Virus record (IMG/VR): IMGVR_UViG_3300027798_000017
Coordinates: 32,001 to 96,000 of that record
Strand: one strand, 5' to 3'
Length of the DNA: 64,000 nucleotides
Source of the DNA: a virus
Part shown: piece by piece, positions 1 to 64,000 of the stretch
Layout of the letters: each line of letters opens with the position of its first letter
Numbering within the stretch: position 1 is the stretch's first letter
Notes under the pieces: generated by a model
Database searches by the model: none
Told to the model about the DNA's origin: nothing
What the model saw: only the letters and a program-made list of their open reading frames with translations
Made by a program: the position numbers and the translations under genes

Positions 1-506
1 CTGAAAAGACTGGTTATTTTTACATTAGGATCTACTTGTAGATACATGTTCCAATTTTTAGGATACTCTGCTGCAATTTTTCTTTTAAATTGGCGAACAG
101 CAGAAAATCCCCATAATTCATTATTTTTAAACTTATACCTGCTAGCGTATGTTGTAAAAAATATTTTTGCTAATTTGTTATCAGTCTCCCAGTTCATATG
201 TTGAACAGCTTTGCCAAGTTCTGCAGTTTTCTTATAATCAATATTTTTATATTTTTGACTACGTGGACAAGTGCCAATAAAAACATGCCCTATTTGGCTT
301 GGAATTTCAACACCATCTCTTTTATTTATCACAGTTTCAATTAACTCATTATTAAACTCACGCACTATAGTCTTTATTTGCTCTTCAGTTAAATATTTTG
401 CAGCAAACACTTTTGACTGTATCTCATCAAGAAGTGCAGAAGTCATTGTCTTTATAAATGGCTTTTTGTACCTTGGTGCTTTTACGTCTGATGCAAAATT
501 TTTCAT
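1..506 (-). CDS. IHF/HU-like protein of the crAss-like structural block (3' end runs off the window)
   Basis: Not in the ORF track. ATG at 506, frame open to position 1: MKNFASDVKAPRYKK...IVREFNNELIETVINKRDGVEIPSQIGHVFIG...; helix followed by GVEIP.xIG resembles the IHF arm. Confidence 0.55.
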   Translation of the reverse strand, partial: MKNFASDVKAPRYKKPFIKTMTSALLDEIQSKVFAAKYLTEEQIKTIVREFNNELIETVINKRDGVEIPSQIGHVFIGTCPRSQKYKNIDYKKTAELGKAVQHMNWETDNKLAKIFFTTYASRYKFKNNELWGFSAVRQFKRKIAAEYPKNWNMYLQVDPNVKITSLF

Positions 507-569
507 AACTGTTCCTCAATAAAATATAGACAAAATAAATGATTTAAACAAATATAAGAATAAAAACAA

Positions 570-594
570 AACCCTCAATGAATGAGGGTTGTTC
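570..594. terminator. Probable intrinsic terminator after the 614..2212 gene
   Basis: aaccctca-atgaa-tgagggtt hairpin with an A/T tract on the left (U-tract on the minus strand). Confidence 0.5.
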
Positions 595-613
595 TGAGTG
601 AATCACTAAATTA

Positions 614-2212
614 CTATGAACATGATACAACTGTAAGTAACATTGTGTCAGAAACTTTGCAACCAGCAGTATCTGTTACTATGACTTTGGCTAAGCCTAC
701 TCTACCTGCATTTGCACTAGCACAAGCATCAAAAACATTTGTTACTGCAGGATCGTTTAAAGGAATTCTTCTTGCGTCATTGGTAGGATCAGCTGGGTCA
801 GCATCAAGTTGAAACATTGTCCCACCACTAAATGCAAAATCTGCCATACTCCATGTATATGTATATGGAGCAATACCACCTGTTACCACAGCTTCAATTG
901 CTCTACCTGCTGCCTCTACTATTTCAACAAACATTGGACATGGTATAATTGCATTGACAATGTAATTGGTAACACCTGTTTCAAGAGGTACTACTTGAAT
1001 ATCAATATTATCACCAGCAATTACATTAACACAACAGTTGTTAATTACTTGAAATGTAGTTTGTGTTGGTGTGTCTATTGTTTTTACAATTGTTATTCCT
1101 TGTCCTGCTGTAACATCATATGCTTTCCCACCAGGTCCTGATGGTAGATTTTCAACAAAGTTCTCAAAAGAAATTTTAACTTGTTGACAACCAATAACAT
1201 ACTCAATGTCATATGTAGTATCATTTAATGGGTAACATAACGCTCCTGTAACTAACCCTGCCCATGTTGCATCAACTGTTTCTACTGGTATAACATTTCC
1301 ATTATTATATTCTAAGTCTTTAAGATCTGTAGTTAACCATACAAGATTTCCAATAACAACACCATTATACAAGTTGCCAGAGTTGTCTTTATATGCATTT
1401 GGAATTGCATCTCCTGGATCTTCATTACATTCAGCAGGTCTTACAAGTCTCAAACGTAGACCTTGGTTTTTGTCTACAACTGTTCTAAATAATGTATCAT
1501 CATCAAACTCAAGTGAATACATGTATCCTGTTGCAGTAGCTACACTATCCCATCCCCAGTAAGTACCAATTTGACCATTGTTTGGTGTAAATACACCAGT
1601 GTCAAGACGGTACACAGATGGCATTACTGACAAAGTTGTTAAGTTAGTAGCTGCACTATTTGGTATACTCCAACATGTTAATGATTTCATTGGACCTGCT
1701 GCAGTATTATTCCATGGTGTAAATGTTGCACTTGGATTAATTGCTGTAACTAATGCTTGCCAGTCATTGTTGTTTGGAACTCTCCACGTATTGATAGGAT
1801 TATCAAGAGCTGTTGTATTAACAATACCTCCAACTACGCGACCATCACCTGCAATTGCAGTATTAATTGCAAACCAGTTATAGAGTAATCCATCATAAGG
1901 ACAAAATGCTGTGTCATCTACACATAACATTATATAGTCAGGATCATCTATACTTGTAACTGCTGGTATAGTACAGCATGCGTCTTCACATGTCAAATCA
2001 ACAAGTGCTGCAAGAGCATCTGCCAATGAGGTATTAGTTGGTATTATTGGAACGTCATTGCACAAAAGCGCTGGTCCTGTATACTTAACACATTCAGCAT
2101 TAACTATTTCAACGCATGGTTGTGGATCAGGACATACTGGTGGTGGAGTAATGCATGGTTCTGGTATTGATGGACCACATCCACATCCCTCACAGTTATT
2201 ATTTATTGCCAT
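614..2212 (-). CDS. Cys-rich virion/fibre protein with a (permuted) FISUMP-like domain and a C-terminal SprB/Ig-like repeat
   Basis: GLLYNWFA, WRVP..DW..L, KxxGLxLRLVR and DNSGNLY..VVIGNLVW motifs; VTGGIAPYTYTW...VTDTAGC at the C-terminus. Confidence 0.6.
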   Translation of the reverse strand: MAINNNCEGCGCGPSIPEPCITPPPVCPDPQPCVEIVNAECVKYTGPALLCNDVPIIPTNTSLADALAALVDLTCEDACCTIPAVTSIDDPDYIMLCVDDTAFCPYDGLLYNWFAINTAIAGDGRVVGGIVNTTALDNPINTWRVPNNNDWQALVTAINPSATFTPWNNTAAGPMKSLTCWSIPNSAATNLTTLSVMPSVYRLDTGVFTPNNGQIGTYWGWDSVATATGYMYSLEFDDDTLFRTVVDKNQGLRLRLVRPAECNEDPGDAIPNAYKDNSGNLYNGVVIGNLVWLTTDLKDLEYNNGNVIPVETVDATWAGLVTGALCYPLNDTTYDIEYVIGCQQVKISFENFVENLPSGPGGKAYDVTAGQGITIVKTIDTPTQTTFQVINNCCVNVIAGDNIDIQVVPLETGVTNYIVNAIIPCPMFVEIVEAAGRAIEAVVTGGIAPYTYTWSMADFAFSGGTMFQLDADPADPTNDARRIPLNDPAVTNVFDACASANAGRVGLAKVIVTDTAGCKVSDTMLLTVVSCS

Positions 2213-2229
2213 TTTTATTTATTTTAAGT

Positions 2230-3882
2230 TTATATACAATCTGTTGTTTCAGTAATAATACATGATGGTGCACCATAACAGTCACTAAATGTAGTTGTAA
2301 CATCAGGACATGTCCAAGTAATCGTTTGACCTGGTCCACCAACTAGTAATGGTGGCACTGTAACTAGTTGTCTAGTAGAAAATAATAAAAAATCTTCTAT
2401 ATCCGCAGCACCAGTCATAATATCATTTGCCATAAATGTTTCATCAACTGAATAAATTTCTGCACCAAATCCAAACGCACTAGCAATGTTATATCCATCT
2501 AAAATTAGCCTATGTATTCCAGCTGGTAATGTGATTGGAAATGCATGCCAATATCTAAAAGTTTCAGTAACGCTAGTACTAGGACTTGAACCATTTGCTG
2601 ATAGAGAACACCAAATATTTACAATATTTGTTAAGCCTCCACCATTAAATGTAGTTGAATTTATTTTTGCTCTTATTTGATTATCACCAGCAAGCGCAAA
2701 AATAAATTGACGTTCTTCATCAATTTCAATACAATACTCAACGCTAAACCATTGACCACCAGGCCATGCACCAGTATATGAATTTCCAGGTGCTGGATTA
2801 CTTCCAGGAAGTTTTGCCCATAATCCAGACACATTTTGTCTTGATGCAGGTCCTAATGTTGCACTTGAACATGTTGCCTGTATGCCTATGTCAGCACCAA
2901 GTCCTGCACTTTCACAAGCTTTGTATCGTGTTCCAAATCCAGTATCAGGTATGGCAGCATTACGCCAAGCATTTATTGGATAAGGTCTTCCAGAAATATC
3001 ATTGTAAAGTCTAACACCAAAGTCACCATAGTCACCATTATTAGCTGGTTTAAATAATTCATAAACAGTACCAGCACTTGGTGTAGCTGGTTCTTGTGTA
3101 ACTCTTGTACAAAGATTTGTTGTTGGATCTAAAAAGTAACTTTCAGGACACTCACATGGTGCAGGATCTATTAAACATTCTAGTTTAAATATTTTCCAAC
3201 CTGTTCCTGGATTAGTTCCTGATATAGATTGTATTAAAATATCTTCTGATACAGCTGGATTTGATTTAATGTAAGTCATTGCATAACAACTTGGCTCAGC
3301 TCCAGGATCAGGTGAGCATAAATTTGGTATAGGTAAACTAGGAGGGTTAAGTGGAAAACCTGGATTGTACATGCTTAAACCAGATGTGTTTGACATAGGG
3401 GTTCCTCCAGGAGGATCACCTGAACCTTCACCATAAACAGTTATAACTTCAGAACCAGTTGGTAAAAAAGCTGTACCATTATATAAATATGAAGTGCGTG
3501 TCAAACTAGTAGTTGTAGGCCATCCACCAGACACACTTCCTGCAAATCCTATACTTGCTAATTTGGTAACTTTGTCTGAGGTAACTATTGAAAAACTATC
3601 TGGATTACCATAAGGTGATGCAGTAACTTTAATTCCAAGAACTCCAGCAGGAATTGTAAATGGAACATAATATGCGCCAGCAAAACCACTCGCTGCTAAG
3701 TCCCCATTACATTGTATACCAGGTACATTACAATCTATTTCACACCAAGCAGTACCATCCCAATATTTTACAGGACAATTATTTGGATCAATTACTTGCC
3801 AATTTGCAAGAGTTTTTACATGAACATTACAGTCACATATATCAACCCAATTTATACCATCAAATACTTTATATACTCCCAT
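2230..3882 (-). CDS. Putative tail fibre / virion appendage protein
   Basis: 550 aa, Gly/Pro/Cys-rich; KVFDGINW and KYWDGTAW fibre-type motifs; C-P-x-x-Y-x6-C module; lies in the structural block. Confidence 0.5.
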   Translation of the reverse strand: MGVYKVFDGINWVDICDCNVHVKTLANWQVIDPNNCPVKYWDGTAWCEIDCNVPGIQCNGDLAASGFAGAYYVPFTIPAGVLGIKVTASPYGNPDSFSIVTSDKVTKLASIGFAGSVSGGWPTTTSLTRTSYLYNGTAFLPTGSEVITVYGEGSGDPPGGTPMSNTSGLSMYNPGFPLNPPSLPIPNLCSPDPGAEPSCYAMTYIKSNPAVSEDILIQSISGTNPGTGWKIFKLECLIDPAPCECPESYFLDPTTNLCTRVTQEPATPSAGTVYELFKPANNGDYGDFGVRLYNDISGRPYPINAWRNAAIPDTGFGTRYKACESAGLGADIGIQATCSSATLGPASRQNVSGLWAKLPGSNPAPGNSYTGAWPGGQWFSVEYCIEIDEERQFIFALAGDNQIRAKINSTTFNGGGLTNIVNIWCSLSANGSSPSTSVTETFRYWHAFPITLPAGIHRLILDGYNIASAFGFGAEIYSVDETFMANDIMTGAADIEDFLLFSTRQLVTVPPLLVGGPGQTITWTCPDVTTTFSDCYGAPSCIITETTDCI

Positions 3883-3886
3883 CTTA

Positions 3887-4582
3887 TTATGGATTACAAG
3901 GTTCTATCCACAAATCACCAGGTCTAATTTGATTGTTGCCTGGTAAGTTATTTACACCAAAGCCATCAACAGAACCATAAAGACTATTAAAGTCTGTTGA
4001 TGTAGGTTGTGTTGTTTGTACAAATACTGCAACACCTCTACCTGATTTACCATTTGTACCAGCATTTCCAGGATCTCCTTTTACACCTTGAGTACCACTA
4101 GATCCTTCAGGACCTTGAGGCCCAATTGCTCCTGTACCATCACAACCACTACATACATAGTATTGGTTTATTACTGTATTTGTAATTCCACTAAATAGTT
4201 GTATCTCTATTCCACCACAAGGGCAAAAAGGACTTCCTATCATAACTTCATTTACTACTACGTAATTACCATTTAGACCATCATCGCCATCAGCTCCAGC
4301 TGGCCCTGTTGGACCAGGTGTAAGTTGGATGTTACAAATTTGGTCTATTACTATTTGAAATAATTCTGCAAAATCTTCTGGTGCACATCCTAAGTAATTA
4401 AAGCATGAAATATCATACGTACTTGGATCAAGCATGACAAGAGTATCACAAAACTTAGTTGCAAGTTTAAATAATACTTCTGTTATTGTATCTCCCTTAC
4501 ATAATTTCAAACATGGAATATCTGGACCTTCCCAGATCACACAGTTTGAAGAAGTTTTTATGCACCCATCTTTACTATACAT
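3887..4582 (-). CDS. Collagen-like fibre protein with a Cys-rich N-terminal domain
   Basis: G-X-Y runs (GPTGPAGADG; GAIGPQGPEGSSGTQGVKGDPGNAGTNGKSGRG); N-terminal CVIWEGPDIPC. Confidence 0.65.
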   Translation of the reverse strand: MYSKDGCIKTSSNCVIWEGPDIPCLKLCKGDTITEVLFKLATKFCDTLVMLDPSTYDISCFNYLGCAPEDFAELFQIVIDQICNIQLTPGPTGPAGADGDDGLNGNYVVVNEVMIGSPFCPCGGIEIQLFSGITNTVINQYYVCSGCDGTGAIGPQGPEGSSGTQGVKGDPGNAGTNGKSGRGVAVFVQTTQPTSTDFNSLYGSVDGFGVNNLPGNNQIRPGDLWIEPCNP

Positions 4583-4592
4583 AATTAATATT

Positions 4593-6188
4593 TTAACATG
4601 TTCCTAAACTTGATAATGACACATCAATACCTATTGTTGCTGGCAATGGTCCTCCACCAGATAATTCAGATCCACCCCAACAATCAACATTTGTATTTAA
4701 TGTAATACATCCAGTAGTTGGTGCTCCTGGACAATATACACGTGTACTGCTTATGTAAGTTATTACACCAAACGTACTTCCTGTAGGAATTGTTATAAGT
4801 AAATCTGTTATTGTATTTGGATCACCAGGACAACCATCTTGTGAAATTCTAATTGTTGTTTCAATTGGTCCACCACTATTTATAACAGGAACGCCAACGC
4901 TATCTTTTAATGATATTGTTATTTCACGATTAGTTTCTGTAAATGGTGTTACTATTCCTGAAACTGGATTTGAACATGTTTCTAGTGTACTAGCATCAAT
5001 ACCATTATTGTAAAACAATTTAGCTACGTATGGTATGTCAGATAAAATACCCTGCACTTGTACAGAAGAAGATGTTCCACAATCATAAACAGCATAAACT
5101 TTTACAATATATTCAGTTCCTGCAACAATTGAAGGACTAACAATTGTGTAATATGAAGGTGTTGGACCAACTGTAGTTGTCACAAGTGGTGTTATGCCTA
5201 TTAAAGTATATACTTCAATTTTGTATGCAAGTGGTGCTTCTGATGTTGGTGTTGTAGGTGCTACCCAGTTTACTCTACAACCAGTAGTTGTAAGATTTGA
5301 AAGCGTTGCTGATACAGGTGGCACTAATACACATGGTAATACAGATGTGCCTGATATACAGTCATTTATCTTGCAAACAATTAACCATAAATTATTCATT
5401 GATCCAGCTACAGAAATAGGATTATCAATCCATCCTGCAATATCACCATAAGTTCCAGTTCCACATGGCAGTATGGTTGTATTATCAATACATATATTGT
5501 TAAACATTGCTTGCCATTCAGTCAATGTTCCAAGTAATTCTAGATACTCACAAAGTTTTTGTTCTAAATTAAAAAATGCAGTTGCAATTGGCAACGTTAA
5601 ACCTGGAACACTACCACTTAAACATTGTGTGATTATGTTAGTTATAGCACCACCACCGCCTCCTCCTCCACCACCAATAGCAGCTTCAAGAATAGTTACT
5701 CTGGTATTGAGAGATGCAATAACAGCGTTAATGCTAAAAACATCCGCAATGATATGACAAATTTGAGAAGCCAAATATTCAACGTATTCATCAAGAGGTA
5801 AAGCTGTTATAGTATCACCTGCGCCATCAACATACCAAAGACATTCTGGTAAGTTAACATTGGGTAAAGGATCTGGTCCTGGGGGATCTGGTGGTGTTGG
5901 TGGAGTACATGCATTTGATATTAATAGTTGCAATGTTTCAAGTAATGTTTCAGGTGGGCATTGTCCATTAACTAACAAACACTCAAAATCAAGTGTTGTT
6001 ACATCTAAAACATTTTCAGTAATATCGCATAATATCGTTGCCAACTGATAAACAACATCTTCAATTGTATCTCCTTTGCATAAATTAATGCAAGGAATAT
6101 CAGGTCCATTCCATATGACACAAGATGCAGAAACAGGCATGCAGCCATCTTTTCTATATTTATCTAAATTTTGTGATAATGGCTTCAT
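4593..6188 (-). CDS. Virion protein with Cys-rich N-domain, coiled coil and FnIII-like domain
   Basis: CVIWNGPDIPC N-domain; LSNLTTTGCRVNWVAP...YKIEV...GTEYIVKVYAV is FnIII-like. Confidence 0.6.
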   Translation of the reverse strand: MKPLSQNLDKYRKDGCMPVSASCVIWNGPDIPCINLCKGDTIEDVVYQLATILCDITENVLDVTTLDFECLLVNGQCPPETLLETLQLLISNACTPPTPPDPPGPDPLPNVNLPECLWYVDGAGDTITALPLDEYVEYLASQICHIIADVFSINAVIASLNTRVTILEAAIGGGGGGGGGAITNIITQCLSGSVPGLTLPIATAFFNLEQKLCEYLELLGTLTEWQAMFNNICIDNTTILPCGTGTYGDIAGWIDNPISVAGSMNNLWLIVCKINDCISGTSVLPCVLVPPVSATLSNLTTTGCRVNWVAPTTPTSEAPLAYKIEVYTLIGITPLVTTTVGPTPSYYTIVSPSIVAGTEYIVKVYAVYDCGTSSSVQVQGILSDIPYVAKLFYNNGIDASTLETCSNPVSGIVTPFTETNREITISLKDSVGVPVINSGGPIETTIRISQDGCPGDPNTITDLLITIPTGSTFGVITYISSTRVYCPGAPTTGCITLNTNVDCWGGSELSGGGPLPATIGIDVSLSSLGTC

Positions 6189-6413
6189 TTACAATGTGTT
6201 AATTTGTTCTTCAATACTTTCAAAACTACAACAACAATCAAAATTCAAGTTACAGTTTTTACGTTCTAAGCTTCTTTCATAAAGAGCTTTCATTTCATAT
6301 GCATAGTCAGGCTCCAAACGTTTCTTGCAACCTTTTAATCCATAACGATCACTGTTAAACTCCTGATATAATGAGTCAGCGAAAAGTTCATTTATGTGTG
6401 TTTGTGCGTCCAT
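6189..6413 (-). CDS. Small Cys-containing hypothetical protein
   Basis: Abuts the neighbouring genes; RYGLKGC motif. Confidence 0.55.
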   Translation of the reverse strand: MDAQTHINELFADSLYQEFNSDRYGLKGCKKRLEPDYAYEMKALYERSLERKNCNLNFDCCCSFESIEEQINTL

Positions 6414-6595
6414 TATGTTTTTGGATAATAATTTTTAGGTATTTCCCAAATATGCTGCACATTATCAGCTGTTGCATTTGGTCTTAATGACCTTTCATAA
6501 GTAGCATTGCAACTATTACATACAGATTTACCATCGCTTGCAATCTTTTGTTGACAACCACAGGTAAGTTTAGTTCCACAATTTGAGCATTTCAT
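6413..6595 (-). CDS. Small Cys-rich (Zn-ribbon-like) protein
   Basis: CSNCGTKLTCGCQ...CNSC; TAATG stop/start coupling to the downstream gene. Confidence 0.55.
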   Translation of the reverse strand: MKCSNCGTKLTCGCQQKIASDGKSVCNSCNATYERSLRPNATADNVQHIWEIPKNYYPKT

Positions 6596-6605
6596 ATCTT
6601 TTATT

Positions 6606-7163
6606 TTATCTACATGTTATACAACAACCCATAATATACTTATCAAGAAGTCTATTAGCGTATGCAAGCATATCAACTCCTTGTGCTGTTGCATGGCAGT
6701 ATTCTACTTTTGCCTTTGCTGCATCAATTAGCATTTTTATATATCTAAGGTCATTAAGGTTTTGTATTTCTTCTGAGGCAGGCTCACATTCTTGTAAATG
6801 TAATTTGCAAATTTCTCCATAATATCTATTCAAAGTAGATGTTGTTCTTAAATGATAGTATGTTATGTAAGAAACTTCATTAGGTGATATACTATACTTA
6901 ATAATATATAAACCATCTGCTAAGGGAGATCCTGCTGGACAAGTTATACCTAAATCAGTTGCATCAAATACTTCGCAAAAATTTGGTGTTAACCCAAGTG
7001 TTATATAAACTGGCTGATTTGTACCAGGTATAGTAATGTCAAGTTGTTGACACTCTATTGGTAGTAAATTTGGATCAGCATAGATTGATGTATCAACAAC
7101 TCTGAGAATGTTCTCACAAGCTGTTTCAGGTACATCTAATTGTAAAATGTGTTTTATTGCCAT
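6606..7163 (-). CDS. Hypothetical virion protein
   Basis: 185-aa ORF in the structural operon; DGLYIIKYSISPN motif. Confidence 0.55.
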   Translation of the reverse strand: MAIKHILQLDVPETACENILRVVDTSIYADPNLLPIECQQLDITIPGTNQPVYITLGLTPNFCEVFDATDLGITCPAGSPLADGLYIIKYSISPNEVSYITYYHLRTTSTLNRYYGEICKLHLQECEPASEEIQNLNDLRYIKMLIDAAKAKVEYCHATAQGVDMLAYANRLLDKYIMGCCITCR

Positions 7164-7224
7164 AATTACAGGTTTTGTTTATATCCCCTCACTAAAATTT
7201 AAGAAAAATTTCTTAAATATACAA

Positions 7225-7268
7225 CAAAAAAGAAAAAGAAGAGCGTTATACCCTTCTTTTCCTTTTTG
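7225..7268 (-). terminator. Probable terminator after 7291..8808
   Basis: aaaagaag...cttctttt inverted repeat flanked by A/T tracts. Confidence 0.45.
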
Positions 7269-7290
7269 TCTATAGTAGTCAGCTGTGCTA

Positions 7291-8808
7291 TTACGCAACA
7301 ACCTGTAGGGTAACACCTGCTTGAGCAGAAGCTAACCATGCATTCCACCAGTTTTGGAAGTTGTTTAAACTTGCCAAAGTAGCACCAGCAGCACTTGTGT
7401 ACGCAGGAACTACAACCTTAACTAGGTACTGATCGTTGTCAAACGTACCACTAGGGTTGTTTTTACGAGGAATACTATGTAGTAAATAGTATGCACTATA
7501 TTTGTTGCCACGAATGATCTCTGGTCCACCACCATTGCTGGTTCCTAGAGTAGTATCATTCATAACCTCACGCATACGTGGATCATCATACCAAGGTTCT
7601 TGTTGGTAACGTTTAGCCAGAATTAATTCACGAACTAAAGTTTCACCAAATCCTTTACCTTGTTTAGCTTCTTGAATCTCTGTAACTGTAAAACAAGAAA
7701 CAACACATGGATCACCGTTTCCAGGATTGATGTCATTTGAATTGTTTGAGTAAGCAGACATAGAAGCGTACAATAAGATAGGCTCAGTCTCAAAATGATC
7801 TTTAGGATTGAATGAACAATCACCAAATATAGTATCAACATAAGCACCAACAATATCCATACAAGAATCTACTAAAGCAGCACCAGCGCCTGTAGCAGGT
7901 ACATAAGTAGCAGTTGTAGTAGTTCTGTAGAATTTAATTGGAGTAAGAGCAGCAATAGTTGCAGGTATAATGAATGGAGTACCATTAGCATTAACCAAAG
8001 GAACAGTTGTTGAAGCAGCAACATAAGTAGAACCTACATATGCAGTGTATCCATTAACTTTAACTTTGTTACCAACTTGAATTGCAGTTAAACCAGCACC
8101 AGCAGAAACAACAGTAACTGTTGAAGCTAAAGCAACACCAGAAGCAGTTGTGCTCAACGCAGTTCTAACATAAACTACAGCTTGTACAAATTGGTTCAAG
8201 AATGGAGTAGAGTTATTACCAGAAGCAACACCATTGATTTGGTCAGCCCATTGTAGTAAAACTACAGTTGGATCAACTTTATCAGGAGTTGTTGCAGCTC
8301 CAGAATATGTACAACATCCAGTGTATGCACTAAGGATTTGGTACAAGTTGTGAGTTAAGAAACGCAATGCAGGAGAACCTTTGATGTCCAAACGTAAGTC
8401 ATACATTGTTTCACAATCAAGTCCACAATTTACTTGACAAACCTCAAGAACATCATTCACTGGATTTGCAGGATCTGTTCTGTAGAACGAACTTACAAGT
8501 TTAGGATTGATACCTTTAGATTTTACAGTTTCTTTATAACCGCCATGGAAAGGACCAAGCTTGTCATTTGTGTGGAAACTACCTTGTGCTAAGTATACTT
8601 GTGTATACTGGCCTGCACCTGTACCAAAGGTAGGAGCTACAGCAGGGTCAATAGGAACATTTGTCAAAGCATTGACAATTCCAATTTGACCTGCAATAAG
8701 CGCTATCGTAGTAGCTGGTGCTGGACTTGGAAATGGAACAGGTGTTGCTGCTCCTGCTGGGTGTGTCCCAACTAACATTTTTTGAAACGCGTGTGGAAAA
8801 TAAGACAT
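7291..8808 (-). CDS. Structural protein (auxiliary capsid/decoration-like)
   Basis: 505 aa, Ala/Thr/Val-rich, downstream of MCP, followed by a terminator. Confidence 0.55.
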   Translation of the reverse strand: MSYFPHAFQKMLVGTHPAGAATPVPFPSPAPATTIALIAGQIGIVNALTNVPIDPAVAPTFGTGAGQYTQVYLAQGSFHTNDKLGPFHGGYKETVKSKGINPKLVSSFYRTDPANPVNDVLEVCQVNCGLDCETMYDLRLDIKGSPALRFLTHNLYQILSAYTGCCTYSGAATTPDKVDPTVVLLQWADQINGVASGNNSTPFLNQFVQAVVYVRTALSTTASGVALASTVTVVSAGAGLTAIQVGNKVKVNGYTAYVGSTYVAASTTVPLVNANGTPFIIPATIAALTPIKFYRTTTTATYVPATGAGAALVDSCMDIVGAYVDTIFGDCSFNPKDHFETEPILLYASMSAYSNNSNDINPGNGDPCVVSCFTVTEIQEAKQGKGFGETLVRELILAKRYQQEPWYDDPRMREVMNDTTLGTSNGGGPEIIRGNKYSAYYLLHSIPRKNNPSGTFDNDQYLVKVVVPAYTSAAGATLASLNNFQNWWNAWLASAQAGVTLQVVA

Positions 8809-8852
8809 AATAATTAAGATTTAAAAATTAAACAAAAAAAACAATTAACAAT

Positions 8853-9329
8853 TTATTTTAAAAATTTGAGTTTATACTTTGCAGAGTTTAATGTTGTCTT
8901 GACAGTGTCAAGGTCATTCACTATTTCGCTGTAAGGCATCATAGCTTGTAACTCATTAATCTCGCTCGTAAGCTCTCGTATATAAGTTAGCGCTTCTTCA
9001 GGAGAATTGCAAACTTTTTTTGAATATTCTTTTTCATGAGAACATTCTACTATTCTTTCAACAGCACCTTGGTATCCTTCAATCAATGCATCAGCATGTT
9101 CTGGAAGAGCTTCATACAACTCTTTTAAAGCTAAATGAGCTGCAAAAGATCCAAGGTCTTTTACTTTTAGATGTAACTTATGAAAGCATGTTGCTGCTGA
9201 CATTAGTTCATATCCTAATTCTGCTACCTCCTCATCAAGAGGATACTCAGAAGTATGATAACTTTCTATATCACCTGATAAACTTTCTAGTGATCTTTTT
9301 TTTAATGCGTATTTTCCTGAAAAATCCAT
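8853..9329 (-). CDS. Ferritin/Dps-like protein (DUF5856-like)
   Basis: HKLHL...SFAAHLAL.ELYE....AD.LIEGYQG four-helix ferroxidase-type motif. Confidence 0.7.
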   Translation of the reverse strand: MDFSGKYALKKRSLESLSGDIESYHTSEYPLDEEVAELGYELMSAATCFHKLHLKVKDLGSFAAHLALKELYEALPEHADALIEGYQGAVERIVECSHEKEYSKKVCNSPEEALTYIRELTSEINELQAMMPYSEIVNDLDTVKTTLNSAKYKLKFLK

Positions 9330-9340
9330 ATTATAAAATT

Positions 9341-10042
9341 TTAATCATTTATCATTTGATTTTGTTGATTGCGAGACATTTGATTAAATGACTCAATGTC
9401 ACCAGCAATCAAAGAAACTGCACCATCAATCATAAGTTCAACAACATCATCTTTAAATTCAGAAGTTATATCTGCCACAGCTGGTAATCCTGTAGTAGGA
9501 TTAATGCATCCTGCAAACTCTACTAATCTAGGTTTTCTGTAATATGTTAAGGTAGGACTAACAATATCAAACTCATTGTTTGTATATATGCGAATCTTAT
9601 TACTTTGCATAGTGCAGAATGTTTCTCCCCATTCCCAACTTGGCTTTTTAAAGTCATCAGATAATAGATTGTCAACATCAGCTGCCTCATCAAGATATAC
9701 TATAATAGATCTTGGTGGACAACAGTCTTTTTCACCTTTTACTGCAACACGTTTGAAATAAAGATAGTCTTCTGGTATAAGCTCTGTTTCATAAAACAAA
9801 TCCTTTCTACTTGCAGTAATATTAGCTGTCAAAAGAATAGGTTGAACGTCATCAATTTGCATCTTAGAAGACTCATCAAAATCAGGATGAGATGCACTTA
9901 CATGAATTTGTCTTCTAATCCACTCAAGTTGAGATTTATTAAATGCTTCAGCTATTTGCCAACATTCAATATTGTCATAGTCAAATGAAGCGATTTTATT
10001 CAAACGCTCATTAAACTTAATTCTGAGTAGATTATTGTCCAT
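9341..10042 (-). CDS. Head-tail connector / ring (tail tubular) protein
   Basis: FNKSQLEWI, PEDYLYFKR and TYYRKPR motifs typical of crAss-like ring proteins; synteny. Confidence 0.6.
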   Translation of the reverse strand: MDNNLLRIKFNERLNKIASFDYDNIECWQIAEAFNKSQLEWIRRQIHVSASHPDFDESSKMQIDDVQPILLTANITASRKDLFYETELIPEDYLYFKRVAVKGEKDCCPPRSIIVYLDEAADVDNLLSDDFKKPSWEWGETFCTMQSNKIRIYTNNEFDIVSPTLTYYRKPRLVEFAGCINPTTGLPAVADITSEFKDDVVELMIDGAVSLIAGDIESFNQMSRNQQNQMIND

Positions 10043-11058
10043 TAGTTATTCCAGTGTTGTTCAACATTTCTTGTCAAGTTCATAAGAATCTCTTCGTTTA
10101 GAGGATTCTTCAAATACTCAGATACTTCAGCTGGTGTTTTTCCAAGCATTGCACCACTATCCATGTGATAAATGTTACCATCACCACGTGTAGCAATAAT
10201 TTTATAATAGTTAGCATCTTTCACCATAGCACGTAGTTTCAATGTTTCCATATCATACGCACTTACTTCTAAGAATCTTGATGCTGTTTTCTTTTTGTCT
10301 TTGTCAACAGTCTCACCATTAATGTATTTATCCATGTTGTCATATAAAACATCATTTGGTGTAGACTTTCTATACTCAGTAGAATTAGAGTCAATCACTT
10401 TACACACTAAGAATAACTTGTTAGCATTCTTGTCATAAAGTTTTTGAAGTTCTGCTAATGCTTTATTACGTAGTTTTTTGACTTCAGTTTTAATGCTGAT
10501 AGTTTCTTCATATCTATCCAAATAAAACTTATGCGTTACACTTGTCCTAGCTTGTTCAAGTGATTTTGCAACTAGTGAAAATCCACCTGCTTCAATAGCT
10601 TTCAACTTGATAAGATCATATGAATCAATTTTTGGATCTAAGAACACAGGATCATTACCCATTCTTAAAACAATCTTTTCCCAAAACTCAGAATTATCAG
10701 GTTTAAGTAGTTTTACTTTATTCCAAAACTCTGTGTCTTTTGGATCAATTACATTGGATGCTAATTCTCTTTCCAATTGTGCTACAATAGTTCTAATTTC
10801 TTTTACTGCTGCTTCACGTTCATCAATTGGTAACATTTTGATTTCTGGTGCAAATTCATTAAGACCTGTTACATATCTTTTAATTCCATTGAACTCAAGG
10901 CATGCTATAACTTCTTCATGTACAACTCCTTCAAATACTGCCATTTCAAATTTCTCCAATCCCATGTTAGAGATTGAAGCATTTACATAAGGTTTGATAG
11001 ACACAGTGCTTGCGCGTTTTAATGCTCTATCCTTTTCAACTAAGGTCATGTTTTCCAT
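10042..11058 (-). CDS. Conserved crAss-like structural-block protein (cargo/assembly)
   Basis: 338 aa, between MCP and ring gene; C-terminal LGKTP.EV.EYLKNPLNEE. Confidence 0.5.
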   Translation of the reverse strand: MENMTLVEKDRALKRASTVSIKPYVNASISNMGLEKFEMAVFEGVVHEEVIACLEFNGIKRYVTGLNEFAPEIKMLPIDEREAAVKEIRTIVAQLERELASNVIDPKDTEFWNKVKLLKPDNSEFWEKIVLRMGNDPVFLDPKIDSYDLIKLKAIEAGGFSLVAKSLEQARTSVTHKFYLDRYEETISIKTEVKKLRNKALAELQKLYDKNANKLFLVCKVIDSNSTEYRKSTPNDVLYDNMDKYINGETVDKDKKKTASRFLEVSAYDMETLKLRAMVKDANYYKIIATRGDGNIYHMDSGAMLGKTPAEVSEYLKNPLNEEILMNLTRNVEQHWNN

Positions 11059-11107
11059 TTTGTTTTGTTTTTAGGGTTTTTCTTCTTTCTTTGTAATACA
11101 AATGTAC

Positions 11108-11983
11108 TTATTTTTTCTTAGCTTCTAATGCTTCAACTTTAGCAGAAAGATCTTGTATAGCTTTCACAAGAATAGGAATAAGTTTACCATAGCTAGCCTC
11201 AAGTTTCTCTGGATTAGATTCATAAACTAATTTTAATGTATCAGCTAACTCTGCATCCTCTTGAGATTTCTTCAAGTCTTGAGCAATAAATCCAAAGTCT
11301 TTAATGTCATGTCTTCCTTCTTCATCACGATCATCCCATACAAACTTAACAGGCTTTAATCCTTTTATAAATTCAAGACCTACAGGCAATTCTTCAATTT
11401 CTTTTTTATCTCTAGCATCAGAAAGAGATGTGATGGAAGTTTGAGCACAACGTAAAGTATTTATAGAGTTAATACCAAGAGTTATTTCATTACTTACAGC
11501 AGAAGCACTAGGACTTGCGCCATTTCCAATGCATATATTTCCTTGACCTGTTAAGCTTGGTGTATTGTTTCCAGCCTGATTACCAATAAAAGTATTAGAA
11601 AATACATTTGCTGTAAGACTAGATCCAGCTTGTTGCCCTATACAAGTATTATTGCCTCCCGTAGTAATATTATTACCACTCGTAGAGCCTATAAAAGTAT
11701 TTGCACTACCAGTAGTCAATGACTGTCCAGCTCCAGCTCCTACCGCAACTGTGGTTATACATGTTGTTGCGCTAAGCATTGTTAATCTACCAATAGCAAC
11801 ATTACTTTGACCTGTTAAAGAAGTAGCTGCTCCTGCTCCAATAATTACAGAATCAGAAGAAGAAGGAATATTACTTGAATTACCTGCGTAAACAGTATTA
11901 TTTGCTCCTTCTATATTAACTCCATTTACATTAACTATATTTGTCCCTTGAGGCAATACGTTATCTACATTAAGTGTACTCAT
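11108..11983 (-). CDS. Beta-helical fibre/spike with C-terminal peptidase S74 intramolecular chaperone (paralog 4)
   Basis: NxxIG repeats; SDARDKK, GFIAQDL, LVKAIQDL. Confidence 0.8.
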   Translation of the reverse strand: MSTLNVDNVLPQGTNIVNVNGVNIEGANNTVYAGNSSNIPSSSDSVIIGAGAATSLTGQSNVAIGRLTMLSATTCITTVAVGAGAGQSLTTGSANTFIGSTSGNNITTGGNNTCIGQQAGSSLTANVFSNTFIGNQAGNNTPSLTGQGNICIGNGASPSASAVSNEITLGINSINTLRCAQTSITSLSDARDKKEIEELPVGLEFIKGLKPVKFVWDDRDEEGRHDIKDFGFIAQDLKKSQEDAELADTLKLVYESNPEKLEASYGKLIPILVKAIQDLSAKVEALEAKKK

Positions 11984-11984
11984 T

Positions 11985-12836
11985 TTATTTATTTTTTAGC
12001 GTTAATATTTCTTCTTTTAGAGATTTGATCTCTGTATTCATTTCTTGAATTGCTTTAACTAAGATAGGGATTAATCTACCGTAAGATGCTTCTAATTTTT
12101 CAGGATTAGACTCATAAACTAATTTCAAACTATCTGCTATACCACTTTCATCTTGACACTTTTTTAAATCTTGAGCAATAAAACCAATATCATTAATATC
12201 TCTTTTTTCTTCAATGTCTCTGTCATTCCATACAAATTTAACAGGTTTTAATGCATTAATAAATTCTAAACCAACTGGTAATTCTTTTATTTCTTTTTTG
12301 TCTCTACCATCAGATACTGCTGTAATAGTAGTTGCAGCACATCTAAGAGTTGCTACAAATGGATTTCCAAGTGTAAATTCAGAATAGGGATTACTAACAC
12401 TTGGTTGTGAATTAGCTCCTATGCAAGTAGAATTAACACCTGACACAGAATTACTCCCAGCATTCCATCCAATAAATGTATTCCCATCTTGTTGATTTTG
12501 TTGACCAGCACCAACTCCAATATAAGTATTCAAAGAACCATTAATATTTTGACTACCTGATCCAGTACCAATATAAGTATTTGCATACCCATTAATATTA
12601 CTTGTTCCTGCTGAATGACCAATAAAAGTATTACCTCCTGTTGATAAATCAGCTGCTCCTGCAAGGTTTCCAATAAACACGCATTCCTGACTTGGTCTTA
12701 ATATATTACTAGAAGTTAATTGAATAGTGTTATTTGCATTTTTTGCAATGTTAACCCCATTTACATCTACCATAGTTCCATTCAATGGATTTATTACGTC
12801 TGTGTCTATGTCTAAAACTGACAATCCTACTGGCAT
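11985..12836 (-). CDS. Beta-helical fibre/spike with S74 chaperone (paralog 3)
   Basis: NTFIG/NTYIG repeats; SDGRDKK, GFIAQDL. Confidence 0.8.
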   Translation of the reverse strand: MPVGLSVLDIDTDVINPLNGTMVDVNGVNIAKNANNTIQLTSSNILRPSQECVFIGNLAGAADLSTGGNTFIGHSAGTSNINGYANTYIGTGSGSQNINGSLNTYIGVGAGQQNQQDGNTFIGWNAGSNSVSGVNSTCIGANSQPSVSNPYSEFTLGNPFVATLRCAATTITAVSDGRDKKEIKELPVGLEFINALKPVKFVWNDRDIEEKRDINDIGFIAQDLKKCQDESGIADSLKLVYESNPEKLEASYGRLIPILVKAIQEMNTEIKSLKEEILTLKNK

Positions 12837-12837
12837 C

Positions 12838-13599
12838 TTATTTATTTTTTAATTGTTTAACTTCTTCTGATAGCTCTTGGATTGCTTTTACTAATACAGG
12901 TATCAATCTACCATAACTAGCTTCAAGTTTCTCTGGATTCTCTTCGTAGACAAGTTTAAGAACTTCTGCTTTTTCAGCATCTTCTTGTGCTTTCTTTAAA
13001 TCTTGTGCTATGAATCCAAAATCAGCTATATCATGTCTACCATTTTCATCTCTATCGTTCCATGTGAACTCAACTGGTCTAAGGGCTTCTACAAACTCTA
13101 AACCTGTACTTAAATCCTTAACATCTTTTTTGTCTCTAGCATCTGACAATGATGTAATAGTGGTTACAGCAGCTCTAATAACTGTATTTGCAGAATTTCC
13201 TAATGTTATTTCATTAATAGCTGTAGGTGTAGAACCTGTGCTTCCTCGACCAATAAAAATGCAGTTTTGAGATCCTGTCATTCCATATCCTGCATTTTGT
13301 CCTATAGCAGTATTATTACCAGATCCAAATCCAGTAATTGTCTGTAATGCCGCATTACCAACAGCTGTGTTATCATCTCCGCTACAATTTAATAAAGCCC
13401 TAAATCCAAAAGCTGTATTATTTAATTCAGTATTTAATGTAGAGGCAGCTAAAGCTCCATTACCAATACCTATACTAACATTATCACCTAAATTATTAGG
13501 TATTACTTTTACATTTGCTCCATTGATATTAACAGGAAAAATTGTATTTGTTGGTGATGAAACTCCATTCAAAACCTGATCTACATAAATTGTACTCAT
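12838..13599 (-). CDS. Beta-helical fibre/spike with S74 chaperone (paralog 2)
   Basis: NTAFG/NTAVG/NTAIG repeats; SDARDKK, GFIAQDL. Confidence 0.8.
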   Translation of the reverse strand: MSTIYVDQVLNGVSSPTNTIFPVNINGANVKVIPNNLGDNVSIGIGNGALAASTLNTELNNTAFGFRALLNCSGDDNTAVGNAALQTITGFGSGNNTAIGQNAGYGMTGSQNCIFIGRGSTGSTPTAINEITLGNSANTVIRAAVTTITSLSDARDKKDVKDLSTGLEFVEALRPVEFTWNDRDENGRHDIADFGFIAQDLKKAQEDAEKAEVLKLVYEENPEKLEASYGRLIPVLVKAIQELSEEVKQLKNK

Positions 13600-13600
13600 T

Positions 13601-14455
13601 TTATTTATTTTTTAATTCTTTAACTTCTGCTGATAACTCTTGAATAGCTTTAACTAAGACAGGAATCAATTTACCATAAGATGCCTCTAATTTCTCAGGA
13701 TTTTCATCATACACTAATCCTAAATAATCATCATCTAATTCTTTTAAATCTTGTGCTATAAAACCTAAGTCTTTAATATCTTTCTTAGCACCATCTCTAG
13801 TGTCCCATTCAAATGTAACAGGTTTAAGAGACTCAATTAAATCAAGGCCATAAGTAGATTCTTCAATATTTTTCTTATCTCTAGAATCAGACAAGGATGT
13901 AATGCTTGTTACAGCACAACGTAATACATTATTAGCTGCATTACCTAATGTAATAGAGTTAGCTGAATTTAATGCTGGTATAGCAGATGCAGCACCTATA
14001 CATATATTGTTACTTCCAGTAGTATCTAAATATTGATTAGCATTAGATCCAATGTATGTATTATTTTGACCTGTTGAATTAGTAGCTCCAGAATTAGTAC
14101 CAATAAAAACATTTCCCCCACCAGTACTAAGTTGATTGCCAGCTAAAGCTCCAACACAAACATTTAATGTACCTGTTGTTAATTGTTGACCTGGAAGCCT
14201 TCCTATCAAAATGTTATCAGCTCCTGTTGGTTGTCCAGTATTACCGATAGCTACTGTACCACCACCCAGAGAACCTAATACATTGTAATTAGAAATCTGA
14301 ATTATTCCATTGCTAGCTCCTCCAACTTTTATTCCTCCTACTGAAGGTAAACCTCCTGGTGAACTCATTATATCACCTGTTACATTTAACCCACTACTTA
14401 CTGTTACGTTTGCAACAGACTGAGGAGAAACTATGTCTACGTTTATTGTACTCAT
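13601..14455 (-). CDS. Beta-helical fibre/spike with S74 chaperone (paralog 1)
   Basis: NVFIG/NTYIG repeats; SDSRDKK, GFIAQDL. Confidence 0.8.
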   Translation of the reverse strand: MSTINVDIVSPQSVANVTVSSGLNVTGDIMSSPGGLPSVGGIKVGGASNGIIQISNYNVLGSLGGGTVAIGNTGQPTGADNILIGRLPGQQLTTGTLNVCVGALAGNQLSTGGGNVFIGTNSGATNSTGQNNTYIGSNANQYLDTTGSNNICIGAASAIPALNSANSITLGNAANNVLRCAVTSITSLSDSRDKKNIEESTYGLDLIESLKPVTFEWDTRDGAKKDIKDLGFIAQDLKELDDDYLGLVYDENPEKLEASYGKLIPVLVKAIQELSAEVKELKNK

Positions 14456-14473
14456 CTTATTTATTTTTTAAGT

Positions 14474-14839
14474 TTATACGATTGTTAAAGTTGTTCCTAC
14501 AGGGATAGTTAATGTGTATCCACTTGCTATTGCTAATGGTCCAGTATATTGGACATTTGCTCCAACAGGTAATGTAATATTTTCAGCCAATGGTCCAATT
14601 ATTCTAAATCCATTTGTGTAAATACTACCACCACTGTTTGTTCCTACAGCATAACTTAAAAAATCCTCAGTATTTATAATAGCATCTTCAAATGATATTG
14701 CATTACCATTTATTAAAGCTGTTGTTACAATGATATATGTTTCTTGTGTATTATTGATGACAGATGCAACAGCACCATTTGCTACCAATGATTCAAAATA
14801 AGTTGAATTTTCAAAATTTAATTGAGGTGTTCTTGCCAT
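14474..14839 (-). CDS. Small virion protein, possible fibre adaptor
   Basis: C-terminal GPLAIASGYTLTIPVGTTLTIV beta motif directly upstream of the MSTxNVD fibre genes. Confidence 0.5.
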   Translation of the reverse strand: MARTPQLNFENSTYFESLVANGAVASVINNTQETYIIVTTALINGNAISFEDAIINTEDFLSYAVGTNSGGSIYTNGFRIIGPLAENITLPVGANVQYTGPLAIASGYTLTIPVGTTLTIV

Positions 14840-14854
14840 GATTTTTTTTTTAAG

Positions 14855-14999
14855 TTATTAGTTTGCAACGTTAGTCAGCATTTCTGCCTAAGCTCCTGAA
14901 CCACGCCAAGGTGTTGCTTTCAAGAGAACCAAGAGATTTTACTCTCTTGGCGTTTGCTTCCATCAGATTCACATCTGATATTGAGGAGGTGGAGCGTCC
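14855..14999 (-). ncRNA. Structured RNA element immediately 3' of the MCP stop codon
   Basis: Sense-strand hairpins AUCAGAU-GUGA-AUCUGAU and GCA-GAAA-UGC (GNRA loops); ACGCCAAG/CUUGGCGU stem; GCUCC/GGAGC closing stem. Confidence 0.5.
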
Positions 15000-16628
15000 T
15001 TAGAATGATCCTCCAGTCACTGGATTTCTCATAACTATCTTCAACACTTTAGTTGGATCTTTAACCCAAATAGATGGCATTGTCTGAGACATCATAACGC
15101 GATATCCATTAAAGTTTCCAGAAGACTGGAATCCTTGTGAACGTCCCATGTAGTCCATAGTACCATTTTGGTAGAACCATTTTAACTCACTGTCCCATTT
15201 CAATTTCAACAAGAAGATGTTGTCATTTGTGTTGTCAGTGATGTCAAAGATAATAAAGTTGTAAGAAGATAATGGGAAACCATCAATGATTGGGTTTTCA
15301 ATATCGTTAGTGTGAACATTGTCAAATGCTGGATTCAATACAAATTTCACATTTGCCAAGAAAGGAATTGTGTAGCTTGTAAATGCAAATCCAAAGTTCA
15401 AGTCCATTGCACTGTTACCAGAGATAGCACCAACACCTGATTGATCCATGTTGACAGTAAGACCTGTACCAAACGCTTCTCTCTTGATTTGTTGGTTGAT
15501 CATTTTCATACCTGCCATACCTGTTTGTACAATCAAGTTACGTTGTGGATCTGGTCCTTTGAACTCAACTTTACCATTGTAGAAGTTAAAGATCTCAGAG
15601 CGGAACAAGTCAAGAGTAAATCCTGATTTGTTGTAGATTCTTTTGTAAGAGTTGTCTAACTGTGCCCAAAGTCCAACAGATAATCTCATGTCATCTGGAC
15701 CATCTTGTTTAATCTTACCACCTTGACCCCACATTAAGTAAGTTTCAATATCTGTAGCAATCTTAGTCAAGTGAGCAGCTTCCATTTTTGTCAAGAAAGA
15801 ACGTGTCAATGATCCATTGTCATATGCTTTTTTGATATACTCTTTACCCATAACTGCTAACATTTGGTCAATGTTTGCGATAGATGGATCAAGATTTTTG
15901 TCAAATGTTCTCCAGATTTCAGTTACAGGAACTGAACCATCTGCATTTAAACCACCTTTCATCATCATCTCTGCACGAGAAGATACTGAATAGTGTACGT
16001 GAGCTTCAGCACCACCAACAAAGTTGTAGTACTCACGGTATCCATTTGTCAATTCACCAATGTCAGAGAATCTTTCTCCATACTCACCACGCGCAGAACC
16101 TTTTCTAAAGAATTTAGTTCCTGGTTTTAAGTACTTATGATCCAAAGATGCACTGTTGTTATTGTTAACAAGTTGAACAGTGTAGATAAATCCATCAGCA
16201 GAAGGAAGAATGTCATCAGCAACGATGTACATCTCCAAACCTTTATACTTGTCATAAGTGATTATATCACCATGACCAAATACACGTCTGTTTAGTTTGA
16301 TCTTGAAGGTAGTACCATCTTGACCAAGAATAGCAGAAGCTGATTCAATATCCTCAGTAATATAAGGAAGGTCTTGCACAATTGGAGTTTGCCACTTGTA
16401 CTCGCCACGTGGTGTGTCTACCAAAATTGTGTTCTTACCTCCAAATGAAGACATTTGGTAAAGAGGCATTTCTACTTTTTGAGACATTGCCCAAAGATCA
16501 ACAGGACCCAAATCCATAGGTTCTGCAGACTTCAGCATGTTTACTAGGTGGTATGAATCTAGGTGAGACGAAACTTTGTAGCTTGTGTCTCTCAGAAACA
16601 GACCGTTGTTTAAAACTGGTGTTGCCAT
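15000..16628 (-). CDS. Major capsid protein (crAss-like HK97 fold)
   Basis: 542 aa after portal and scaffold; TYLMWGQGG, GLWAQLD, KFVLNPAFD and WVKDPTK motifs. Confidence 0.85.
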   Translation of the reverse strand: MATPVLNNGLFLRDTSYKVSSHLDSYHLVNMLKSAEPMDLGPVDLWAMSQKVEMPLYQMSSFGGKNTILVDTPRGEYKWQTPIVQDLPYITEDIESASAILGQDGTTFKIKLNRRVFGHGDIITYDKYKGLEMYIVADDILPSADGFIYTVQLVNNNNSASLDHKYLKPGTKFFRKGSARGEYGERFSDIGELTNGYREYYNFVGGAEAHVHYSVSSRAEMMMKGGLNADGSVPVTEIWRTFDKNLDPSIANIDQMLAVMGKEYIKKAYDNGSLTRSFLTKMEAAHLTKIATDIETYLMWGQGGKIKQDGPDDMRLSVGLWAQLDNSYKRIYNKSGFTLDLFRSEIFNFYNGKVEFKGPDPQRNLIVQTGMAGMKMINQQIKREAFGTGLTVNMDQSGVGAISGNSAMDLNFGFAFTSYTIPFLANVKFVLNPAFDNVHTNDIENPIIDGFPLSSYNFIIFDITDNTNDNIFLLKLKWDSELKWFYQNGTMDYMGRSQGFQSSGNFNGYRVMMSQTMPSIWVKDPTKVLKIVMRNPVTGGSF

Positions 16629-16657
16629 TTTTTGTTGTATTTAGAGTTAATAAATTT

Positions 16658-17878
16658 TTATCTTGCAAAAATATTGCGTGGTTTCTTTAATGAAGGTCTT
16701 GAACTTTGAACTTCTTTTTCTTCTGTTACTGTTGAAGATAATTTTCTTGCTTCTTCAGTTTTTAATTTTTTTACAGTTTCTTGTGTTGCTTCACTACGTC
16801 CTTGTTTTCTTATCTGTTCCTTGTAATCATTTGGATCTGACAATAACCATAACGTTTCAGCGATGAGGTCATATCTAGGACTATTGCTAAATTGATACTC
16901 TTCAAGTAATCTACCCAAAAGATTTGTTGGTTTTCCTTGTAGACTTTCATATTTCAAAGTGGTCAATTCTTCCCATAAGAACTTTTGACGCTTGTTGTCT
17001 ACCTTTACACCATTCAAATCACCTGGCTTTAAAGTATTATATATGTTATCCATATACATTTCCTTTTGCTGTTGTTGTTGCAATTTAAACTGCTCTTGTT
17101 GTGCAAGTTTAGACTGTAACACTTCTGATTGCATGTCATCTAATTTTGGTTTAAATTGATTTGCGCGTTTGGCTATTGTGCCACTATTAACCCACTCTTC
17201 AATCTGATCTTCAATTAATGCTTGATCACCACTTCCAAAATTAGTAGCGTGTAAGTATTGACGTACAATCATTTCTTGATGTTCGTCATTTCCAGGATCT
17301 AATGAACGTTGTTCTTCTACTTGTGACAGTGCTCTAAACAATCCTTTCATATCCTTTCCACCTTTTGCTACATACTGAGCTGCATATTGCAACTCTTCAG
17401 GTAATGCTTCAAAGAACTCTTTTGGAGTTTGCTCACGTAAGGCTCTCTCCTTTTCATCTATATTTGCTTGGATTAATTCTCTCCAATCTTTTATAGAGTA
17501 TTCATCCATGGACTTGTCATCTTCAAAACCCATTAAGACGCCTTCTTCAATAAGTTTTGAGAATGTTTCAACCATTCCACTTTTGTCAATCTTCTTTCTA
17601 CCTACTTTGCTTGAATCATCATCCTCGCTAAATGCGCCATCTAGTTCTGACAATGCCTCATCAACTTCTTCTTTAGTTACCTTAGTGTTTTCATCATCTT
17701 TGTCAATGAAACTAAAGTCAGTTGGTTTATCATTTTTTGAAAAAACTGTTTTAGTTTCTTCTTCATCTGTTGTAACCACACTGTCTGCACCTGGTAAAGG
17801 TAAAAAGTCATCAATGTTTTCAAGTGTTACTGAATTCACCTCTTGTGGATCAGTCATTGCTTTTGTTATTTCTTCCAT
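16658..17878 (-). CDS. Scaffolding-like protein
   Basis: Acidic N-terminus, helical/coiled-coil, between portal and MCP. Confidence 0.6.
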   Translation of the reverse strand: MEEITKAMTDPQEVNSVTLENIDDFLPLPGADSVVTTDEEETKTVFSKNDKPTDFSFIDKDDENTKVTKEEVDEALSELDGAFSEDDDSSKVGRKKIDKSGMVETFSKLIEEGVLMGFEDDKSMDEYSIKDWRELIQANIDEKERALREQTPKEFFEALPEELQYAAQYVAKGGKDMKGLFRALSQVEEQRSLDPGNDEHQEMIVRQYLHATNFGSGDQALIEDQIEEWVNSGTIAKRANQFKPKLDDMQSEVLQSKLAQQEQFKLQQQQQKEMYMDNIYNTLKPGDLNGVKVDNKRQKFLWEELTTLKYESLQGKPTNLLGRLLEEYQFSNSPRYDLIAETLWLLSDPNDYKEQIRKQGRSEATQETVKKLKTEEARKLSSTVTEEKEVQSSRPSLKKPRNIFAR

Positions 17879-17998
17879 ACAATTTGTTTTTTGGTTTTTT
17901 CTTCTTCTTCCTTCAATAATAAGTTAGCAAATAAACTTCAAAAATTTAAACTAGCAATGATGCTTAGTAAAGATTTTTGACACTATATAGCTATTAGA

Positions 17999-20746
17999 CT
18001 ATTTTTTCTTCTTGTTTGTATCTTTAACATCATACTTATTCTTGTTTGCAAGAGCAATTTGTACTTGCTTATCTGCAATATCTCTACGTGATTGTATCTC
18101 TTGACGTTTTATATCAGCATTCATTTGAGTTTCAACCATTCTATTAGTCTCACGACTTTCATCAATTGCTTGACCTCTATCTCTTTCTCTACGTTTGTCA
18201 AGATATTCAAGCGTATCAATGTAGTCAGTTTGCTGATTAAGATTCTGATCTTTCATACCAGTAAATCCTGCTGCACGTATTTCAGCAACTTGAATTTCTG
18301 TATCTCTATCAAGTTGTGCTTGTTCTGCTTTGTACTGAAGTTCAGCATCTTGACGTTTGTTTTCACCATCTTGACGCATTTGTTCAGATTGTTGTTGAGA
18401 CTGCATTTGTTGTTGTTGTTGACCTTGAACTTTCTCTTCAACCGCTTTAAGAGTATGTGTTATTTCTGCAAGTGAATCAGCTTTAATCAAATTACCTAAA
18501 TCATAAATAGATGCTCCAGATGTATTATTCTGTATAGCCAACTGACGTATCTGCTCCATTATCTGACGTTGATTGACTTTGGTAGAGATAAAGATATTTA
18601 ACTCTCTTGCCAAAAGTTCTGTACCATTCATCTCAAAATTTACTTTCTCATCCATAGTTGTCATATACTGAAGTCTAAGACTTGGTCTGGTTGAGTGGTA
18701 ATACTGAGCTAAGTCAGTACGCATTTGATGTACACGTGGCATTAAGTATTCTGAATGTTGTACAAAATACATCTCAGTCTGAGAATAACTTTGATTAATA
18801 GCTTGTTCTATACCTTGCGCTGTTTCTTGTGCATTTACAGCACCCATACGCTGAGGTGATAAACCAATAGTTTCAAAACACTGTTGTTTAAAATGATTAG
18901 CAAGTTGTATCCTTGACATTAATCTATTTGTTTGCTCTAGGTTAAGTACTTGATAATGATTAAAGTTCAATGCATTTTCAGTATTTGTAATTGATGTATC
19001 AAGAGGTAATATACCAAAGTTCTTCATAGCAACATACGCTTTACCAAAATTACCATGTCCCCAATCTTCACCAGCAGAGTGACGTGGCAATGCGTTTTGA
19101 TCCAACATAATAACAGTACCTAATTCATCAATTAAGATATCAGCTATTTGGTTATTTACAAGATTATATCCAACTTGATATGGTTTCATTTTGTCAACCA
19201 TAGAACGTGACTTAGTGTTTCTATCTGAGAATATAGCACCTTCTACTGGTAACTTACAACCATACAATGTAAAATCTCCTTTGAATTGGAATTTTACTGG
19301 TGCTACGTTTAAGTAGATAGGAGAAAAGTTAAGGTTGTCTGTGTTACCATAGAACGTTGGTCTATTAGGACCAATCTTTACACCACCCCATGTTTGGTTA
19401 ATCCATATCCAATCTATATGCTCGCCAAAGACAAGTGTGTCACGTGACTTTTGCTTAATAACCTTTGTGTCATAAACTGGCTTCTCAGTAACTTTATAAT
19501 TCTCATCAATAATTAAATCCACAAGCATACCTGTTTCATCAATTCTAGTCATATGACCAACCATTCTCTGAGACTTCCAATAACATGTTGTAACACGTAG
19601 TAGACCAGTATTATCAAAATCCATTAAGTCTTCAGACTCTGCAAGAATTCTAAGAATTATATCATCACCAGTACTATTAACAGTATCGCGATAAGAAGTA
19701 AACTGACGCATTCCCAATGATGGACCATCAACATTCCACTCATGTGAGCGCGTGGCATCGTAGAATGAACCATCATTTTGTACACCTGGTAAAATGTAAC
19801 CTGCAGATTTTACAGGATAAATAGCCTCAAGGCTCTTTAACTGTTCTCCTGACATAGCATATCCATATTTATCAATTACGTCTGCTGGTGTCATTAAATC
19901 AACCTTACCTGCAAAATTAGATTGTGATATGTATCTAGCTCCTGGAGATTTATGATAGAATGTTATAACTGGATTCCATACTTCAAGTTCATAGTCATCT
20001 TCAAGCATATTAAAATGCCAAAATTCTCTATCTGCAACAAGACTATCTCTAAATCCAACAGTTTCAAGCTCTTTAAGATTAAAGCGTTCTGTATCAACAT
20101 TATGCTGATGTCCTGCCCATTCTTCTATTAATGATTTATAGTTCTTCTTAAAAAATTCTTCTATTTCTGGTAATGTTTTTATAGCTTCTGGTGACATCAT
20201 TTGCTGAGCTTGTTGTGCTTGCTCTTCATTGTTCATGTCAAGTCCCATTTCCTGAACTTTTGCTTGCATCTTTCCCTCTGCTGCAGACAATAAAGTTTGT
20301 TCAAGCATTGCACGTTTTTCCTCAAGCATCTCATTGTATGATGCATCGTCTACAGATTTGTACATGATTTTATCATTGCGCTTTGCAAACTCACCAACCA
20401 TTACATTTATAACGTTTGGTATAATTGGAAAAAACTTTAACTCAAATGCAGACACATCTTCTTTTGTCAGAACATCAATAAGTTCTGCCATGTCATTATC
20501 TTCTTCAACAATATAGTCTGTCTTGTCAATAATACCATTGGCCAATTTGTAGTTCTTTAGCAAACGTCTAGCATTTCTGCGTATTTGCTTTAGACCTTGC
20601 ATCTCAAACCAATCCATATTCCAAGCACCCCATGCTTCGTCTTTTTCTGATGTTCTTAAAAATTGTACAGGTTGAGTAAATGTACCCATTCTGTTACTTT
20701 CAACTTTGGCGCCATTCTTAAGTTGCAGTGCGTTAAATACTTGCAT
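17999..20746 (-). CDS. Portal protein
   Basis: 915 aa directly downstream of TerL; FFPIIPNVINVMVGE, SMVDKMKPYQ, IGLSPQRMG; Gln-rich C-terminal coil. Confidence 0.85.
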   Translation of the reverse strand: MQVFNALQLKNGAKVESNRMGTFTQPVQFLRTSEKDEAWGAWNMDWFEMQGLKQIRRNARRLLKNYKLANGIIDKTDYIVEEDNDMAELIDVLTKEDVSAFELKFFPIIPNVINVMVGEFAKRNDKIMYKSVDDASYNEMLEEKRAMLEQTLLSAAEGKMQAKVQEMGLDMNNEEQAQQAQQMMSPEAIKTLPEIEEFFKKNYKSLIEEWAGHQHNVDTERFNLKELETVGFRDSLVADREFWHFNMLEDDYELEVWNPVITFYHKSPGARYISQSNFAGKVDLMTPADVIDKYGYAMSGEQLKSLEAIYPVKSAGYILPGVQNDGSFYDATRSHEWNVDGPSLGMRQFTSYRDTVNSTGDDIILRILAESEDLMDFDNTGLLRVTTCYWKSQRMVGHMTRIDETGMLVDLIIDENYKVTEKPVYDTKVIKQKSRDTLVFGEHIDWIWINQTWGGVKIGPNRPTFYGNTDNLNFSPIYLNVAPVKFQFKGDFTLYGCKLPVEGAIFSDRNTKSRSMVDKMKPYQVGYNLVNNQIADILIDELGTVIMLDQNALPRHSAGEDWGHGNFGKAYVAMKNFGILPLDTSITNTENALNFNHYQVLNLEQTNRLMSRIQLANHFKQQCFETIGLSPQRMGAVNAQETAQGIEQAINQSYSQTEMYFVQHSEYLMPRVHQMRTDLAQYYHSTRPSLRLQYMTTMDEKVNFEMNGTELLARELNIFISTKVNQRQIMEQIRQLAIQNNTSGASIYDLGNLIKADSLAEITHTLKAVEEKVQGQQQQQMQSQQQSEQMRQDGENKRQDAELQYKAEQAQLDRDTEIQVAEIRAAGFTGMKDQNLNQQTDYIDTLEYLDKRRERDRGQAIDESRETNRMVETQMNADIKRQEIQSRRDIADKQVQIALANKNKYDVKDTNKKKK

Positions 20747-20747
20747 A

Positions 20748-22973
20748 TTATCTCATGTTTTTAAATGGATTCCTAGGTTTCCTCATAAGTGCTGATTCTG
20801 CAGTATTTGTAGAATTGCCAATATGACGAAATGGACTCACTAATAAGTTACTATTTTTATTTGGGTTTTGCAAATGATCAGTGTTTTCATGCTCTGTGCG
20901 TTTTCCAAATCCTTTATTTGATTCTTGTACTTGTGCAAATGCGACTAACGCACAGAATGCTACCAAACGGTCAACGTTAAGTCCATCTCTGTATGCTTGC
21001 ATTTCTTTTAACAACATTAAATCAGGTATCCTTTCTACACCATATGTAACCTTTGTTATTGTTCCATCTGGTTTTGTTTCTGTATCAATCTCTTCTTCAA
21101 GAAATTGTATTGCATAAGATACAAGATTTGACTTAAACATTGTACCTGTATTTTTCCAACCATACTCTTGAAACACATTGTTATTACTACCCAGTTCTTT
21201 CAAGAACATGATTTGATTTTTAGGCACAAGGTATTTCTGTTTGCGTTTTGAAATCATGTATTGTATAAACAAATGAACGTTATTTTCAACAATGGTCCAC
21301 GCATTATAATACTGTATGATTAACTCAAGACGTTCATGTGTCTTCTTTAAGTCATCAAACCTACCACACCATGCAGCTACAATTTTATCACGTTCCATTC
21401 TTATCTCTACTGTTCCATCTTTTTTATGCACTTTTACTTCTTGTGAAGTTTTGTAAACAAAGATAGAACATAAAGATTCAGATGTAGTTGTTTTACCCTC
21501 TGACACAGGGTCAATAGATGCATAGTATGTTCCAAACTTAGGATTCTCAATTGGCTTCTCATAGATTATTATTGCACCTTCTTTATTCTCTGTTTTTGGA
21601 GAGATTGGAAATTCCATGATTGGAAGCTTACGCGTGAACTGTTGTATAATCTTATCATCTTCCCATATCAAATCAACATATTCTGTAGGATATTGTTTTT
21701 CCTCTATGCGTCTAATTTGCTGTGCTACAAGATGTTCTGGAAACCTTGCATCTTTTCTATAATCAAAAGCCTCTTTAATGTTAATAGGTTTCTGAGAAAT
21801 ACGCAATCTATAATCTTCAGGTTTAACTTTTTTCTTCCAGTCTTCACGCTCAAGCAGAATCATCTCTAATGCTTTCTCTACTTGTGAATTTCCATACTCA
21901 TCTATACATGGAAGCATTGACCATTGTTCTGGTATAAACAATCCACAAAATCCTCTAGTGCCTTTATCATCAAGCAGATCTGTTGCTACTGCAAGAACAT
22001 CTTTTGAGTCAGGGTTAAGTATTAATTCTTTTAAAGGTTCACATTGATCTAAATCACCTACAGAACCTGCCACTACAAACATACCTGTATACATCATACC
22101 AGATTTCATGGCTGGTAAAAGGTACTCTAAAGTAATGTTCATCTTTGGGGCAATTCCTGCTTCCTCATGAAAGAATAAAGTACATGGACCACCTACACCA
22201 TTTGTAGGATCTTTTTCAAGAACCAATCCAAATATAACTGACTTCAAACCAATATCCACCTTTCTACCTCCCTGTGTGGTTTCAGCTTTCTGTTCCCAGT
22301 TAAGAACCTTGTCTGGATTACATGGACGATACCATGCAGTATGTTTATTTAAAAAGTTACGATACTCTTCAAGAAAACGCCATGTACCTTTTTCATTGAT
22401 GTAATCTTTTAATGATCCTGCCATTTTGGATACAGAACCCTCTTCAAAATAAAACAGATTTGCAATCTTTCCTGAATGAAAATAAGAAGAAGCAATTTGA
22501 CGTTTCTTAAGAATAGCAGCATGTTTATTTTTTAACTTTGCTAACTCTTCATATAATGCCATGTGATACTGTGCATCACGCACATCAGCAAAAGTAAACT
22601 TATTTACTTCTTTATTATAGATTGGTAAAAAGTTTAACCACATATAGTAATCACGTGGTAAATACCAAGTCTTACTATTGTGTTTATATATTACTCCATT
22701 TCTGCATTTATTCTTTTCTGTATTCCAATATTCTACAAAGTCTTTTGAACGTTCTGGTGCAATACAATAAACTCTATCTTTATTAAACTTTCTACCTTCT
22801 GCATTAAAATTTACAGAGCATTCATCAAATTCATATTTGCCAGGTTCTTTAAATATGCTTTCAACATAATCAGCAAGATCTTCTTGTGTCTCAAAAGAAG
22901 TGTAACTCCACTCTTTAAGATTGCAATCGTATGTGGGTATCTCTCTATACATCTTAAAATTTTGGTCTATCAA
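20748..22973 (-). CDS. terL: Terminase large subunit
   Basis: Walker A-like LKKRQIASSY, Walker B FFHEEAG, nuclease ASIDPVSEG, IVENN, NVDRLVA. Confidence 0.85.
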   Translation of the reverse strand: MIDQNFKMYREIPTYDCNLKEWSYTSFETQEDLADYVESIFKEPGKYEFDECSVNFNAEGRKFNKDRVYCIAPERSKDFVEYWNTEKNKCRNGVIYKHNSKTWYLPRDYYMWLNFLPIYNKEVNKFTFADVRDAQYHMALYEELAKLKNKHAAILKKRQIASSYFHSGKIANLFYFEEGSVSKMAGSLKDYINEKGTWRFLEEYRNFLNKHTAWYRPCNPDKVLNWEQKAETTQGGRKVDIGLKSVIFGLVLEKDPTNGVGGPCTLFFHEEAGIAPKMNITLEYLLPAMKSGMMYTGMFVVAGSVGDLDQCEPLKELILNPDSKDVLAVATDLLDDKGTRGFCGLFIPEQWSMLPCIDEYGNSQVEKALEMILLEREDWKKKVKPEDYRLRISQKPINIKEAFDYRKDARFPEHLVAQQIRRIEEKQYPTEYVDLIWEDDKIIQQFTRKLPIMEFPISPKTENKEGAIIIYEKPIENPKFGTYYASIDPVSEGKTTTSESLCSIFVYKTSQEVKVHKKDGTVEIRMERDKIVAAWCGRFDDLKKTHERLELIIQYYNAWTIVENNVHLFIQYMISKRKQKYLVPKNQIMFLKELGSNNNVFQEYGWKNTGTMFKSNLVSYAIQFLEEEIDTETKPDGTITKVTYGVERIPDLMLLKEMQAYRDGLNVDRLVAFCALVAFAQVQESNKGFGKRTEHENTDHLQNPNKNSNLLVSPFRHIGNSTNTAESALMRKPRNPFKNMR

Positions 22974-23148
22974 CCAATAAAGTTACTGTTCTTCTGTCAG
23001 AAAAGTTCCAAGAAACATTTTTAACTACATAATTTTCTTTTCCAAGTTCTATCCAGTCGCCTTTTGAGGGCACACATGGTAAGTCTCTTTGTATTAACAG
23101 TCCTTCTGTTATGTGTTCTACTTTTACAAAAAACATAAATTGTTCCAT
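22954..23148 (-). CDS. Small hypothetical protein (start reassigned to MEQFMFF)
   Basis: The upstream part of the track ORF overlaps 23153..23668; ATG at 23148 follows that gene's stop. Confidence 0.5.
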   Translation of the reverse strand: MEQFMFFVKVEHITEGLLIQRDLPCVPSKGDWIELGKENYVVKNVSWNFSDRRTVTLLVDRPKF

Positions 23149-23152
23149 GGTT

Positions 23153-23668
23153 TTAGAATTGATCGTATGCAAGATTTTGTCCTCCTCTGACTGTGCTTTT
23201 TTGCTCTTCCATGAGGTCTTTATATGCTCCTTTATACGAGCCACGTATCTGTTCAAACTTTGCAGCTGCATTGACCAGCGGTGTGATATTACCATCACGA
23301 CCATGGTGTATTGGGGTATGTTCCATGTATGTAGCAAGGCGATCCAACATAGATTTGATACCCATGTAAGCCCTGTACGAAGGTGTTTCATACAACTTTT
23401 TGCAGAATTCCAAAGCAATAAAAATATCCTCATCTTCAGTAGAAAATTCTGCTTGAAGTTGTGTAAGTATAAGTTCTTCTTTTTCATGTGTACGTACATC
23501 AAAAAATGGATTGACATCAGGATTAGGACAAGTCATGTAGAACAAATACTGATAGATTTTTAAAAAATCATCAGGATACTTATCCATTATGTCTTTTAAA
23601 GCCTTGAGTGAATAACAGTGTTCTGTTGGTACTATTACACTATTTTGTATATCAAATAATTTAATCAT
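23153..23668 (-). CDS. Hypothetical protein, candidate terminase small subunit
   Basis: Upstream of TerL, helical, C-terminal VRGG motif. Confidence 0.45.
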   Translation of the reverse strand: MIKLFDIQNSVIVPTEHCYSLKALKDIMDKYPDDFLKIYQYLFYMTCPNPDVNPFFDVRTHEKEELILTQLQAEFSTEDEDIFIALEFCKKLYETPSYRAYMGIKSMLDRLATYMEHTPIHHGRDGNITPLVNAAAKFEQIRGSYKGAYKDLMEEQKSTVRGGQNLAYDQF

Positions 23669-24513
23669 TATTTTTTATTTTTTGAGAAATTTAATATCTC
23701 ATTTTTGTTATTTTTCAGCCATTCAAATAATGCAACAATTTCTTCTTTTAAATAGGGAAGTTCATAGGGTATTACTTCTTTGACAATTGGATCTCCTTGT
23801 GCAGTGCGACTGACAATTGGATAACCATATTCATCTTCTCCTTCTACTTCAAACACAACATGATGCAAGATCAAACTGCCTGGTTGTAGTTTTGGATTAT
23901 GTTTTTGAATCATATACATATATGCAGAAAGTTGTAATGCATAGTGAAAGTAGTTACAATCATCTAGATGTGAAAGAGGTTGATTTAATTTTTGAGAAAT
24001 TCCTTCCCAATTTACAAATGATTTTAGCTTAATCTCTTTGTTTGTCTTGTAATCAGTGATGTGTATTTTACCATGTGCAATTTCAACTAAGTCTGATTGA
24101 CCACAAACACCAACAGATCTAACATACACAAGATGCTCAGGATAAATACCAACAAGTAGCTTTTGCGAAGATGCTATTTTATATCCTTTATCATTTAGCA
24201 TTGGTCTAATAACTTGAAGATTAGAATTATGGCGATTGATAGTATCACATGATACTATGTCATGTTCACGTTGATCATGATACCATGTTCCTAAATCTGT
24301 TGCACGCTTGGCTTCAGCTTTCCATATTTCTTGTATTTTATCTGGTGGGATACCTTGCCACTTCTTGCTACTTTTAGAACTTTTTTTTGATATTGATTTT
24401 GCGTCAAAAGGTTGCTTGAAAAAACTTATTAAGGTTGTGACACTTATCCAGTTTGTTTTATCATTAGGATCAAGTGAAGTATATTTATGATGCTCTGGTT
24501 CAAATGTTAACAT
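23668..24513 (-). CDS. PD-(D/E)XK (Cas4-like) nuclease
   Basis: SVTTLI, GTWYH, CGQSDLV, ITDYKTN, YALQLSAY. Confidence 0.75.
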   Translation of the reverse strand: MLTFEPEHHKYTSLDPNDKTNWISVTTLISFFKQPFDAKSISKKSSKSSKKWQGIPPDKIQEIWKAEAKRATDLGTWYHDQREHDIVSCDTINRHNSNLQVIRPMLNDKGYKIASSQKLLVGIYPEHLVYVRSVGVCGQSDLVEIAHGKIHITDYKTNKEIKLKSFVNWEGISQKLNQPLSHLDDCNYFHYALQLSAYMYMIQKHNPKLQPGSLILHHVVFEVEGEDEYGYPIVSRTAQGDPIVKEVIPYELPYLKEEIVALFEWLKNNKNEILNFSKNKK

Positions 24514-24515
24514 AC

Positions 24516-24821
24516 TTAATCTTTTATACTGTTAATAATAGCTTCTTCTTCTTCTTCTGAAGTGACAGCATCCCATTTTCCTTTTGGACATTCTGATGAT
24601 AAAGATCGTGTTTTAAATGATAATTTGCAACCACAATCCCCACAGCATGGCTGCGTGCCAGGCATGTAGCATTTAGAACCTTCCTTATCAATAAAAAAAC
24701 AATCCTCACATATAAGCATTCTTGATCTAGCAATTTCTTCAATATGCTCTTGCTTGAAGATGCTGTTTTTCACGCCTTCAAATATCTTTCCTTTTTGTTT
24801 CCACAGGTTTATTAGACTCAT
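24516..24821 (-). CDS. Cys-rich Zn-binding small protein
   Basis: RMLICEDC...CCGDCGC.L..KTR....CPKGKW; start reassigned to MSLINLW. Confidence 0.6.
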   Translation of the reverse strand: MSLINLWKQKGKIFEGVKNSIFKQEHIEEIARSRMLICEDCFFIDKEGSKCYMPGTQPCCGDCGCKLSFKTRSLSSECPKGKWDAVTSEEEEEAIINSIKD

Positions 24822-25206
24822 AATTTTTAAGTTTATAAATTTGTTTTTCGTTGTTCTTTGTAATCTTTTTATCATCCATTTCATCAAGCATTTCAATCAT
24901 ACTTTTAAATTTCAAGATGTCTTCTTTTAGTTCTTTGATTGATTTGAATTGTGATAGATTTGGTTCAATAATATCTTCCAATTTTGCAAGTGCTTTTTCA
25001 TATATCATTAACTTGTTTTCTAACTTGTTACGTTTAATAAAAAAAGTACCCAGAAATCCTACAGAAATTTGTGGATAAGCTAAATTACTAAGTTGTCTTT
25101 GAATAGAATTATAATAACATGATATTATTTCATCAACTGTCTCAACAGATAAATTTAACTTTTCTGCAACTTTTTCAGAAATCTGTTTACGTTTAACTGG
25201 TCGCAA
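24778..25206 (-). CDS. IHF/HU-like DNA-binding protein
   Basis: ISEKVAEKLNLS.ETVDEII...ISVGFLGTF matches the HU fold. Confidence 0.65.
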   Translation of the reverse strand: MRPVKRKQISEKVAEKLNLSVETVDEIISCYYNSIQRQLSNLAYPQISVGFLGTFFIKRNKLENKLMIYEKALAKLEDIIEPNLSQFKSIKELKEDILKFKSMIEMLDEMDDKKITKNNEKQIYKLKNYESNKPVETKRKDI

Positions 25207-25582
25207 GTGCTAGAAATTTGTAGTCCAACATTACATTACCAGACTTTAAAACAGGAACTGACATAGCAATTTCTATTGTCTTTTTATATGCCTCAGATTT
25301 GCGTATCATACCACGTTTCTCAAGTTTAGTTAACTTATTACGTATGTTCTGCGCCCTTACTCCAAATTCTTCTGGGTTTATTTCAGGATATGTTTTCTTA
25401 ACCACAGTGTTACAAAACTTAGTTAAATCAATAGGTCCTTCAAGTGCCAAAAGCGTAAGTAGTTCCAGATCAGTGTCAATAAGATTCTCTTTCTTAAAGA
25501 ACACAAACTCAGTTATGACCTGATATTTAACCAGGTCATAATGAGTCAATCTGTACTTTTTTTCAACTTTACTTACTTCCAT
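25193..25582 (-). CDS. Winged-helix-like DNA-binding protein
   Basis: DLELLTLLA...AQNIRNKLTKLEKRGMI; start reassigned to MEVSKV. Confidence 0.5.
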   Translation of the reverse strand: MEVSKVEKKYRLTHYDLVKYQVITEFVFFKKENLIDTDLELLTLLALEGPIDLTKFCNTVVKKTYPEINPEEFGVRAQNIRNKLTKLEKRGMIRKSEAYKKTIEIAMSVPVLKSGNVMLDYKFLALATS

Positions 25583-25919
25583 CTTCTGTAAAAGTAAGCA
25601 CCTTAACAACATTCATCTGCGCATTGATAATCTCACCAAGAGCATGGTTCATCAAAAATTCTTTGTTTGTGGTCAAGCTTCCATCATGCATGCAATTCTC
25701 GCGATGCTTTTCAATTACATCAATCAAGTACGCACACGCGCGTTTTACTGTGTCAACATCATTATCTCTAGATGGATTAAAATTAATGCCAACCAACTTC
25801 TCTCCACGACTCTCTGTGGAAACTTTTGACATGTCTATTAGTTGTTCATCAACAATTGTTGGTTGTTCTAATGTTGGTTTTTCATTAATTGTTTCTAGGT
25901 TTTTTTCTTCTGTATTCAT
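25569..25919 (-). CDS. Acb2/Tad1-like helical-hairpin protein (putative immune-signal sponge)
   Basis: GEKLVGINFNPS....VD.VKR.CA.LID...AL.EIINAQMNVVKVLT resembles the Acb2/Tad1 hairpin family. Confidence 0.5.
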   Translation of the reverse strand: MNTEEKNLETINEKPTLEQPTIVDEQLIDMSKVSTESRGEKLVGINFNPSRDNDVDTVKRACAYLIDVIEKHRENCMHDGSLTTNKEFLMNHALGEIINAQMNVVKVLTFTEDGSK

Positions 25920-25937
25920 CTTATTTGATTTTTAAGT

Positions 25938-26213
25938 TTACCATACAATTGCAATGTCAAATTCTGCAATCATCATTTTTGTATCACCATCCACAGGTAT
26001 ACGTTCTGCATTCTGTAAAGCAGAAGAAGGTACATAAACCTTGTCACCTGATTTTACAGTTTCCACATCTTCTCCTGTTTCAAAGACTTCAAGTGCTATC
26101 CACTTATCTATCATCTTCATTTCTAACTCACGCTCTGTCTCTGGAGTCAACTCAATAATTGACTCTGGTCTTTTTGGTACGTTTAATAAAACGCGTCTTC
26201 CTACTAACTTCAT
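25938..26213 (-). CDS. GroES-like co-chaperonin
   Basis: MKLVGRRVLL...V.ETGEDVETVKSGDKV...MIAEFDIAIV. Confidence 0.7.
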   Translation of the reverse strand: MKLVGRRVLLNVPKRPESIIELTPETERELEMKMIDKWIALEVFETGEDVETVKSGDKVYVPSSALQNAERIPVDGDTKMMIAEFDIAIVW

Positions 26214-26224
26214 ACTTTAAACTT

Positions 26225-26452
26225 TTAAGATTTAATATTTTCTGGTGATTCATCTTCTTCTTCAGCAATGTTCTCACTAGCTGTTTTAATGTTAGCAATC
26301 ATCACCATGTGTTGCAAACGTTGTGACTCATAACCTGTCGCACGTGCTTGTTGCTCTGCAAGATCAGCACGCAACGTTGCCAATTCAAGTTGGTCTTTGT
26401 ACCAAGCTACTACATCTTCGCGTGATACATCTTTTGTTTCTTCTTCTACCAT
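26225..26452 (-). CDS. Hypothetical coiled-coil protein
   Basis: First gene after the minus-strand TATATTTG element. Confidence 0.55.
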   Translation of the reverse strand: MVEEETKDVSREDVVAWYKDQLELATLRADLAEQQARATGYESQRLQHMVMIANIKTASENIAEEEDESPENIKS

Positions 26453-26474
26453 AAAAATTTTATTAAAGTTTTGA

Positions 26475-26482
26475 CAAATATA
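26475..26482 (-). promoter_or_regulatory. Bacteroidota sigma -7 element (TAnnTTTG)
   Basis: TATATTTG on the minus strand. The same pattern occurs intergenically at 549-556(-), 43710(+), 47714(+), 48715(+), 51617-51624(-), 52394(+) and 56718(+). Confidence 0.55.
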
Positions 26483-26534
26483 CTTAAAAGTTTAAACTAA
26501 ACAAATTTATATTATCTTTATCAAAACTATTAAT

Positions 26535-27029
26535 ATGTATGTATCACGTGATTTAGAATGGACAGTACTCAAATCTTTTTGTAGAGGTTTAGAAAAACTT
26601 GACACCCACCCAAGTAATACACTTGTAGTCATAGTAAGTCCAGATTACAGCGCAACAGTAGGAATGCATGCAGCACATCATTTGAGTAAAGATGGTGAAA
26701 TGCTAGATATAACCTTCATTGACGTACCATACCCAGATGAGGACAAAAACATTTACATAAAGCAAATGCTAGATCAAACAAGCTCTATGGGTATTCGTAA
26801 ATTTCAAAAATACAAAAACGTAATCCTCATAGAAGCAGGTGTGATTACTGGTAAGAACTATACATGGATCACAGAATGCTTAGAAGTGGCTGGTATAGAT
26901 TACTACACAGCGGCATTGTTTGAAAACATAGATAGTATCTATAAATCAGATGTAGTAGGAAGATACTACAAACACTCAGATCGCGAACTAGAATTCTATT
27001 GGGAAAAACCTAATAACCACTGGTCATAA
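26535..27029 (+). CDS. Phosphoribosyltransferase-fold protein
   Basis: NVILIEAGVITGKNY resembles the PRPP-binding loop; C-terminal FYWE. Confidence 0.55.
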   Translation: MYVSRDLEWTVLKSFCRGLEKLDTHPSNTLVVIVSPDYSATVGMHAAHHLSKDGEMLDITFIDVPYPDEDKNIYIKQMLDQTSSMGIRKFQKYKNVILIEAGVITGKNYTWITECLEVAGIDYYTAALFENIDSIYKSDVVGRYYKHSDRELEFYWEKPNNHWS

Positions 27030-27066
27030 AAAAAAGGGGTAGCATCAGCAACTACCCCCTTTCCTC
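27029..27066. terminator. Bidirectional terminator between convergent genes
   Basis: A-tract, ggggtag-catcagcaa-ctacccc, T-tract. Confidence 0.65.
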
Positions 27067-27079
27067 TTTCTAGAGTAAA

Positions 27080-27985
27080 TTACCTATCAACATCAACTAC
27101 AGGAACTGGCGCCACATAGTCATACAAGCGAATCTCAAAGTCAAATCTCAATCCTATCTTTGTATCAACTACAGGAATGTAAATTTTACCATCTTCTGAA
27201 TTAACAAATTCTGACAAGTATGCTGAACCTGCATCAAGGCTACGATAAACCCCTGCCAATGGAGATGACCATACTGTGTAATTTCTAAAATCAACACCTT
27301 CTAATACAAGAAATGATTGATCCATCTCAAGATCTGTATACGTACTAAAATTAAGTACTGGAAATGTAGAATCATAAATTCTAGTATCCATGTTAAGTAG
27401 AGTTATATTTCCATAGTAATATTCTACATTTTCAGTAACAAGCTCAGGATCAACAGAAATATAATCAAACATGTCATCACCTGTAAGCACAGATGGTCCA
27501 CCAATATATTCAAATCCTTTATTAAAACTTGCAAGTGCACTATCTGCAAGAAATACCCATTTGTAAAATTCTGCATCACTATACTTCCTAACAATATCAC
27601 TAATATCTTTGGATAAGTTTTCATGTAAAACGCTTCCATTCCAAACGTCAGGAGTTTCACCAGTAGCAGTGAACACTACCCCAACAGCATTCTCAGCAGC
27701 ACCTACATTAGTAAAATCATCACCTTCTTCTAAATAGTCAATAATATACTTCTGACCAATAACAAGAGAACTACCACTATTAATACCATCGTTATTAGAA
27801 GCTTGTCCTAAGATGTTAAATAATACTCTACCACGAGCATTATAATCTGTGTCAATACCAGTAGCTAAATCAATTTGTGACAACGCATAGTTTACGTGGC
27901 CAACTGCACCATCTCTACGATCTGCTTCAGTAGCAGAAAACCCAGAGAAGTCTACATTAATTAAGTTAATTTTTTGTGTTTTCAT
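27080..27985 (-). CDS. Acidic hypothetical (probable virion) protein
   Basis: LVIGQKYII...DDFTNVGA..N.VGVVFTATG module seen in phage tail proteins. Confidence 0.5.
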   Translation of the reverse strand: MKTQKINLINVDFSGFSATEADRRDGAVGHVNYALSQIDLATGIDTDYNARGRVLFNILGQASNNDGINSGSSLVIGQKYIIDYLEEGDDFTNVGAAENAVGVVFTATGETPDVWNGSVLHENLSKDISDIVRKYSDAEFYKWVFLADSALASFNKGFEYIGGPSVLTGDDMFDYISVDPELVTENVEYYYGNITLLNMDTRIYDSTFPVLNFSTYTDLEMDQSFLVLEGVDFRNYTVWSSPLAGVYRSLDAGSAYLSEFVNSEDGKIYIPVVDTKIGLRFDFEIRLYDYVAPVPVVDVDR

Positions 27986-28122
27986 TGCGCAATGTGTTTA
28001 TGTTTACACTATAAGTTACAAAAAAAAATTTCTATATAAAAATTTTTCAAGTACTGAAATTTCTCTGAGGAAGAGATTATGGGTACTGTCTATGCTACAG
28101 CTCCCCCAGTCCACGCCAGAAC

Positions 28123-28146
28123 ACAGCACCCCCCATGATATCCAGG
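28123..28146 (+). promoter_or_regulatory. Repeated ACAGCAMCCCCCA motif, copy 1 (candidate early promoter)
   Basis: ACAGCACCCCCCATGATATCCAGG; related copies at 28723 and 30376, partial copy at 28097. Confidence 0.5.
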
Positions 28147-28162
28147 ACAAAAAACCTATACA

Positions 28163-28252
28163 ATGTACAAAACATACTACATTGCAGGAGTACAAATCAT
28201 TGCATTGTCTCTGTCAGAAGCATACGCTTACTACAGAAACAACTGCATGTGA
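28163..28252 (+). CDS. 29-aa microprotein (not in the ORF track)
   Basis: MYKTYYIAGVQIIALSLSEAYAYYRNNCM; similar to the 42883..42978 peptide. Confidence 0.5.
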   Translation: MYKTYYIAGVQIIALSLSEAYAYYRNNCM

Positions 28253-28374
28253 TTTCAAAGACTTGGTGGGATGCCAAGTGCCTGCGCAGGACGAGCCACA
28301 GGGAGACTAATCATCTCTCTGTGATACTCTATTAACTGTTGTCCTACTCTCTTACGTACATGATTACTCATGAT

Positions 28375-28450
28375 AGGCATTAGCATTGTGGCCATTAGAA
28401 TTACAATGCACATTTTAATTTAGAACCTTGTGGTACTTCAGGTCAACCAC
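28375..28450 (+). repeat. Structured leader repeat, copy 1
   Basis: Aligns with 28744-28813; hairpin with compensatory changes. Confidence 0.7.
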
Positions 28451-28459
28451 ACCTATGTT

Positions 28460-28717
28460 ATGCGAGTTATAATCACAAACCCAACAGTAGTCCTTGATCA
28501 CATCACTGATGATAAGGCCTATGGCATTCTAGAGTTACATGACTTAAGTAACTCACTTACGATGCAGATCAAAGGTTCAATAGACATCCTTGAAAGACTC
28601 ATCAGTTCTACTCCAACATTCAAGAGCAGAATTGATGGCAAGGAGTTTCACTACCTGCGCAATGCTGAATTGCAGTATGACAAGCATGGTGATGTAGAGT
28701 GGATACAAGTTATCTAA
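28460..28717 (+). CDS. Hypothetical early protein
   Basis: ATG at 28460 right after leader repeat 1. Confidence 0.55.
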   Translation: MRVIITNPTVVLDHITDDKAYGILELHDLSNSLTMQIKGSIDILERLISSTPTFKSRIDGKEFHYLRNAELQYDKHGDVEWIQVI

Positions 28718-28722
28718 CAAAT

Positions 28723-28813
28723 ACAGCAACCCCCAAGATATTCAGGCATACGTACTATGGCCTTTAGAATTATAGTACACAATTTTAATTTAACCTTTTG
28801 GTGCAGGTCAACC
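28723..28813 (+). repeat. ACAGCAACCCCCA motif copy 2 plus structured leader repeat copy 2
   Basis: Direct sequence comparison with 28123-28146 and 28375-28450. Confidence 0.7.
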
Positions 28814-28825
28814 ATTCCCACGATT

Positions 28826-29317
28826 ATGGCAACAAACGCTGTAACTATCAAAGCTAATACTAAGGGAGTATTAGTTAACGTCTATGCTACTAACAAGGAG
28901 TATGGATACATTGTTCTGGAAACCGTAGCTACTGTCTTTGATGGCGGTTGGATACGTGATTCTAAACGCACCTGCCTCATGAGAGGTACAGTTGAGCGTT
29001 TGGAGAAATTGGTCGCTGCAACCAAGTCTCTTCCAGGACGCATTGCAGTGCGCGAGTATTTGGAGGATGAAATTCCTGCAGATGTGGCTAAAGCCAACTT
29101 GCGTGATGACGTGACGTTTGACGAGGCTATTGAGCCATATGTTAAACGCGCAGGTCAGGATGGCGTGCTACTCACTAGAGGTGGCAAACGCATTGTGAGA
29201 TTCTGTGAGTATGATGGCGCTGCTATCATTACTGACATGACCATCTCTCATGACAATGTCGCTGAGGTGACTGCTTCCAAAGCAGGTGGTGTTAAGAAAG
29301 AGGACGCACCATTCTAA
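28826..29317 (+). CDS. Putative SSB-like protein, paralog A
   Basis: Start MATNAV; C-terminal EDAPF like SSB acidic tips; paralog of 30421..30918. Confidence 0.45.
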   Translation: MATNAVTIKANTKGVLVNVYATNKEYGYIVLETVATVFDGGWIRDSKRTCLMRGTVERLEKLVAATKSLPGRIAVREYLEDEIPADVAKANLRDDVTFDEAIEPYVKRAGQDGVLLTRGGKRIVRFCEYDGAAIITDMTISHDNVAEVTASKAGGVKKEDAPF

Positions 29318-29326
29318 ACAGTCCTA

Positions 29327-29362
29327 TGAGAGGCACGTCAAATAGGCGTGCTTCTCTTTTAT
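29327..29362 (+). terminator. Intrinsic terminator
   Basis: gagaggcacgtc-aaata-ggcgtgcttctc followed by T-tract. Confidence 0.7.
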
Positions 29363-29383
29363 TAATCTTTAAAACAAATTACT

Positions 29384-29716
29384 ATGTGTAAGTACAATTT
29401 TACATTCATGGACTCACAACCTCTTGCAGAGTTCATGAAAGATAAGCAGATACAAAATATGTTTCTGCATGAGGAGTCAGATGGCGTTAGATACGCTATT
29501 GGCAATATGAAGAATGGACGCTATGTTGTCATTCCTCTTGCCTCCACAGTATCAGGTCTACACCTGAATCTGAATGTGTGCTGGGTTACTAATCCAAAAC
29601 ACAAGAGTCATCCACGTGAGTTTGTTCTACTATGTAGAAGCAAGTTCACTGAGGTACATGACTCTGAACTATCTGAGTCTGTTTCTGTCACCCTTAAAAA
29701 CTATGGCAAGGTATGA
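29384..29716 (+). CDS. Hypothetical early protein
   Basis: ORF with AT-rich leader. Confidence 0.55.
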   Translation: MCKYNFTFMDSQPLAEFMKDKQIQNMFLHEESDGVRYAIGNMKNGRYVVIPLASTVSGLHLNLNVCWVTNPKHKSHPREFVLLCRSKFTEVHDSELSESVSVTLKNYGKV

Positions 29717-29868
29717 CAAAGACAGTAATCTTATACCTCTGGGCAGTGTTATGTCTAGGGGTATTTAGTGGCTTGCTGATGAGCTTTGGCTCTCACATGC
29801 TTCAAGCAGTTGGATTCATGTGCGTCTTCTGGGCGTGTATGCTAATGCCAATGCTTGGCTCAAAATAA
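29713..29868 (+). CDS. 51-aa two-TM membrane protein (not in the ORF track)
   Basis: ATGA overlap with upstream stop; MTKTVILYLWAVLCLGVFSGLLMSFGSHMLQAVGFMCVFWACMLMPMLGSK. Confidence 0.55.
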   Translation: MTKTVILYLWAVLCLGVFSGLLMSFGSHMLQAVGFMCVFWACMLMPMLGSK

Positions 29869-29917
29869 ACAGTTAACAGGGTGCTGTATCTCACCCTGTA
29901 TTTTAAAACTATGTATT

Positions 29918-30157
29918 ATGGACAAAGGAACTTTGATTGATGTTGTAGCTATGATTGATGCAAGAATTGATCAACTTAATAAAGACAAGAAAGCTATTGA
30001 TGCTAGTGGCTATTCAGTACTTAGTAAAAAACTAAGCTTTGAAAGACTAGCAGGTGCAACAGTTGCTCTTGAATTATTAAGCCATCATTTGCAAAAAGCT
30101 ATTGATGCTGATGTAGCTTCAATGGAGAACCAGATGGGGGAACCCATGAGCTACTAA
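29918..30157 (+). CDS. Hypothetical helical protein
   Basis: Likely start MDKGTLI within track ORF 29855..30157. Confidence 0.5.
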   Translation: MDKGTLIDVVAMIDARIDQLNKDKKAIDASGYSVLSKKLSFERLAGATVALELLSHHLQKAIDADVASMENQMGEPMSY

Positions 30158-30160
30158 TAA

Positions 30161-30347
30161 CCACCCATTGGGGACAAACTGCACACACGATGCATAGATG
30201 ATGGAGTACACTCTGTCACACGTTGCGTCAAGTTGTGCAGTTTTTTGTCCTCTTGGTGGAGATGAATGGTGGAATGTAGGTTGACATACGATACGCATGC
30301 AGTTTTTTCCCCAGGGTGATGAAAGGTAATAAACAACCCATGGGGAA
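30161..30347 (+). ncRNA. Long hairpin-rich intergenic element
   Basis: ccacc/ggtgg, ggggacaaa/tttgtcctc and actgcaca/tgtgcagt nested stem (30161-30259); ttcccca/tggggaa stem (30307-30347). Confidence 0.45.
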
Positions 30348-30420
30348 TGGTGTACAACACGTTGATCTGTCCAATACAGCAACCCCCATTGAACTCAGTA
30401 TAAATTTAAACTCTTGATGT

Positions 30421-30918
30421 ATGAGTAATGTAAGAATTGTCCCTGGAAAGAAGGGATCTGTAGTGACAGCGTATGATTCAAACGCTGATTTTGGTTATGT
30501 GCAATTAGAGCAAAGTGCTATTGTAATGACCGCTGGATGGATTCGCGAAGTTAAGCGCACGTGCTTATTACGCGGTAAGACTGCTACGCTTGAGCAGTTC
30601 GTAAGCTCTTGTAAAGGTTTGCAAGTAGCTGGTAAATTGGTAGCCCTTGAGTTCCTAGAATCTCAAGTACCTGCTGATGTAGCTAAGGAGTTTCTGCGTG
30701 ATGACGTAAGCTATGAGGAGGCTATTGATAGTTATATCAAGCGTGCTGGTGCTGATGGTCCTGCGTTGACAAGCAATGGAGAACGTATTTTACGCTTTGT
30801 TAAGTGGGATACTGCTGATCAATTGCATGATGTGAATGTTTCTCACGATAATCAAGCAGAGGTTAGCGCGTCTAAAGCACTTGAGAGTGGTAAAGGCATG
30901 TTGCCAGGTGGTGAATAA
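30421..30918 (+). CDS. SSB-like paralog B
   Basis: Shares GY..LE, GWIR..KRTCL.RG, PADVAK..LRDDV..EAI..Y.KRAG.DG and SHDN.AEV with 28826..29317. Confidence 0.5.
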   Translation: MSNVRIVPGKKGSVVTAYDSNADFGYVQLEQSAIVMTAGWIREVKRTCLLRGKTATLEQFVSSCKGLQVAGKLVALEFLESQVPADVAKEFLRDDVSYEEAIDSYIKRAGADGPALTSNGERILRFVKWDTADQLHDVNVSHDNQAEVSASKALESGKGMLPGGE

Positions 30919-30939
30919 CAAGTAACTACCTGATTTAGA

Positions 30940-30985
30940 GGAGGTAAGAGTGGGGGATCAGTCCCTCACTATACCTTTCTTTGCT
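30940..30985 (+). terminator. Intrinsic terminator
   Basis: aggt..agtggggga-tcag-tccctcact..acct followed by T-tract. Confidence 0.6.
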
Positions 30986-31058
30986 TTTAGTTTTTTGCCA
31001 CAATAACACAATGAATTTACGTACTATATAGCTATTAACCACATTAAAACCCACGTCT

Positions 31059-31280
31059 ATGACAAACATTCTATTAGTTACCATTGATAAGTATTACTCC
31101 TATGAAGAAGCTAAACAACATATGTTAGCACAAGGAGTTAATTGGCTTGGTTGGCTTAACTCTGGTATTACTCTTCCTAAGGGTAATTATGAGAAAGCAT
31201 TTAGTAATAGGTCAGGTTCATCCTGTCTATATGTTGATCCTGTTAAAAGGATTGCGTACTCTGTTGATATGGGAGATTAA
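31059..31280 (+). CDS. Hypothetical protein
   Basis: ATG-started ORF ending YSVDMGD. Confidence 0.55.
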   Translation: MTNILLVTIDKYYSYEEAKQHMLAQGVNWLGWLNSGITLPKGNYEKAFSNRSGSSCLYVDPVKRIAYSVDMGD

Positions 31281-31472
31281 GTTCTCCCTTTTTTCTTATC
31301 ATATTATTCTGATTTGCAAGTCAGTTTTTTATGAGAAAGCCATTCCTATTGACTATGTAGGGATTTGCAGGTAAGAGTCCTGATTTAAGTATACATTGTT
31401 GTTGCCCTCAGAGTTTAGATACTCATGGCGTATGCGTTAAGTTCCCTTGTGGAACTACTGAAACAACCTATT

Positions 31473-31592
31473 ACTCTCATCCAAGCAGGACACCTGAAGA
31501 GGTGTATAAAGAATACAATTTATATTGGCAGTAACTTGCACACCATCAGTGGTATGGAAAATTAAGTCAAGGGTTGCAACCTTGTGAGAGTA
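31473..31592 (+). ncRNA. tRNA-shaped RNA (acceptor stem plus T-arm geometry, non-canonical body)
   Basis: ACTCTCA/TGAGAGT 7-bp stem abutting CAAGG-GTTGCAA-CCTTG (5-bp stem, 7-nt loop). Confidence 0.5.
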
Positions 31593-31780
31593 CGAAAAGG
31601 GATTTTAATATAGCTTCTTTTATTCCCTTAAGCTGTCTAACCAACAGTCAAACAAAGAAAAAAACTAGGTTAGGTGATATTACTGTGGTGGTAATAGTGA
31701 ACTAACTGATGTTTTCTCCAAGCTATGGATAACAGCTCAAAAAGCTAACAGCTTATACAGTGCTCATAACAAACTGTGTT

Positions 31781-31813
31781 ATAGACTACTCTCTAGTAGG
31801 GTAGTCTATTTTT
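31781..31813 (+). terminator. Intrinsic terminator abutting the twister-like RNA
   Basis: atagactactct-ctagt-agggtagtctat followed by T-tract. Confidence 0.65.
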
Positions 31814-31916
31814 AATGTACCATTCCTGATTCCCAAGGTCAGGCAGTTGTAATCGAAATTAGATGTATGTATATAACACATACTACCTATAGGTTACAAC
31901 TGAGTACAGAGGGGAT
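31809..31916 (+). ncRNA. Twister-like self-cleaving ribozyme (P1 type with long P5)
   Basis: UUUUU^AA-UGUA-CC...CCUGA-UUCCCAAGG-UCAGG-[CAGUUGUAA/UUACAACUG stem]-AG-UACA-GAGGG-GA matches the twister P2, P4, T1 and T2 layout. Confidence 0.65.
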
Positions 31917-31946
31917 CTACAAAATAGTAACTTATAAATCAAAAAT

Positions 31947-32237
31947 ATGACATTTGAAGACTTGAAATTTGAAAACAATGAGTGGATGGGTGAATATTCT
32001 CATCATCTTTTTGACAACCACTATGGTGTGTCTGTTATACGTGGAGAATACACTAAGGGTGGTAAGGAAGGTTTGTATGAACTTGCAGTAATACACATGG
32101 GACCTAAAGACAAAGAGTCTACCCTTGTGTATGATACACCTATTACTTGTGATGTTATAGGTTATTTGACACCAGGAGACGTGACCAAAGTGATGAAAGA
32201 AGTCAGTGAGTTACCTCTTAGAGAAATAATGCAATAA
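31947..32237 (+). CDS. Conserved phage hypothetical protein
   Basis: FDNHYGVSVI...GG.EGLYELAV...YDTPIT.DVIGYLT motif, familiar from many phages. Confidence 0.7.
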   Translation: MTFEDLKFENNEWMGEYSHHLFDNHYGVSVIRGEYTKGGKEGLYELAVIHMGPKDKESTLVYDTPITCDVIGYLTPGDVTKVMKEVSELPLREIMQ

Positions 32238-32254
32238 CCGTGGGAAGTTAAAGC

Positions 32255-32293
32255 AAGGAGGAGGAGTGTGTAATACATTCCTCCTTTTTTTTT
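32255..32293 (+). terminator. Intrinsic terminator
   Basis: aggaggagtgt-gtaat-acattcctcct followed by a long T-tract. Confidence 0.7.
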
Positions 32294-32324
32294 ATCAGAA
32301 ATTTAATAACCAATAATAAAACAA

Positions 32325-32579
32325 ATGAAAAGAGAAAATTTAAAGTGGGCAATTGCATCAGTAGTATTAGCATTTGGAACAGGACTATTTATAGGAGCTG
32401 TATACAATGCTGATCCTGCTAAAAGATTTGAAGATGTAAAAATTGGTGGCAATATTGATATTGAATACTACCTGGAAGTATCAGAAGATAGTATCTGGGT
32501 AGAAGGTGTTGATAGCAAAAATGTGTATTCAGGTAAATATTCTGAACTTGACAGCTTGATTACGCTAGACAATCTATAA
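32325..32579 (+). CDS. Membrane-anchored hypothetical protein
   Basis: N-terminal hydrophobic helix. Confidence 0.6.
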   Translation: MKRENLKWAIASVVLAFGTGLFIGAVYNADPAKRFEDVKIGGNIDIEYYLEVSEDSIWVEGVDSKNVYSGKYSELDSLITLDNL

Positions 32580-32608
32580 ATTAGTATTCATTTTTTTAAT
32601 TATAACAT

Positions 32609-32821
32609 ATGCAGAATTCAAACAATGCCACTAGAGGTAGTGCTAAGCTTGTACCAAAGTCTGATGCATCTAACGCTTCCAACAACTTACGTCAGGAGTT
32701 GAGCACGCTAATCAATAAGAACAGAGTTTCTATTGATAAAAGTGTGTTTGCTAAAACTGACCAAGAGAAGTTGGAGCTGAAGATAGCAAAAGCTAAGTAC
32801 AAGGCTGGTTTTACTAAGTAG
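32609..32821 (+). CDS. Hypothetical protein
   Basis: ORF with AT-rich leader. Confidence 0.5.
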   Translation: MQNSNNATRGSAKLVPKSDASNASNNLRQELSTLINKNRVSIDKSVFAKTDQEKLELKIAKAKYKAGFTK

Positions 32822-33015
32822 GTTACTGCTTAGTAACTTACTAGTTAGTAACTTACTCTTTAAAAATCCTACTAAAAAGGTTGGCTGGAGCTTGGATAAC
32901 CACAAGGCTCCATTTTTTATGATATGTCCTGAGCTAAAGTAGCTCAATCTCTGCTATAATGGAGTTACTCTTTGGTTTACCAAGGAGTTTCTCTGTTGTG
33001 GTTAATTTAAACTGC

Positions 33016-33270
33016 ATGAAGAAAAGTGGTATGATTCCTATGTCCAATCTTTTACAAAAAGATTATCTTGGTGATTGGATTGTTATTAAAAGCATGTATA
33101 ACATAGCAGAAGATAACATTGATGTGGGAAGTAGAATAACTTCTACAACTCATAAGATATCAAACCTCAGCGAAATACCACAGAATTTATTAAAACATGG
33201 AAGTATTGTTGATGGTTTTTTGACAAAAGACATGTTTCATATTACGTACATTAGAAAAGAAAAAATATGA
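33016..33270 (+). CDS. Hypothetical protein
   Basis: Start likely MKKSG; ATGA-coupled to the next gene. Confidence 0.45.
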   Translation: MKKSGMIPMSNLLQKDYLGDWIVIKSMYNIAEDNIDVGSRITSTTHKISNLSEIPQNLLKHGSIVDGFLTKDMFHITYIRKEKI

Positions 33271-33545
33271 AAATAATAATGATTATTTTGGTCCTGTTAG
33301 GTGTGACCAGTGCTGATGCACAAAAGACCTATTCAAAACACTTGACAAGATCTGAGAAAAAATTCGTAAATTGCGTACTCAACTATGAAAAAGAGACAAT
33401 TTGTGAAATTACAAAACGTCTTGATAATCACATAGTTCTTGAATTCCCTTCAACTATATATGTTCTTAATCCACAAGGATACATTGAAGATGTATGGATA
33501 TTAGGTGATGCAGATTGGATTAAATTAGGAAAAGAATCAGAATGA
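33267..33545 (+). CDS. Secreted/periplasmic hypothetical protein
   Basis: Sec-type signal MKIIMIILVLLGVTSADA-Q. Confidence 0.55.
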   Translation: MKIIMIILVLLGVTSADAQKTYSKHLTRSEKKFVNCVLNYEKETICEITKRLDNHIVLEFPSTIYVLNPQGYIEDVWILGDADWIKLGKESE

Positions 33546-33669
33546 TGGAGAGTATTTGCAAACGATGTATATCAGATACAGCAATTGTGTGTGCAATGTG
33601 CACAGATGGATTAAGAGAGGACAATGTTGTCCTAAAAGGTATTTTTAATGGATCAAAACCAATAAGATC

Positions 33670-34062
33670 ATGGGAGAAAGTAAAACAAAAAAAGGAAGTA
33701 TCAACCTTAAGAAAAATGATGCAAAGTCTAAAGAGACACTTTTAACAAAAGCTGATTTTGATTTAGCATTAGAAACAATAGACAACCAAAGTAATGAAAT
33801 TGAATATTGGAAAGAAGCTGTTGTGCGTGCAAAAAATGGAGAAGAACATTACTTGAATCTTTTAGACCAAGAGTACAAAAAGAATGATGAAATTTTTCAA
33901 TTTGTAAAAAGCAACATTCAGCGTTTGAAGTATGCGTTCAAAATGGGATTTGATGCCACAGGTTCAGTTACATATGCTGATATTGACTACAATCTTAATT
34001 TGTTACCTCGCATGTTAGAGCACAAGTTTTTCAAAGAAGAGAAAGAGGAGAAGGAACAGTAG
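33670..34062 (+). CDS. Hypothetical protein
   Basis: 130-aa ORF in the + strand cluster. Confidence 0.55.
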   Translation: MGESKTKKGSINLKKNDAKSKETLLTKADFDLALETIDNQSNEIEYWKEAVVRAKNGEEHYLNLLDQEYKKNDEIFQFVKSNIQRLKYAFKMGFDATGSVTYADIDYNLNLLPRMLEHKFFKEEKEEKEQ

Positions 34063-34094
34063 ATATTTTGCAGTGGTTGTAAAAAGACCATGAA

Positions 34095-34130
34095 GGTGGG
34101 TGTGTACATGACGTATGCATCCACTTTTTT
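34095..34130 (+). terminator. Intrinsic terminator
   Basis: gtgggtgtgtac-atgac-gtatgcatccac followed by T-tract. Confidence 0.6.
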
Positions 34131-34161
34131 ATGGATAGTATTCACAATTAAATTTAATCAA

Positions 34162-34431
34162 ATGAGTATAAGTAAAAGAATTAACAAACTTGAAGAAAAG
34201 AAACTCAAGTACATGAATGAACTAGAAGATCTACATATATCTGAACCATCTGAAAAGTGGTACAAGGAACGTAGGTATGAGCTAGAATCTCAAATTGGAA
34301 TGATTGAATCTGTTATTCATGATTTAGAATCTGAACAAAAGATGATGCGTCCATTTTTTTGGACATTATTAGGATTTATTTTTATTGCTGGTATTATAGT
34401 ATTGTACAGATTTGTTAAATTAAAAATGTAG
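34162..34431 (+). CDS. Coiled-coil protein with C-terminal TM anchor
   Basis: Start likely MSISKR; FFWTLLGFIFIAGIIVLY. Confidence 0.55.
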   Translation: MSISKRINKLEEKKLKYMNELEDLHISEPSEKWYKERRYELESQIGMIESVIHDLESEQKMMRPFFWTLLGFIFIAGIIVLYRFVKLKM

Positions 34432-34435
34432 TATT

Positions 34436-34672
34436 ATGAGAACTGACGTAGATGTCATTGAATCTGTAATTGGATTTGATTTGAATGTTACAATAACGTA
34501 TTGTAATGAAGATGGCGTAGAAACTCCAATTAGTAATAAATGTAGATCTGTTCCTTATTTAGGAGATGAAAAAGCAAATGTTGGAACCTCAACAGCTTAT
34601 TGTAACTTTTTTACCAATTTTAATCAAGCGTTGCTGAGCAAAATCAAAGATTATCAATCAATAAATTATTAA
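34436..34672 (+). CDS. Hypothetical protein
   Basis: Tightly packed ORF. Confidence 0.5.
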   Translation: MRTDVDVIESVIGFDLNVTITYCNEDGVETPISNKCRSVPYLGDEKANVGTSTAYCNFFTNFNQALLSKIKDYQSINY

Positions 34673-34673
34673 A

Positions 34674-34892
34674 ATGGGCAGAATGAAAGAGTTATTCATG
34701 CAACTGCGTGAAAAAGAAGAGGAACAAGATCCATATGATGGATTAGATGACGCTTACTGGCAAGATAGAGCCAGATATCAAGAACTTTATGAGAAAGAGC
34801 TTCGTGAAGAAATGAACAGAGATGCTGAGTTGCCAGACAACAAGAAAATTCCACCATGTTCAGCGCATGATTTTGAAAATCCTTTACCATAA
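34674..34892 (+). CDS. Small acidic protein (MGRMKELF N-terminus)
   Basis: N-terminal motif recurrent in phage microproteins. Confidence 0.55.
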   Translation: MGRMKELFMQLREKEEEQDPYDGLDDAYWQDRARYQELYEKELREEMNRDAELPDNKKIPPCSAHDFENPLP

Positions 34893-34895
34893 AGT

Positions 34896-35123
34896 ATGAT
34901 AGTATTATATCTTTTTATCCTATTGGCGTATGTGTTCAACACAACAGTAGTATTTAACTATGCAAAGGATTGTGGCAAATTTGAATCTATTGATTTAATA
35001 CATATTCTTTTTAGTCCACTTACAGTAGTAAACATGTTTTTGATAAAGTTTTTATCACATTTTATTCCTCTTGACTATGTTATATGGTCTAGAAACAATG
35101 ACAAAAATAACGCACAGCGTTGA
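34896..35123 (+). CDS. Small membrane protein
   Basis: Hydrophobic segments. Confidence 0.5.
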   Translation: MIVLYLFILLAYVFNTTVVFNYAKDCGKFESIDLIHILFSPLTVVNMFLIKFLSHFIPLDYVIWSRNNDKNNAQR

Positions 35124-35149
35124 TTATTAACCCTTTAATCTTTTTAAAA

Positions 35150-35677
35150 ATGGAAAAATATGCATCCATCACAGCCACAGCACAAGGATATGTTACTTAC
35201 GATCTTAATGGTCAAGCAAAAATGCTTAAGTATGACAAACTTGTACAAAACAAAAACACTCATTCTAATAGAGTAAAAGTTACTCAGGAAGAGATTGAGA
35301 AAATACACCTTAACATGATTCAACGTAGTATGTATCGTAGACTAATGTATGGTCTTAAAGAATACACACCTGAACAAGTTGCAAGTTTTTCTCCAAGTAC
35401 ACTCAGCAAAATTGTTGCTGATTACAAGAAAGCAAAGCAGTATTTGCATATTCTAAAATCAAAAAAACTGTTTGGTCCAGAAACAATGCTTATGAATGCA
35501 CTGTTTCCACATGCCAAAATTGGTGAAAAAGACTTTGATTGGTTTTTAGATTTGCCTAAAACAGCAACTTTGCGTAACTTAGGAATAACAACACGTACTG
35601 TCATTGATGAATTTGTCAGACGCAAGTTGTTGCCAAAGAATTTTTATGAATTACAAACACAAATTCAACTACCATGA
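35150..35677 (+). CDS. Hypothetical protein
   Basis: MYRRLMYGLKEY and LRNLGI...LLPKNFY motifs. Confidence 0.6.
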   Translation: MEKYASITATAQGYVTYDLNGQAKMLKYDKLVQNKNTHSNRVKVTQEEIEKIHLNMIQRSMYRRLMYGLKEYTPEQVASFSPSTLSKIVADYKKAKQYLHILKSKKLFGPETMLMNALFPHAKIGEKDFDWFLDLPKTATLRNLGITTRTVIDEFVRRKLLPKNFYELQTQIQLP

Positions 35678-35982
35678 GTGAGCAATCAAAAGCATTTAAA
35701 GGCTTGACAAATGAAGAAATAATCATGATATACTATCGTTTTGATAAGTATTTAACAGGATTGAAATTAAATCTTGAAAAAAACATGATTAGCAAGAATG
35801 TAGAAACTCCTTTTGGTAATGGAATCGTTACGATTTCAGTACCAGAGGAGCATGTTGACCAATTTAAGCAATCACAGTATTATGGATTACTTAATTCAAT
35901 AGTGGCTAAGCTAAAGCCAATTGTAGAACTCATTGAAGAATTTGATGAAACAATGAAAGAGTTAGCTCAAGAAGTAAAATAA
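35674..35982 (+). CDS. Hypothetical protein
   Basis: ATGA overlap. Confidence 0.6.
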   Translation: MSEQSKAFKGLTNEEIIMIYYRFDKYLTGLKLNLEKNMISKNVETPFGNGIVTISVPEEHVDQFKQSQYYGLLNSIVAKLKPIVELIEEFDETMKELAQEVK

Positions 35983-35999
35983 CTATTAAAATATTAAAT

Positions 36000-36515
36000 A
36001 TGAGCAAAAACTCAATTTTAGCAGATCTTCATAAGTTATTTGAAGTAGATTTAAAAGGAAAAAGCTATTTTTCTCACATGTTAGTAGCAATGGAAGTTAG
36101 CGAAGATGGTACGCCTGTAGGTGCTGTTGTAAAGATGAAATGTTCTCCTATTCTTGCACTAGGCATAATTGATCTTCTTCATGAAAAGCTTTCTGAAGCA
36201 CGTGATCAAGTTTTAGAACAACTTGCAAGCTATGAAAAAGAAAACATGCAAAAACAAGATTGTGATGACGAAGAGGACTTAAATAATCCTGAAATTAAAG
36301 AACTAATTCAAAATGCATTGCAATCACTTAGTGATGATGACAAAGAGTTTTTTGTAGATTCTCAAAGACGTGCTATGGCTGCTTTATTGGCAAATGACGA
36401 ACAAACATTGAAAGCTATTATAGCTGAGATGCGTGCTTTTGTTGATAGCAAAAAGAAAAATGGAGGAAATGACTCCAAAGATTTTGACATAAATGACTTC
36501 AAGGGAAGTTTCTGA
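36000..36515 (+). CDS. Hypothetical helical protein upstream of MoxR
   Basis: 171-aa ORF with acidic tail DFDINDFKGSF. Confidence 0.6.
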   Translation: MSKNSILADLHKLFEVDLKGKSYFSHMLVAMEVSEDGTPVGAVVKMKCSPILALGIIDLLHEKLSEARDQVLEQLASYEKENMQKQDCDDEEDLNNPEIKELIQNALQSLSDDDKEFFVDSQRRAMAALLANDEQTLKAIIAEMRAFVDSKKKNGGNDSKDFDINDFKGSF

Positions 36516-36601
36516 CAAAAGTATTAACTCAAAAGAGTTTGTTGACAAGTTGCAGTTAAGTACTGCTATGAATTTTTATTAATCTTTTTAAATAAGGTAA
36601 G

Positions 36602-37888
36602 ATGATCCTATTGCAAACAATTATTGAAGGTACAAGTTACCAATTAAAAACACTTCCTGGTCAAGCGTTTGAGAAAAAACTGACAAGAAGTATAGAGGAC
36701 TTGAAAATTACAGGTCCTATTGCTGAATTTGCAAAGTTCCCACTAGGAACTATATTTGTTGCAGATGAGTATGATTTTCCAGAAGATGATCATTTACACA
36801 TTATGAAAGAGCATGTAACAGCATTGTTCTTTGAGAAATCTGTATTCCCTATCTCTTTACTAGGAGAAGAAAAGATTCAACAAGTTTGTGATTTTGCTAT
36901 TGACTATATGTTAGATAGTGGAACACATGATGTTGAACATGTAAAATCTATTGCTGGACAATTTGCAGCTTATGGCTACAAGTATGACTGGGATGAGAAA
37001 ACTGCTGTAAAACCTATTGATGAAGGTTCTATTCCAACAGGTACAAACATCAAACGTACCATTGCTACACATTATCCAGTTCCAAAACGTGAGGATTGTG
37101 GTTTCCACATTGATCCAGACATCTGGTTCTTGATGGTGCGTAATGTATTGCGTGGAGAGAATACTTTGCTTATGGGACCAACAGGTTCAGGTAAGACAGA
37201 GATTCTTGTGCATTTGGCAAAAGCTATGAATAAAGAATTATTTACTCAAGACATGGGTACTGTTCAAGATGCTCAGTCAGCTTTGCTAGGTGTTCACCGC
37301 ATCAACAAAGAAGGTCATTCATCATTTGACTATGCTCCTTTTGTTGGACACATTAAGTCTGGTGGTATTGTTCTTTTAGATGAGCTAAATCGTTCACCTC
37401 TTGCAGCAAATAATATCTTGTTTCCATGTTTGGATAAAAGACGTTACTTGCCAATTGACATCGCTTGTGATGAAGGTGAAAGATCTATTCCTGTATCTGA
37501 TGGAACAGTATTTTTTGCAACTGCTAACATTGGTTCTGAGTATTCTGGTACACATGCAATAGATAGAGCGTTATTAGACCGCTTCTTTCCTATTGAGCTT
37601 GATTATCCAAAACTTGAGGATGAGATTAAAATCTTAATGTTGCGTACTGGCGTTGAAGAGAAAGTTGCAACAGCAATCGTTAAAGTATCTAATGAGATAC
37701 GCAAGCAGTACAAAGAGCAGGAATTATCTTCTGCGATTTCAGTTCGTCACACACTTCAGGCAGCAAGTTTGGTGTCTGATGGGTTTGAAGTAGATAAAGC
37801 ATTGCTTTCTACTATTATGCCTCTCTTTGAAGATGGTATAGGCGTGTCTGAGCGTAGTAAGGTACTTTCCATAGTATCTGCGTTCTAA
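36602..37888 (+). CDS. MoxR/CobS/CbbQ-like AAA+ ATPase
   Basis: Walker A GPTGSGKT, Walker B VLLDELNR, FATAN, DRALLDRF, ISVR. Confidence 0.85.
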   Translation: MILLQTIIEGTSYQLKTLPGQAFEKKLTRSIEDLKITGPIAEFAKFPLGTIFVADEYDFPEDDHLHIMKEHVTALFFEKSVFPISLLGEEKIQQVCDFAIDYMLDSGTHDVEHVKSIAGQFAAYGYKYDWDEKTAVKPIDEGSIPTGTNIKRTIATHYPVPKREDCGFHIDPDIWFLMVRNVLRGENTLLMGPTGSGKTEILVHLAKAMNKELFTQDMGTVQDAQSALLGVHRINKEGHSSFDYAPFVGHIKSGGIVLLDELNRSPLAANNILFPCLDKRRYLPIDIACDEGERSIPVSDGTVFFATANIGSEYSGTHAIDRALLDRFFPIELDYPKLEDEIKILMLRTGVEEKVATAIVKVSNEIRKQYKEQELSSAISVRHTLQAASLVSDGFEVDKALLSTIMPLFEDGIGVSERSKVLSIVSAF

Positions 37889-37923
37889 AGACATGCTGTA
37901 GTAGGATCAGCGATGTAGATAAT

Positions 37924-37957
37924 GAGAGAGGGACATCAGTGTCCTTCTCTCTTTTCT
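37924..37957 (+). terminator. Hairpin/terminator between MoxR and VWA genes
   Basis: gagagagggaca-tcag-tgtccttctctc followed by T-tract. Confidence 0.55.
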
Positions 37958-37977
37958 ATTAATTTAATTTAGAATAT

Positions 37978-39846
37978 ATGAGCAAATTTGCTAAAGACTG
38001 GTTTGGTAGGAAAAAAGAAGAAGCCTACACATACCAAGACAACAGAAACAGATTCTTCAATTGGGATAGTGGAAGAAGTAATTACTCTTCTTTCTTTACA
38101 AGATCTAATGATAGTCTTCAAACATCTGCAAAGATGATTGGATCTATGTTTAGAGTTATTGGTGTTCCTAGAACATTTGACTATAAGGCAGCTGAGCCTA
38201 AAAAAAGCACTGACATTCAGGTTCCAATACACATGCTAAAAGATGAGGATGGTAAATTTAAAGAACCAAATCCTGATATCTTAGATGCATTTTATGGTGC
38301 TGCTATACAAAATGCTGCGCTTGCGTCTATGCAAACAACCAGCGAGTATGGTAAGTCTATTACTTGTAGAAGTACAGATAGAAAAGGGTTTTCTTTGAAA
38401 GATTACATGTTTAGTATCTTGAATACAGAACGTGTGGACAAGAAGTTGGCCAATAGATTACCTGGCTACTTAAAGTTTGTTCAGAAATACAAAGATCATT
38501 TGTATGACAAAAACTATGTGCCAATGAATCCAGAGGAAAAAGCTCAGAAAAGATTACTTGATCTTGTCACAAGAATGTTAAGGTATCCAGCTAATGTTAC
38601 TGAAGAAGAACTTGATGAATTTGCTAAACCATTAAAGCAAATTGAAAGATTACTCAAAAAGCATGGTGGTATTCCTGAAACATCTGAAGACTGTTCTTCT
38701 ATGGCTTCTAGTCTTGCTAACATAGTATACAAGTATGCTGAGGATGAAGAAGAACCACCAAAAAGTAGTAAAGATGATAGTGAAGGTGATGATGATGGTG
38801 AGGATGAAAAGAAATCTCCTTCAGGTTCTGGTAGTGATCCAGGTAAACCAGAAATGGATAAGTCTGAAATCAATGAGCTTGCCAAAGAAATGATGAAATC
38901 AACATTTGGTGAAGATGACTCTGATGCAAGTGACGAAGAAGAAATGTCAGCATTTAATGATTTTGTAGATGATATGACAAGTGAATCGTCAGCACCAAAA
39001 CCAAAAATCAACTATGATGATGAAGGCATAACTACTGATGGGACTGTTAGTTTTATTAAATCAAGTTCTAACAAGAGGAATTATCAAGATTGTCTTAAAA
39101 GAATTGATACAACTAAAGCTGCTGTACTTCAGAAGTTATTTTCACGTAAAAGCAAGAATTATCAATTTTCTATGAGATCAATGCGTTCAGGTAGATTGGA
39201 TACTAATAAAATTGCAGAAGCAGTTCAAAGAGTTCCAACTGTATATGAGCGTTATGGTCAAGTAAAGACTGATGATATTTGTGTAGGTGTTTTGATTGAT
39301 GAGTCAGGTTCTATGTGTGGTAGTAAAATACAGAAAGCACGTGAAGCTGCAGTGTTTATCAATGAAGTCTTTAAAGGTATGCGCGATGTTAAACTTTTTA
39401 TGTATGGTCATACTGCTGATGAATCAGGTAGTGGAACAACTCAAATTAGAATTTATCGTGAGCCAGGATATCATGTAGAACAACATGCATTAGGTTCAGT
39501 AGACGCAAGAAGCAATAACCGTGATGGTGATGCAATCCTTGCTACTGCTAAGCGTATCAGAAAACATACAGAAAATCCAGGTATTATATTTGTTCTTTCT
39601 GATGGTCAACCTTCTGCATATGACTACAATGGTTCAGAAGCCATACGTGATACTCGTGAAAAAGTCACTAAAGCACAAAATCTTGGTTTTCAAGTGATTC
39701 AGATTGCTATTGAGGAGTCTGTTCCTTCCATTCAAATGTTTGATTACTTTATCAAAATGACAGATATCAAAAATCTACCAAGAGAAATGGTAGGATACAT
39801 GTCACGTAAGATAGACAAACTTATCAAGGAACGTGTTACTTTGTAA
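37978..39846 (+). CDS. VWA-domain (CobT-like) partner protein
   Basis: SGRLD, MIDAS LIDESGSM, NRDG.AI, VLSDGQP; acidic linker. Confidence 0.85.
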   Translation: MSKFAKDWFGRKKEEAYTYQDNRNRFFNWDSGRSNYSSFFTRSNDSLQTSAKMIGSMFRVIGVPRTFDYKAAEPKKSTDIQVPIHMLKDEDGKFKEPNPDILDAFYGAAIQNAALASMQTTSEYGKSITCRSTDRKGFSLKDYMFSILNTERVDKKLANRLPGYLKFVQKYKDHLYDKNYVPMNPEEKAQKRLLDLVTRMLRYPANVTEEELDEFAKPLKQIERLLKKHGGIPETSEDCSSMASSLANIVYKYAEDEEEPPKSSKDDSEGDDDGEDEKKSPSGSGSDPGKPEMDKSEINELAKEMMKSTFGEDDSDASDEEEMSAFNDFVDDMTSESSAPKPKINYDDEGITTDGTVSFIKSSSNKRNYQDCLKRIDTTKAAVLQKLFSRKSKNYQFSMRSMRSGRLDTNKIAEAVQRVPTVYERYGQVKTDDICVGVLIDESGSMCGSKIQKAREAAVFINEVFKGMRDVKLFMYGHTADESGSGTTQIRIYREPGYHVEQHALGSVDARSNNRDGDAILATAKRIRKHTENPGIIFVLSDGQPSAYDYNGSEAIRDTREKVTKAQNLGFQVIQIAIEESVPSIQMFDYFIKMTDIKNLPREMVGYMSRKIDKLIKERVTL

Positions 39847-40021
39847 TTGAAATATTATGTAACTCTTGGTTTAATCATTGAGAGTTACATTTTATTTATT
39901 AAATTTATTAAATTTAAAGTTATGAAATTTACCAATAAAAGAAAAAGAATAAAAGCAACTGACAAACTTGCTAAAAGAAAAACAAGACTTAAAAATAAAA
40001 CAACCATAAAAAGAACTAACA

Positions 40022-40243
40022 ATGAAGAAGGGGACTAGAACTTGGATGTTATCATATATGGTAATTATGCATTTATTGGCAATAATTGGTAGTACAGGTA
40101 TAGTCATGTATATGTCATTATGTTATCCTGGATTATGGAATTGGTTAATACTGGTTTTTGTTTCATTCTTTAATTATTTTGTATTTGATAGCATGTTTAC
40201 ATATATCAGAAGAATACAGAGAAGAAGAAAAACAAAGTTGTGA
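40022..40243 (+). CDS. Small two-TM membrane protein
   Basis: Two hydrophobic stretches, basic tail. Confidence 0.5.
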   Translation: MKKGTRTWMLSYMVIMHLLAIIGSTGIVMYMSLCYPGLWNWLILVFVSFFNYFVFDSMFTYIRRIQRRRKTKL

Positions 40244-40434
40244 AACACTTCTTTAAATATTTAATTGTATGGATAAGCCAAAACTTATCTGTACCATTCT
40301 GGATGGTAGGTCACGTACATTTGATGTCCACTATATATGAGGACATTCATGAAATAATAGCATCCTGTGGTATGAATATACTAGTTGCTATTGGATTTAT
40401 TATTGATTATTTAGAACAAAAAAAGAAGTTATGA
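40240..40434 (+). CDS. Small membrane protein
   Basis: WISQNLSVPFWMVGHVHL motif; GTGA overlap. Confidence 0.55.
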   Translation: MKHFFKYLIVWISQNLSVPFWMVGHVHLMSTIYEDIHEIIASCGMNILVAIGFIIDYLEQKKKL

Positions 40435-40757
40435 AAACACAATTAGAAGAAGCTGCTGAAAAATATCTACAAGAATGGAGACTGGTAAATAATATACATT
40501 TATCTAATGTAATTCATGCAGAAAGATGTAAAAATGATTTTATAGCAGGTGCTAAATGGCAGGCTGAAAGAATGTATAGTGAGGAAGATATGATAAATTT
40601 TGCTAAGTATATACTATCTAAAGAAGTTACAATAGCAAAAAGTCTATCAGATGTAAGTAGTTATTTACCTAAAGAATTTCAACTTTTATCAGGTGAATTA
40701 GAACACAATGGTAAAAAACTGCTCAAAGAATGGTTTGAACAATTTAAAAAGAAGTAA
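40431..40757 (+). CDS. Modular hypothetical protein
   Basis: LEEAAEKY...FIAGAKWQAERMYSEED...WFEQFKKK. Confidence 0.6.
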   Translation: MKTQLEEAAEKYLQEWRLVNNIHLSNVIHAERCKNDFIAGAKWQAERMYSEEDMINFAKYILSKEVTIAKSLSDVSSYLPKEFQLLSGELEHNGKKLLKEWFEQFKKK

Positions 40758-40760
40758 GAT

Positions 40761-41009
40761 ATGAAAACAGCAGTAGAGTTTATGGCAAGTGAATTACTTT
40801 ATTTGGATAATGAGTATGATATGAAACTTATTAATAAAAATGAATATCAAGCAAAAAGAAAAGAAATAATTGAACAAGCCAAAGAAATGGAGAAAGAGCA
40901 GATAATGACAGCATTTACTCAAGGAGATATATTTGGAGCAGATTTCTTTGACAGAGTAAATATAACAGCAGAAGAATACTACAACGAAACCTTTAAATCA
41001 GAAGAATGA
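40761..41009 (+). CDS. Modular hypothetical protein
   Basis: MKTAVE...EQAKEMEKEQI...AEEYYNETFK. Confidence 0.6.
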   Translation: MKTAVEFMASELLYLDNEYDMKLINKNEYQAKRKEIIEQAKEMEKEQIMTAFTQGDIFGADFFDRVNITAEEYYNETFKSEE

Positions 41010-41398
41010 TAAAGAACTTTAGTGATCCTTATATACTCTTATTGAGTTACAATCCCTGTGATGTATTTAATTATTTTAATGTAACTGAAATGCATGGATT
41101 ATCTTTAAAAGAATGTCAAGCTCATGCAAATACAAAAGATAGTGCATACATAGCAGGATGGAGCAATTTTGTACCAAAAGAATATGGTGACTATGATCAA
41201 AATGACAAAAGATTTGTATTCATTAATCTTGCTAGATGTAATGATGATATTGAAGCTATGGGTTTAATCATGCATGAGCTTATGCATCAGTCATTCTTTA
41301 TACATGATTACAATATGGACAGAGAAGAAGAAATTATCACATGGGCAGAAGAAGAATCTTATGAAGTATTCAAGTTAGTTAAAAAAGAAAATAAATAA
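41006..41398 (+). CDS. HEXXH zincin-like protein
   Basis: FVFINL...LIMHELMHQS...EEEI. Confidence 0.55.
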   Translation: MIKNFSDPYILLLSYNPCDVFNYFNVTEMHGLSLKECQAHANTKDSAYIAGWSNFVPKEYGDYDQNDKRFVFINLARCNDDIEAMGLIMHELMHQSFFIHDYNMDREEEIITWAEEESYEVFKLVKKENK

Positions 41399-41489
41399 AA
41401 TATGAAAAGATTATTTAAGTATCTAGCATGGCTAGAAAGAGAGAAAATTAATGCTATGATGCATTGTGGAAAAGGATTTAACTAATTAA

Positions 41490-41855
41490 AGATTATCAGC
41501 TAGCCAAACCAGAGTCATTCAACGTCAATCATGATACACTTTTTTATACTTGTATAGAATTGTGTTATTGAAGTACAAGCAATCAAGTGGTTAAAAGCAT
41601 ATCTGTTGACTACCAGGAATAGGTTGGACTCCAAAACATTGAGGAGTATAAATAAAATATCAGCAGTAATGTTGGACGTGTTGTTCCCTTGAGAAAGGAA
41701 GAAGTTTGATGGAGTGCTAACTTGCACTACAACGCGAATGAGTTCTCAGCTTGACCCTACATATGAGGGTGCTAAAACTAGAGTAACTAAAAACCGTGCT
41801 ACAGGTTGCCTGCAGGGAATAGATCTGAGGACACTGGGAAAGACTAGAATTAACT
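41490..41855 (+). ncRNA. Structured intergenic RNA with pseudoknot
   Basis: CGTGTTGT/ACAACGCG stem enclosing two hairpins; loop TGAGAA complementary to downstream TTCTCA. Confidence 0.45.
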
Positions 41856-41880
41856 TTTTTATTAACCAAAAACAAATGCT

Positions 41881-42342
41881 ATGGCAGAAACTGTAACAGA
41901 AGTTCTCATAGGACATGTTGCTGTGGATTCAGGTCAGTTAATGATCTGTGATCCATGCTACATTGATTCTGAATGGGAGAATGAAGATTTTGAAGACATT
42001 AGAGTCTACAAAAATGAACACACTGGTAGAACCTTAACTTATGGAAAGGATTTTGCAAACTATGAAGAGGTGTTACCAGAATATGGTAAAACCATGAATG
42101 TTCTAATATCAGAGCATGATTGGCAAATTGCAGAGCGACCTAATCCAAAAAGTGGATTTAGCTACAATGCATGTGCACAAGCAACTTTGTCAGAAGATGG
42201 ACATGGTGAGCTTTCATTTAAAATGGGTCACACGGGTGCTGGTTTAGCATTTAGTACTGCATTTGGAGATGGAATGTATCCTGTGTATGCTCATTATGAT
42301 GAGGAGGGAACTATTATTTCAGTAACTGTACATCTTCAGTAA
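41881..42342 (+). CDS. DUF4241-like protein
   Basis: VAVDSGQLMICDP...STAFGDGMYPVYA. Confidence 0.55.
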   Translation: MAETVTEVLIGHVAVDSGQLMICDPCYIDSEWENEDFEDIRVYKNEHTGRTLTYGKDFANYEEVLPEYGKTMNVLISEHDWQIAERPNPKSGFSYNACAQATLSEDGHGELSFKMGHTGAGLAFSTAFGDGMYPVYAHYDEEGTIISVTVHLQ

Positions 42343-42343
42343 G

Positions 42344-42526
42344 ATGAGTACGTTTGAGTTTACTGATGAACTCTTTGAAGAGTTTAAATCTCTTTATGAG
42401 AAGAGTGTCAAGGATGAAAAAGAATCCTTTGAGTTTCAAGGGCATGAGGTGCTTACATCTTACGCCAAGTATGTTATTCAATATTTAGAACAAAATGACA
42501 CAAGCAAAACAAATAGCAAAAGCTAA
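42344..42526 (+). CDS. Hypothetical protein
   Basis: FEFQGHEVLTSYAKYVIQYL conserved phage motif. Confidence 0.6.
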   Translation: MSTFEFTDELFEEFKSLYEKSVKDEKESFEFQGHEVLTSYAKYVIQYLEQNDTSKTNSKS

Positions 42527-42731
42527 AGAAATCCTTCGCAGAGAAGGATATTTTGTTGACAATTTATGGCATATTGATGACATACAATATCGTTACAACT
42601 GTGACGATGATGCACAATCACATGAAATACTAAACACTGCATTGACAAATGAAGCAACCATGAACCAAATTTGGTTTTCAATAGACATGATTGCTCAAAA
42701 TGATGGTTTAACCTTAATAACAGAAGACTAA
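42495..42731 (+). CDS. Hypothetical protein
   Basis: GYFVDNLWHIDDI motif. Confidence 0.55.
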   Translation: MTQAKQIAKAKEILRREGYFVDNLWHIDDIQYRYNCDDDAQSHEILNTALTNEATMNQIWFSIDMIAQNDGLTLITED

Positions 42732-42883
42732 TGGAAGACATAACTGATGATATTTTAAGAGAAATGGCTGAAAAGTATATGATAGAAGAAAGCTATGGTA
42801 AACCTCAACCTGATTTATATGTAGGTTTTTTAGCTGGTTTTAAAACAGCAATTAATTTAATAAAAACTAAAATAGAAGACTAA
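42731..42883 (+). CDS. 50-aa protein (not in the ORF track)
   Basis: TAATG coupling on both sides; MEDITDDILREMAEKY...GFLAGFKTA. Confidence 0.55.
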   Translation: MEDITDDILREMAEKYMIEESYGKPQPDLYVGFLAGFKTAINLIKTKIED

Positions 42884-42978
42884 TGGAAAAACAACTATTT
42901 ATAATTGATGGTTACAGAATATGGGCAAAGACCTATGAAGATGCTTATGCAAATTATCTAGTAATATCAAGATTATGA
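42883..42978 (+). CDS. 31-aa microprotein (not in the ORF track)
   Basis: MEKQLFIIDGYRIWAKTYEDAYANYLVISRL; TAATG and ATGA coupling. Confidence 0.6.
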   Translation: MEKQLFIIDGYRIWAKTYEDAYANYLVISRL

Positions 42979-43160
42979 CAGAAAAAGAAAAAGCTAATGA
43001 AATGTATGCTTATGCTATTAAACTACATGGTGATGAGAAAGCTAAAGAAGAATCATTAAAATCTGCCATAGCAACTCATTCATTAGCACCATATCAAGAT
43101 GGTAGAATGAAAGCTAGAAGTTATTGGGAAAGAGTAATTGAACATTTAAAGAAAAAATAA
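42975..43160 (+). CDS. Hypothetical protein
   Basis: MTEKEKA...YWERV motif. Confidence 0.55.
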   Translation: MTEKEKANEMYAYAIKLHGDEKAKEESLKSAIATHSLAPYQDGRMKARSYWERVIEHLKKK

Positions 43161-43165
43161 TTATT

Positions 43166-43390
43166 ATGGCAACATTTAATGTAGATGTAGAATTTGACAA
43201 AATGATGGAAGCTATTGGTCTTGGTGAAATGCCTAAAAATGATTTACAATACACTGAAATGCGTAAAGGATTTATTGGTGGATGCATGTCAATGTTTCAA
43301 ACTGTTGTAAATTTGCAAACACTTGATGATGAGACAGCAATGAGAGAGCTTACTGCAATTTCAGAACATTTAATGAACGTAAAAATTTAA
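43166..43390 (+). CDS. Hypothetical protein
   Basis: QYTEMRKGFIGG motif. Confidence 0.55.
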   Translation: MATFNVDVEFDKMMEAIGLGEMPKNDLQYTEMRKGFIGGCMSMFQTVVNLQTLDDETAMRELTAISEHLMNVKI

Positions 43391-43394
43391 GATT

Positions 43395-43709
43395 ATGGCA
43401 ACCACTGAAAAAAGAATGCCCAGAGCAAAACGTATTGATAACGTTGCAATGAACTGTTACAGAGAGCTATTTGCTAACAGTACTCCTATAGGAGATTTTG
43501 ACAAAATGATGGCTGAAGCTGACAAGAATGAACTTGGACAGCTTGCAATACCATTTATGGATTATGAACTTGAAGAAGAAAAGTTTGAAGAGATTATTCA
43601 AAAACACATGAATGACAAATCTATTAAGCTATCAGCCCATGAAAAACGTGGGTTTAGTGTATCAATTCGTTTAGGATGTTCTCCTAAGTTTAAATCAAAA
43701 AGTTTGTAG
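43395..43709 (+). CDS. Hypothetical protein
   Basis: CYRELFANSTP..DFD...LGCSPK. Confidence 0.6.
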   Translation: MATTEKRMPRAKRIDNVAMNCYRELFANSTPIGDFDKMMAEADKNELGQLAIPFMDYELEEEKFEEIIQKHMNDKSIKLSAHEKRGFSVSIRLGCSPKFKSKSL

Positions 43710-43746
43710 TAACTTTGGTAAATGTAAACATCATAAATTTATTGTT

Positions 43747-43938
43747 ATGGAATATAAATTAGAACAAGTAGCTACTGATAAGTATGTAGTATTATACAAG
43801 AGTAATGTATTCATCTTTTTTACAAGATGGCTGTATGTAAAAGAATCTGATTCAAACGCAATCAGATATTTCGCTAGCAAAAGAGCAGCGCAAGCTTATA
43901 TCAATTATAAGACAAATCCTAACATGAAATGGAAATAG
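43747..43938 (+). CDS. Hypothetical protein
   Basis: Follows the TAACTTTG element at 43710. Confidence 0.5.
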   Translation: MEYKLEQVATDKYVVLYKSNVFIFFTRWLYVKESDSNAIRYFASKRAAQAYINYKTNPNMKWK

Positions 43939-43939
43939 T

Positions 43940-44188
43940 ATGGAACATGAGTTTAACAACTTTATAGTTGTCACAAACTCTGAATCAACTAAACATTCAA
44001 AACCAGTAGTAGTAATAGATTTTACCAATTGTGATGGTCCTGATTATAAAATAATGGGTTACATCATGGGTAAAGCTATGCATACTGCTGGTATTGTATA
44101 TGATGGATGTTGGGATTCAGATGAAGACAATATGATAGCATGGGCAGAAAGTGCTGCTCAAGAGATTTTTGAGAAATTCTTTAAATAA
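43940..44188 (+). CDS. Hypothetical protein
   Basis: Packed ORF. Confidence 0.5.
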   Translation: MEHEFNNFIVVTNSESTKHSKPVVVIDFTNCDGPDYKIMGYIMGKAMHTAGIVYDGCWDSDEDNMIAWAESAAQEIFEKFFK

Positions 44189-44198
44189 AAAATATGTA

Positions 44199-44756
44199 AT
44201 GAATATAGAACTAGACAAAGCAATTGCAAGGTTTCAAGAACAAAATAAAAACTTTGCAGTAAAATACATGAATGAAAATGGTGAAATGCCAATGTTAGTA
44301 GCATTCCTAACACAAGATGACAATAAAGAGTTTGTAACGGTTGCTGCACCTCAACTAGCTGCATTACATACACAAGAAGACAAACCTAGATTTATTGCTG
44401 CAGTTAAGCAAGCAATTCAAGTAGTCAAACCTGTTGCTTTAGCATTTATTACTGAAGCATGGATTATAAAAAGGAAAAAAGATGAACATATTGACACAAA
44501 CATTCGCCCATCATTATCACCTGATAGAGCAGAAGTAGTAATGGTGCAAATAGAGTCATATAAAAACGCAGCATTGCATCTTTATGACATTATTCGCCAT
44601 ACATCTGGTGAAATTTCTTTAGAATATGATGAAGAATACAGCAATGAAAAGATTGACAAATCAGATGTTGATGGTACATTTTCAAATCTACTTAAAGAAA
44701 ACTATGACAAATTCTATAGAGAAATCTTAGATAGTATTAACAAAAATCAAAACTAA
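44199..44756 (+). CDS. Hypothetical protein
   Basis: FITEAW...RPS.SPDR.EVV motif; start likely MNIELD. Confidence 0.6.
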   Translation: MNIELDKAIARFQEQNKNFAVKYMNENGEMPMLVAFLTQDDNKEFVTVAAPQLAALHTQEDKPRFIAAVKQAIQVVKPVALAFITEAWIIKRKKDEHIDTNIRPSLSPDRAEVVMVQIESYKNAALHLYDIIRHTSGEISLEYDEEYSNEKIDKSDVDGTFSNLLKENYDKFYREILDSINKNQN

Positions 44757-44762
44757 AAAATC

Positions 44763-45074
44763 ATGGATATTAATGTAACAAGCAAAAGCTATACGCTTAC
44801 AGAAGATTACGTAAACAAAGATGGCAAAGTGATAACAGCTTCAGTTAAACTAATTGTGAATGAATCACAATCAAAATTTGAAGTAATACCTGGTGATAAC
44901 ATGGATTCTTTTTACTATACATCTCGTATGCCAGCAGATTATGCAATGTGGGCAGCAGTTGCAAAACTTACTTACATGGCTGTAGAATTTGGTATTAAAG
45001 AATTAAGGTTAGAAATCAAAAATCCTAAAGATTTAGAAGAAGTTCCTTTTCCAGAAACAAGCGATGACAAATAA
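44763..45074 (+). CDS. Hypothetical protein
   Basis: Packed ORF. Confidence 0.55.
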   Translation: MDINVTSKSYTLTEDYVNKDGKVITASVKLIVNESQSKFEVIPGDNMDSFYYTSRMPADYAMWAAVAKLTYMAVEFGIKELRLEIKNPKDLEEVPFPETSDDK

Positions 45075-45381
45075 TGAAAAGTATCTGAGAAATCAGTTAA
45101 GTGCATTGACAACAGATTGGAGTCATATGGACTGGAGAAAAATAAGAAACATAGATTATTTTTTTTCAGACTATATGCCTGTTGAGCAAGGTCTTTTGCA
45201 CAAGATAGAGAGAATCAGATACTACAATGACAATGGAGTTGTCAAACCTTATTCGCGTCCTGTAATTGAAATGAAAATTGATGAAATAGAACGCAAGAAC
45301 AATAAGCAAAAATCATTACTTGATCCATCAAAAAAAGAAGTCACAGATGAAGAAGCTGATAGTGATAGACCATTCGTGTGA
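45064..45381 (+). CDS. Hypothetical protein
   Basis: Overlapping packed ORF. Confidence 0.55.
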   Translation: MTNNEKYLRNQLSALTTDWSHMDWRKIRNIDYFFSDYMPVEQGLLHKIERIRYYNDNGVVKPYSRPVIEMKIDEIERKNNKQKSLLDPSKKEVTDEEADSDRPFV

Positions 45382-45518
45382 AACAGTTACTGTTTATCCT
45401 TATGATGAGAATGTATGGGAGTGCCCAGAAGATTATACTACTGAAGATGGCGTATATGTAATCAATAGTGATTGCACATGGATTGTTGTCTCAGAAGTTA
45501 ATATCAAAATTATATAAT

Positions 45519-45917
45519 ATGTCACATCCTTTACATCACAGCATCTCCTCTGCAAAGAAATGGGGAGGTGAGGCAGAAGATTATTTACCAATTCATAATT
45601 GGTTTGACGAAACTAAGATGCATTATCCAGATATGCGTCATAGAGCATTACGCCATCATGCAGAAGGTATCTTTTGGTGTGAGAAAGAGTTTGGCGTATA
45701 CATAGTAAACTCTGCTGGTAAAAAAGTACCTGTCAGAACACTTGGCGAACAACATTGCATGGAAGACATTGGATGGATTCCTACAATCAAAGATTACCTT
45801 GACAACATGAACATCGTAGGATGGATGTACAAACCTGGCGAAGGAAGAAAAGTTCTTAAAGAAATCGCAGAAGAAAAATCAGATTATGTTAAACAATCAA
45901 AAACAAAATTACCATGA
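45519..45917 (+). CDS. DUF6915-like His-rich protein
   Basis: MSHPLHHS.SSAKKWGG..EDYL.IH.WFD...RHRALRHH.EGIF...EQHC.ED.G.IP. Confidence 0.7.
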   Translation: MSHPLHHSISSAKKWGGEAEDYLPIHNWFDETKMHYPDMRHRALRHHAEGIFWCEKEFGVYIVNSAGKKVPVRTLGEQHCMEDIGWIPTIKDYLDNMNIVGWMYKPGEGRKVLKEIAEEKSDYVKQSKTKLP

Positions 45918-46612
45918 CAATAGAAGATGTAATAAAATGGTGTGATGAGAAATCACAAGATGGCAAAGAAGTAGCAATATGCTGGGAAGGTGGAGGAGAC
46001 TCTGGCTGGGTATATATACAAGTTGATGGAGAATCATCAAGTGATCCTGAAGCTGAATGGCTGGTTGATAGAATGTGTAGCATTCTTGATTATGGCTCTT
46101 GGGCTGGTGAGTTCAATGCCAATGGTATAGCTGTATATGATCCTGTGACAAAAATGTTTGAAGGTGAAGATATTTATAGTGAGGACACAACTGAGTCATT
46201 AGAACTTCAAATTGAAAATGCAATAGTTGTAAAAATACCCAAAAAGTTTTACTTTGATGAATTAGAAATCAACATTGAGAATATTCTTGATGGAGGTACA
46301 GTATCAATAGTTCCTAAAGTAAAAAATGGTTTTCTCAGTACTGAGTTAATTACTTTATGTGAATCATTACAAGATGATTTTATAGAAAAAGCATTAGAAG
46401 CTCTAAACGGTAATGTTCCTAATGCAGAATGGTCTGGTTGGCAAACTGAACAATGGGATGAAGAAGGTGTTGCAGAAGCTGCAAAACTTGATTATGACAA
46501 TTATATTTTTAGAGTTACCAGTCTTGAATACGTGGGCTATGAAGAATCATTAACAGGTGTTTGTATTGATTTAAAAGAGTATGCAGAAAACTTAAATGAT
46601 CAAGAATTATGA
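45914..46612 (+). CDS. DUF6878-like acidic protein
   Basis: WEGGGDSG and YGSWAGEF..NG motifs; ATGA-coupled. Confidence 0.55.
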   Translation: MTIEDVIKWCDEKSQDGKEVAICWEGGGDSGWVYIQVDGESSSDPEAEWLVDRMCSILDYGSWAGEFNANGIAVYDPVTKMFEGEDIYSEDTTESLELQIENAIVVKIPKKFYFDELEINIENILDGGTVSIVPKVKNGFLSTELITLCESLQDDFIEKALEALNGNVPNAEWSGWQTEQWDEEGVAEAAKLDYDNYIFRVTSLEYVGYEESLTGVCIDLKEYAENLNDQEL

Positions 46613-47316
46613 TAACAGAAGAAAAAACAAAACAGTATTACATGGAAAACATGCCAGTGGACGAGAATTCTGCTAAAATGTATTGGAAAAAACTTTATAA
46701 AACTTATGACAATTTTTATAACAATGTTATTGGTGGCAAAACTCATCCAGAAGTTCAATCTTTTGCTGATTCCATAGAACACTCTTGGAATGATACTCCA
46801 GATATAACTGTGTCAATGGCTTTTGCAGAAAAGAATATTGAAATTAGACGCTTGTATTTTAAAGCAATTGGTGTGATTGATTTGTTTAAGGAATTAAAAC
46901 CAGTGCTTGTTGACAAACAAACTCTTGAAAAAGAAGGTGTTTCTTGGTTAGAGAACAATACAGAAGTTTCAAAAACAATGAAAGATGAGTATGAACTGTA
47001 TGAAATTGAAGGTGCAAGATTATTTCCTGAAGAAAAAAGTGAATTTCGTGTTAAAAATGCTACTATTTATGCAGTAAGATGCTGGTGTAGCACAACAAAT
47101 CGCGAGTATTGGATTTATGTACCAAATAATATTGGTAGAAGTAAAGATGCACTTGAAGCAATTGCATGGACTGTCCAGTTGAACATTACAGATCCTGAGT
47201 ATATTTATAGACAAGGAGATGTTATTTTAGCAAAACACTCATCAACAAGTAAAGATTGCAGACCATATCATTTAAGTAAAGAACAGTATATTAAACTTTT
47301 AAAATCAGAATCATAA
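46609..47316 (+). CDS. DUF6745-like protein
   Basis: NIEIRR....IG, VRCWCSTT.REYWIYVP, ALEAIAWT, RQGDV. Confidence 0.6.
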   Translation: MITEEKTKQYYMENMPVDENSAKMYWKKLYKTYDNFYNNVIGGKTHPEVQSFADSIEHSWNDTPDITVSMAFAEKNIEIRRLYFKAIGVIDLFKELKPVLVDKQTLEKEGVSWLENNTEVSKTMKDEYELYEIEGARLFPEEKSEFRVKNATIYAVRCWCSTTNREYWIYVPNNIGRSKDALEAIAWTVQLNITDPEYIYRQGDVILAKHSSTSKDCRPYHLSKEQYIKLLKSES

Positions 47317-47582
47317 TGGATAATCACACAAATGGTTGGGAATCAACCACAAAACTACAATTAACACCAGGTGGTGAGCCACAAAAGCACATAATGACTG
47401 CTAATAAACCTTTTGGGTATAAACACAAAACTGATCAAGCAATTGATTTAATAGTAAAAAACCCTACAGTTATTACTCATGATGAGCATGACAAAATGGT
47501 GTTAGAACCAGGTACTTACAGTAAGACAAATCAAATGGAATTTGATCCATTTAACAACACTGTGTCTTATATTTTTGACTAA
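47316..47582 (+). CDS. Small His-containing partner of the DUF6745-like protein
   Basis: THDEHD...LEPGTY...Q.EFDPF; TAATG coupling. Confidence 0.6.
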   Translation: MDNHTNGWESTTKLQLTPGGEPQKHIMTANKPFGYKHKTDQAIDLIVKNPTVITHDEHDKMVLEPGTYSKTNQMEFDPFNNTVSYIFD

Positions 47583-47584
47583 TA

Positions 47585-47613
47585 AAAAAGGGGGACCTAA
47601 ATCCCCCTTTCTT
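47585..47613. terminator. Intrinsic terminator
   Basis: aaaggggga-cctaaa-tcccccttt. Confidence 0.65.
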
Positions 47614-47725
47614 AGTAACAATTAAAATAATCATAAAAAACAAACAGAGTCGAAGCTGTCTGTACAAATATACATGAATTATTGATAATTGGATATTTTA
47701 ATTAACTTTTTTTTAACTTTGATAT

Positions 47726-48157
47726 ATGAGTAATATAAAATTAAAAATAAAAAAGCTGCATCCAGACGCAGTAATACCTTGTTACGCTAAAGCTGGTGAC
47801 GCAGGTATGGACTTAGTAGCCATCAGTGAAGAGTGGAATAAAGACAGTACAATGGTGACATATGACACAGGATTATCTTTAGAAATTCCTGAAGGTTATG
47901 TTGGTCTTTTATTTCCTAGAAGTTCAGTAAGTAAAACAACTTTGAATTTAGCCAATTCTGTTGGTGTAATTGATTCAGGTTATAGAGGTTCTCTTATGCT
48001 TAAATTTAGATACCTTGAAGAAGGTGATGTTTATGATATTGGAGATAGAGTGGCACAACTTGTCATTATGAAATTACCATTTGTAGAAATCATAGAAGTA
48101 GCTGAGTTATCATCATCTGAAAGAGGTGAAGGTGGATTTGGCAGTACAGGAAAATGA
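47726..48157 (+). CDS. dut: Trimeric dUTPase
   Basis: AGMDL, PRSS, NSVGVIDSGYRG, RVAQL, RGEGGFGSTG. Confidence 0.95.
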   Translation: MSNIKLKIKKLHPDAVIPCYAKAGDAGMDLVAISEEWNKDSTMVTYDTGLSLEIPEGYVGLLFPRSSVSKTTLNLANSVGVIDSGYRGSLMLKFRYLEEGDVYDIGDRVAQLVIMKLPFVEIIEVAELSSSERGEGGFGSTGK

Positions 48158-48308
48158 AACATTTGTTTGTCAAAATATTATTCTATTCAAGAAAGTTTGG
48201 TCTAGGTCTTTACTTGGAGAAAATGCCTTTGGTGTTTGCTTACAAGTATAAGATTACATTTCAAATTGCGTGGATAGAATGTTGTATTTTTTTAATCTAC
48301 AAAAAATC

Positions 48309-48680
48309 ATGGAAAAAATTAATATGAAAAGTGCTCAAGTACAGGTTATAGGAGAGCATAGCTCTGTCTATCTGTATACACATGACAATGCAAGTACATT
48401 AGTATCTGTTGTACATGAGGTTCTTTCAAGAAGACAAAGATGGGATGATGCAGATTATCTTACACGTATGATTTTTTGCGCAATGATTCCATATGATAAA
48501 TGGTCTGATGACAAAGGATTTGGAATTGGCAGTCAGTACTGCGTGGATACAAATCTTTTAATTGTTATTAATGTTATCACAAAACACGTAAGTATTAGTA
48601 GCTGTGGAAGTGGTGTTGACAGTGTCACCATGGAATTAGAAGACTTTGTACAAAATTTTTTTAGAAGAGCAGAATTTTAA
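48309..48680 (+). CDS. Conserved phage hypothetical protein
   Basis: VYLYTH...RWDD.DYLTRMIFC.M...GFGI. Confidence 0.6.
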   Translation: MEKINMKSAQVQVIGEHSSVYLYTHDNASTLVSVVHEVLSRRQRWDDADYLTRMIFCAMIPYDKWSDDKGFGIGSQYCVDTNLLIVINVITKHVSISSCGSGVDSVTMELEDFVQNFFRRAEF

Positions 48681-48775
48681 TAGCTATGTAGTACGTTAAA
48701 TTTTTTATATTTCTTATATTTGTACCAAGCTTTTGTTAGAATAGTTTAACTTAGTTCTTTAATATTTTGCTAAAC

Positions 48776-49069
48776 ATGCTATACCAATTACCAAATGGTA
48801 AATGTATTGAGTTGAAAGTAGAACAATATGCTGGAATGTCTGATTTTGAATGGGACAGAATGCTTAAAGAATTAGAGGCTGCTAATTGGGGAGATGAAGT
48901 AAATGATCCTTTTGCGATAAGTGTTTTGTATTATGGACCATCTAAAAAAAGAGATGAGGATTACAATGATGATAACATTATTGAACATGAACCTGATCTT
49001 GTTGATATCTCTGACATAGATAAACTAACTGACAGTGATTTCATTGACATTGACAACATAGAAATCTGA
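48776..49069 (+). CDS. Acidic hypothetical protein
   Basis: MLYQLPNGK; strongly acidic C-terminus; follows TATATTTG. Confidence 0.6.
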   Translation: MLYQLPNGKCIELKVEQYAGMSDFEWDRMLKELEAANWGDEVNDPFAISVLYYGPSKKRDEDYNDDNIIEHEPDLVDISDIDKLTDSDFIDIDNIEI

Positions 49070-49087
49070 GCTTGCTAGATAAATTAT

Positions 49088-49504
49088 ATGCAAGTAAAAC
49101 TTAAAAAATGTTCTAGCTGTGAGCTGGACAAAATGATCTGGAAAAACCATGAGGGTAATAAATACTGCAAAGACTGCTGGTACTCTCAAGAGGTGACTAA
49201 AACACCATCAAACAAAAGATCAATTAAACCAAAATCTGATAAAAAAGACGTACTTGATGTTTTATACAGCAAGATGCGTAAAGAGTTCTTAAATGAACCT
49301 TTAAACTCTACATGTAGAGCAAAATTGCCTGAGTGCATGGGTCAATTCAAGGAGAATTTGACAGTGCACCATACTAAGGGAAGAGGGTTATATTATCTTG
49401 ATAAGAAAACCTGGATACCTTTGTGTTTATCTTGCCATCAATGGGTAGAAACTCATCCAAAAGAAGCAAGAGAAATGAATTTGTCACAATCTAAATTAAC
49501 TTAA
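49088..49504 (+). CDS. HNH/NinG-like Zn-binding endonuclease
   Basis: CxxC pairs; TVHH.KGR...WIPLCLSCHQWVE.HP. Confidence 0.65.
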   Translation: MQVKLKKCSSCELDKMIWKNHEGNKYCKDCWYSQEVTKTPSNKRSIKPKSDKKDVLDVLYSKMRKEFLNEPLNSTCRAKLPECMGQFKENLTVHHTKGRGLYYLDKKTWIPLCLSCHQWVETHPKEAREMNLSQSKLT

Positions 49505-49505
49505 A

Positions 49506-49805
49506 ATGAAAAAGTTTATTGGCTATTTTATAATAGGAGCCACAACAAAACAAGATGCAGTAGATGAAAGAGGATTACTGCTATGGTCATCAAAAAAACC
49601 AAATGCAATTATAAGATTCTTTAACAAAGTTCTTCTAAACATTCAATGGATTGACAAGACAAAAGTTCTTGAAGAAAAAGGTGTTAGAGGAATAAAAGAA
49701 AACAATACGCAAATGTTCAAAGTTGTTCCAAAAAGAGAAAACAAATATGAAAAACCGCGAGATTATCCAAGAAGAAGCCCTAAAGGCGATACAGGGGAAG
49801 CGTAA
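49506..49805 (+). CDS. Hypothetical protein
   Basis: KKPN.IIRFF.K.LL...W.D motif. Confidence 0.5.
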   Translation: MKKFIGYFIIGATTKQDAVDERGLLLWSSKKPNAIIRFFNKVLLNIQWIDKTKVLEEKGVRGIKENNTQMFKVVPKRENKYEKPRDYPRRSPKGDTGEA

Positions 49806-50850
49806 AGCAGGTTTAGGCATATCAATGGGTGTAGGTAAAACTTTAATAGGTCTAAAGTACATTGATAAGTTACACCCTACATGTATGTTTAAACGTTACC
49901 TTATAGTTGGTCCTAAACTAGCTGTATGGGATAGCTGGAAAGCTGAGTGTATTAAGCACAAAATGACTCATTTGCTACCACATTTAGAGTTCTCAACCTA
50001 TCTTTCACTTAAAAAAGTAGACAGCACCATGTATGATGTTGTAATACTTGATGAGTGTCATAGTTTGAAACACTCTCATGATGCATGGCTTAATGCATTT
50101 TCAGGTAAAATTCTTGGTCTTACAGGTACGCCTCCAAGATACAAGTCTTCTGAGAAAGGTGAAATGGTTGCTAATTACTGTCCAATTCAATACACTTACA
50201 TAACAGATGATGCTATTGATGATTCAATTCTTAATGACTATAAAATTATGGTGCACATGTTATCACTTAGTGATGAACGCAACATGAAAGTCAAGAAGAA
50301 AGATGGTTCATTCTTTTTAAATAGTGAGCAAAAAGCATATGCTTACTGGACTGATCAGCTTAGAAGAATCATGTCACCAAAAGAAACGCAGATAAAGCGT
50401 ATTATGAGAATGAAAGCTATAATGACTTTTCCAACAAAAGAACGCTATGCAAAGCAATTATTAGAAATGATGCATGATAAATGTATTGTCTTTTGTAATA
50501 CTACTGAGCAAGCAGATTGGATTTGTGAGGATAGTTATCATAGTAAGAATTCAGATAGTGAGGAAAACTTATATCAATTCAAATCAGGAAACATTACAAA
50601 ACTTGCTTGTGTCCAGCAACTAAATGAAGGTGTTAATATTCCAAATTTAAAAGCTGGTATAATATTACATTCATATAGTAATGAACGTCAAAGTAATCAG
50701 CGTATAGGAAGGTTGCTAAGGTTAAATCCTGATGATAAAGCAACAATACACATTCTTGGTTATAAAAACACAGTAGATATGGACTGGATTGCTGAAGCAT
50801 TGAAAGACATAGATCCTAAGAAAATTGTTTATACAGAACCATATGCATAA
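49747..50850 (+). CDS. Superfamily II (UvsW/SSL2-like) helicase
   Basis: MGVGKT, LDECH, GLTGTP, LNEGVNIP, QRIGRLLR. Confidence 0.85.
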   Translation: MKNREIIQEEALKAIQGKRKAGLGISMGVGKTLIGLKYIDKLHPTCMFKRYLIVGPKLAVWDSWKAECIKHKMTHLLPHLEFSTYLSLKKVDSTMYDVVILDECHSLKHSHDAWLNAFSGKILGLTGTPPRYKSSEKGEMVANYCPIQYTYITDDAIDDSILNDYKIMVHMLSLSDERNMKVKKKDGSFFLNSEQKAYAYWTDQLRRIMSPKETQIKRIMRMKAIMTFPTKERYAKQLLEMMHDKCIVFCNTTEQADWICEDSYHSKNSDSEENLYQFKSGNITKLACVQQLNEGVNIPNLKAGIILHSYSNERQSNQRIGRLLRLNPDDKATIHILGYKNTVDMDWIAEALKDIDPKKIVYTEPYA

Positions 50851-51232
50851 TACAACAATCAAAGTAATTATTAATGGCACTGAGATATTGCCTGCGTCTC
50901 CAGAAGATGCAGGTAAACTCAAGTTGTTTAACATGGGTGTTAAAAAAGGACAGGAGCTAGAAGCTTACATTACTGTTCTTACAAATGACGATAAAACAGC
51001 AGGGCAACTTGCTAAGGTTCACGCACTTATACGTGAGATTGCAAACTCAACTGGTCATTCTATTGATGAAATAAAAATGATAGTAAAAGAAAAAGCTGGC
51101 CTCTACATTGTAGCAACCAGCTCTTCATCAGCAGGTTTTAAAAGTTTTGCAGATTGTTCTAAACAAGAAATGTCAGCATCAATAGAAAGTTGTATTGCAC
51201 TAGGACATGATCTTGGAATTTATCTTTACTGA
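50843..51232 (+). CDS. NinB/Orf-like recombination accessory protein
   Basis: KTAGQLAKVHALIREIA..TGH...K...KSFADCSK.EMS..IE. Confidence 0.5.
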   Translation: MHNTTIKVIINGTEILPASPEDAGKLKLFNMGVKKGQELEAYITVLTNDDKTAGQLAKVHALIREIANSTGHSIDEIKMIVKEKAGLYIVATSSSSAGFKSFADCSKQEMSASIESCIALGHDLGIYLY

Positions 51233-51600
51233 TTTGATGATTCTTCTTGATCTTCTAACCTTTCTTCAGCTTTTTCCATAGCATCGCGAAGTTCAGCAAT
51301 AGTCATTTTTTCAAAAAAGTCAGCTTCTTTTGCAGCTTTTTCAAATTCTCTACAAAGAATTAAAAGAGTTTCATATTGAACAATCCAAGATTTTGACACT
51401 TTACGTGATGCAATTTCCTGATGAGATGCTTGCACCTCTGATACAGGTTTACCTTCTAAAAGAAATGCAATAACATTTTGAATTCTTTTATAGTATCCTG
51501 TACTCATTTTGATGCTTACAATAGCATCTTCTTTAATGACCTCTACCATTTGATCATCTGATCCTGATGGTAAGAATGATTTAATTACTTCTTCTGACAT
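51226..51600 (-). CDS. Lone antisense-oriented hypothetical protein
   Basis: Fills the gap between + genes; own TAACTTTG element at 51617-51624. Confidence 0.6.
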   Translation of the reverse strand: MSEEVIKSFLPSGSDDQMVEVIKEDAIVSIKMSTGYYKRIQNVIAFLLEGKPVSEVQASHQEIASRKVSKSWIVQYETLLILCREFEKAAKEADFFEKMTIAELRDAMEKAEERLEDQEESSNQ

Positions 51601-51633
51601 ATAATTTTAATTTAATCAAAGTTACTAAAAGTT

Positions 51634-52377
51634 ATGGAAAAACAAACAATTAAACTTAATGCTAAAGATGTTGCAGAAAAACTGTACAACATGATTAAAT
51701 CAAGTGATTCAGGATGGCATGATTTGCTAAAAGGATTTTTAGTATCTGAGGATTTTGTTACTATAGTCAAGACTCTTGAGGAGCTTGTTAATGATGACAT
51801 AAGGTTTACACCCCCTCTCAGAATGGTGTTCAGGGCATTTACAGAATGTCCATTTGACAAATTAAAAGTAGTGATGGTTGGACAAGATCCATATCCACAA
51901 CTAGGTGTTGCAGATGGTATTGCTTTTAGCTGTGGTAACACTGGTAAAGCTGAAACATCTTTGCGATATATACATCGCGCAATAACAAAAACAGTATACA
52001 GTACTGACGATACAAAAGATTTGAGTACAGATTTATCCACTTGGAGTAACCAAGGTATACTTATGCTAAACACATCACTTACCACTGAGGTTGGTAAAAT
52101 TGGAAAACATTTTGCAATATGGGATCCATTTGTAAAGTATCTTATAGACATGTTAAATTCTAAGTCTATAAACGCAAAAAAACCCATTGTCTGGGCATTT
52201 TTAGGTAAAAAAGCACAAGAGTTAGAGGATCTTTTAGATGATTCTCAAGTTATCTTAAGAGCAAGTCACCCTGCCTCTGCTGCATATGCACGTGAGAAAA
52301 TGTGGGACTGCAATGATATATTCAACAAGATAAATTCTGAACTTAAAAGTCAAAACTCTACTCAAATTGTATGGTAA
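51634..52377 (+). CDS. ung: Uracil-DNA glycosylase (family 1)
   Basis: VVMVGQDPYP, ADGIAFS, QGILMLN..LT, SHPAS. Confidence 0.9.
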   Translation: MEKQTIKLNAKDVAEKLYNMIKSSDSGWHDLLKGFLVSEDFVTIVKTLEELVNDDIRFTPPLRMVFRAFTECPFDKLKVVMVGQDPYPQLGVADGIAFSCGNTGKAETSLRYIHRAITKTVYSTDDTKDLSTDLSTWSNQGILMLNTSLTTEVGKIGKHFAIWDPFVKYLIDMLNSKSINAKKPIVWAFLGKKAQELEDLLDDSQVILRASHPASAAYAREKMWDCNDIFNKINSELKSQNSTQIVW

Positions 52378-52421
52378 TTTGACAAATTTTTATTATATTT
52401 GCTTATCAAAAAAATTTATTT

Positions 52422-53441
52422 ATGTATAACAAACCAGAGGCTGGATCTTCAGCATCTCATGGACCCCCATCTCATGTAAAACCATGGCGTAAGTATAGTG
52501 ATATACTACAAGAAAGCCTTGATTATATTGAGAAACGTGCCAGAAAAGAAATCAAATCTTTAAGAACTTCATGGGAAGGTTTTAATAAAATTGGTCTTAA
52601 TGGTATTGAATGGCAATCATTGTATATTCTTGCAGCAAGACCTGGTGTTGGTAAGACACTTGTCGCAGCAACATTGGCCAGAAATCTACAAGAATTAAAT
52701 ACTGAACAAGATTTTATGGTTTTGCATTTTCAATTTGAAATGCTAGGAAGAAATATGGGCATTAGAGAAATGTCTTCTGCAAACAATATGGATATTAGAT
52801 ATCTACAGTCTGCAGAAGATGATGGTATGCCTCCTTTTTCCAAAGGCGATCACGCAAAATTAGTGGAATACCTTGGTAAACAAAAAACACGTAAAGAATA
52901 TGTTATAGATAGATCAATGACTGTATCAGAAATGAGGTATTGGATTGTGAGCTTCTATGAGGAACATAAAAAACCTTTTGTGGTTACACTTGACCACACG
53001 CTATTGGTTCGCCAAGCAGCTTCAGAAACAAGTAAACAAATTACATTGCAAAATCTTGCCACAATGTTGACTGAGATGAAGAATTCACTACCTGTGACAT
53101 TTATAATTCTTACTCAGTTAAATAGAGACATTGACAATGCTGAAAGACAGAAGCCAGGTAAGTTGGAGAATTTTCCAACTGAAGCAGATGTTTTTGGAAG
53201 CGACTATCTCTTACAATGTGCAGACGTGATGATTGCGTATAACAGGCCAGCCAAGTATAATATAAGCAGGTATGGCCCTCAAAAGTATATCATTACTGCA
53301 AGCGACAAGTATTTACTAGCGATGCATGTTCTCAAAAACAGGTTTGGAGAGACAGGTATTCAATGGTATAAGGCAGATTATGCAAAAATGGAAATTGTTG
53401 AAGTAGATGAGCCTGCAAAGGAGCCATTTAAACCAAAGTAA
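52422..53441 (+). CDS. DnaB-like replicative helicase (C-terminal ATPase domain only)
   Basis: AARPGVGKT, FQFEM, LDH, LTQLNR, ADV, LKNRFG. Confidence 0.85.
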   Translation: MYNKPEAGSSASHGPPSHVKPWRKYSDILQESLDYIEKRARKEIKSLRTSWEGFNKIGLNGIEWQSLYILAARPGVGKTLVAATLARNLQELNTEQDFMVLHFQFEMLGRNMGIREMSSANNMDIRYLQSAEDDGMPPFSKGDHAKLVEYLGKQKTRKEYVIDRSMTVSEMRYWIVSFYEEHKKPFVVTLDHTLLVRQAASETSKQITLQNLATMLTEMKNSLPVTFIILTQLNRDIDNAERQKPGKLENFPTEADVFGSDYLLQCADVMIAYNRPAKYNISRYGPQKYIITASDKYLLAMHVLKNRFGETGIQWYKADYAKMEIVEVDEPAKEPFKPK

Positions 53442-53461
53442 TAATAATTAAATTTTAACAA

Positions 53462-54085
53462 ATGAGTAGTTTTAAAGCTGCAACAGAAACAAAAAAAGAA
53501 AAAGGTATTAAAGAGCTTACTGTGGATTATGCTCCTTTTTGGGAAAACCTTTTTACCAACATGGGTATCTCCAATCCAAAGTTTGGTGCTAAACTCTGTT
53601 ACATGGGTAAAGAGTTTGGAGAAACAAGATTAGAATGTGTGCGTTTTTGGAGTAGTGAACTCTCTTCTGGTCAAGATTTCTATGTAGAAATGTTTGACTG
53701 GGATAAAGAACACTATGATCGCGTAAACAGAAAGTTGTACAGATTGGTTAATAATCCAAACTGGAAACTTAATCCTTCAAAGTATGTAGAAGTAGAAACG
53801 TCTAGTGATGGTAAAACTAACACAACATATGCTGTAAGATCGTCTGATTTAGAATTAGTTAATTCTACATCAGTAACTGCAAGATATGCTGAAGTTATAA
53901 CTGCACCAAGTTTTGGTTATGAAGAAGAAGAAATGCCAGGTGGTATGTATTCTGAGAAAGAAGATACCCATTACAGTGCAATGACCATGCGTGACTACTA
54001 TTGTATCAAACACAATGTGCCATTGTCAAATAAGACATGGTTAAATGACTTAATTAAACAATCAAAATCATATGTCAACAAGTAA
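53462..54085 (+). CDS. Hypothetical replication-module protein
   Basis: C-terminal MTMRDYYCI.H.VP.S.K.WLN.LI. Confidence 0.6.
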   Translation: MSSFKAATETKKEKGIKELTVDYAPFWENLFTNMGISNPKFGAKLCYMGKEFGETRLECVRFWSSELSSGQDFYVEMFDWDKEHYDRVNRKLYRLVNNPNWKLNPSKYVEVETSSDGKTNTTYAVRSSDLELVNSTSVTARYAEVITAPSFGYEEEEMPGGMYSEKEDTHYSAMTMRDYYCIKHNVPLSNKTWLNDLIKQSKSYVNK

Positions 54086-54848
54086 AGAACCAGAAGCAAA
54101 GCCAACAGGTTTTGTTCTTCCAATGCAGAAGTTAAAAGCTGAAGTGAAAAGTCCAAAGAATCTTGTAATATTTAGTAAGCCTAAGGTTGGTAAAACAACT
54201 TTGTTATCACAACTTGATAATTGTCTTATTATTGATTTAGAAGATGGTACTGATTATGTTGAAGCAATAAAACTTAAAGCAAGATCTATTGCTGATATTG
54301 TTACTATTGGTAACATGATCATGGAAGCAAAGAAGCCTTATAAGTACATTGCACTAGATACTATTACTGCTCTTGAATCATTATGCGTACCTTATGCTGA
54401 AGAACTATATTCTAAAACTCTTATGGGTAAAGAATGGTTCACCAAGCATAAAGCACAGTATGGTAATATTTTAAATATGCCAAATGGTGCTGGATACCCA
54501 TGGTTACGTCAAGCTTTTGAGAAAGTTCTTAACTATGTCAAAACCTTAGCACCTCATGTTATTTTTGTTGGTCACATCAAAGATACTCTACTAGAGAAAA
54601 ATGGTGCAGAGTTTAACTCACTTGATCTTGATTTGACAGGTAAGTTAAAGCGTATTACTACATCTAATTCAGATGCTATTGGATACATTTACAGAAAAGG
54701 TAAAAAGAACATTCTTAGTTTTATGACAACTGACGAAATAGCTTGTGGCGCACGCCCTGAGCACTTGAGAAATCAAGAAATTGTTATCTCTGAACCAGGA
54801 GAAGATGGCAATATTGTAACAAACTGGGATAAAATTTATATTGATTAA
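54072..54848 (+). CDS. Sak4/AAA_24-like ATPase (ssDNA annealing)
   Basis: FSKPKVGKTT, IIDLEDG, ALDTIT, GAGY, FVGH, SDAIGY. Confidence 0.75.
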   Translation: MSTSKEPEAKPTGFVLPMQKLKAEVKSPKNLVIFSKPKVGKTTLLSQLDNCLIIDLEDGTDYVEAIKLKARSIADIVTIGNMIMEAKKPYKYIALDTITALESLCVPYAEELYSKTLMGKEWFTKHKAQYGNILNMPNGAGYPWLRQAFEKVLNYVKTLAPHVIFVGHIKDTLLEKNGAEFNSLDLDLTGKLKRITTSNSDAIGYIYRKGKKNILSFMTTDEIACGARPEHLRNQEIVISEPGEDGNIVTNWDKIYID

Positions 54849-54867
54849 TATTAAAAAACAAAAAATT

Positions 54868-55650
54868 ATGTTTAAGTCTAGTGATTTTAAAGAAAAAGCA
54901 GGTGGTAATGGTATTTCAAAAATAATCCAACCAGGTACACACTATTGCAGAATTGTAGATATATATTTGGATGCTCCATCTTATGATAAAGAAGCATACT
55001 TTGTCGCAATCAAACTTGAAGGTGTTGACAGAGGTGATGATTTTGCTGGTTTAGATCTTGATAAAAATAATCCAAGCCTTGGAAAATACAGAGGTCAAGT
55101 TGGTACTATCAAATCTGGACAATATGCATTTAGCACATACACATATGAAGGTAAGCAAATTCAAAGAGATCAACAGATCTATAATTGGATGAATCACCTT
55201 GCAAAGCAAATGGGTATTTTACAAGCAATGAATGAAAAAGGCGTTGAAGGTGAAACTATTGAAGAATATGTTACTGAGGTACGTAAGTATCTTATTGATC
55301 CAGAGTTATGGGGTTACTTTACAATTGCTGGTAAAGAATACTTTAATGAAGGATACACTAATCCAAATTACAGATTGTTCTTACCTAAAGCAGAGCCACG
55401 TAAAAGCTTATATCCATTCTCTGCACTAGAAGATGATGACAGAAAAGCGTTGAACTTGATAGAGTACAACTCTGAAGTTCATATTATTCTATCTAAAGAA
55501 AGACCTGCTACTGAGGAGCCTGCTGAAGAAGTTCAATCTTTTGAGCCAACTACTGGCATTGAACCTAAAACAGATTCTATTGCAGATGATTTTCCAAGTC
55601 CTGGTGATACACCAATGAGTGACATTGAGTTACCATTTAGCAGTAAGTAA
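54868..55650 (+). CDS. Putative SSB (DUF669-like)
   Basis: IQPGTH...IVDI; acidic C-terminus ending DIELPFSSK; directly after the Sak4-like gene. Confidence 0.55.
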   Translation: MFKSSDFKEKAGGNGISKIIQPGTHYCRIVDIYLDAPSYDKEAYFVAIKLEGVDRGDDFAGLDLDKNNPSLGKYRGQVGTIKSGQYAFSTYTYEGKQIQRDQQIYNWMNHLAKQMGILQAMNEKGVEGETIEEYVTEVRKYLIDPELWGYFTIAGKEYFNEGYTNPNYRLFLPKAEPRKSLYPFSALEDDDRKALNLIEYNSEVHIILSKERPATEEPAEEVQSFEPTTGIEPKTDSIADDFPSPGDTPMSDIELPFSSK

Positions 55651-55663
55651 TAATTTCAAAAGT

Positions 55664-55702
55664 TAAGAGGGTGAGCGCAATGCTTACCCTTTTTCTTTTT
55701 TT
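55664..55702 (+). terminator. Intrinsic terminator
   Basis: agggtgagc-gcaat-gcttaccct followed by T-tract. Confidence 0.7.
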
Positions 55703-55715
55703 ATAGATTTGTAAT

Positions 55716-56720
55716 ATGTTTTCAAGTAGAAAGTTTTTTAATTCAGCCAATGATATACCAGATGCTTGGATTTTTAAATATTATCTTGGACTATCACAAG
55801 ACTTTGATGGTAAAACCCTTAGAGTCAAAAGTATTTTCAATGTCAATGACAAAACACCTTCGTTGTTTTTATTTTTTAGCAAAGAGCAAAACAAAATTGT
55901 TTACAAATGCCATTCAACTGGCAAATCTGGAGATGCAATAAAGTTAGTACAAGAATTATTTGAACTTTCATATCTTAAAGCTTCTGAGAAAATTGTTAAT
56001 GATTATTATGAATTTTGCAAAACTGGTAAATACATAGAAGTTGAAATGACGCTGTCTAATATTAAATGGTCTGTTGTAGAACATACAACAAGATCGTGGT
56101 GTAAACATGACGCAGAGTTTTGGTTAAAGTATAACATAGGTAGCAGTATGCTTCAAAAGTATAATGTGTTACCACTTCAATCTTATACAATAGGACAAGT
56201 AAATTCTGAATCTGGAGAAGTGTCAGGTAAAATTGAGAATATTGGTACAAACATTTATGGTTATTTTTCCAAAGATGGTCTTTACAAGGTGTATAATCCT
56301 AAAAGTAAAAGGTTTAAATTCTTTTTACAAAATGGTAATTACACTCAAGGTACTGATCAATTAGAAAATCATACTACACTGGTAATAGCATCATCACTTA
56401 AAGATGTAATGGCTATTAAAAGTCTTGGTTTAACTATAGATTGTGTTGCACCAAACAGTGAAAGTACAAAATTGAGTTTGTTACAAATTGAAAAGTATAA
56501 ATCACTGTATAAACATGTAATAGTTTGCATGGACAGTGATCAAGCAGGTGTAAGCTCAATGAAATATTATGATGAAACGTATGGTTTACCTTTCATTTAT
56601 TTGCCAAGAGAAAAAGACATAAGTGATATTATAAAATATCATGGTAAAGATGTTGCATTACATGATTTTTATCCTAAACTTCAAAATGCAATGGAAAAAT
56701 ATGTCGCTAAAAATCCTTAA
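55716..56720 (+). CDS. DnaG-type primase
   Basis: DKTPS...YKC.STG.SGD; TOPRIM SSLKDVM, APNSE, MDSDQAG, KDISD. Confidence 0.8.
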   Translation: MFSSRKFFNSANDIPDAWIFKYYLGLSQDFDGKTLRVKSIFNVNDKTPSLFLFFSKEQNKIVYKCHSTGKSGDAIKLVQELFELSYLKASEKIVNDYYEFCKTGKYIEVEMTLSNIKWSVVEHTTRSWCKHDAEFWLKYNIGSSMLQKYNVLPLQSYTIGQVNSESGEVSGKIENIGTNIYGYFSKDGLYKVYNPKSKRFKFFLQNGNYTQGTDQLENHTTLVIASSLKDVMAIKSLGLTIDCVAPNSESTKLSLLQIEKYKSLYKHVIVCMDSDQAGVSSMKYYDETYGLPFIYLPREKDISDIIKYHGKDVALHDFYPKLQNAMEKYVAKNP

Positions 56721-56743
56721 ATTTGTGTACTAACATTAAATTT

Positions 56744-57205
56744 ATGAGCAATTGGATTTATAACCCTAACAATGGATTAGGTAAGGAAGTTCTTTCTATT
56801 GAAGACTTTCCCAATTTTGAAGAAGCTGTTGGATTTGTCTATATGATAACCAACACAATTACTGGAAGATTTTACATAGGTAAGAAAAGTCTATACAGTG
56901 AAAGAAAGACAAAGATCTCTATCAGAGAGAAAACGCAGACAAAGACAAGAAAAACTTTCAAGCGTGTAGTAAAAGAATCAACATGGAAATCTTATTATGG
57001 TTCTTGTGAAGAGTTAAAGTTTGAACTTGAACTTGTAGGACCATCTTATTTTAAACGTGAGATTCTAGAAGTGTGTTATTCCAAAAAATACCTTGGATAC
57101 TGTGAGATTTCACATCAAATGAAAAATGATGTGTTAACAGCAAACAGTTATAATGGCAACATTATGGGTAAATACTTTCCATCAGATATGGAAAATTCTA
57201 ATTAA
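56744..57205 (+). CDS. Free-standing GIY-YIG (Seg-like) endonuclease
   Basis: GFVYMITN..TGRFYIGKK...YYGS...F.REIL...YNGNI. Confidence 0.75.
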   Translation: MSNWIYNPNNGLGKEVLSIEDFPNFEEAVGFVYMITNTITGRFYIGKKSLYSERKTKISIREKTQTKTRKTFKRVVKESTWKSYYGSCEELKFELELVGPSYFKREILEVCYSKKYLGYCEISHQMKNDVLTANSYNGNIMGKYFPSDMENSN

Positions 57206-57211
57206 AAATTT

Positions 57212-58255
57212 ATGGGAAAATTTGTAGCACAAGTACCTCTTTCTGAACGTATTCAGAAGGAGCAAGAATTTTTTGACAAAGACTTTTTGATGTCTTATTC
57301 TGGTTTAAATAAATTATTATTTAGTCCAGCAGCATTTTATAAACATTATGTTTTAGGACAAAAAGAAGACGTTATAGACAAAAACATGATTGAAGGTTCA
57401 CTTATTCATTGTTTATTATTAAAACCTGAAGACTTTGACAATCAATTTGTTATATGTGTTGAGGACCTACCAAGTGACAATCCACGCAGTGTGTTACACA
57501 CAGTCTTTAATCATTATAAAGAATTAACAAAAGATGGTGATACGCGTGAAAACCTTGAAGAATTTTCAGGTGCAATACTTGATGTTTTAAAAGATATAAA
57601 TCTGTATCAATCTCTTAAAACAGATGCACAGAGAGTAGAGAAAATGATTAACACAAAGCATAATGCTTATTGGGACTATTTGAAAAAAGCAGAAGGACGT
57701 GTTGTCATTGATCAAGAAGTTTATAACTTCTGTAAATCTGTAGTAGAGAAAATTACATCAACTGTTTCAGTTATGGATGTGATGGGCTTTTTTGCAGATT
57801 CTTTCTCACCTGTTGAAAAACACAATGAGATTCAGTTGGTGAAATTTGCAGACAATCCATATTTTGGCCTGCGTGGCATTATTGACAATCTTGTAGTAGA
57901 TCATGCTGCTAAAGAAATTCGTGTAAATGACCTGAAGAAAACAGGTAAATCTATTTCACAATTTACTGATAGTATAGAGTATTTTAAATACTGGATACAA
58001 GCATCTATTTACAAGAAATTAGTAGAGCATGTGTATACATCTCAGCCAAAGTATTTAGGGTATAAGATTACTTTTAGATTCTTGGTAGTAGATCCATTTA
58101 TGCAAATTGCTCCTATCAGAATTTCTGATGAAACTCTTGCCAAATGGGAAGAGGAAACTGACAAAATGCTTGATGAGGCAAAGTATCACTTTGAAACAAA
58201 GAACTTTGAGTTACCTTACAAGTTTATTGTTAACAATAATGAATTAGTATTATGA
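57212..58255 (+). CDS. PD-(D/E)XK exonuclease (RecE/ExoVIII-like)
   Basis: SYSGL, GSLIHCLLL, RGIIDNL, NDLKKT, YWIQASIY. Confidence 0.75.
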   Translation: MGKFVAQVPLSERIQKEQEFFDKDFLMSYSGLNKLLFSPAAFYKHYVLGQKEDVIDKNMIEGSLIHCLLLKPEDFDNQFVICVEDLPSDNPRSVLHTVFNHYKELTKDGDTRENLEEFSGAILDVLKDINLYQSLKTDAQRVEKMINTKHNAYWDYLKKAEGRVVIDQEVYNFCKSVVEKITSTVSVMDVMGFFADSFSPVEKHNEIQLVKFADNPYFGLRGIIDNLVVDHAAKEIRVNDLKKTGKSISQFTDSIEYFKYWIQASIYKKLVEHVYTSQPKYLGYKITFRFLVVDPFMQIAPIRISDETLAKWEEETDKMLDEAKYHFETKNFELPYKFIVNNNELVL

Positions 58256-58779
58256 TAAAACAAATGTATAAGCAGTATTTTCAAAAGTCTTATACTTTTT
58301 TGTATCCTCTGCTTGGTTTCAAGCGTACAAGAGATCCAAGGCCAGTGCAGGTTTATGTGCATTGGCCAGAGGAGTTTCCAGATGATGAGCGCAAACTTGT
58401 TTGCATTTATCAAAAGGAAGATACTGATCAGTGGTTAACGTTTGAAAAAAACAAATTAATGACACACACCCTGTTAGATTATGTAGTACCACTTTGCGAT
58501 GGTAGAGTTGCTTACATATTTGACATGAACCCAAGCGCGTATGACTATGATTTATTTATCCAAGGTAAATATTCTAAGTTTTCGCAAAACGCCAAAAGGC
58601 ATTTATCTGACTATTATGGTATACATACTCCTGAATGGGCTTATGTAGAATCATTTATATTTCCTAAAAAGTATTTCAAAGACTATGCAGAAATGCTGCT
58701 AATTGATGTAGCAACGCTACAAGAAGTTGGTGAACTTTGTGACAAATACAATAAAGAAAAAGAAACGTACAAATTGTAA
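58252..58779 (+). CDS. Hypothetical protein
   Basis: FLYPLLG...GKYSKFS...VGEL; ATGA coupling. Confidence 0.6.
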   Translation: MIKQMYKQYFQKSYTFLYPLLGFKRTRDPRPVQVYVHWPEEFPDDERKLVCIYQKEDTDQWLTFEKNKLMTHTLLDYVVPLCDGRVAYIFDMNPSAYDYDLFIQGKYSKFSQNAKRHLSDYYGIHTPEWAYVESFIFPKKYFKDYAEMLLIDVATLQEVGELCDKYNKEKETYKL

Positions 58780-58797
58780 TTTTAAAAATCAAGTAAT

Positions 58798-59247
58798 ATG
58801 AACTCTAGTGTTAAAAATATGGTAGTGTATTCTACTAAATGGAATGATAAACCAACATTTCGTATGATGCCTGTTGACAAAGATTGTCCTTATAATGAGG
58901 CAATATTTGATCCTGAGCAAAAGGTTCTTGCTATTATCTCAAAAGATATTAAAGAGAAACCAATGATGATGCCTCGCCTTACAGAAAAAGGTGACATTGT
59001 TCCTACAAAACGTGCTGATGGAAATCAAGGATGGCAAGAACAACGCGTGATTATTCCTGCGTACTATGAATATTATTTAGAAGACATCAATGACATTGTT
59101 GCATTTGTAAAAAGATTTGCAATTAATGATGATTCAAAAGTGTTTAGTGATGTTCTTCACTCAGCATTTGAATTAGGTGACATGTTTACTGAAGAAGGTA
59201 AAAAAGAAATTGTTGAGAAAATCAAAAAATCCAAAGAACAAAAATAA
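58798..59247 (+). CDS. Hypothetical protein
   Basis: CPYNEAIFDP...FAIN; coupled to PolB. Confidence 0.6.
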   Translation: MNSSVKNMVVYSTKWNDKPTFRMMPVDKDCPYNEAIFDPEQKVLAIISKDIKEKPMMMPRLTEKGDIVPTKRADGNQGWQEQRVIIPAYYEYYLEDINDIVAFVKRFAINDDSKVFSDVLHSAFELGDMFTEEGKKEIVEKIKKSKEQK

Positions 59248-61232
59248 TGAGAGAAAGAGAATTCTGGGTAATGGATTATGAAACCATTGTGAATTGTTTT
59301 GTTGCAGTGTTTGAACCATATAATAAAGATGAACGAAAAGTTTTTATTATTGACAAACACCAAAATGATGCTGCAAAGTTTATTAAGTTTCTCATTGAAT
59401 CACGAAAATCTAAGGATTGGCATTTTGGATATAATAATCTTGCGTTTGATGCTCAGATTACTGAGTTTATACTAGAAAACAAAGATGAGTTTTTACATCC
59501 AAGTGCAGATGGTGAATCTCTTGCAGATAGAATATATGAATATGCTCAGTATGTAATTGGTAAATCTGATAGAAATGAGTTTGTTGATTATCCAGAATTC
59601 AAACTTTCAATTAAATGTGTTGATATATATAAACTTAATCATTGGGATAGTAACGCCAAGCGTACATCTTTAAAATGGACACAGTTTAGTATGGACTGGC
59701 ACAATGTTGAAGAAATGCCACACCCTCATTATGAGAGAGTTATGAATAGAGAAACATTAGATATGGTAGTTGACTACTGTATTAATGATGTTAAATCTAC
59801 CAAGGCAATATTCAATATGAAAGATTCTAAGGGTACAAGAGTTATGGTATCACAGATTAATCTGCGTGCTAAACTTAGTGAAACTTATAATGTCAATTTA
59901 TATTCTGCTAGTGAGCCAAGGATTTCCAAGGAAATATTTCTTCATTTTCTTTCTGAGAAGCTAGGTCTTGATAAAAAACAAATTAGAGACATGAGGACAT
60001 ATCGTAAAAACGTTGTTATACGCGATATCATTTTGCCATGTGTAAAGTTTGAAACTCATGACTTTATTGGTGTACATAACTGGTTTAAAAATCTAGTTGT
60101 AGATACAACAATTCTTGATGGTGGTGATGAAGAACTCAAGAAAAAAGGACCAAGTTATAACATGCTGCACAAGGGTGTCAATACTGTATATGCACTAGGT
60201 GGCATTCATGGTTGTATTAAACCTGGCATTTATAAACCAGAACTTGGCAGAAAGATTGTCAGTGTAGATGTTACAAGTTTTTATCCTAATCTTGCTATCA
60301 AGAATGGATGGTCTCCTGCACAAATACCAAAAGATGATTTCTGTGAGTTGTATGAATGGTTTTTTGAAGAAAGAAAGAAGTATCCAAAGTCAGATCCTTT
60401 AAATTATCTTTTCAAGATTATATTAAATTCTACTTATGGTTTAAGTAAGAGCAAGTATTCATTTTTATATGATCCAGAGTTAACTTTTAGGATTACTGTA
60501 AATGGTCAGCTGCTTTTATCTATGCTGTATGAAATGGTTACTACAAGAATTCCTAACTCACAACCTCTGATGCAAAATACAGATGGTTTAGAGTTTGTGA
60601 TAGATGAAAAAGATGAAGCCTATTTCTTTGAGATTTGCAAAGAGTGGGAAGATATGACTCAACTACAACTTGAATCTGTTGATTATCAAAAAATGATTAT
60701 TGGTGACGTCAACAATTACATTGCAATTTATGATGATGGTAAGACAAAATGTAAAGGTAGATTTGAATTTCAAGAACTTCCTTTACACAAGAACAAGTCT
60801 AACTTAATAATACCAAAAGCTTGGTATGAGTATTTTGTGAATGGTGTTGATCCCAAAGATTATGTTCAAAGCAACAAGAACATATTTGACTATTGTACTG
60901 GTTCCAAAATAAAAGGCAACTGGTTTTTTATTGAAAAAGGCATTGAAGCTGGCGAATATTATGAACGCAAACTTCAAAAGCTTGTCAGATACTTTGTATC
61001 TACTAAAGGTACAAAGATTGTCAAGTGTCATCCAGATGGAAGACAAATACAATTAGAAAGTGGCCCAATACATCAAACTATTTTCAACAAAGCAGAAATG
61101 CGTGCTTGGGAAGATTACAACATAGATGATAAATATTATCTAAACAAAATTTATGATGAAATCAAAAAGATTGAGAGTGAGTCAGAAGTTATTCCTACAA
61201 ATTTATATCAACAGTTAAAATTAGAATTATGA
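59247..61232 (+). CDS. polB: Family B DNA polymerase
   Basis: Exo DYET, GYNN..FD, YC.NDV; pol VDVTSFYPN, KIILNSTYG, NTDG. Confidence 0.9.
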   Translation: MREREFWVMDYETIVNCFVAVFEPYNKDERKVFIIDKHQNDAAKFIKFLIESRKSKDWHFGYNNLAFDAQITEFILENKDEFLHPSADGESLADRIYEYAQYVIGKSDRNEFVDYPEFKLSIKCVDIYKLNHWDSNAKRTSLKWTQFSMDWHNVEEMPHPHYERVMNRETLDMVVDYCINDVKSTKAIFNMKDSKGTRVMVSQINLRAKLSETYNVNLYSASEPRISKEIFLHFLSEKLGLDKKQIRDMRTYRKNVVIRDIILPCVKFETHDFIGVHNWFKNLVVDTTILDGGDEELKKKGPSYNMLHKGVNTVYALGGIHGCIKPGIYKPELGRKIVSVDVTSFYPNLAIKNGWSPAQIPKDDFCELYEWFFEERKKYPKSDPLNYLFKIILNSTYGLSKSKYSFLYDPELTFRITVNGQLLLSMLYEMVTTRIPNSQPLMQNTDGLEFVIDEKDEAYFFEICKEWEDMTQLQLESVDYQKMIIGDVNNYIAIYDDGKTKCKGRFEFQELPLHKNKSNLIIPKAWYEYFVNGVDPKDYVQSNKNIFDYCTGSKIKGNWFFIEKGIEAGEYYERKLQKLVRYFVSTKGTKIVKCHPDGRQIQLESGPIHQTIFNKAEMRAWEDYNIDDKYYLNKIYDEIKKIESESEVIPTNLYQQLKLEL

Positions 61233-62050
61233 AAAGAACAGTAAGTGGCATGGATGCCTATGCAAAAATCTTATCTACTGCATTGCCAGAGAAAACAGAT
61301 ACTTACACTCCTATATCACATGCAAGTGTGATTAATCGTGTGAGAAGTGAAATAACCAGTGCTGGTTTTATTATCACTGGAGAAGACTACAGGTGTACTA
61401 ATGATGGGCAAATTGCTCTAGGTACGTTGAGATTAAATTACAAAGCAGATTCAGACATAGAGCTGTCTGCTAATTTTACCAATTCCTACAACAAACAATT
61501 AGCATTTAGATTCAATTTAGGTGGTCTTGTAAAAGTTTGTATGAATGGTATGATGCTGAACAACAGCAAATTTGGCAAATACAAACGCGTGCACAAAGGT
61601 GCAGCAGATCTTTTAGCAGAAGGTATTATTAGTGAATACATTAATAATGCTGGTGAATACTGGGACTCTTTGGTTCAACACAAAGACTCTATGAAAGAAA
61701 TATTATTAAGCACCACTGCACAACATGATATTCTAGGTGAATTGTTCATGAGAAAAGATGTGATTAATACTATGCAACTCAATAACATAAAGAAAGAGTT
61801 TAGTAAACCTTCTTTTGACTACAAGGTTGATACTGATTCTGCATGGGCTTTCTATAATCATATTACATTGTCTTTGAAAGACTCACATCCATCAGATTGG
61901 TTGGATCACCAAGTTAAAGTACATGAAGTATTTTCAACAATGTTTAATCTTGATGATTGTCCAATAGATGAATTATCAGATTCTGATTTTGAAGAAGTAT
62001 TTCCTGATGAACATGAATTACAACACTTGACTATGACATCCGCTTCTTAA
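61229..62050 (+). CDS. DUF932-like protein
   Basis: YTPISH, NSYNK, VC.NGM, H, SAWAFYN..T. Confidence 0.65.
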   Translation: MKRTVSGMDAYAKILSTALPEKTDTYTPISHASVINRVRSEITSAGFIITGEDYRCTNDGQIALGTLRLNYKADSDIELSANFTNSYNKQLAFRFNLGGLVKVCMNGMMLNNSKFGKYKRVHKGAADLLAEGIISEYINNAGEYWDSLVQHKDSMKEILLSTTAQHDILGELFMRKDVINTMQLNNIKKEFSKPSFDYKVDTDSAWAFYNHITLSLKDSHPSDWLDHQVKVHEVFSTMFNLDDCPIDELSDSDFEEVFPDEHELQHLTMTSAS

Positions 62051-62075
62051 TAACATTAAGCAAGTTCTGTAGAAA

Positions 62076-62106
62076 GCAAAAATCCCCTATTACTAGGGGA
62101 CTTTTT
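62076..62106. terminator. Bidirectional terminator at the convergence point
   Basis: aaaaa-tcccct-attact-agggga-cttttt. Confidence 0.65.
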
Positions 62107-62150
62107 ACAGAAGAAGAAAAACCACTAAACATTAAGCATAGTAGCATCTT

Positions 62151-62297
62151 TTATCGCCCTTGCCCTTTATAGCTCTTGCGATAGTGTTTTGAGTTCTTAG
62201 AATATGATGTCTTTGTTTTAGAATGGACACCTGGTCTAGAAACTTTTGATTTCTTCAATGAAGATGTGTTAGCTACTGAATTAACCTTCGCTGCCAT
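62151..62297 (-). CDS. 48-aa basic peptide ending YKGQGR (not in the ORF track)
   Basis: MAAKVNSVANTSSLKKSKVSRPGVHSKTKTSYSKNSKHYRKSYKGQGR. Confidence 0.65.
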   Translation of the reverse strand: MAAKVNSVANTSSLKKSKVSRPGVHSKTKTSYSKNSKHYRKSYKGQGR

Positions 62298-62466
62298 CTT
62301 TTGTAGGAGTTTTGTCTACTACTGACCAGATAAGACCAGCAAGTGTTACAACAGAACCAATAATTTCAGTTAATGTAGACTCATCTACATAACCACGTAC
62401 AACAAGAAAACCTCCTGCGAAAGTTAAAATGTGTCTTGCAATACCTAGGATTTGTAATTTATTCAT
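62281..62466 (-). CDS. Putative holin
   Basis: Two TM helices, ARHILTFAGGFLV; adjacent to the endolysin. Confidence 0.65.
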   Translation of the reverse strand: MNKLQILGIARHILTFAGGFLVVRGYVDESTLTEIIGSVVTLAGLIWSVVDKTPTKDGSEG

Positions 62467-62469
62467 GAT

Positions 62470-63156
62470 TTATGATTTAAGGGATTTCAACATTGCTATC
62501 ATCTTTGGTTGAGGAGAGATGTCAGACTTATCTTTTCTATAAGAATTGTGTGTATACACGCCTGGAACTCCTTTGAGTGCGTTTACAGAAACATTCCACA
62601 TATCTGCTAGGTTGTAGTTAAGTGGAATACTGTAAATTTTACTCCAATAAACAAGTAATTGTCTCACAGATTCAATCTGTGCATCTGTGTATGCGTGATA
62701 GTAAGTATATCCTTTATAAGGCTTCTCTAATGTGCATACTTGATCAACTGGAACTACTCTATCAACATAGTTGTAGAACTTACCATCATTCTTTAAAGTT
62801 AATGGTCCCCAGTTACAGATTTCAATGCCAATAGCAAGTTTATCTAATCTTTGGTAAGGTACTCCTACTGATCTAAAAACATCTGGTTTAATTCCAAGAT
62901 GGTATGCCCAGTATTTAGATGAGAATGCTTGACAAATTTCACCATCAGTTGTATCTGATGATAAACCTTTACCAGAAATTACAATACATGTTGCAATTCT
63001 ACCTCTGTCATCTGCATTCCACATTTTTATTGTACCAACACCTGAAGAGTTTCCTGCAGTGTGATGCAACACAATTTGTGTTTTTTTAGTTTCTTCTTTG
63101 ACATACTGACTTTCTGACAAAGGAACCTGTTTGATTTTGGATAAATTTAATTCCAT
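62470..63156 (-). CDS. Endolysin, N-acetylmuramoyl-L-alanine amidase (Amidase_2)
   Basis: IVLHHTAG, WAYHLG, IGIEI, YTDAQ, THNSYRKDKSD. Confidence 0.85.
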   Translation of the reverse strand: MELNLSKIKQVPLSESQYVKEETKKTQIVLHHTAGNSSGVGTIKMWNADDRGRIATCIVISGKGLSSDTTDGEICQAFSSKYWAYHLGIKPDVFRSVGVPYQRLDKLAIGIEICNWGPLTLKNDGKFYNYVDRVVPVDQVCTLEKPYKGYTYYHAYTDAQIESVRQLLVYWSKIYSIPLNYNLADMWNVSVNALKGVPGVYTHNSYRKDKSDISPQPKMIAMLKSLKS

Positions 63157-63158
63157 AG

Positions 63159-63458
63159 TTATCTACTTAAAATTAATTGTTTAACAGCGTCTGATAATTC
63201 ACTAACATTTTTTGCCAGATTTTTTATTTCAAGTTGCGTAAGTTCTTGTATAGCTTGATACTTTAATTGATTCTCTTGTTGAACCAGTTCAATTTTACCT
63301 TTGAGCTTACCAAGTTCTTCATTCATTTTTGTATAATTTGTCATTAAAAATTCAACATCTTTTCTAGTATCCATATATGCTGTTCTTAAAAAGAAACCAA
63401 ATATTGTAAATACTGATCCTGCAATAAATAAAACAATTGTTAAAGTTGATGTGTCCAT
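63159..63458 (-). CDS. TM plus coiled-coil lysis-cassette protein
   Basis: Start MDTSTLTIV; one TM helix followed by heptads. Confidence 0.55.
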   Translation of the reverse strand: MDTSTLTIVLFIAGSVFTIFGFFLRTAYMDTRKDVEFLMTNYTKMNEELGKLKGKIELVQQENQLKYQAIQELTQLEIKNLAKNVSELSDAVKQLILSR

Positions 63459-63946
63459 TTTCCTAAGGTTATTTTGTAAATTATGTAAAAAAGAATTAAT
63501 AAAAACGTGATACCACCAAGAACAGCAAGAAAATTGATATACCATGGTACATACTTTATTTCTTTAGCTGGTAAGGTTTTGATTACATCGCGTGTTTTTG
63601 TAATAGTTACTCCTGGAACATTCACATATTGAGTTTTGACTATTACAGTGCTTGTAAGTTTATTGTTTTTAAGAGTTTGCTTAAGGCGTACAAGTTCACC
63701 ATCTTTTTCAGAAAGTCTTTTAATGTAAACATTACCTAATGAATCACAATAAAGACTATCTACAACAATAGTTGTATCACCAGGAACAGTGACAATTTTA
63801 TCTTTGTATTCAGTAACAGTAATTGTACTGTCTTTTGAAGGACAAAGCTTGCAATATCTATCTAAACGTTTTTGCATACGCTTACTTGCATCACATGATG
63901 TCAAGATTATTGCCAATAATGTAAGCAGTACAAAAAGTTTTTTCAT
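63440..63946 (-). CDS. Putative unimolecular spanin
   Basis: Lipobox ILTS-C after MKK signal, beta-rich middle, C-terminal TM (PWYINFLAVLGG...). Confidence 0.65.
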   Translation of the reverse strand: MKKLFVLLTLLAIILTSCDASKRMQKRLDRYCKLCPSKDSTITVTEYKDKIVTVPGDTTIVVDSLYCDSLGNVYIKRLSEKDGELVRLKQTLKNNKLTSTVIVKTQYVNVPGVTITKTRDVIKTLPAKEIKYVPWYINFLAVLGGITFLLILFYIIYKITLGKWTHQL

Positions 63947-64000
63947 AGTCTTTTTTTGTACTCTCACCTCCCTCAAGTATAAGATAGTACAAATATCTGA

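Follow-up and report, generated by a model that had tools for sequence, protein, structure and literature searches.

The RNA encoded by the + strand at 31813-31915 is very probably a self-cleaving ribozyme of the twister class, type P1, one that is without P3, has a long P5 and in which P1 is nearly absent; as judged by its sequence, this candidate represents a phage version of an established ribozyme class and does not constitute a novel type of RNA. The window, i.e. the whole 64,000-nucleotide stretch of DNA that was analysed, comprises bases 32001-96000 of a 123,252-base IMG/VR virus record and is AT-rich (34% G+C). The genome can be assigned to a crAss-like phage because it encodes a Crassvirus-type major capsid protein (15000-16625, minus strand; PF23898, E 1.5e-32), and most of the DNA runs containing the element's stretch are labelled as freshwater metagenomes. 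Other features of the window include a structural block on the minus strand (614-22973), to which this capsid protein and a Fib_succ_major/SprB-repeat protein at 614-2209 belong, and a MoxR-like AAA ATPase adjoining a VWA protein (36602 to about 39846). The element, which is present as a single copy in its own genome of 123,252 bases, is located at the 3' end of an ORF-poor stretch, immediately ahead of a 96-residue gene. All of the parts listed for it in the initial annotation, which had proposed a variant twister fused to a terminator U-tract, were confirmed in place, and the region is arranged as follows.

31781-31809, + strand: upstream hairpin of 12 pairs, terminator-like by a terminator scan and also by fold
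31810-31813, + strand: U-run UUUU, the tail of the hairpin, which holds the P1 5' strand (31811-31812) and U31813, 5' of the predicted cut
31814-31815, + strand: AA of loop L1, with the cut predicted between U31813 and A31814
31816-31819, + strand: P2 5' strand, UGUA, the partner of 31905-31908
31820-31821, + strand: CC, 5' strand of the T2 pseudoknot, for which pairing with G31837-G31838 is possible
31822-31824, + strand: AUU joint replacing P3, from direct reading
31825-31829, + strand: P4 5' strand, CCUGA, the partner of 31839-31843
31830-31838, + strand: loop L4, UUCCCAAGG, in the order extra U, conserved U, CCC, AA, GG, with the CCC of T1 at 31832-31834 and the GG of T2 at 31837-31838
31839-31843, + strand: P4 3' strand, UCAGG, supported by covariation
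31844-31902, + strand: P5 stem-loop of 59 nt, an optional arm, with a 9-pair base helix CAGUUGUAA/UUACAACUG
31903-31904, + strand: AG joint from P5 to P2, from direct reading
31905-31908, + strand: P2 3' strand, UACA, supported by covariation
31909-31913, + strand: GAGGG, the L1 3' strand, in which GGG (31911-31913) is the T1 3' strand
31914-31915, + strand: P1 3' strand, GA, of 2 pairs only
31916-31946, + strand: remaining leader up to the start codon, containing a TAACT motif
31947-32237, + strand: downstream gene of 96 residues, phrog_4074

The source study for the twister ribozyme, type P1 (Rfam RF03160), is reportedly that of Roth et al. 2014. As in type P1 twisters, the candidate has, in order, P1, U^AA, a 4-bp P2, a 2-nt T2 strand ending in C, P4, a loop of the form U-NNN-AA-GN, an optional P5, P2', and then GA followed by the T1 strand, with T1 being of 3 pairs and the putative T2 of 2. 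PMC5408937 describes a twister P2 of four pairs, a conserved dinucleotide after P2 that forms T2 with two bulged L4 nucleotides, a P4 lengthened by a G-C pair that hardly varies and by a U-A pair in L4, a T1 in which the remaining four L4 nucleotides make three pairs and an A-A with the L1 3' strand, and a cut 5' of a conserved A. According to PMC11662667, P1 is dispensable and P5 well tolerated, and catalysis depends on the A that follows the cut and on the G at the head of the L1 3' strand; by analogy with the roles described there, G31909 would occupy the general-base position and A31814 the general-acid position. The same paper gives a rice P4/L4 16-mer that has both the CCC/GGG T1 and the loop UCCCAAG (PMC11662667).

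By contrast with type P1, the phage family carries an additional U at the L4 5' end, a T2 of CC/GG or UC/GG, not GC/GC, and a variable P4 closing pair in place of the near-invariant G-C; P3 is never present, P5 is always present with a base conserved in sequence, and P1 often has only 0-2 pairs. In the window copy P1 amounts to two contiguous pairs only (U31812-G31914, U31811-A31915), so that the weak P1 of the initial annotation is real here, while it is a covarying 4-bp helix in many other copies; P1 was not treated as defining because it is reported in the literature to be dispensable. The T2 reading as CC/GG, which is a compensated state relative to the GC/GC consensus, fits the rule used in PMC11662667, by which the two-pair pseudoknot is recognised from 'NC' on its 5' side and a complementary partner. 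The other proposed deviations, an extra loop U and a P5 of about 60 nt (here 59 nt), are also genuine, and both are family-wide.

The scaffold of twister-sister is described in PMC5408937 as vaguely similar, but this ribozyme cuts the opposite strand and is without pseudoknot evidence, whereas in the present family T1 covaries and the UAA is on the twister side. A 301-base search around the site gave no Rfam match to twister-sister.

The element belongs to a large family represented in contigs of uncultured viruses. Loci bearing the same motif were reached by way of relatives of the downstream gene, and scanning of viral contigs with one 5' pattern and one 3' pattern gave at least 85 parsed copies, at least 81 of them distinct; L217 was then dropped as a mis-parse, taking the distinct full copies among the matches listed from 81 to 80. 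Four targeted scans, for which the loop triplet was not CCC or the first T2 letter not C and the 3' side was left free, gave 101 further copies. The predicted core is conserved: among the matches listed from the first two scans the loop UUCCCAAGG is identical in 81/81 parsed copies, the dinucleotide after P2 is CC in 79/81 and the tail is GAGGG in 80/81, with CCA, CAC and UCC loop variants, with matching tails, turning up in the targeted scans. UAA was found in 38/42 copies by a parse leaving those three letters unconstrained.

The helices, in turn, vary in sequence. Among the matches listed, P2 occurs as UGCA/UGCA (64 copies), UGUA/UACA (13), AGUA/UACU (1) and UGCG/CGCA (1), and P4 in 16 different versions, every one of which is paired; the P4 closing pair is A-U in the window and C-G, U-A or G-C in other copies. 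The joint at the P3 position in these copies can be AUU, AUAA, ACAA, AUC, AAU, AUA or ACA, and the span from P4 to P2, i.e. P5 plus the 2-nt AG joint, ranges from 14 to 290 nt, with the base of P5 (CAGUUGUAA/UUACAACUG) being conserved in sequence beyond the need of a plain stem. In the closest relative among the matches listed, L188, homology to the window is confined to 31809-31934 (94% identity), and P2 is UGCA/UGCA, a clean U-A to C-G double change compared with the UGUA/UACA of the window.

When bacterial and archaeal genomes were scanned, 120 stretches among the matches listed fitted the 5' pattern and none had the full motif; thus, among those matches, the family was not found outside viral contigs. 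A blastn search of 31400-32300 against 50,697 GenBank phage records gave no match.

The nested helices were tested on a MAFFT alignment of 31 copies, in which 93.2% of the structure cells pair versus 79.4% in shuffles, and in which double changes occur at 19 pairs, a number reached in 0/500 shuffles; when the partners are shifted by 1-3 columns, just 30-47% of cells still pair. In this alignment P4 covaries at 5/5 pairs, P5 at 8/9 pairs of its base helix, and P2 at 2/4 pairs with 100% of its cells paired. T1 and T2 do not vary among these 31 copies. In the targeted scans, by comparison, the T1 tallies are CCC/GGG 35, CCA/UGG 28, CAC/GUG 21 and UCC/GGA 1, with a single mismatch (CCA/GGG), omitting 15/101 copies (12 without a 3' half by regex and 3 matched without the GA prefix).

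A second alignment (72 matches, 60 distinct rows) was produced with the family model, which contains no information on T1; the copies had been picked for variation in the loop, the compensating letters not being selected. T1 pairs here in 98.2% of cells, with double changes at 2/3 pairs. The first T2 pair is C-G in 47 rows or U-G in 10, and unpaired in none, the second being C-G in 59; the T2 strands are thus always complementary, without any double change within the family. UC is present at the T2 5' strand in 54/101 of the targeted-scan copies, with A or G there in none of those parsed. P1 pairs in 87.1% of cells of the 60-row alignment with double changes at all 4 pairs, and has at least 3 pairs in 32/80 copies among the matches listed, compared with 277/2000 mismatched controls. 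Covariation supports the predicted P2, P4, P5 and T1 pseudoknot, as well as P1 in many copies, and since the G-U pairs occur on the + strand, the fold is that of the + strand RNA. The twister layout originally put forward holds in order and position, with covariation in its helices including T1, and the interpretation of the element as a twister is supported at the level of sequence.

Folded alone, the window copy is predicted to form P2, P4 and P5; when the terminator is included, the minimum-energy fold favours a 7-bp helix, GAUUCCC/GGGGAUC, over P4. All P2 and P4 pairs are within the minimum-energy fold in 67/80 copies among the matches listed. The 7-bp helix corresponds to an extension of T1 to 7 pairs (31828-31834 with 31913-31919) at the cost of P4, and this extension is not kept in relatives with different P4 sequences.

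The initial annotation had proposed the Rfam twister-P1 model as a check, and this check proved negative, there being no match either around the site or in the whole genome. Rfam 15 gave no family at gathering score over the whole window and nothing twister-like at E up to 10 in the 301-base search around the site, and RF03160 and RF02684 had no match in the 123,252-base genome. There was also no twister match in two compact relatives, which have 14 nt from P4 to P2 in place of the long P5, so the long P5 is not the sole reason for the result; an interrupted relative likewise gave no twister, and the hits obtained in these searches were to unrelated families, at the level of noise. Applied to 151 genomes from a single bacterial order, RF03160 gave 6 matches of 28-55 bits, all below the 67.2-bit cut-off, and the phage copies score below about 13 bits with this model. 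As the six bacterial matches, five of them twister-like, are also below the cut-off, the negative Rfam test reflects the model more than the RNA.

The bacterial twisters detected with RF03160 (L343-L347) share with the phage family a layout of the type UAA-UGCA-GC ... U-NNN-AAGC ... UGCA-GAG-NNN, and three of them share P2 UGCA/UGCA with most of the phage copies. T1 covaries among them (UAC/GUA, GAC/GUC, CAU/AUG), and in one, L346, T2 is AC/GU, in line with the 'NC' rule. Unlike the phage family, they are without the extra U and without P5, and some have P3. The family model, R1, was not significant against bacterial twisters; it places 4/5 of the twister-like RF03160 matches correctly at only 6.4-8.4 bits (E 1.6-6.9), i.e. 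within noise. The best R1 match in the bacterial set, L343 1562-1634, was rejected as not twister-like. MAFFT alignment of the bacterial and phage copies together brought only the two terminal blocks, 5' and 3', into register and was unreliable in between. Among the papers listed in literature searches no phage twister branch is described and family-specific strings are absent, though published twister lists may already contain members.

Some relatives depart from the standard architecture. At 11 loci (L101:8245-8579, L128:6816-7120, L135, L137, L141, L151, L152, L173, L182, L190, L209) the copy is interrupted within L4 by a structured and conserved insert, about 70-250 nt long, that separates the P4 5' strand from (Y)CU-CCC-AAGG. 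P4 closes the whole insert in these copies, with U-CCC-AA-GG and the 3' half being intact, and the insert helices include GUGG/CCAC (covarying as GUAG/CUAC), CUUCUUA/UAAGAUG and CUGAUUAA/UUAAUCAG. The insert, for which Rfam has no match, could be an added regulatory domain. Because 11 relatives carry a structured insert there, the extra-U position looks structurally peripheral, pointing away from the core. According to PMC11662667, L4 length is uncorrelated with activity, and L4 insertions lowered mean cleavage in a large assay.

In a second group, referred to here as closed relatives (L132:11802-11941 and 12493-12651, L143:242-446, L150:903-1029, L151:6528-6657, L207), the UAA, CC and L4 are missing and P4 is a plain hairpin, while P5 and the 3' half are kept. 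Their 5' CCCUU(U)GCA pairs with the 3' UGCAGAGGG in L132 (twice) and L143; the 5' variant is CCCCAA/CCCCAG in L207 and L151, and is degenerate in L150. On sequence grounds the closed relatives look like non-cutting derivatives, and because they have lost UAA and L4 but kept P5, part of the selected function may lie outside cleavage. Two or three copies per contig, about 150-900 nt apart, are present in L005 (2468, 2695), L037, L045, L082, L176 and others, with three in L624. In L082 and L176 one copy begins right where the previous one ends, so that cutting at its two ends would release the RNA lying between copies.

The context of the family members was compared with that of 2000 random sites from the same loci, a stable hairpin being taken as one with a dG of at most -7 kcal/mol. 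The distance from the end of such a hairpin to the cut site is at most 7 nt in 41/80 copies among the matches listed, versus 391/2000 controls, and a hairpin combined with four or more U among the last six letters is found in 22/80 of the copies listed, versus 33/2000 controls. The sharing of the U-run between terminator-like hairpin and ribozyme, as first observed in the window copy, therefore recurs in the family, and 'terminator fused to ribozyme' is a recurrent design. By analogy, the upstream hairpin corresponds in position to the optional P0 of twisters, i.e. to a stem-loop (P0/L0) directly upstream of the ribozyme 5' end, with or without a linker; as reported in PMC11662667, about 10% of twisters carry such a P0 hairpin, and its presence lowered mean cleavage to 0.40 in the large assay. 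The hairpin differs from P0/L0 in that, here and in 21 others of the 80 copies listed, it is followed by a U-run and resembles an intrinsic terminator in sequence.

Downstream, the next ORF of 40 residues or more starts 28-54 nt past GAGGG in 27/80 copies among the matches listed, with the distance being 33 nt in the window. The leader from A31814 to the ATG at 31947 is 133 nt, in agreement with the approximately 130 nt first given. Some relatives have the downstream gene beside a copy of the element, while others have it without one; neighbouring small ORFs had no Pfam or PHROGs function, and phrog_4074 is itself of unknown function. A TTAAC/TAACT motif is present within 25 nt downstream of the ribozyme in 22/80 copies listed, versus 122/2000 control sites (31925-31935 in the window), and may be a promoter or translation signal. 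L003 has the longer leader, TTAACTTATAGAAACTT...AACTTATG, as well, there without a ribozyme next to it. On the + strand, no sigma-70-like promoter was found upstream (31000-32600), and no TAnnTTTG motif in 30800-32400.

The ORF-poor island (31281-31800) is a mosaic of short RNA-like modules that are shared piecewise with many related contigs. One such module, of 27 nt (31567-31593), has the hairpin CAAGG-GUUGCAA-CCUUG; in 17/80 copies among those listed it precedes the ribozyme on the same strand, at a distance of 88-520 nt. No more than 20 copies of this module occur in the viral loci scanned for it, and 17/20 precede a family ribozyme. RNA-library contigs, one of them with a depth of 550.9, are 90-95% matches to 31409-31467 and 31470-31590 and diverge at 31467/31470. 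In four metatranscriptome runs, contig X14 covers 31826-32094 without a mismatch, such contigs being unable to show RNA ends; no contig in these runs, whose libraries may include DNA, covers 31596-31825.

In the mechanism that we propose, RNA polymerase would pass the upstream hairpin and U-run, and the transcript would then fold into the twister, in which T1 (CCC 31832-31834 with GGG 31911-31913) and T2 (CC 31820-31821 with GG 31837-31838) would bring L4 onto L1. The backbone would be cut between U31813 and A31814, with G31909 and A31814 in the catalytic positions. The upstream RNA would thereby end as hairpin-UUUU with a 2',3'-cyclic phosphate, nearly the same end as that from termination, while the downstream mRNA would have a 5'-OH and a folded 100-nt ribozyme cap, with the start codon of gene 31947 after 133 nt. 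That self-cleavage would be limited to read-through RNA, as had been suggested, follows from this geometry. The role of the element is likely to be in uncoupling the non-coding RNA island ahead of it from the small gene that follows, both of which would obtain defined, structured ends.

Of the explanations that do without cleavage, that of a twister-shaped structured RNA in which cutting has been lost or was never present, retained as a folded leader at the 5' end, as a platform for protein binding or as the bearer of P5, is the one of most weight, although we regard it as improbable. The failure of the Rfam models to find the element is consistent with it, as are the extra U in L4 and a P4 lacking the G-C closing pair; so too is the behaviour of the closed relatives, which keep P5 and UGCAGAGGG in the absence of UAA and L4, and of the P5 base CAGUUGUAA/UUACAACUG, with its higher sequence conservation than a plain stem requires. 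However, a scaffold that does not cut would have no use for UAA, for the conserved U and the AA in L4, or for the GA that precedes T1, yet these are nearly invariant amid covarying helices, and T1 and T2 have been kept through compensating or wobble changes, as an active twister needs.

It is considerably less probable still that the unit acts mainly as DNA, i.e. as a portable joint for the exchange of phage gene cassettes, with the RNA fold being secondary. The confinement of window-L188 homology to 31809-31934, the occurrence of the downstream gene with or without an adjacent copy, and the contigs bearing two or three copies all fit with such a joint, but the mere fact that the unit is repeated could account for exchange there, and the compensating changes, one-strand G-U pairs and covarying pseudoknot indicate selection on RNA rather than DNA. 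Chance resemblance in an AT-rich intergenic region was considered by use of a relaxed twister descriptor (5' half: AA, 4-bp P2, NC, a joint of 1-8 nt, 4-bp P4 and loop U(U)NNNAAGN; 3' half: P2 partner, GA and T1 partner within 320 nt, with the first T2 pair complementary). This has 1 match in the window on both strands, at 31814-31913, and 8 matches in 200 dinucleotide shuffles, so that a fit does arise by chance at 0.04 per shuffled window; against this, there are well over 150 related copies with covariation. The element is far beyond chance because it is conserved in relatives, and chance resemblance, to which we would give hardly any credence, is refuted by the covariation in both alignments.

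A self-cleaving twister of type P1 is thus the preferred reading of the element, and it bears on wider questions about the class. The function of genomic twister ribozymes is described as an open question in PMC6765202, which also notes the proximity of ribozymes to phage genes and a possible part for them in the processing of polycistronic RNA. The phage branch is large and strictly placed: its members follow a hairpin/terminator, lie about 30-50 nt before a small gene and are often past a shared small-RNA module. This turns 'processing of polycistronic RNA' into concrete, testable end-points. Since the catalogue models miss this whole branch of the class, viral twister censuses are underestimates.

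More tentatively, and as a possibility that we consider rather doubtful, the hairpin and twister together could be a portable 'RNA punctuation' cassette of lake crAss-like phages. Such a cassette would give hairpin-protected ends to upstream small RNAs whether or not termination works, and a 5'-OH, ribozyme-capped leader of fixed length to the next small gene, so that ribozymes, not host RNases, would set the transcript boundaries of the early region; the cassettes would move between genomes as units, and in the subset with an L4 domain cutting might be conditional.
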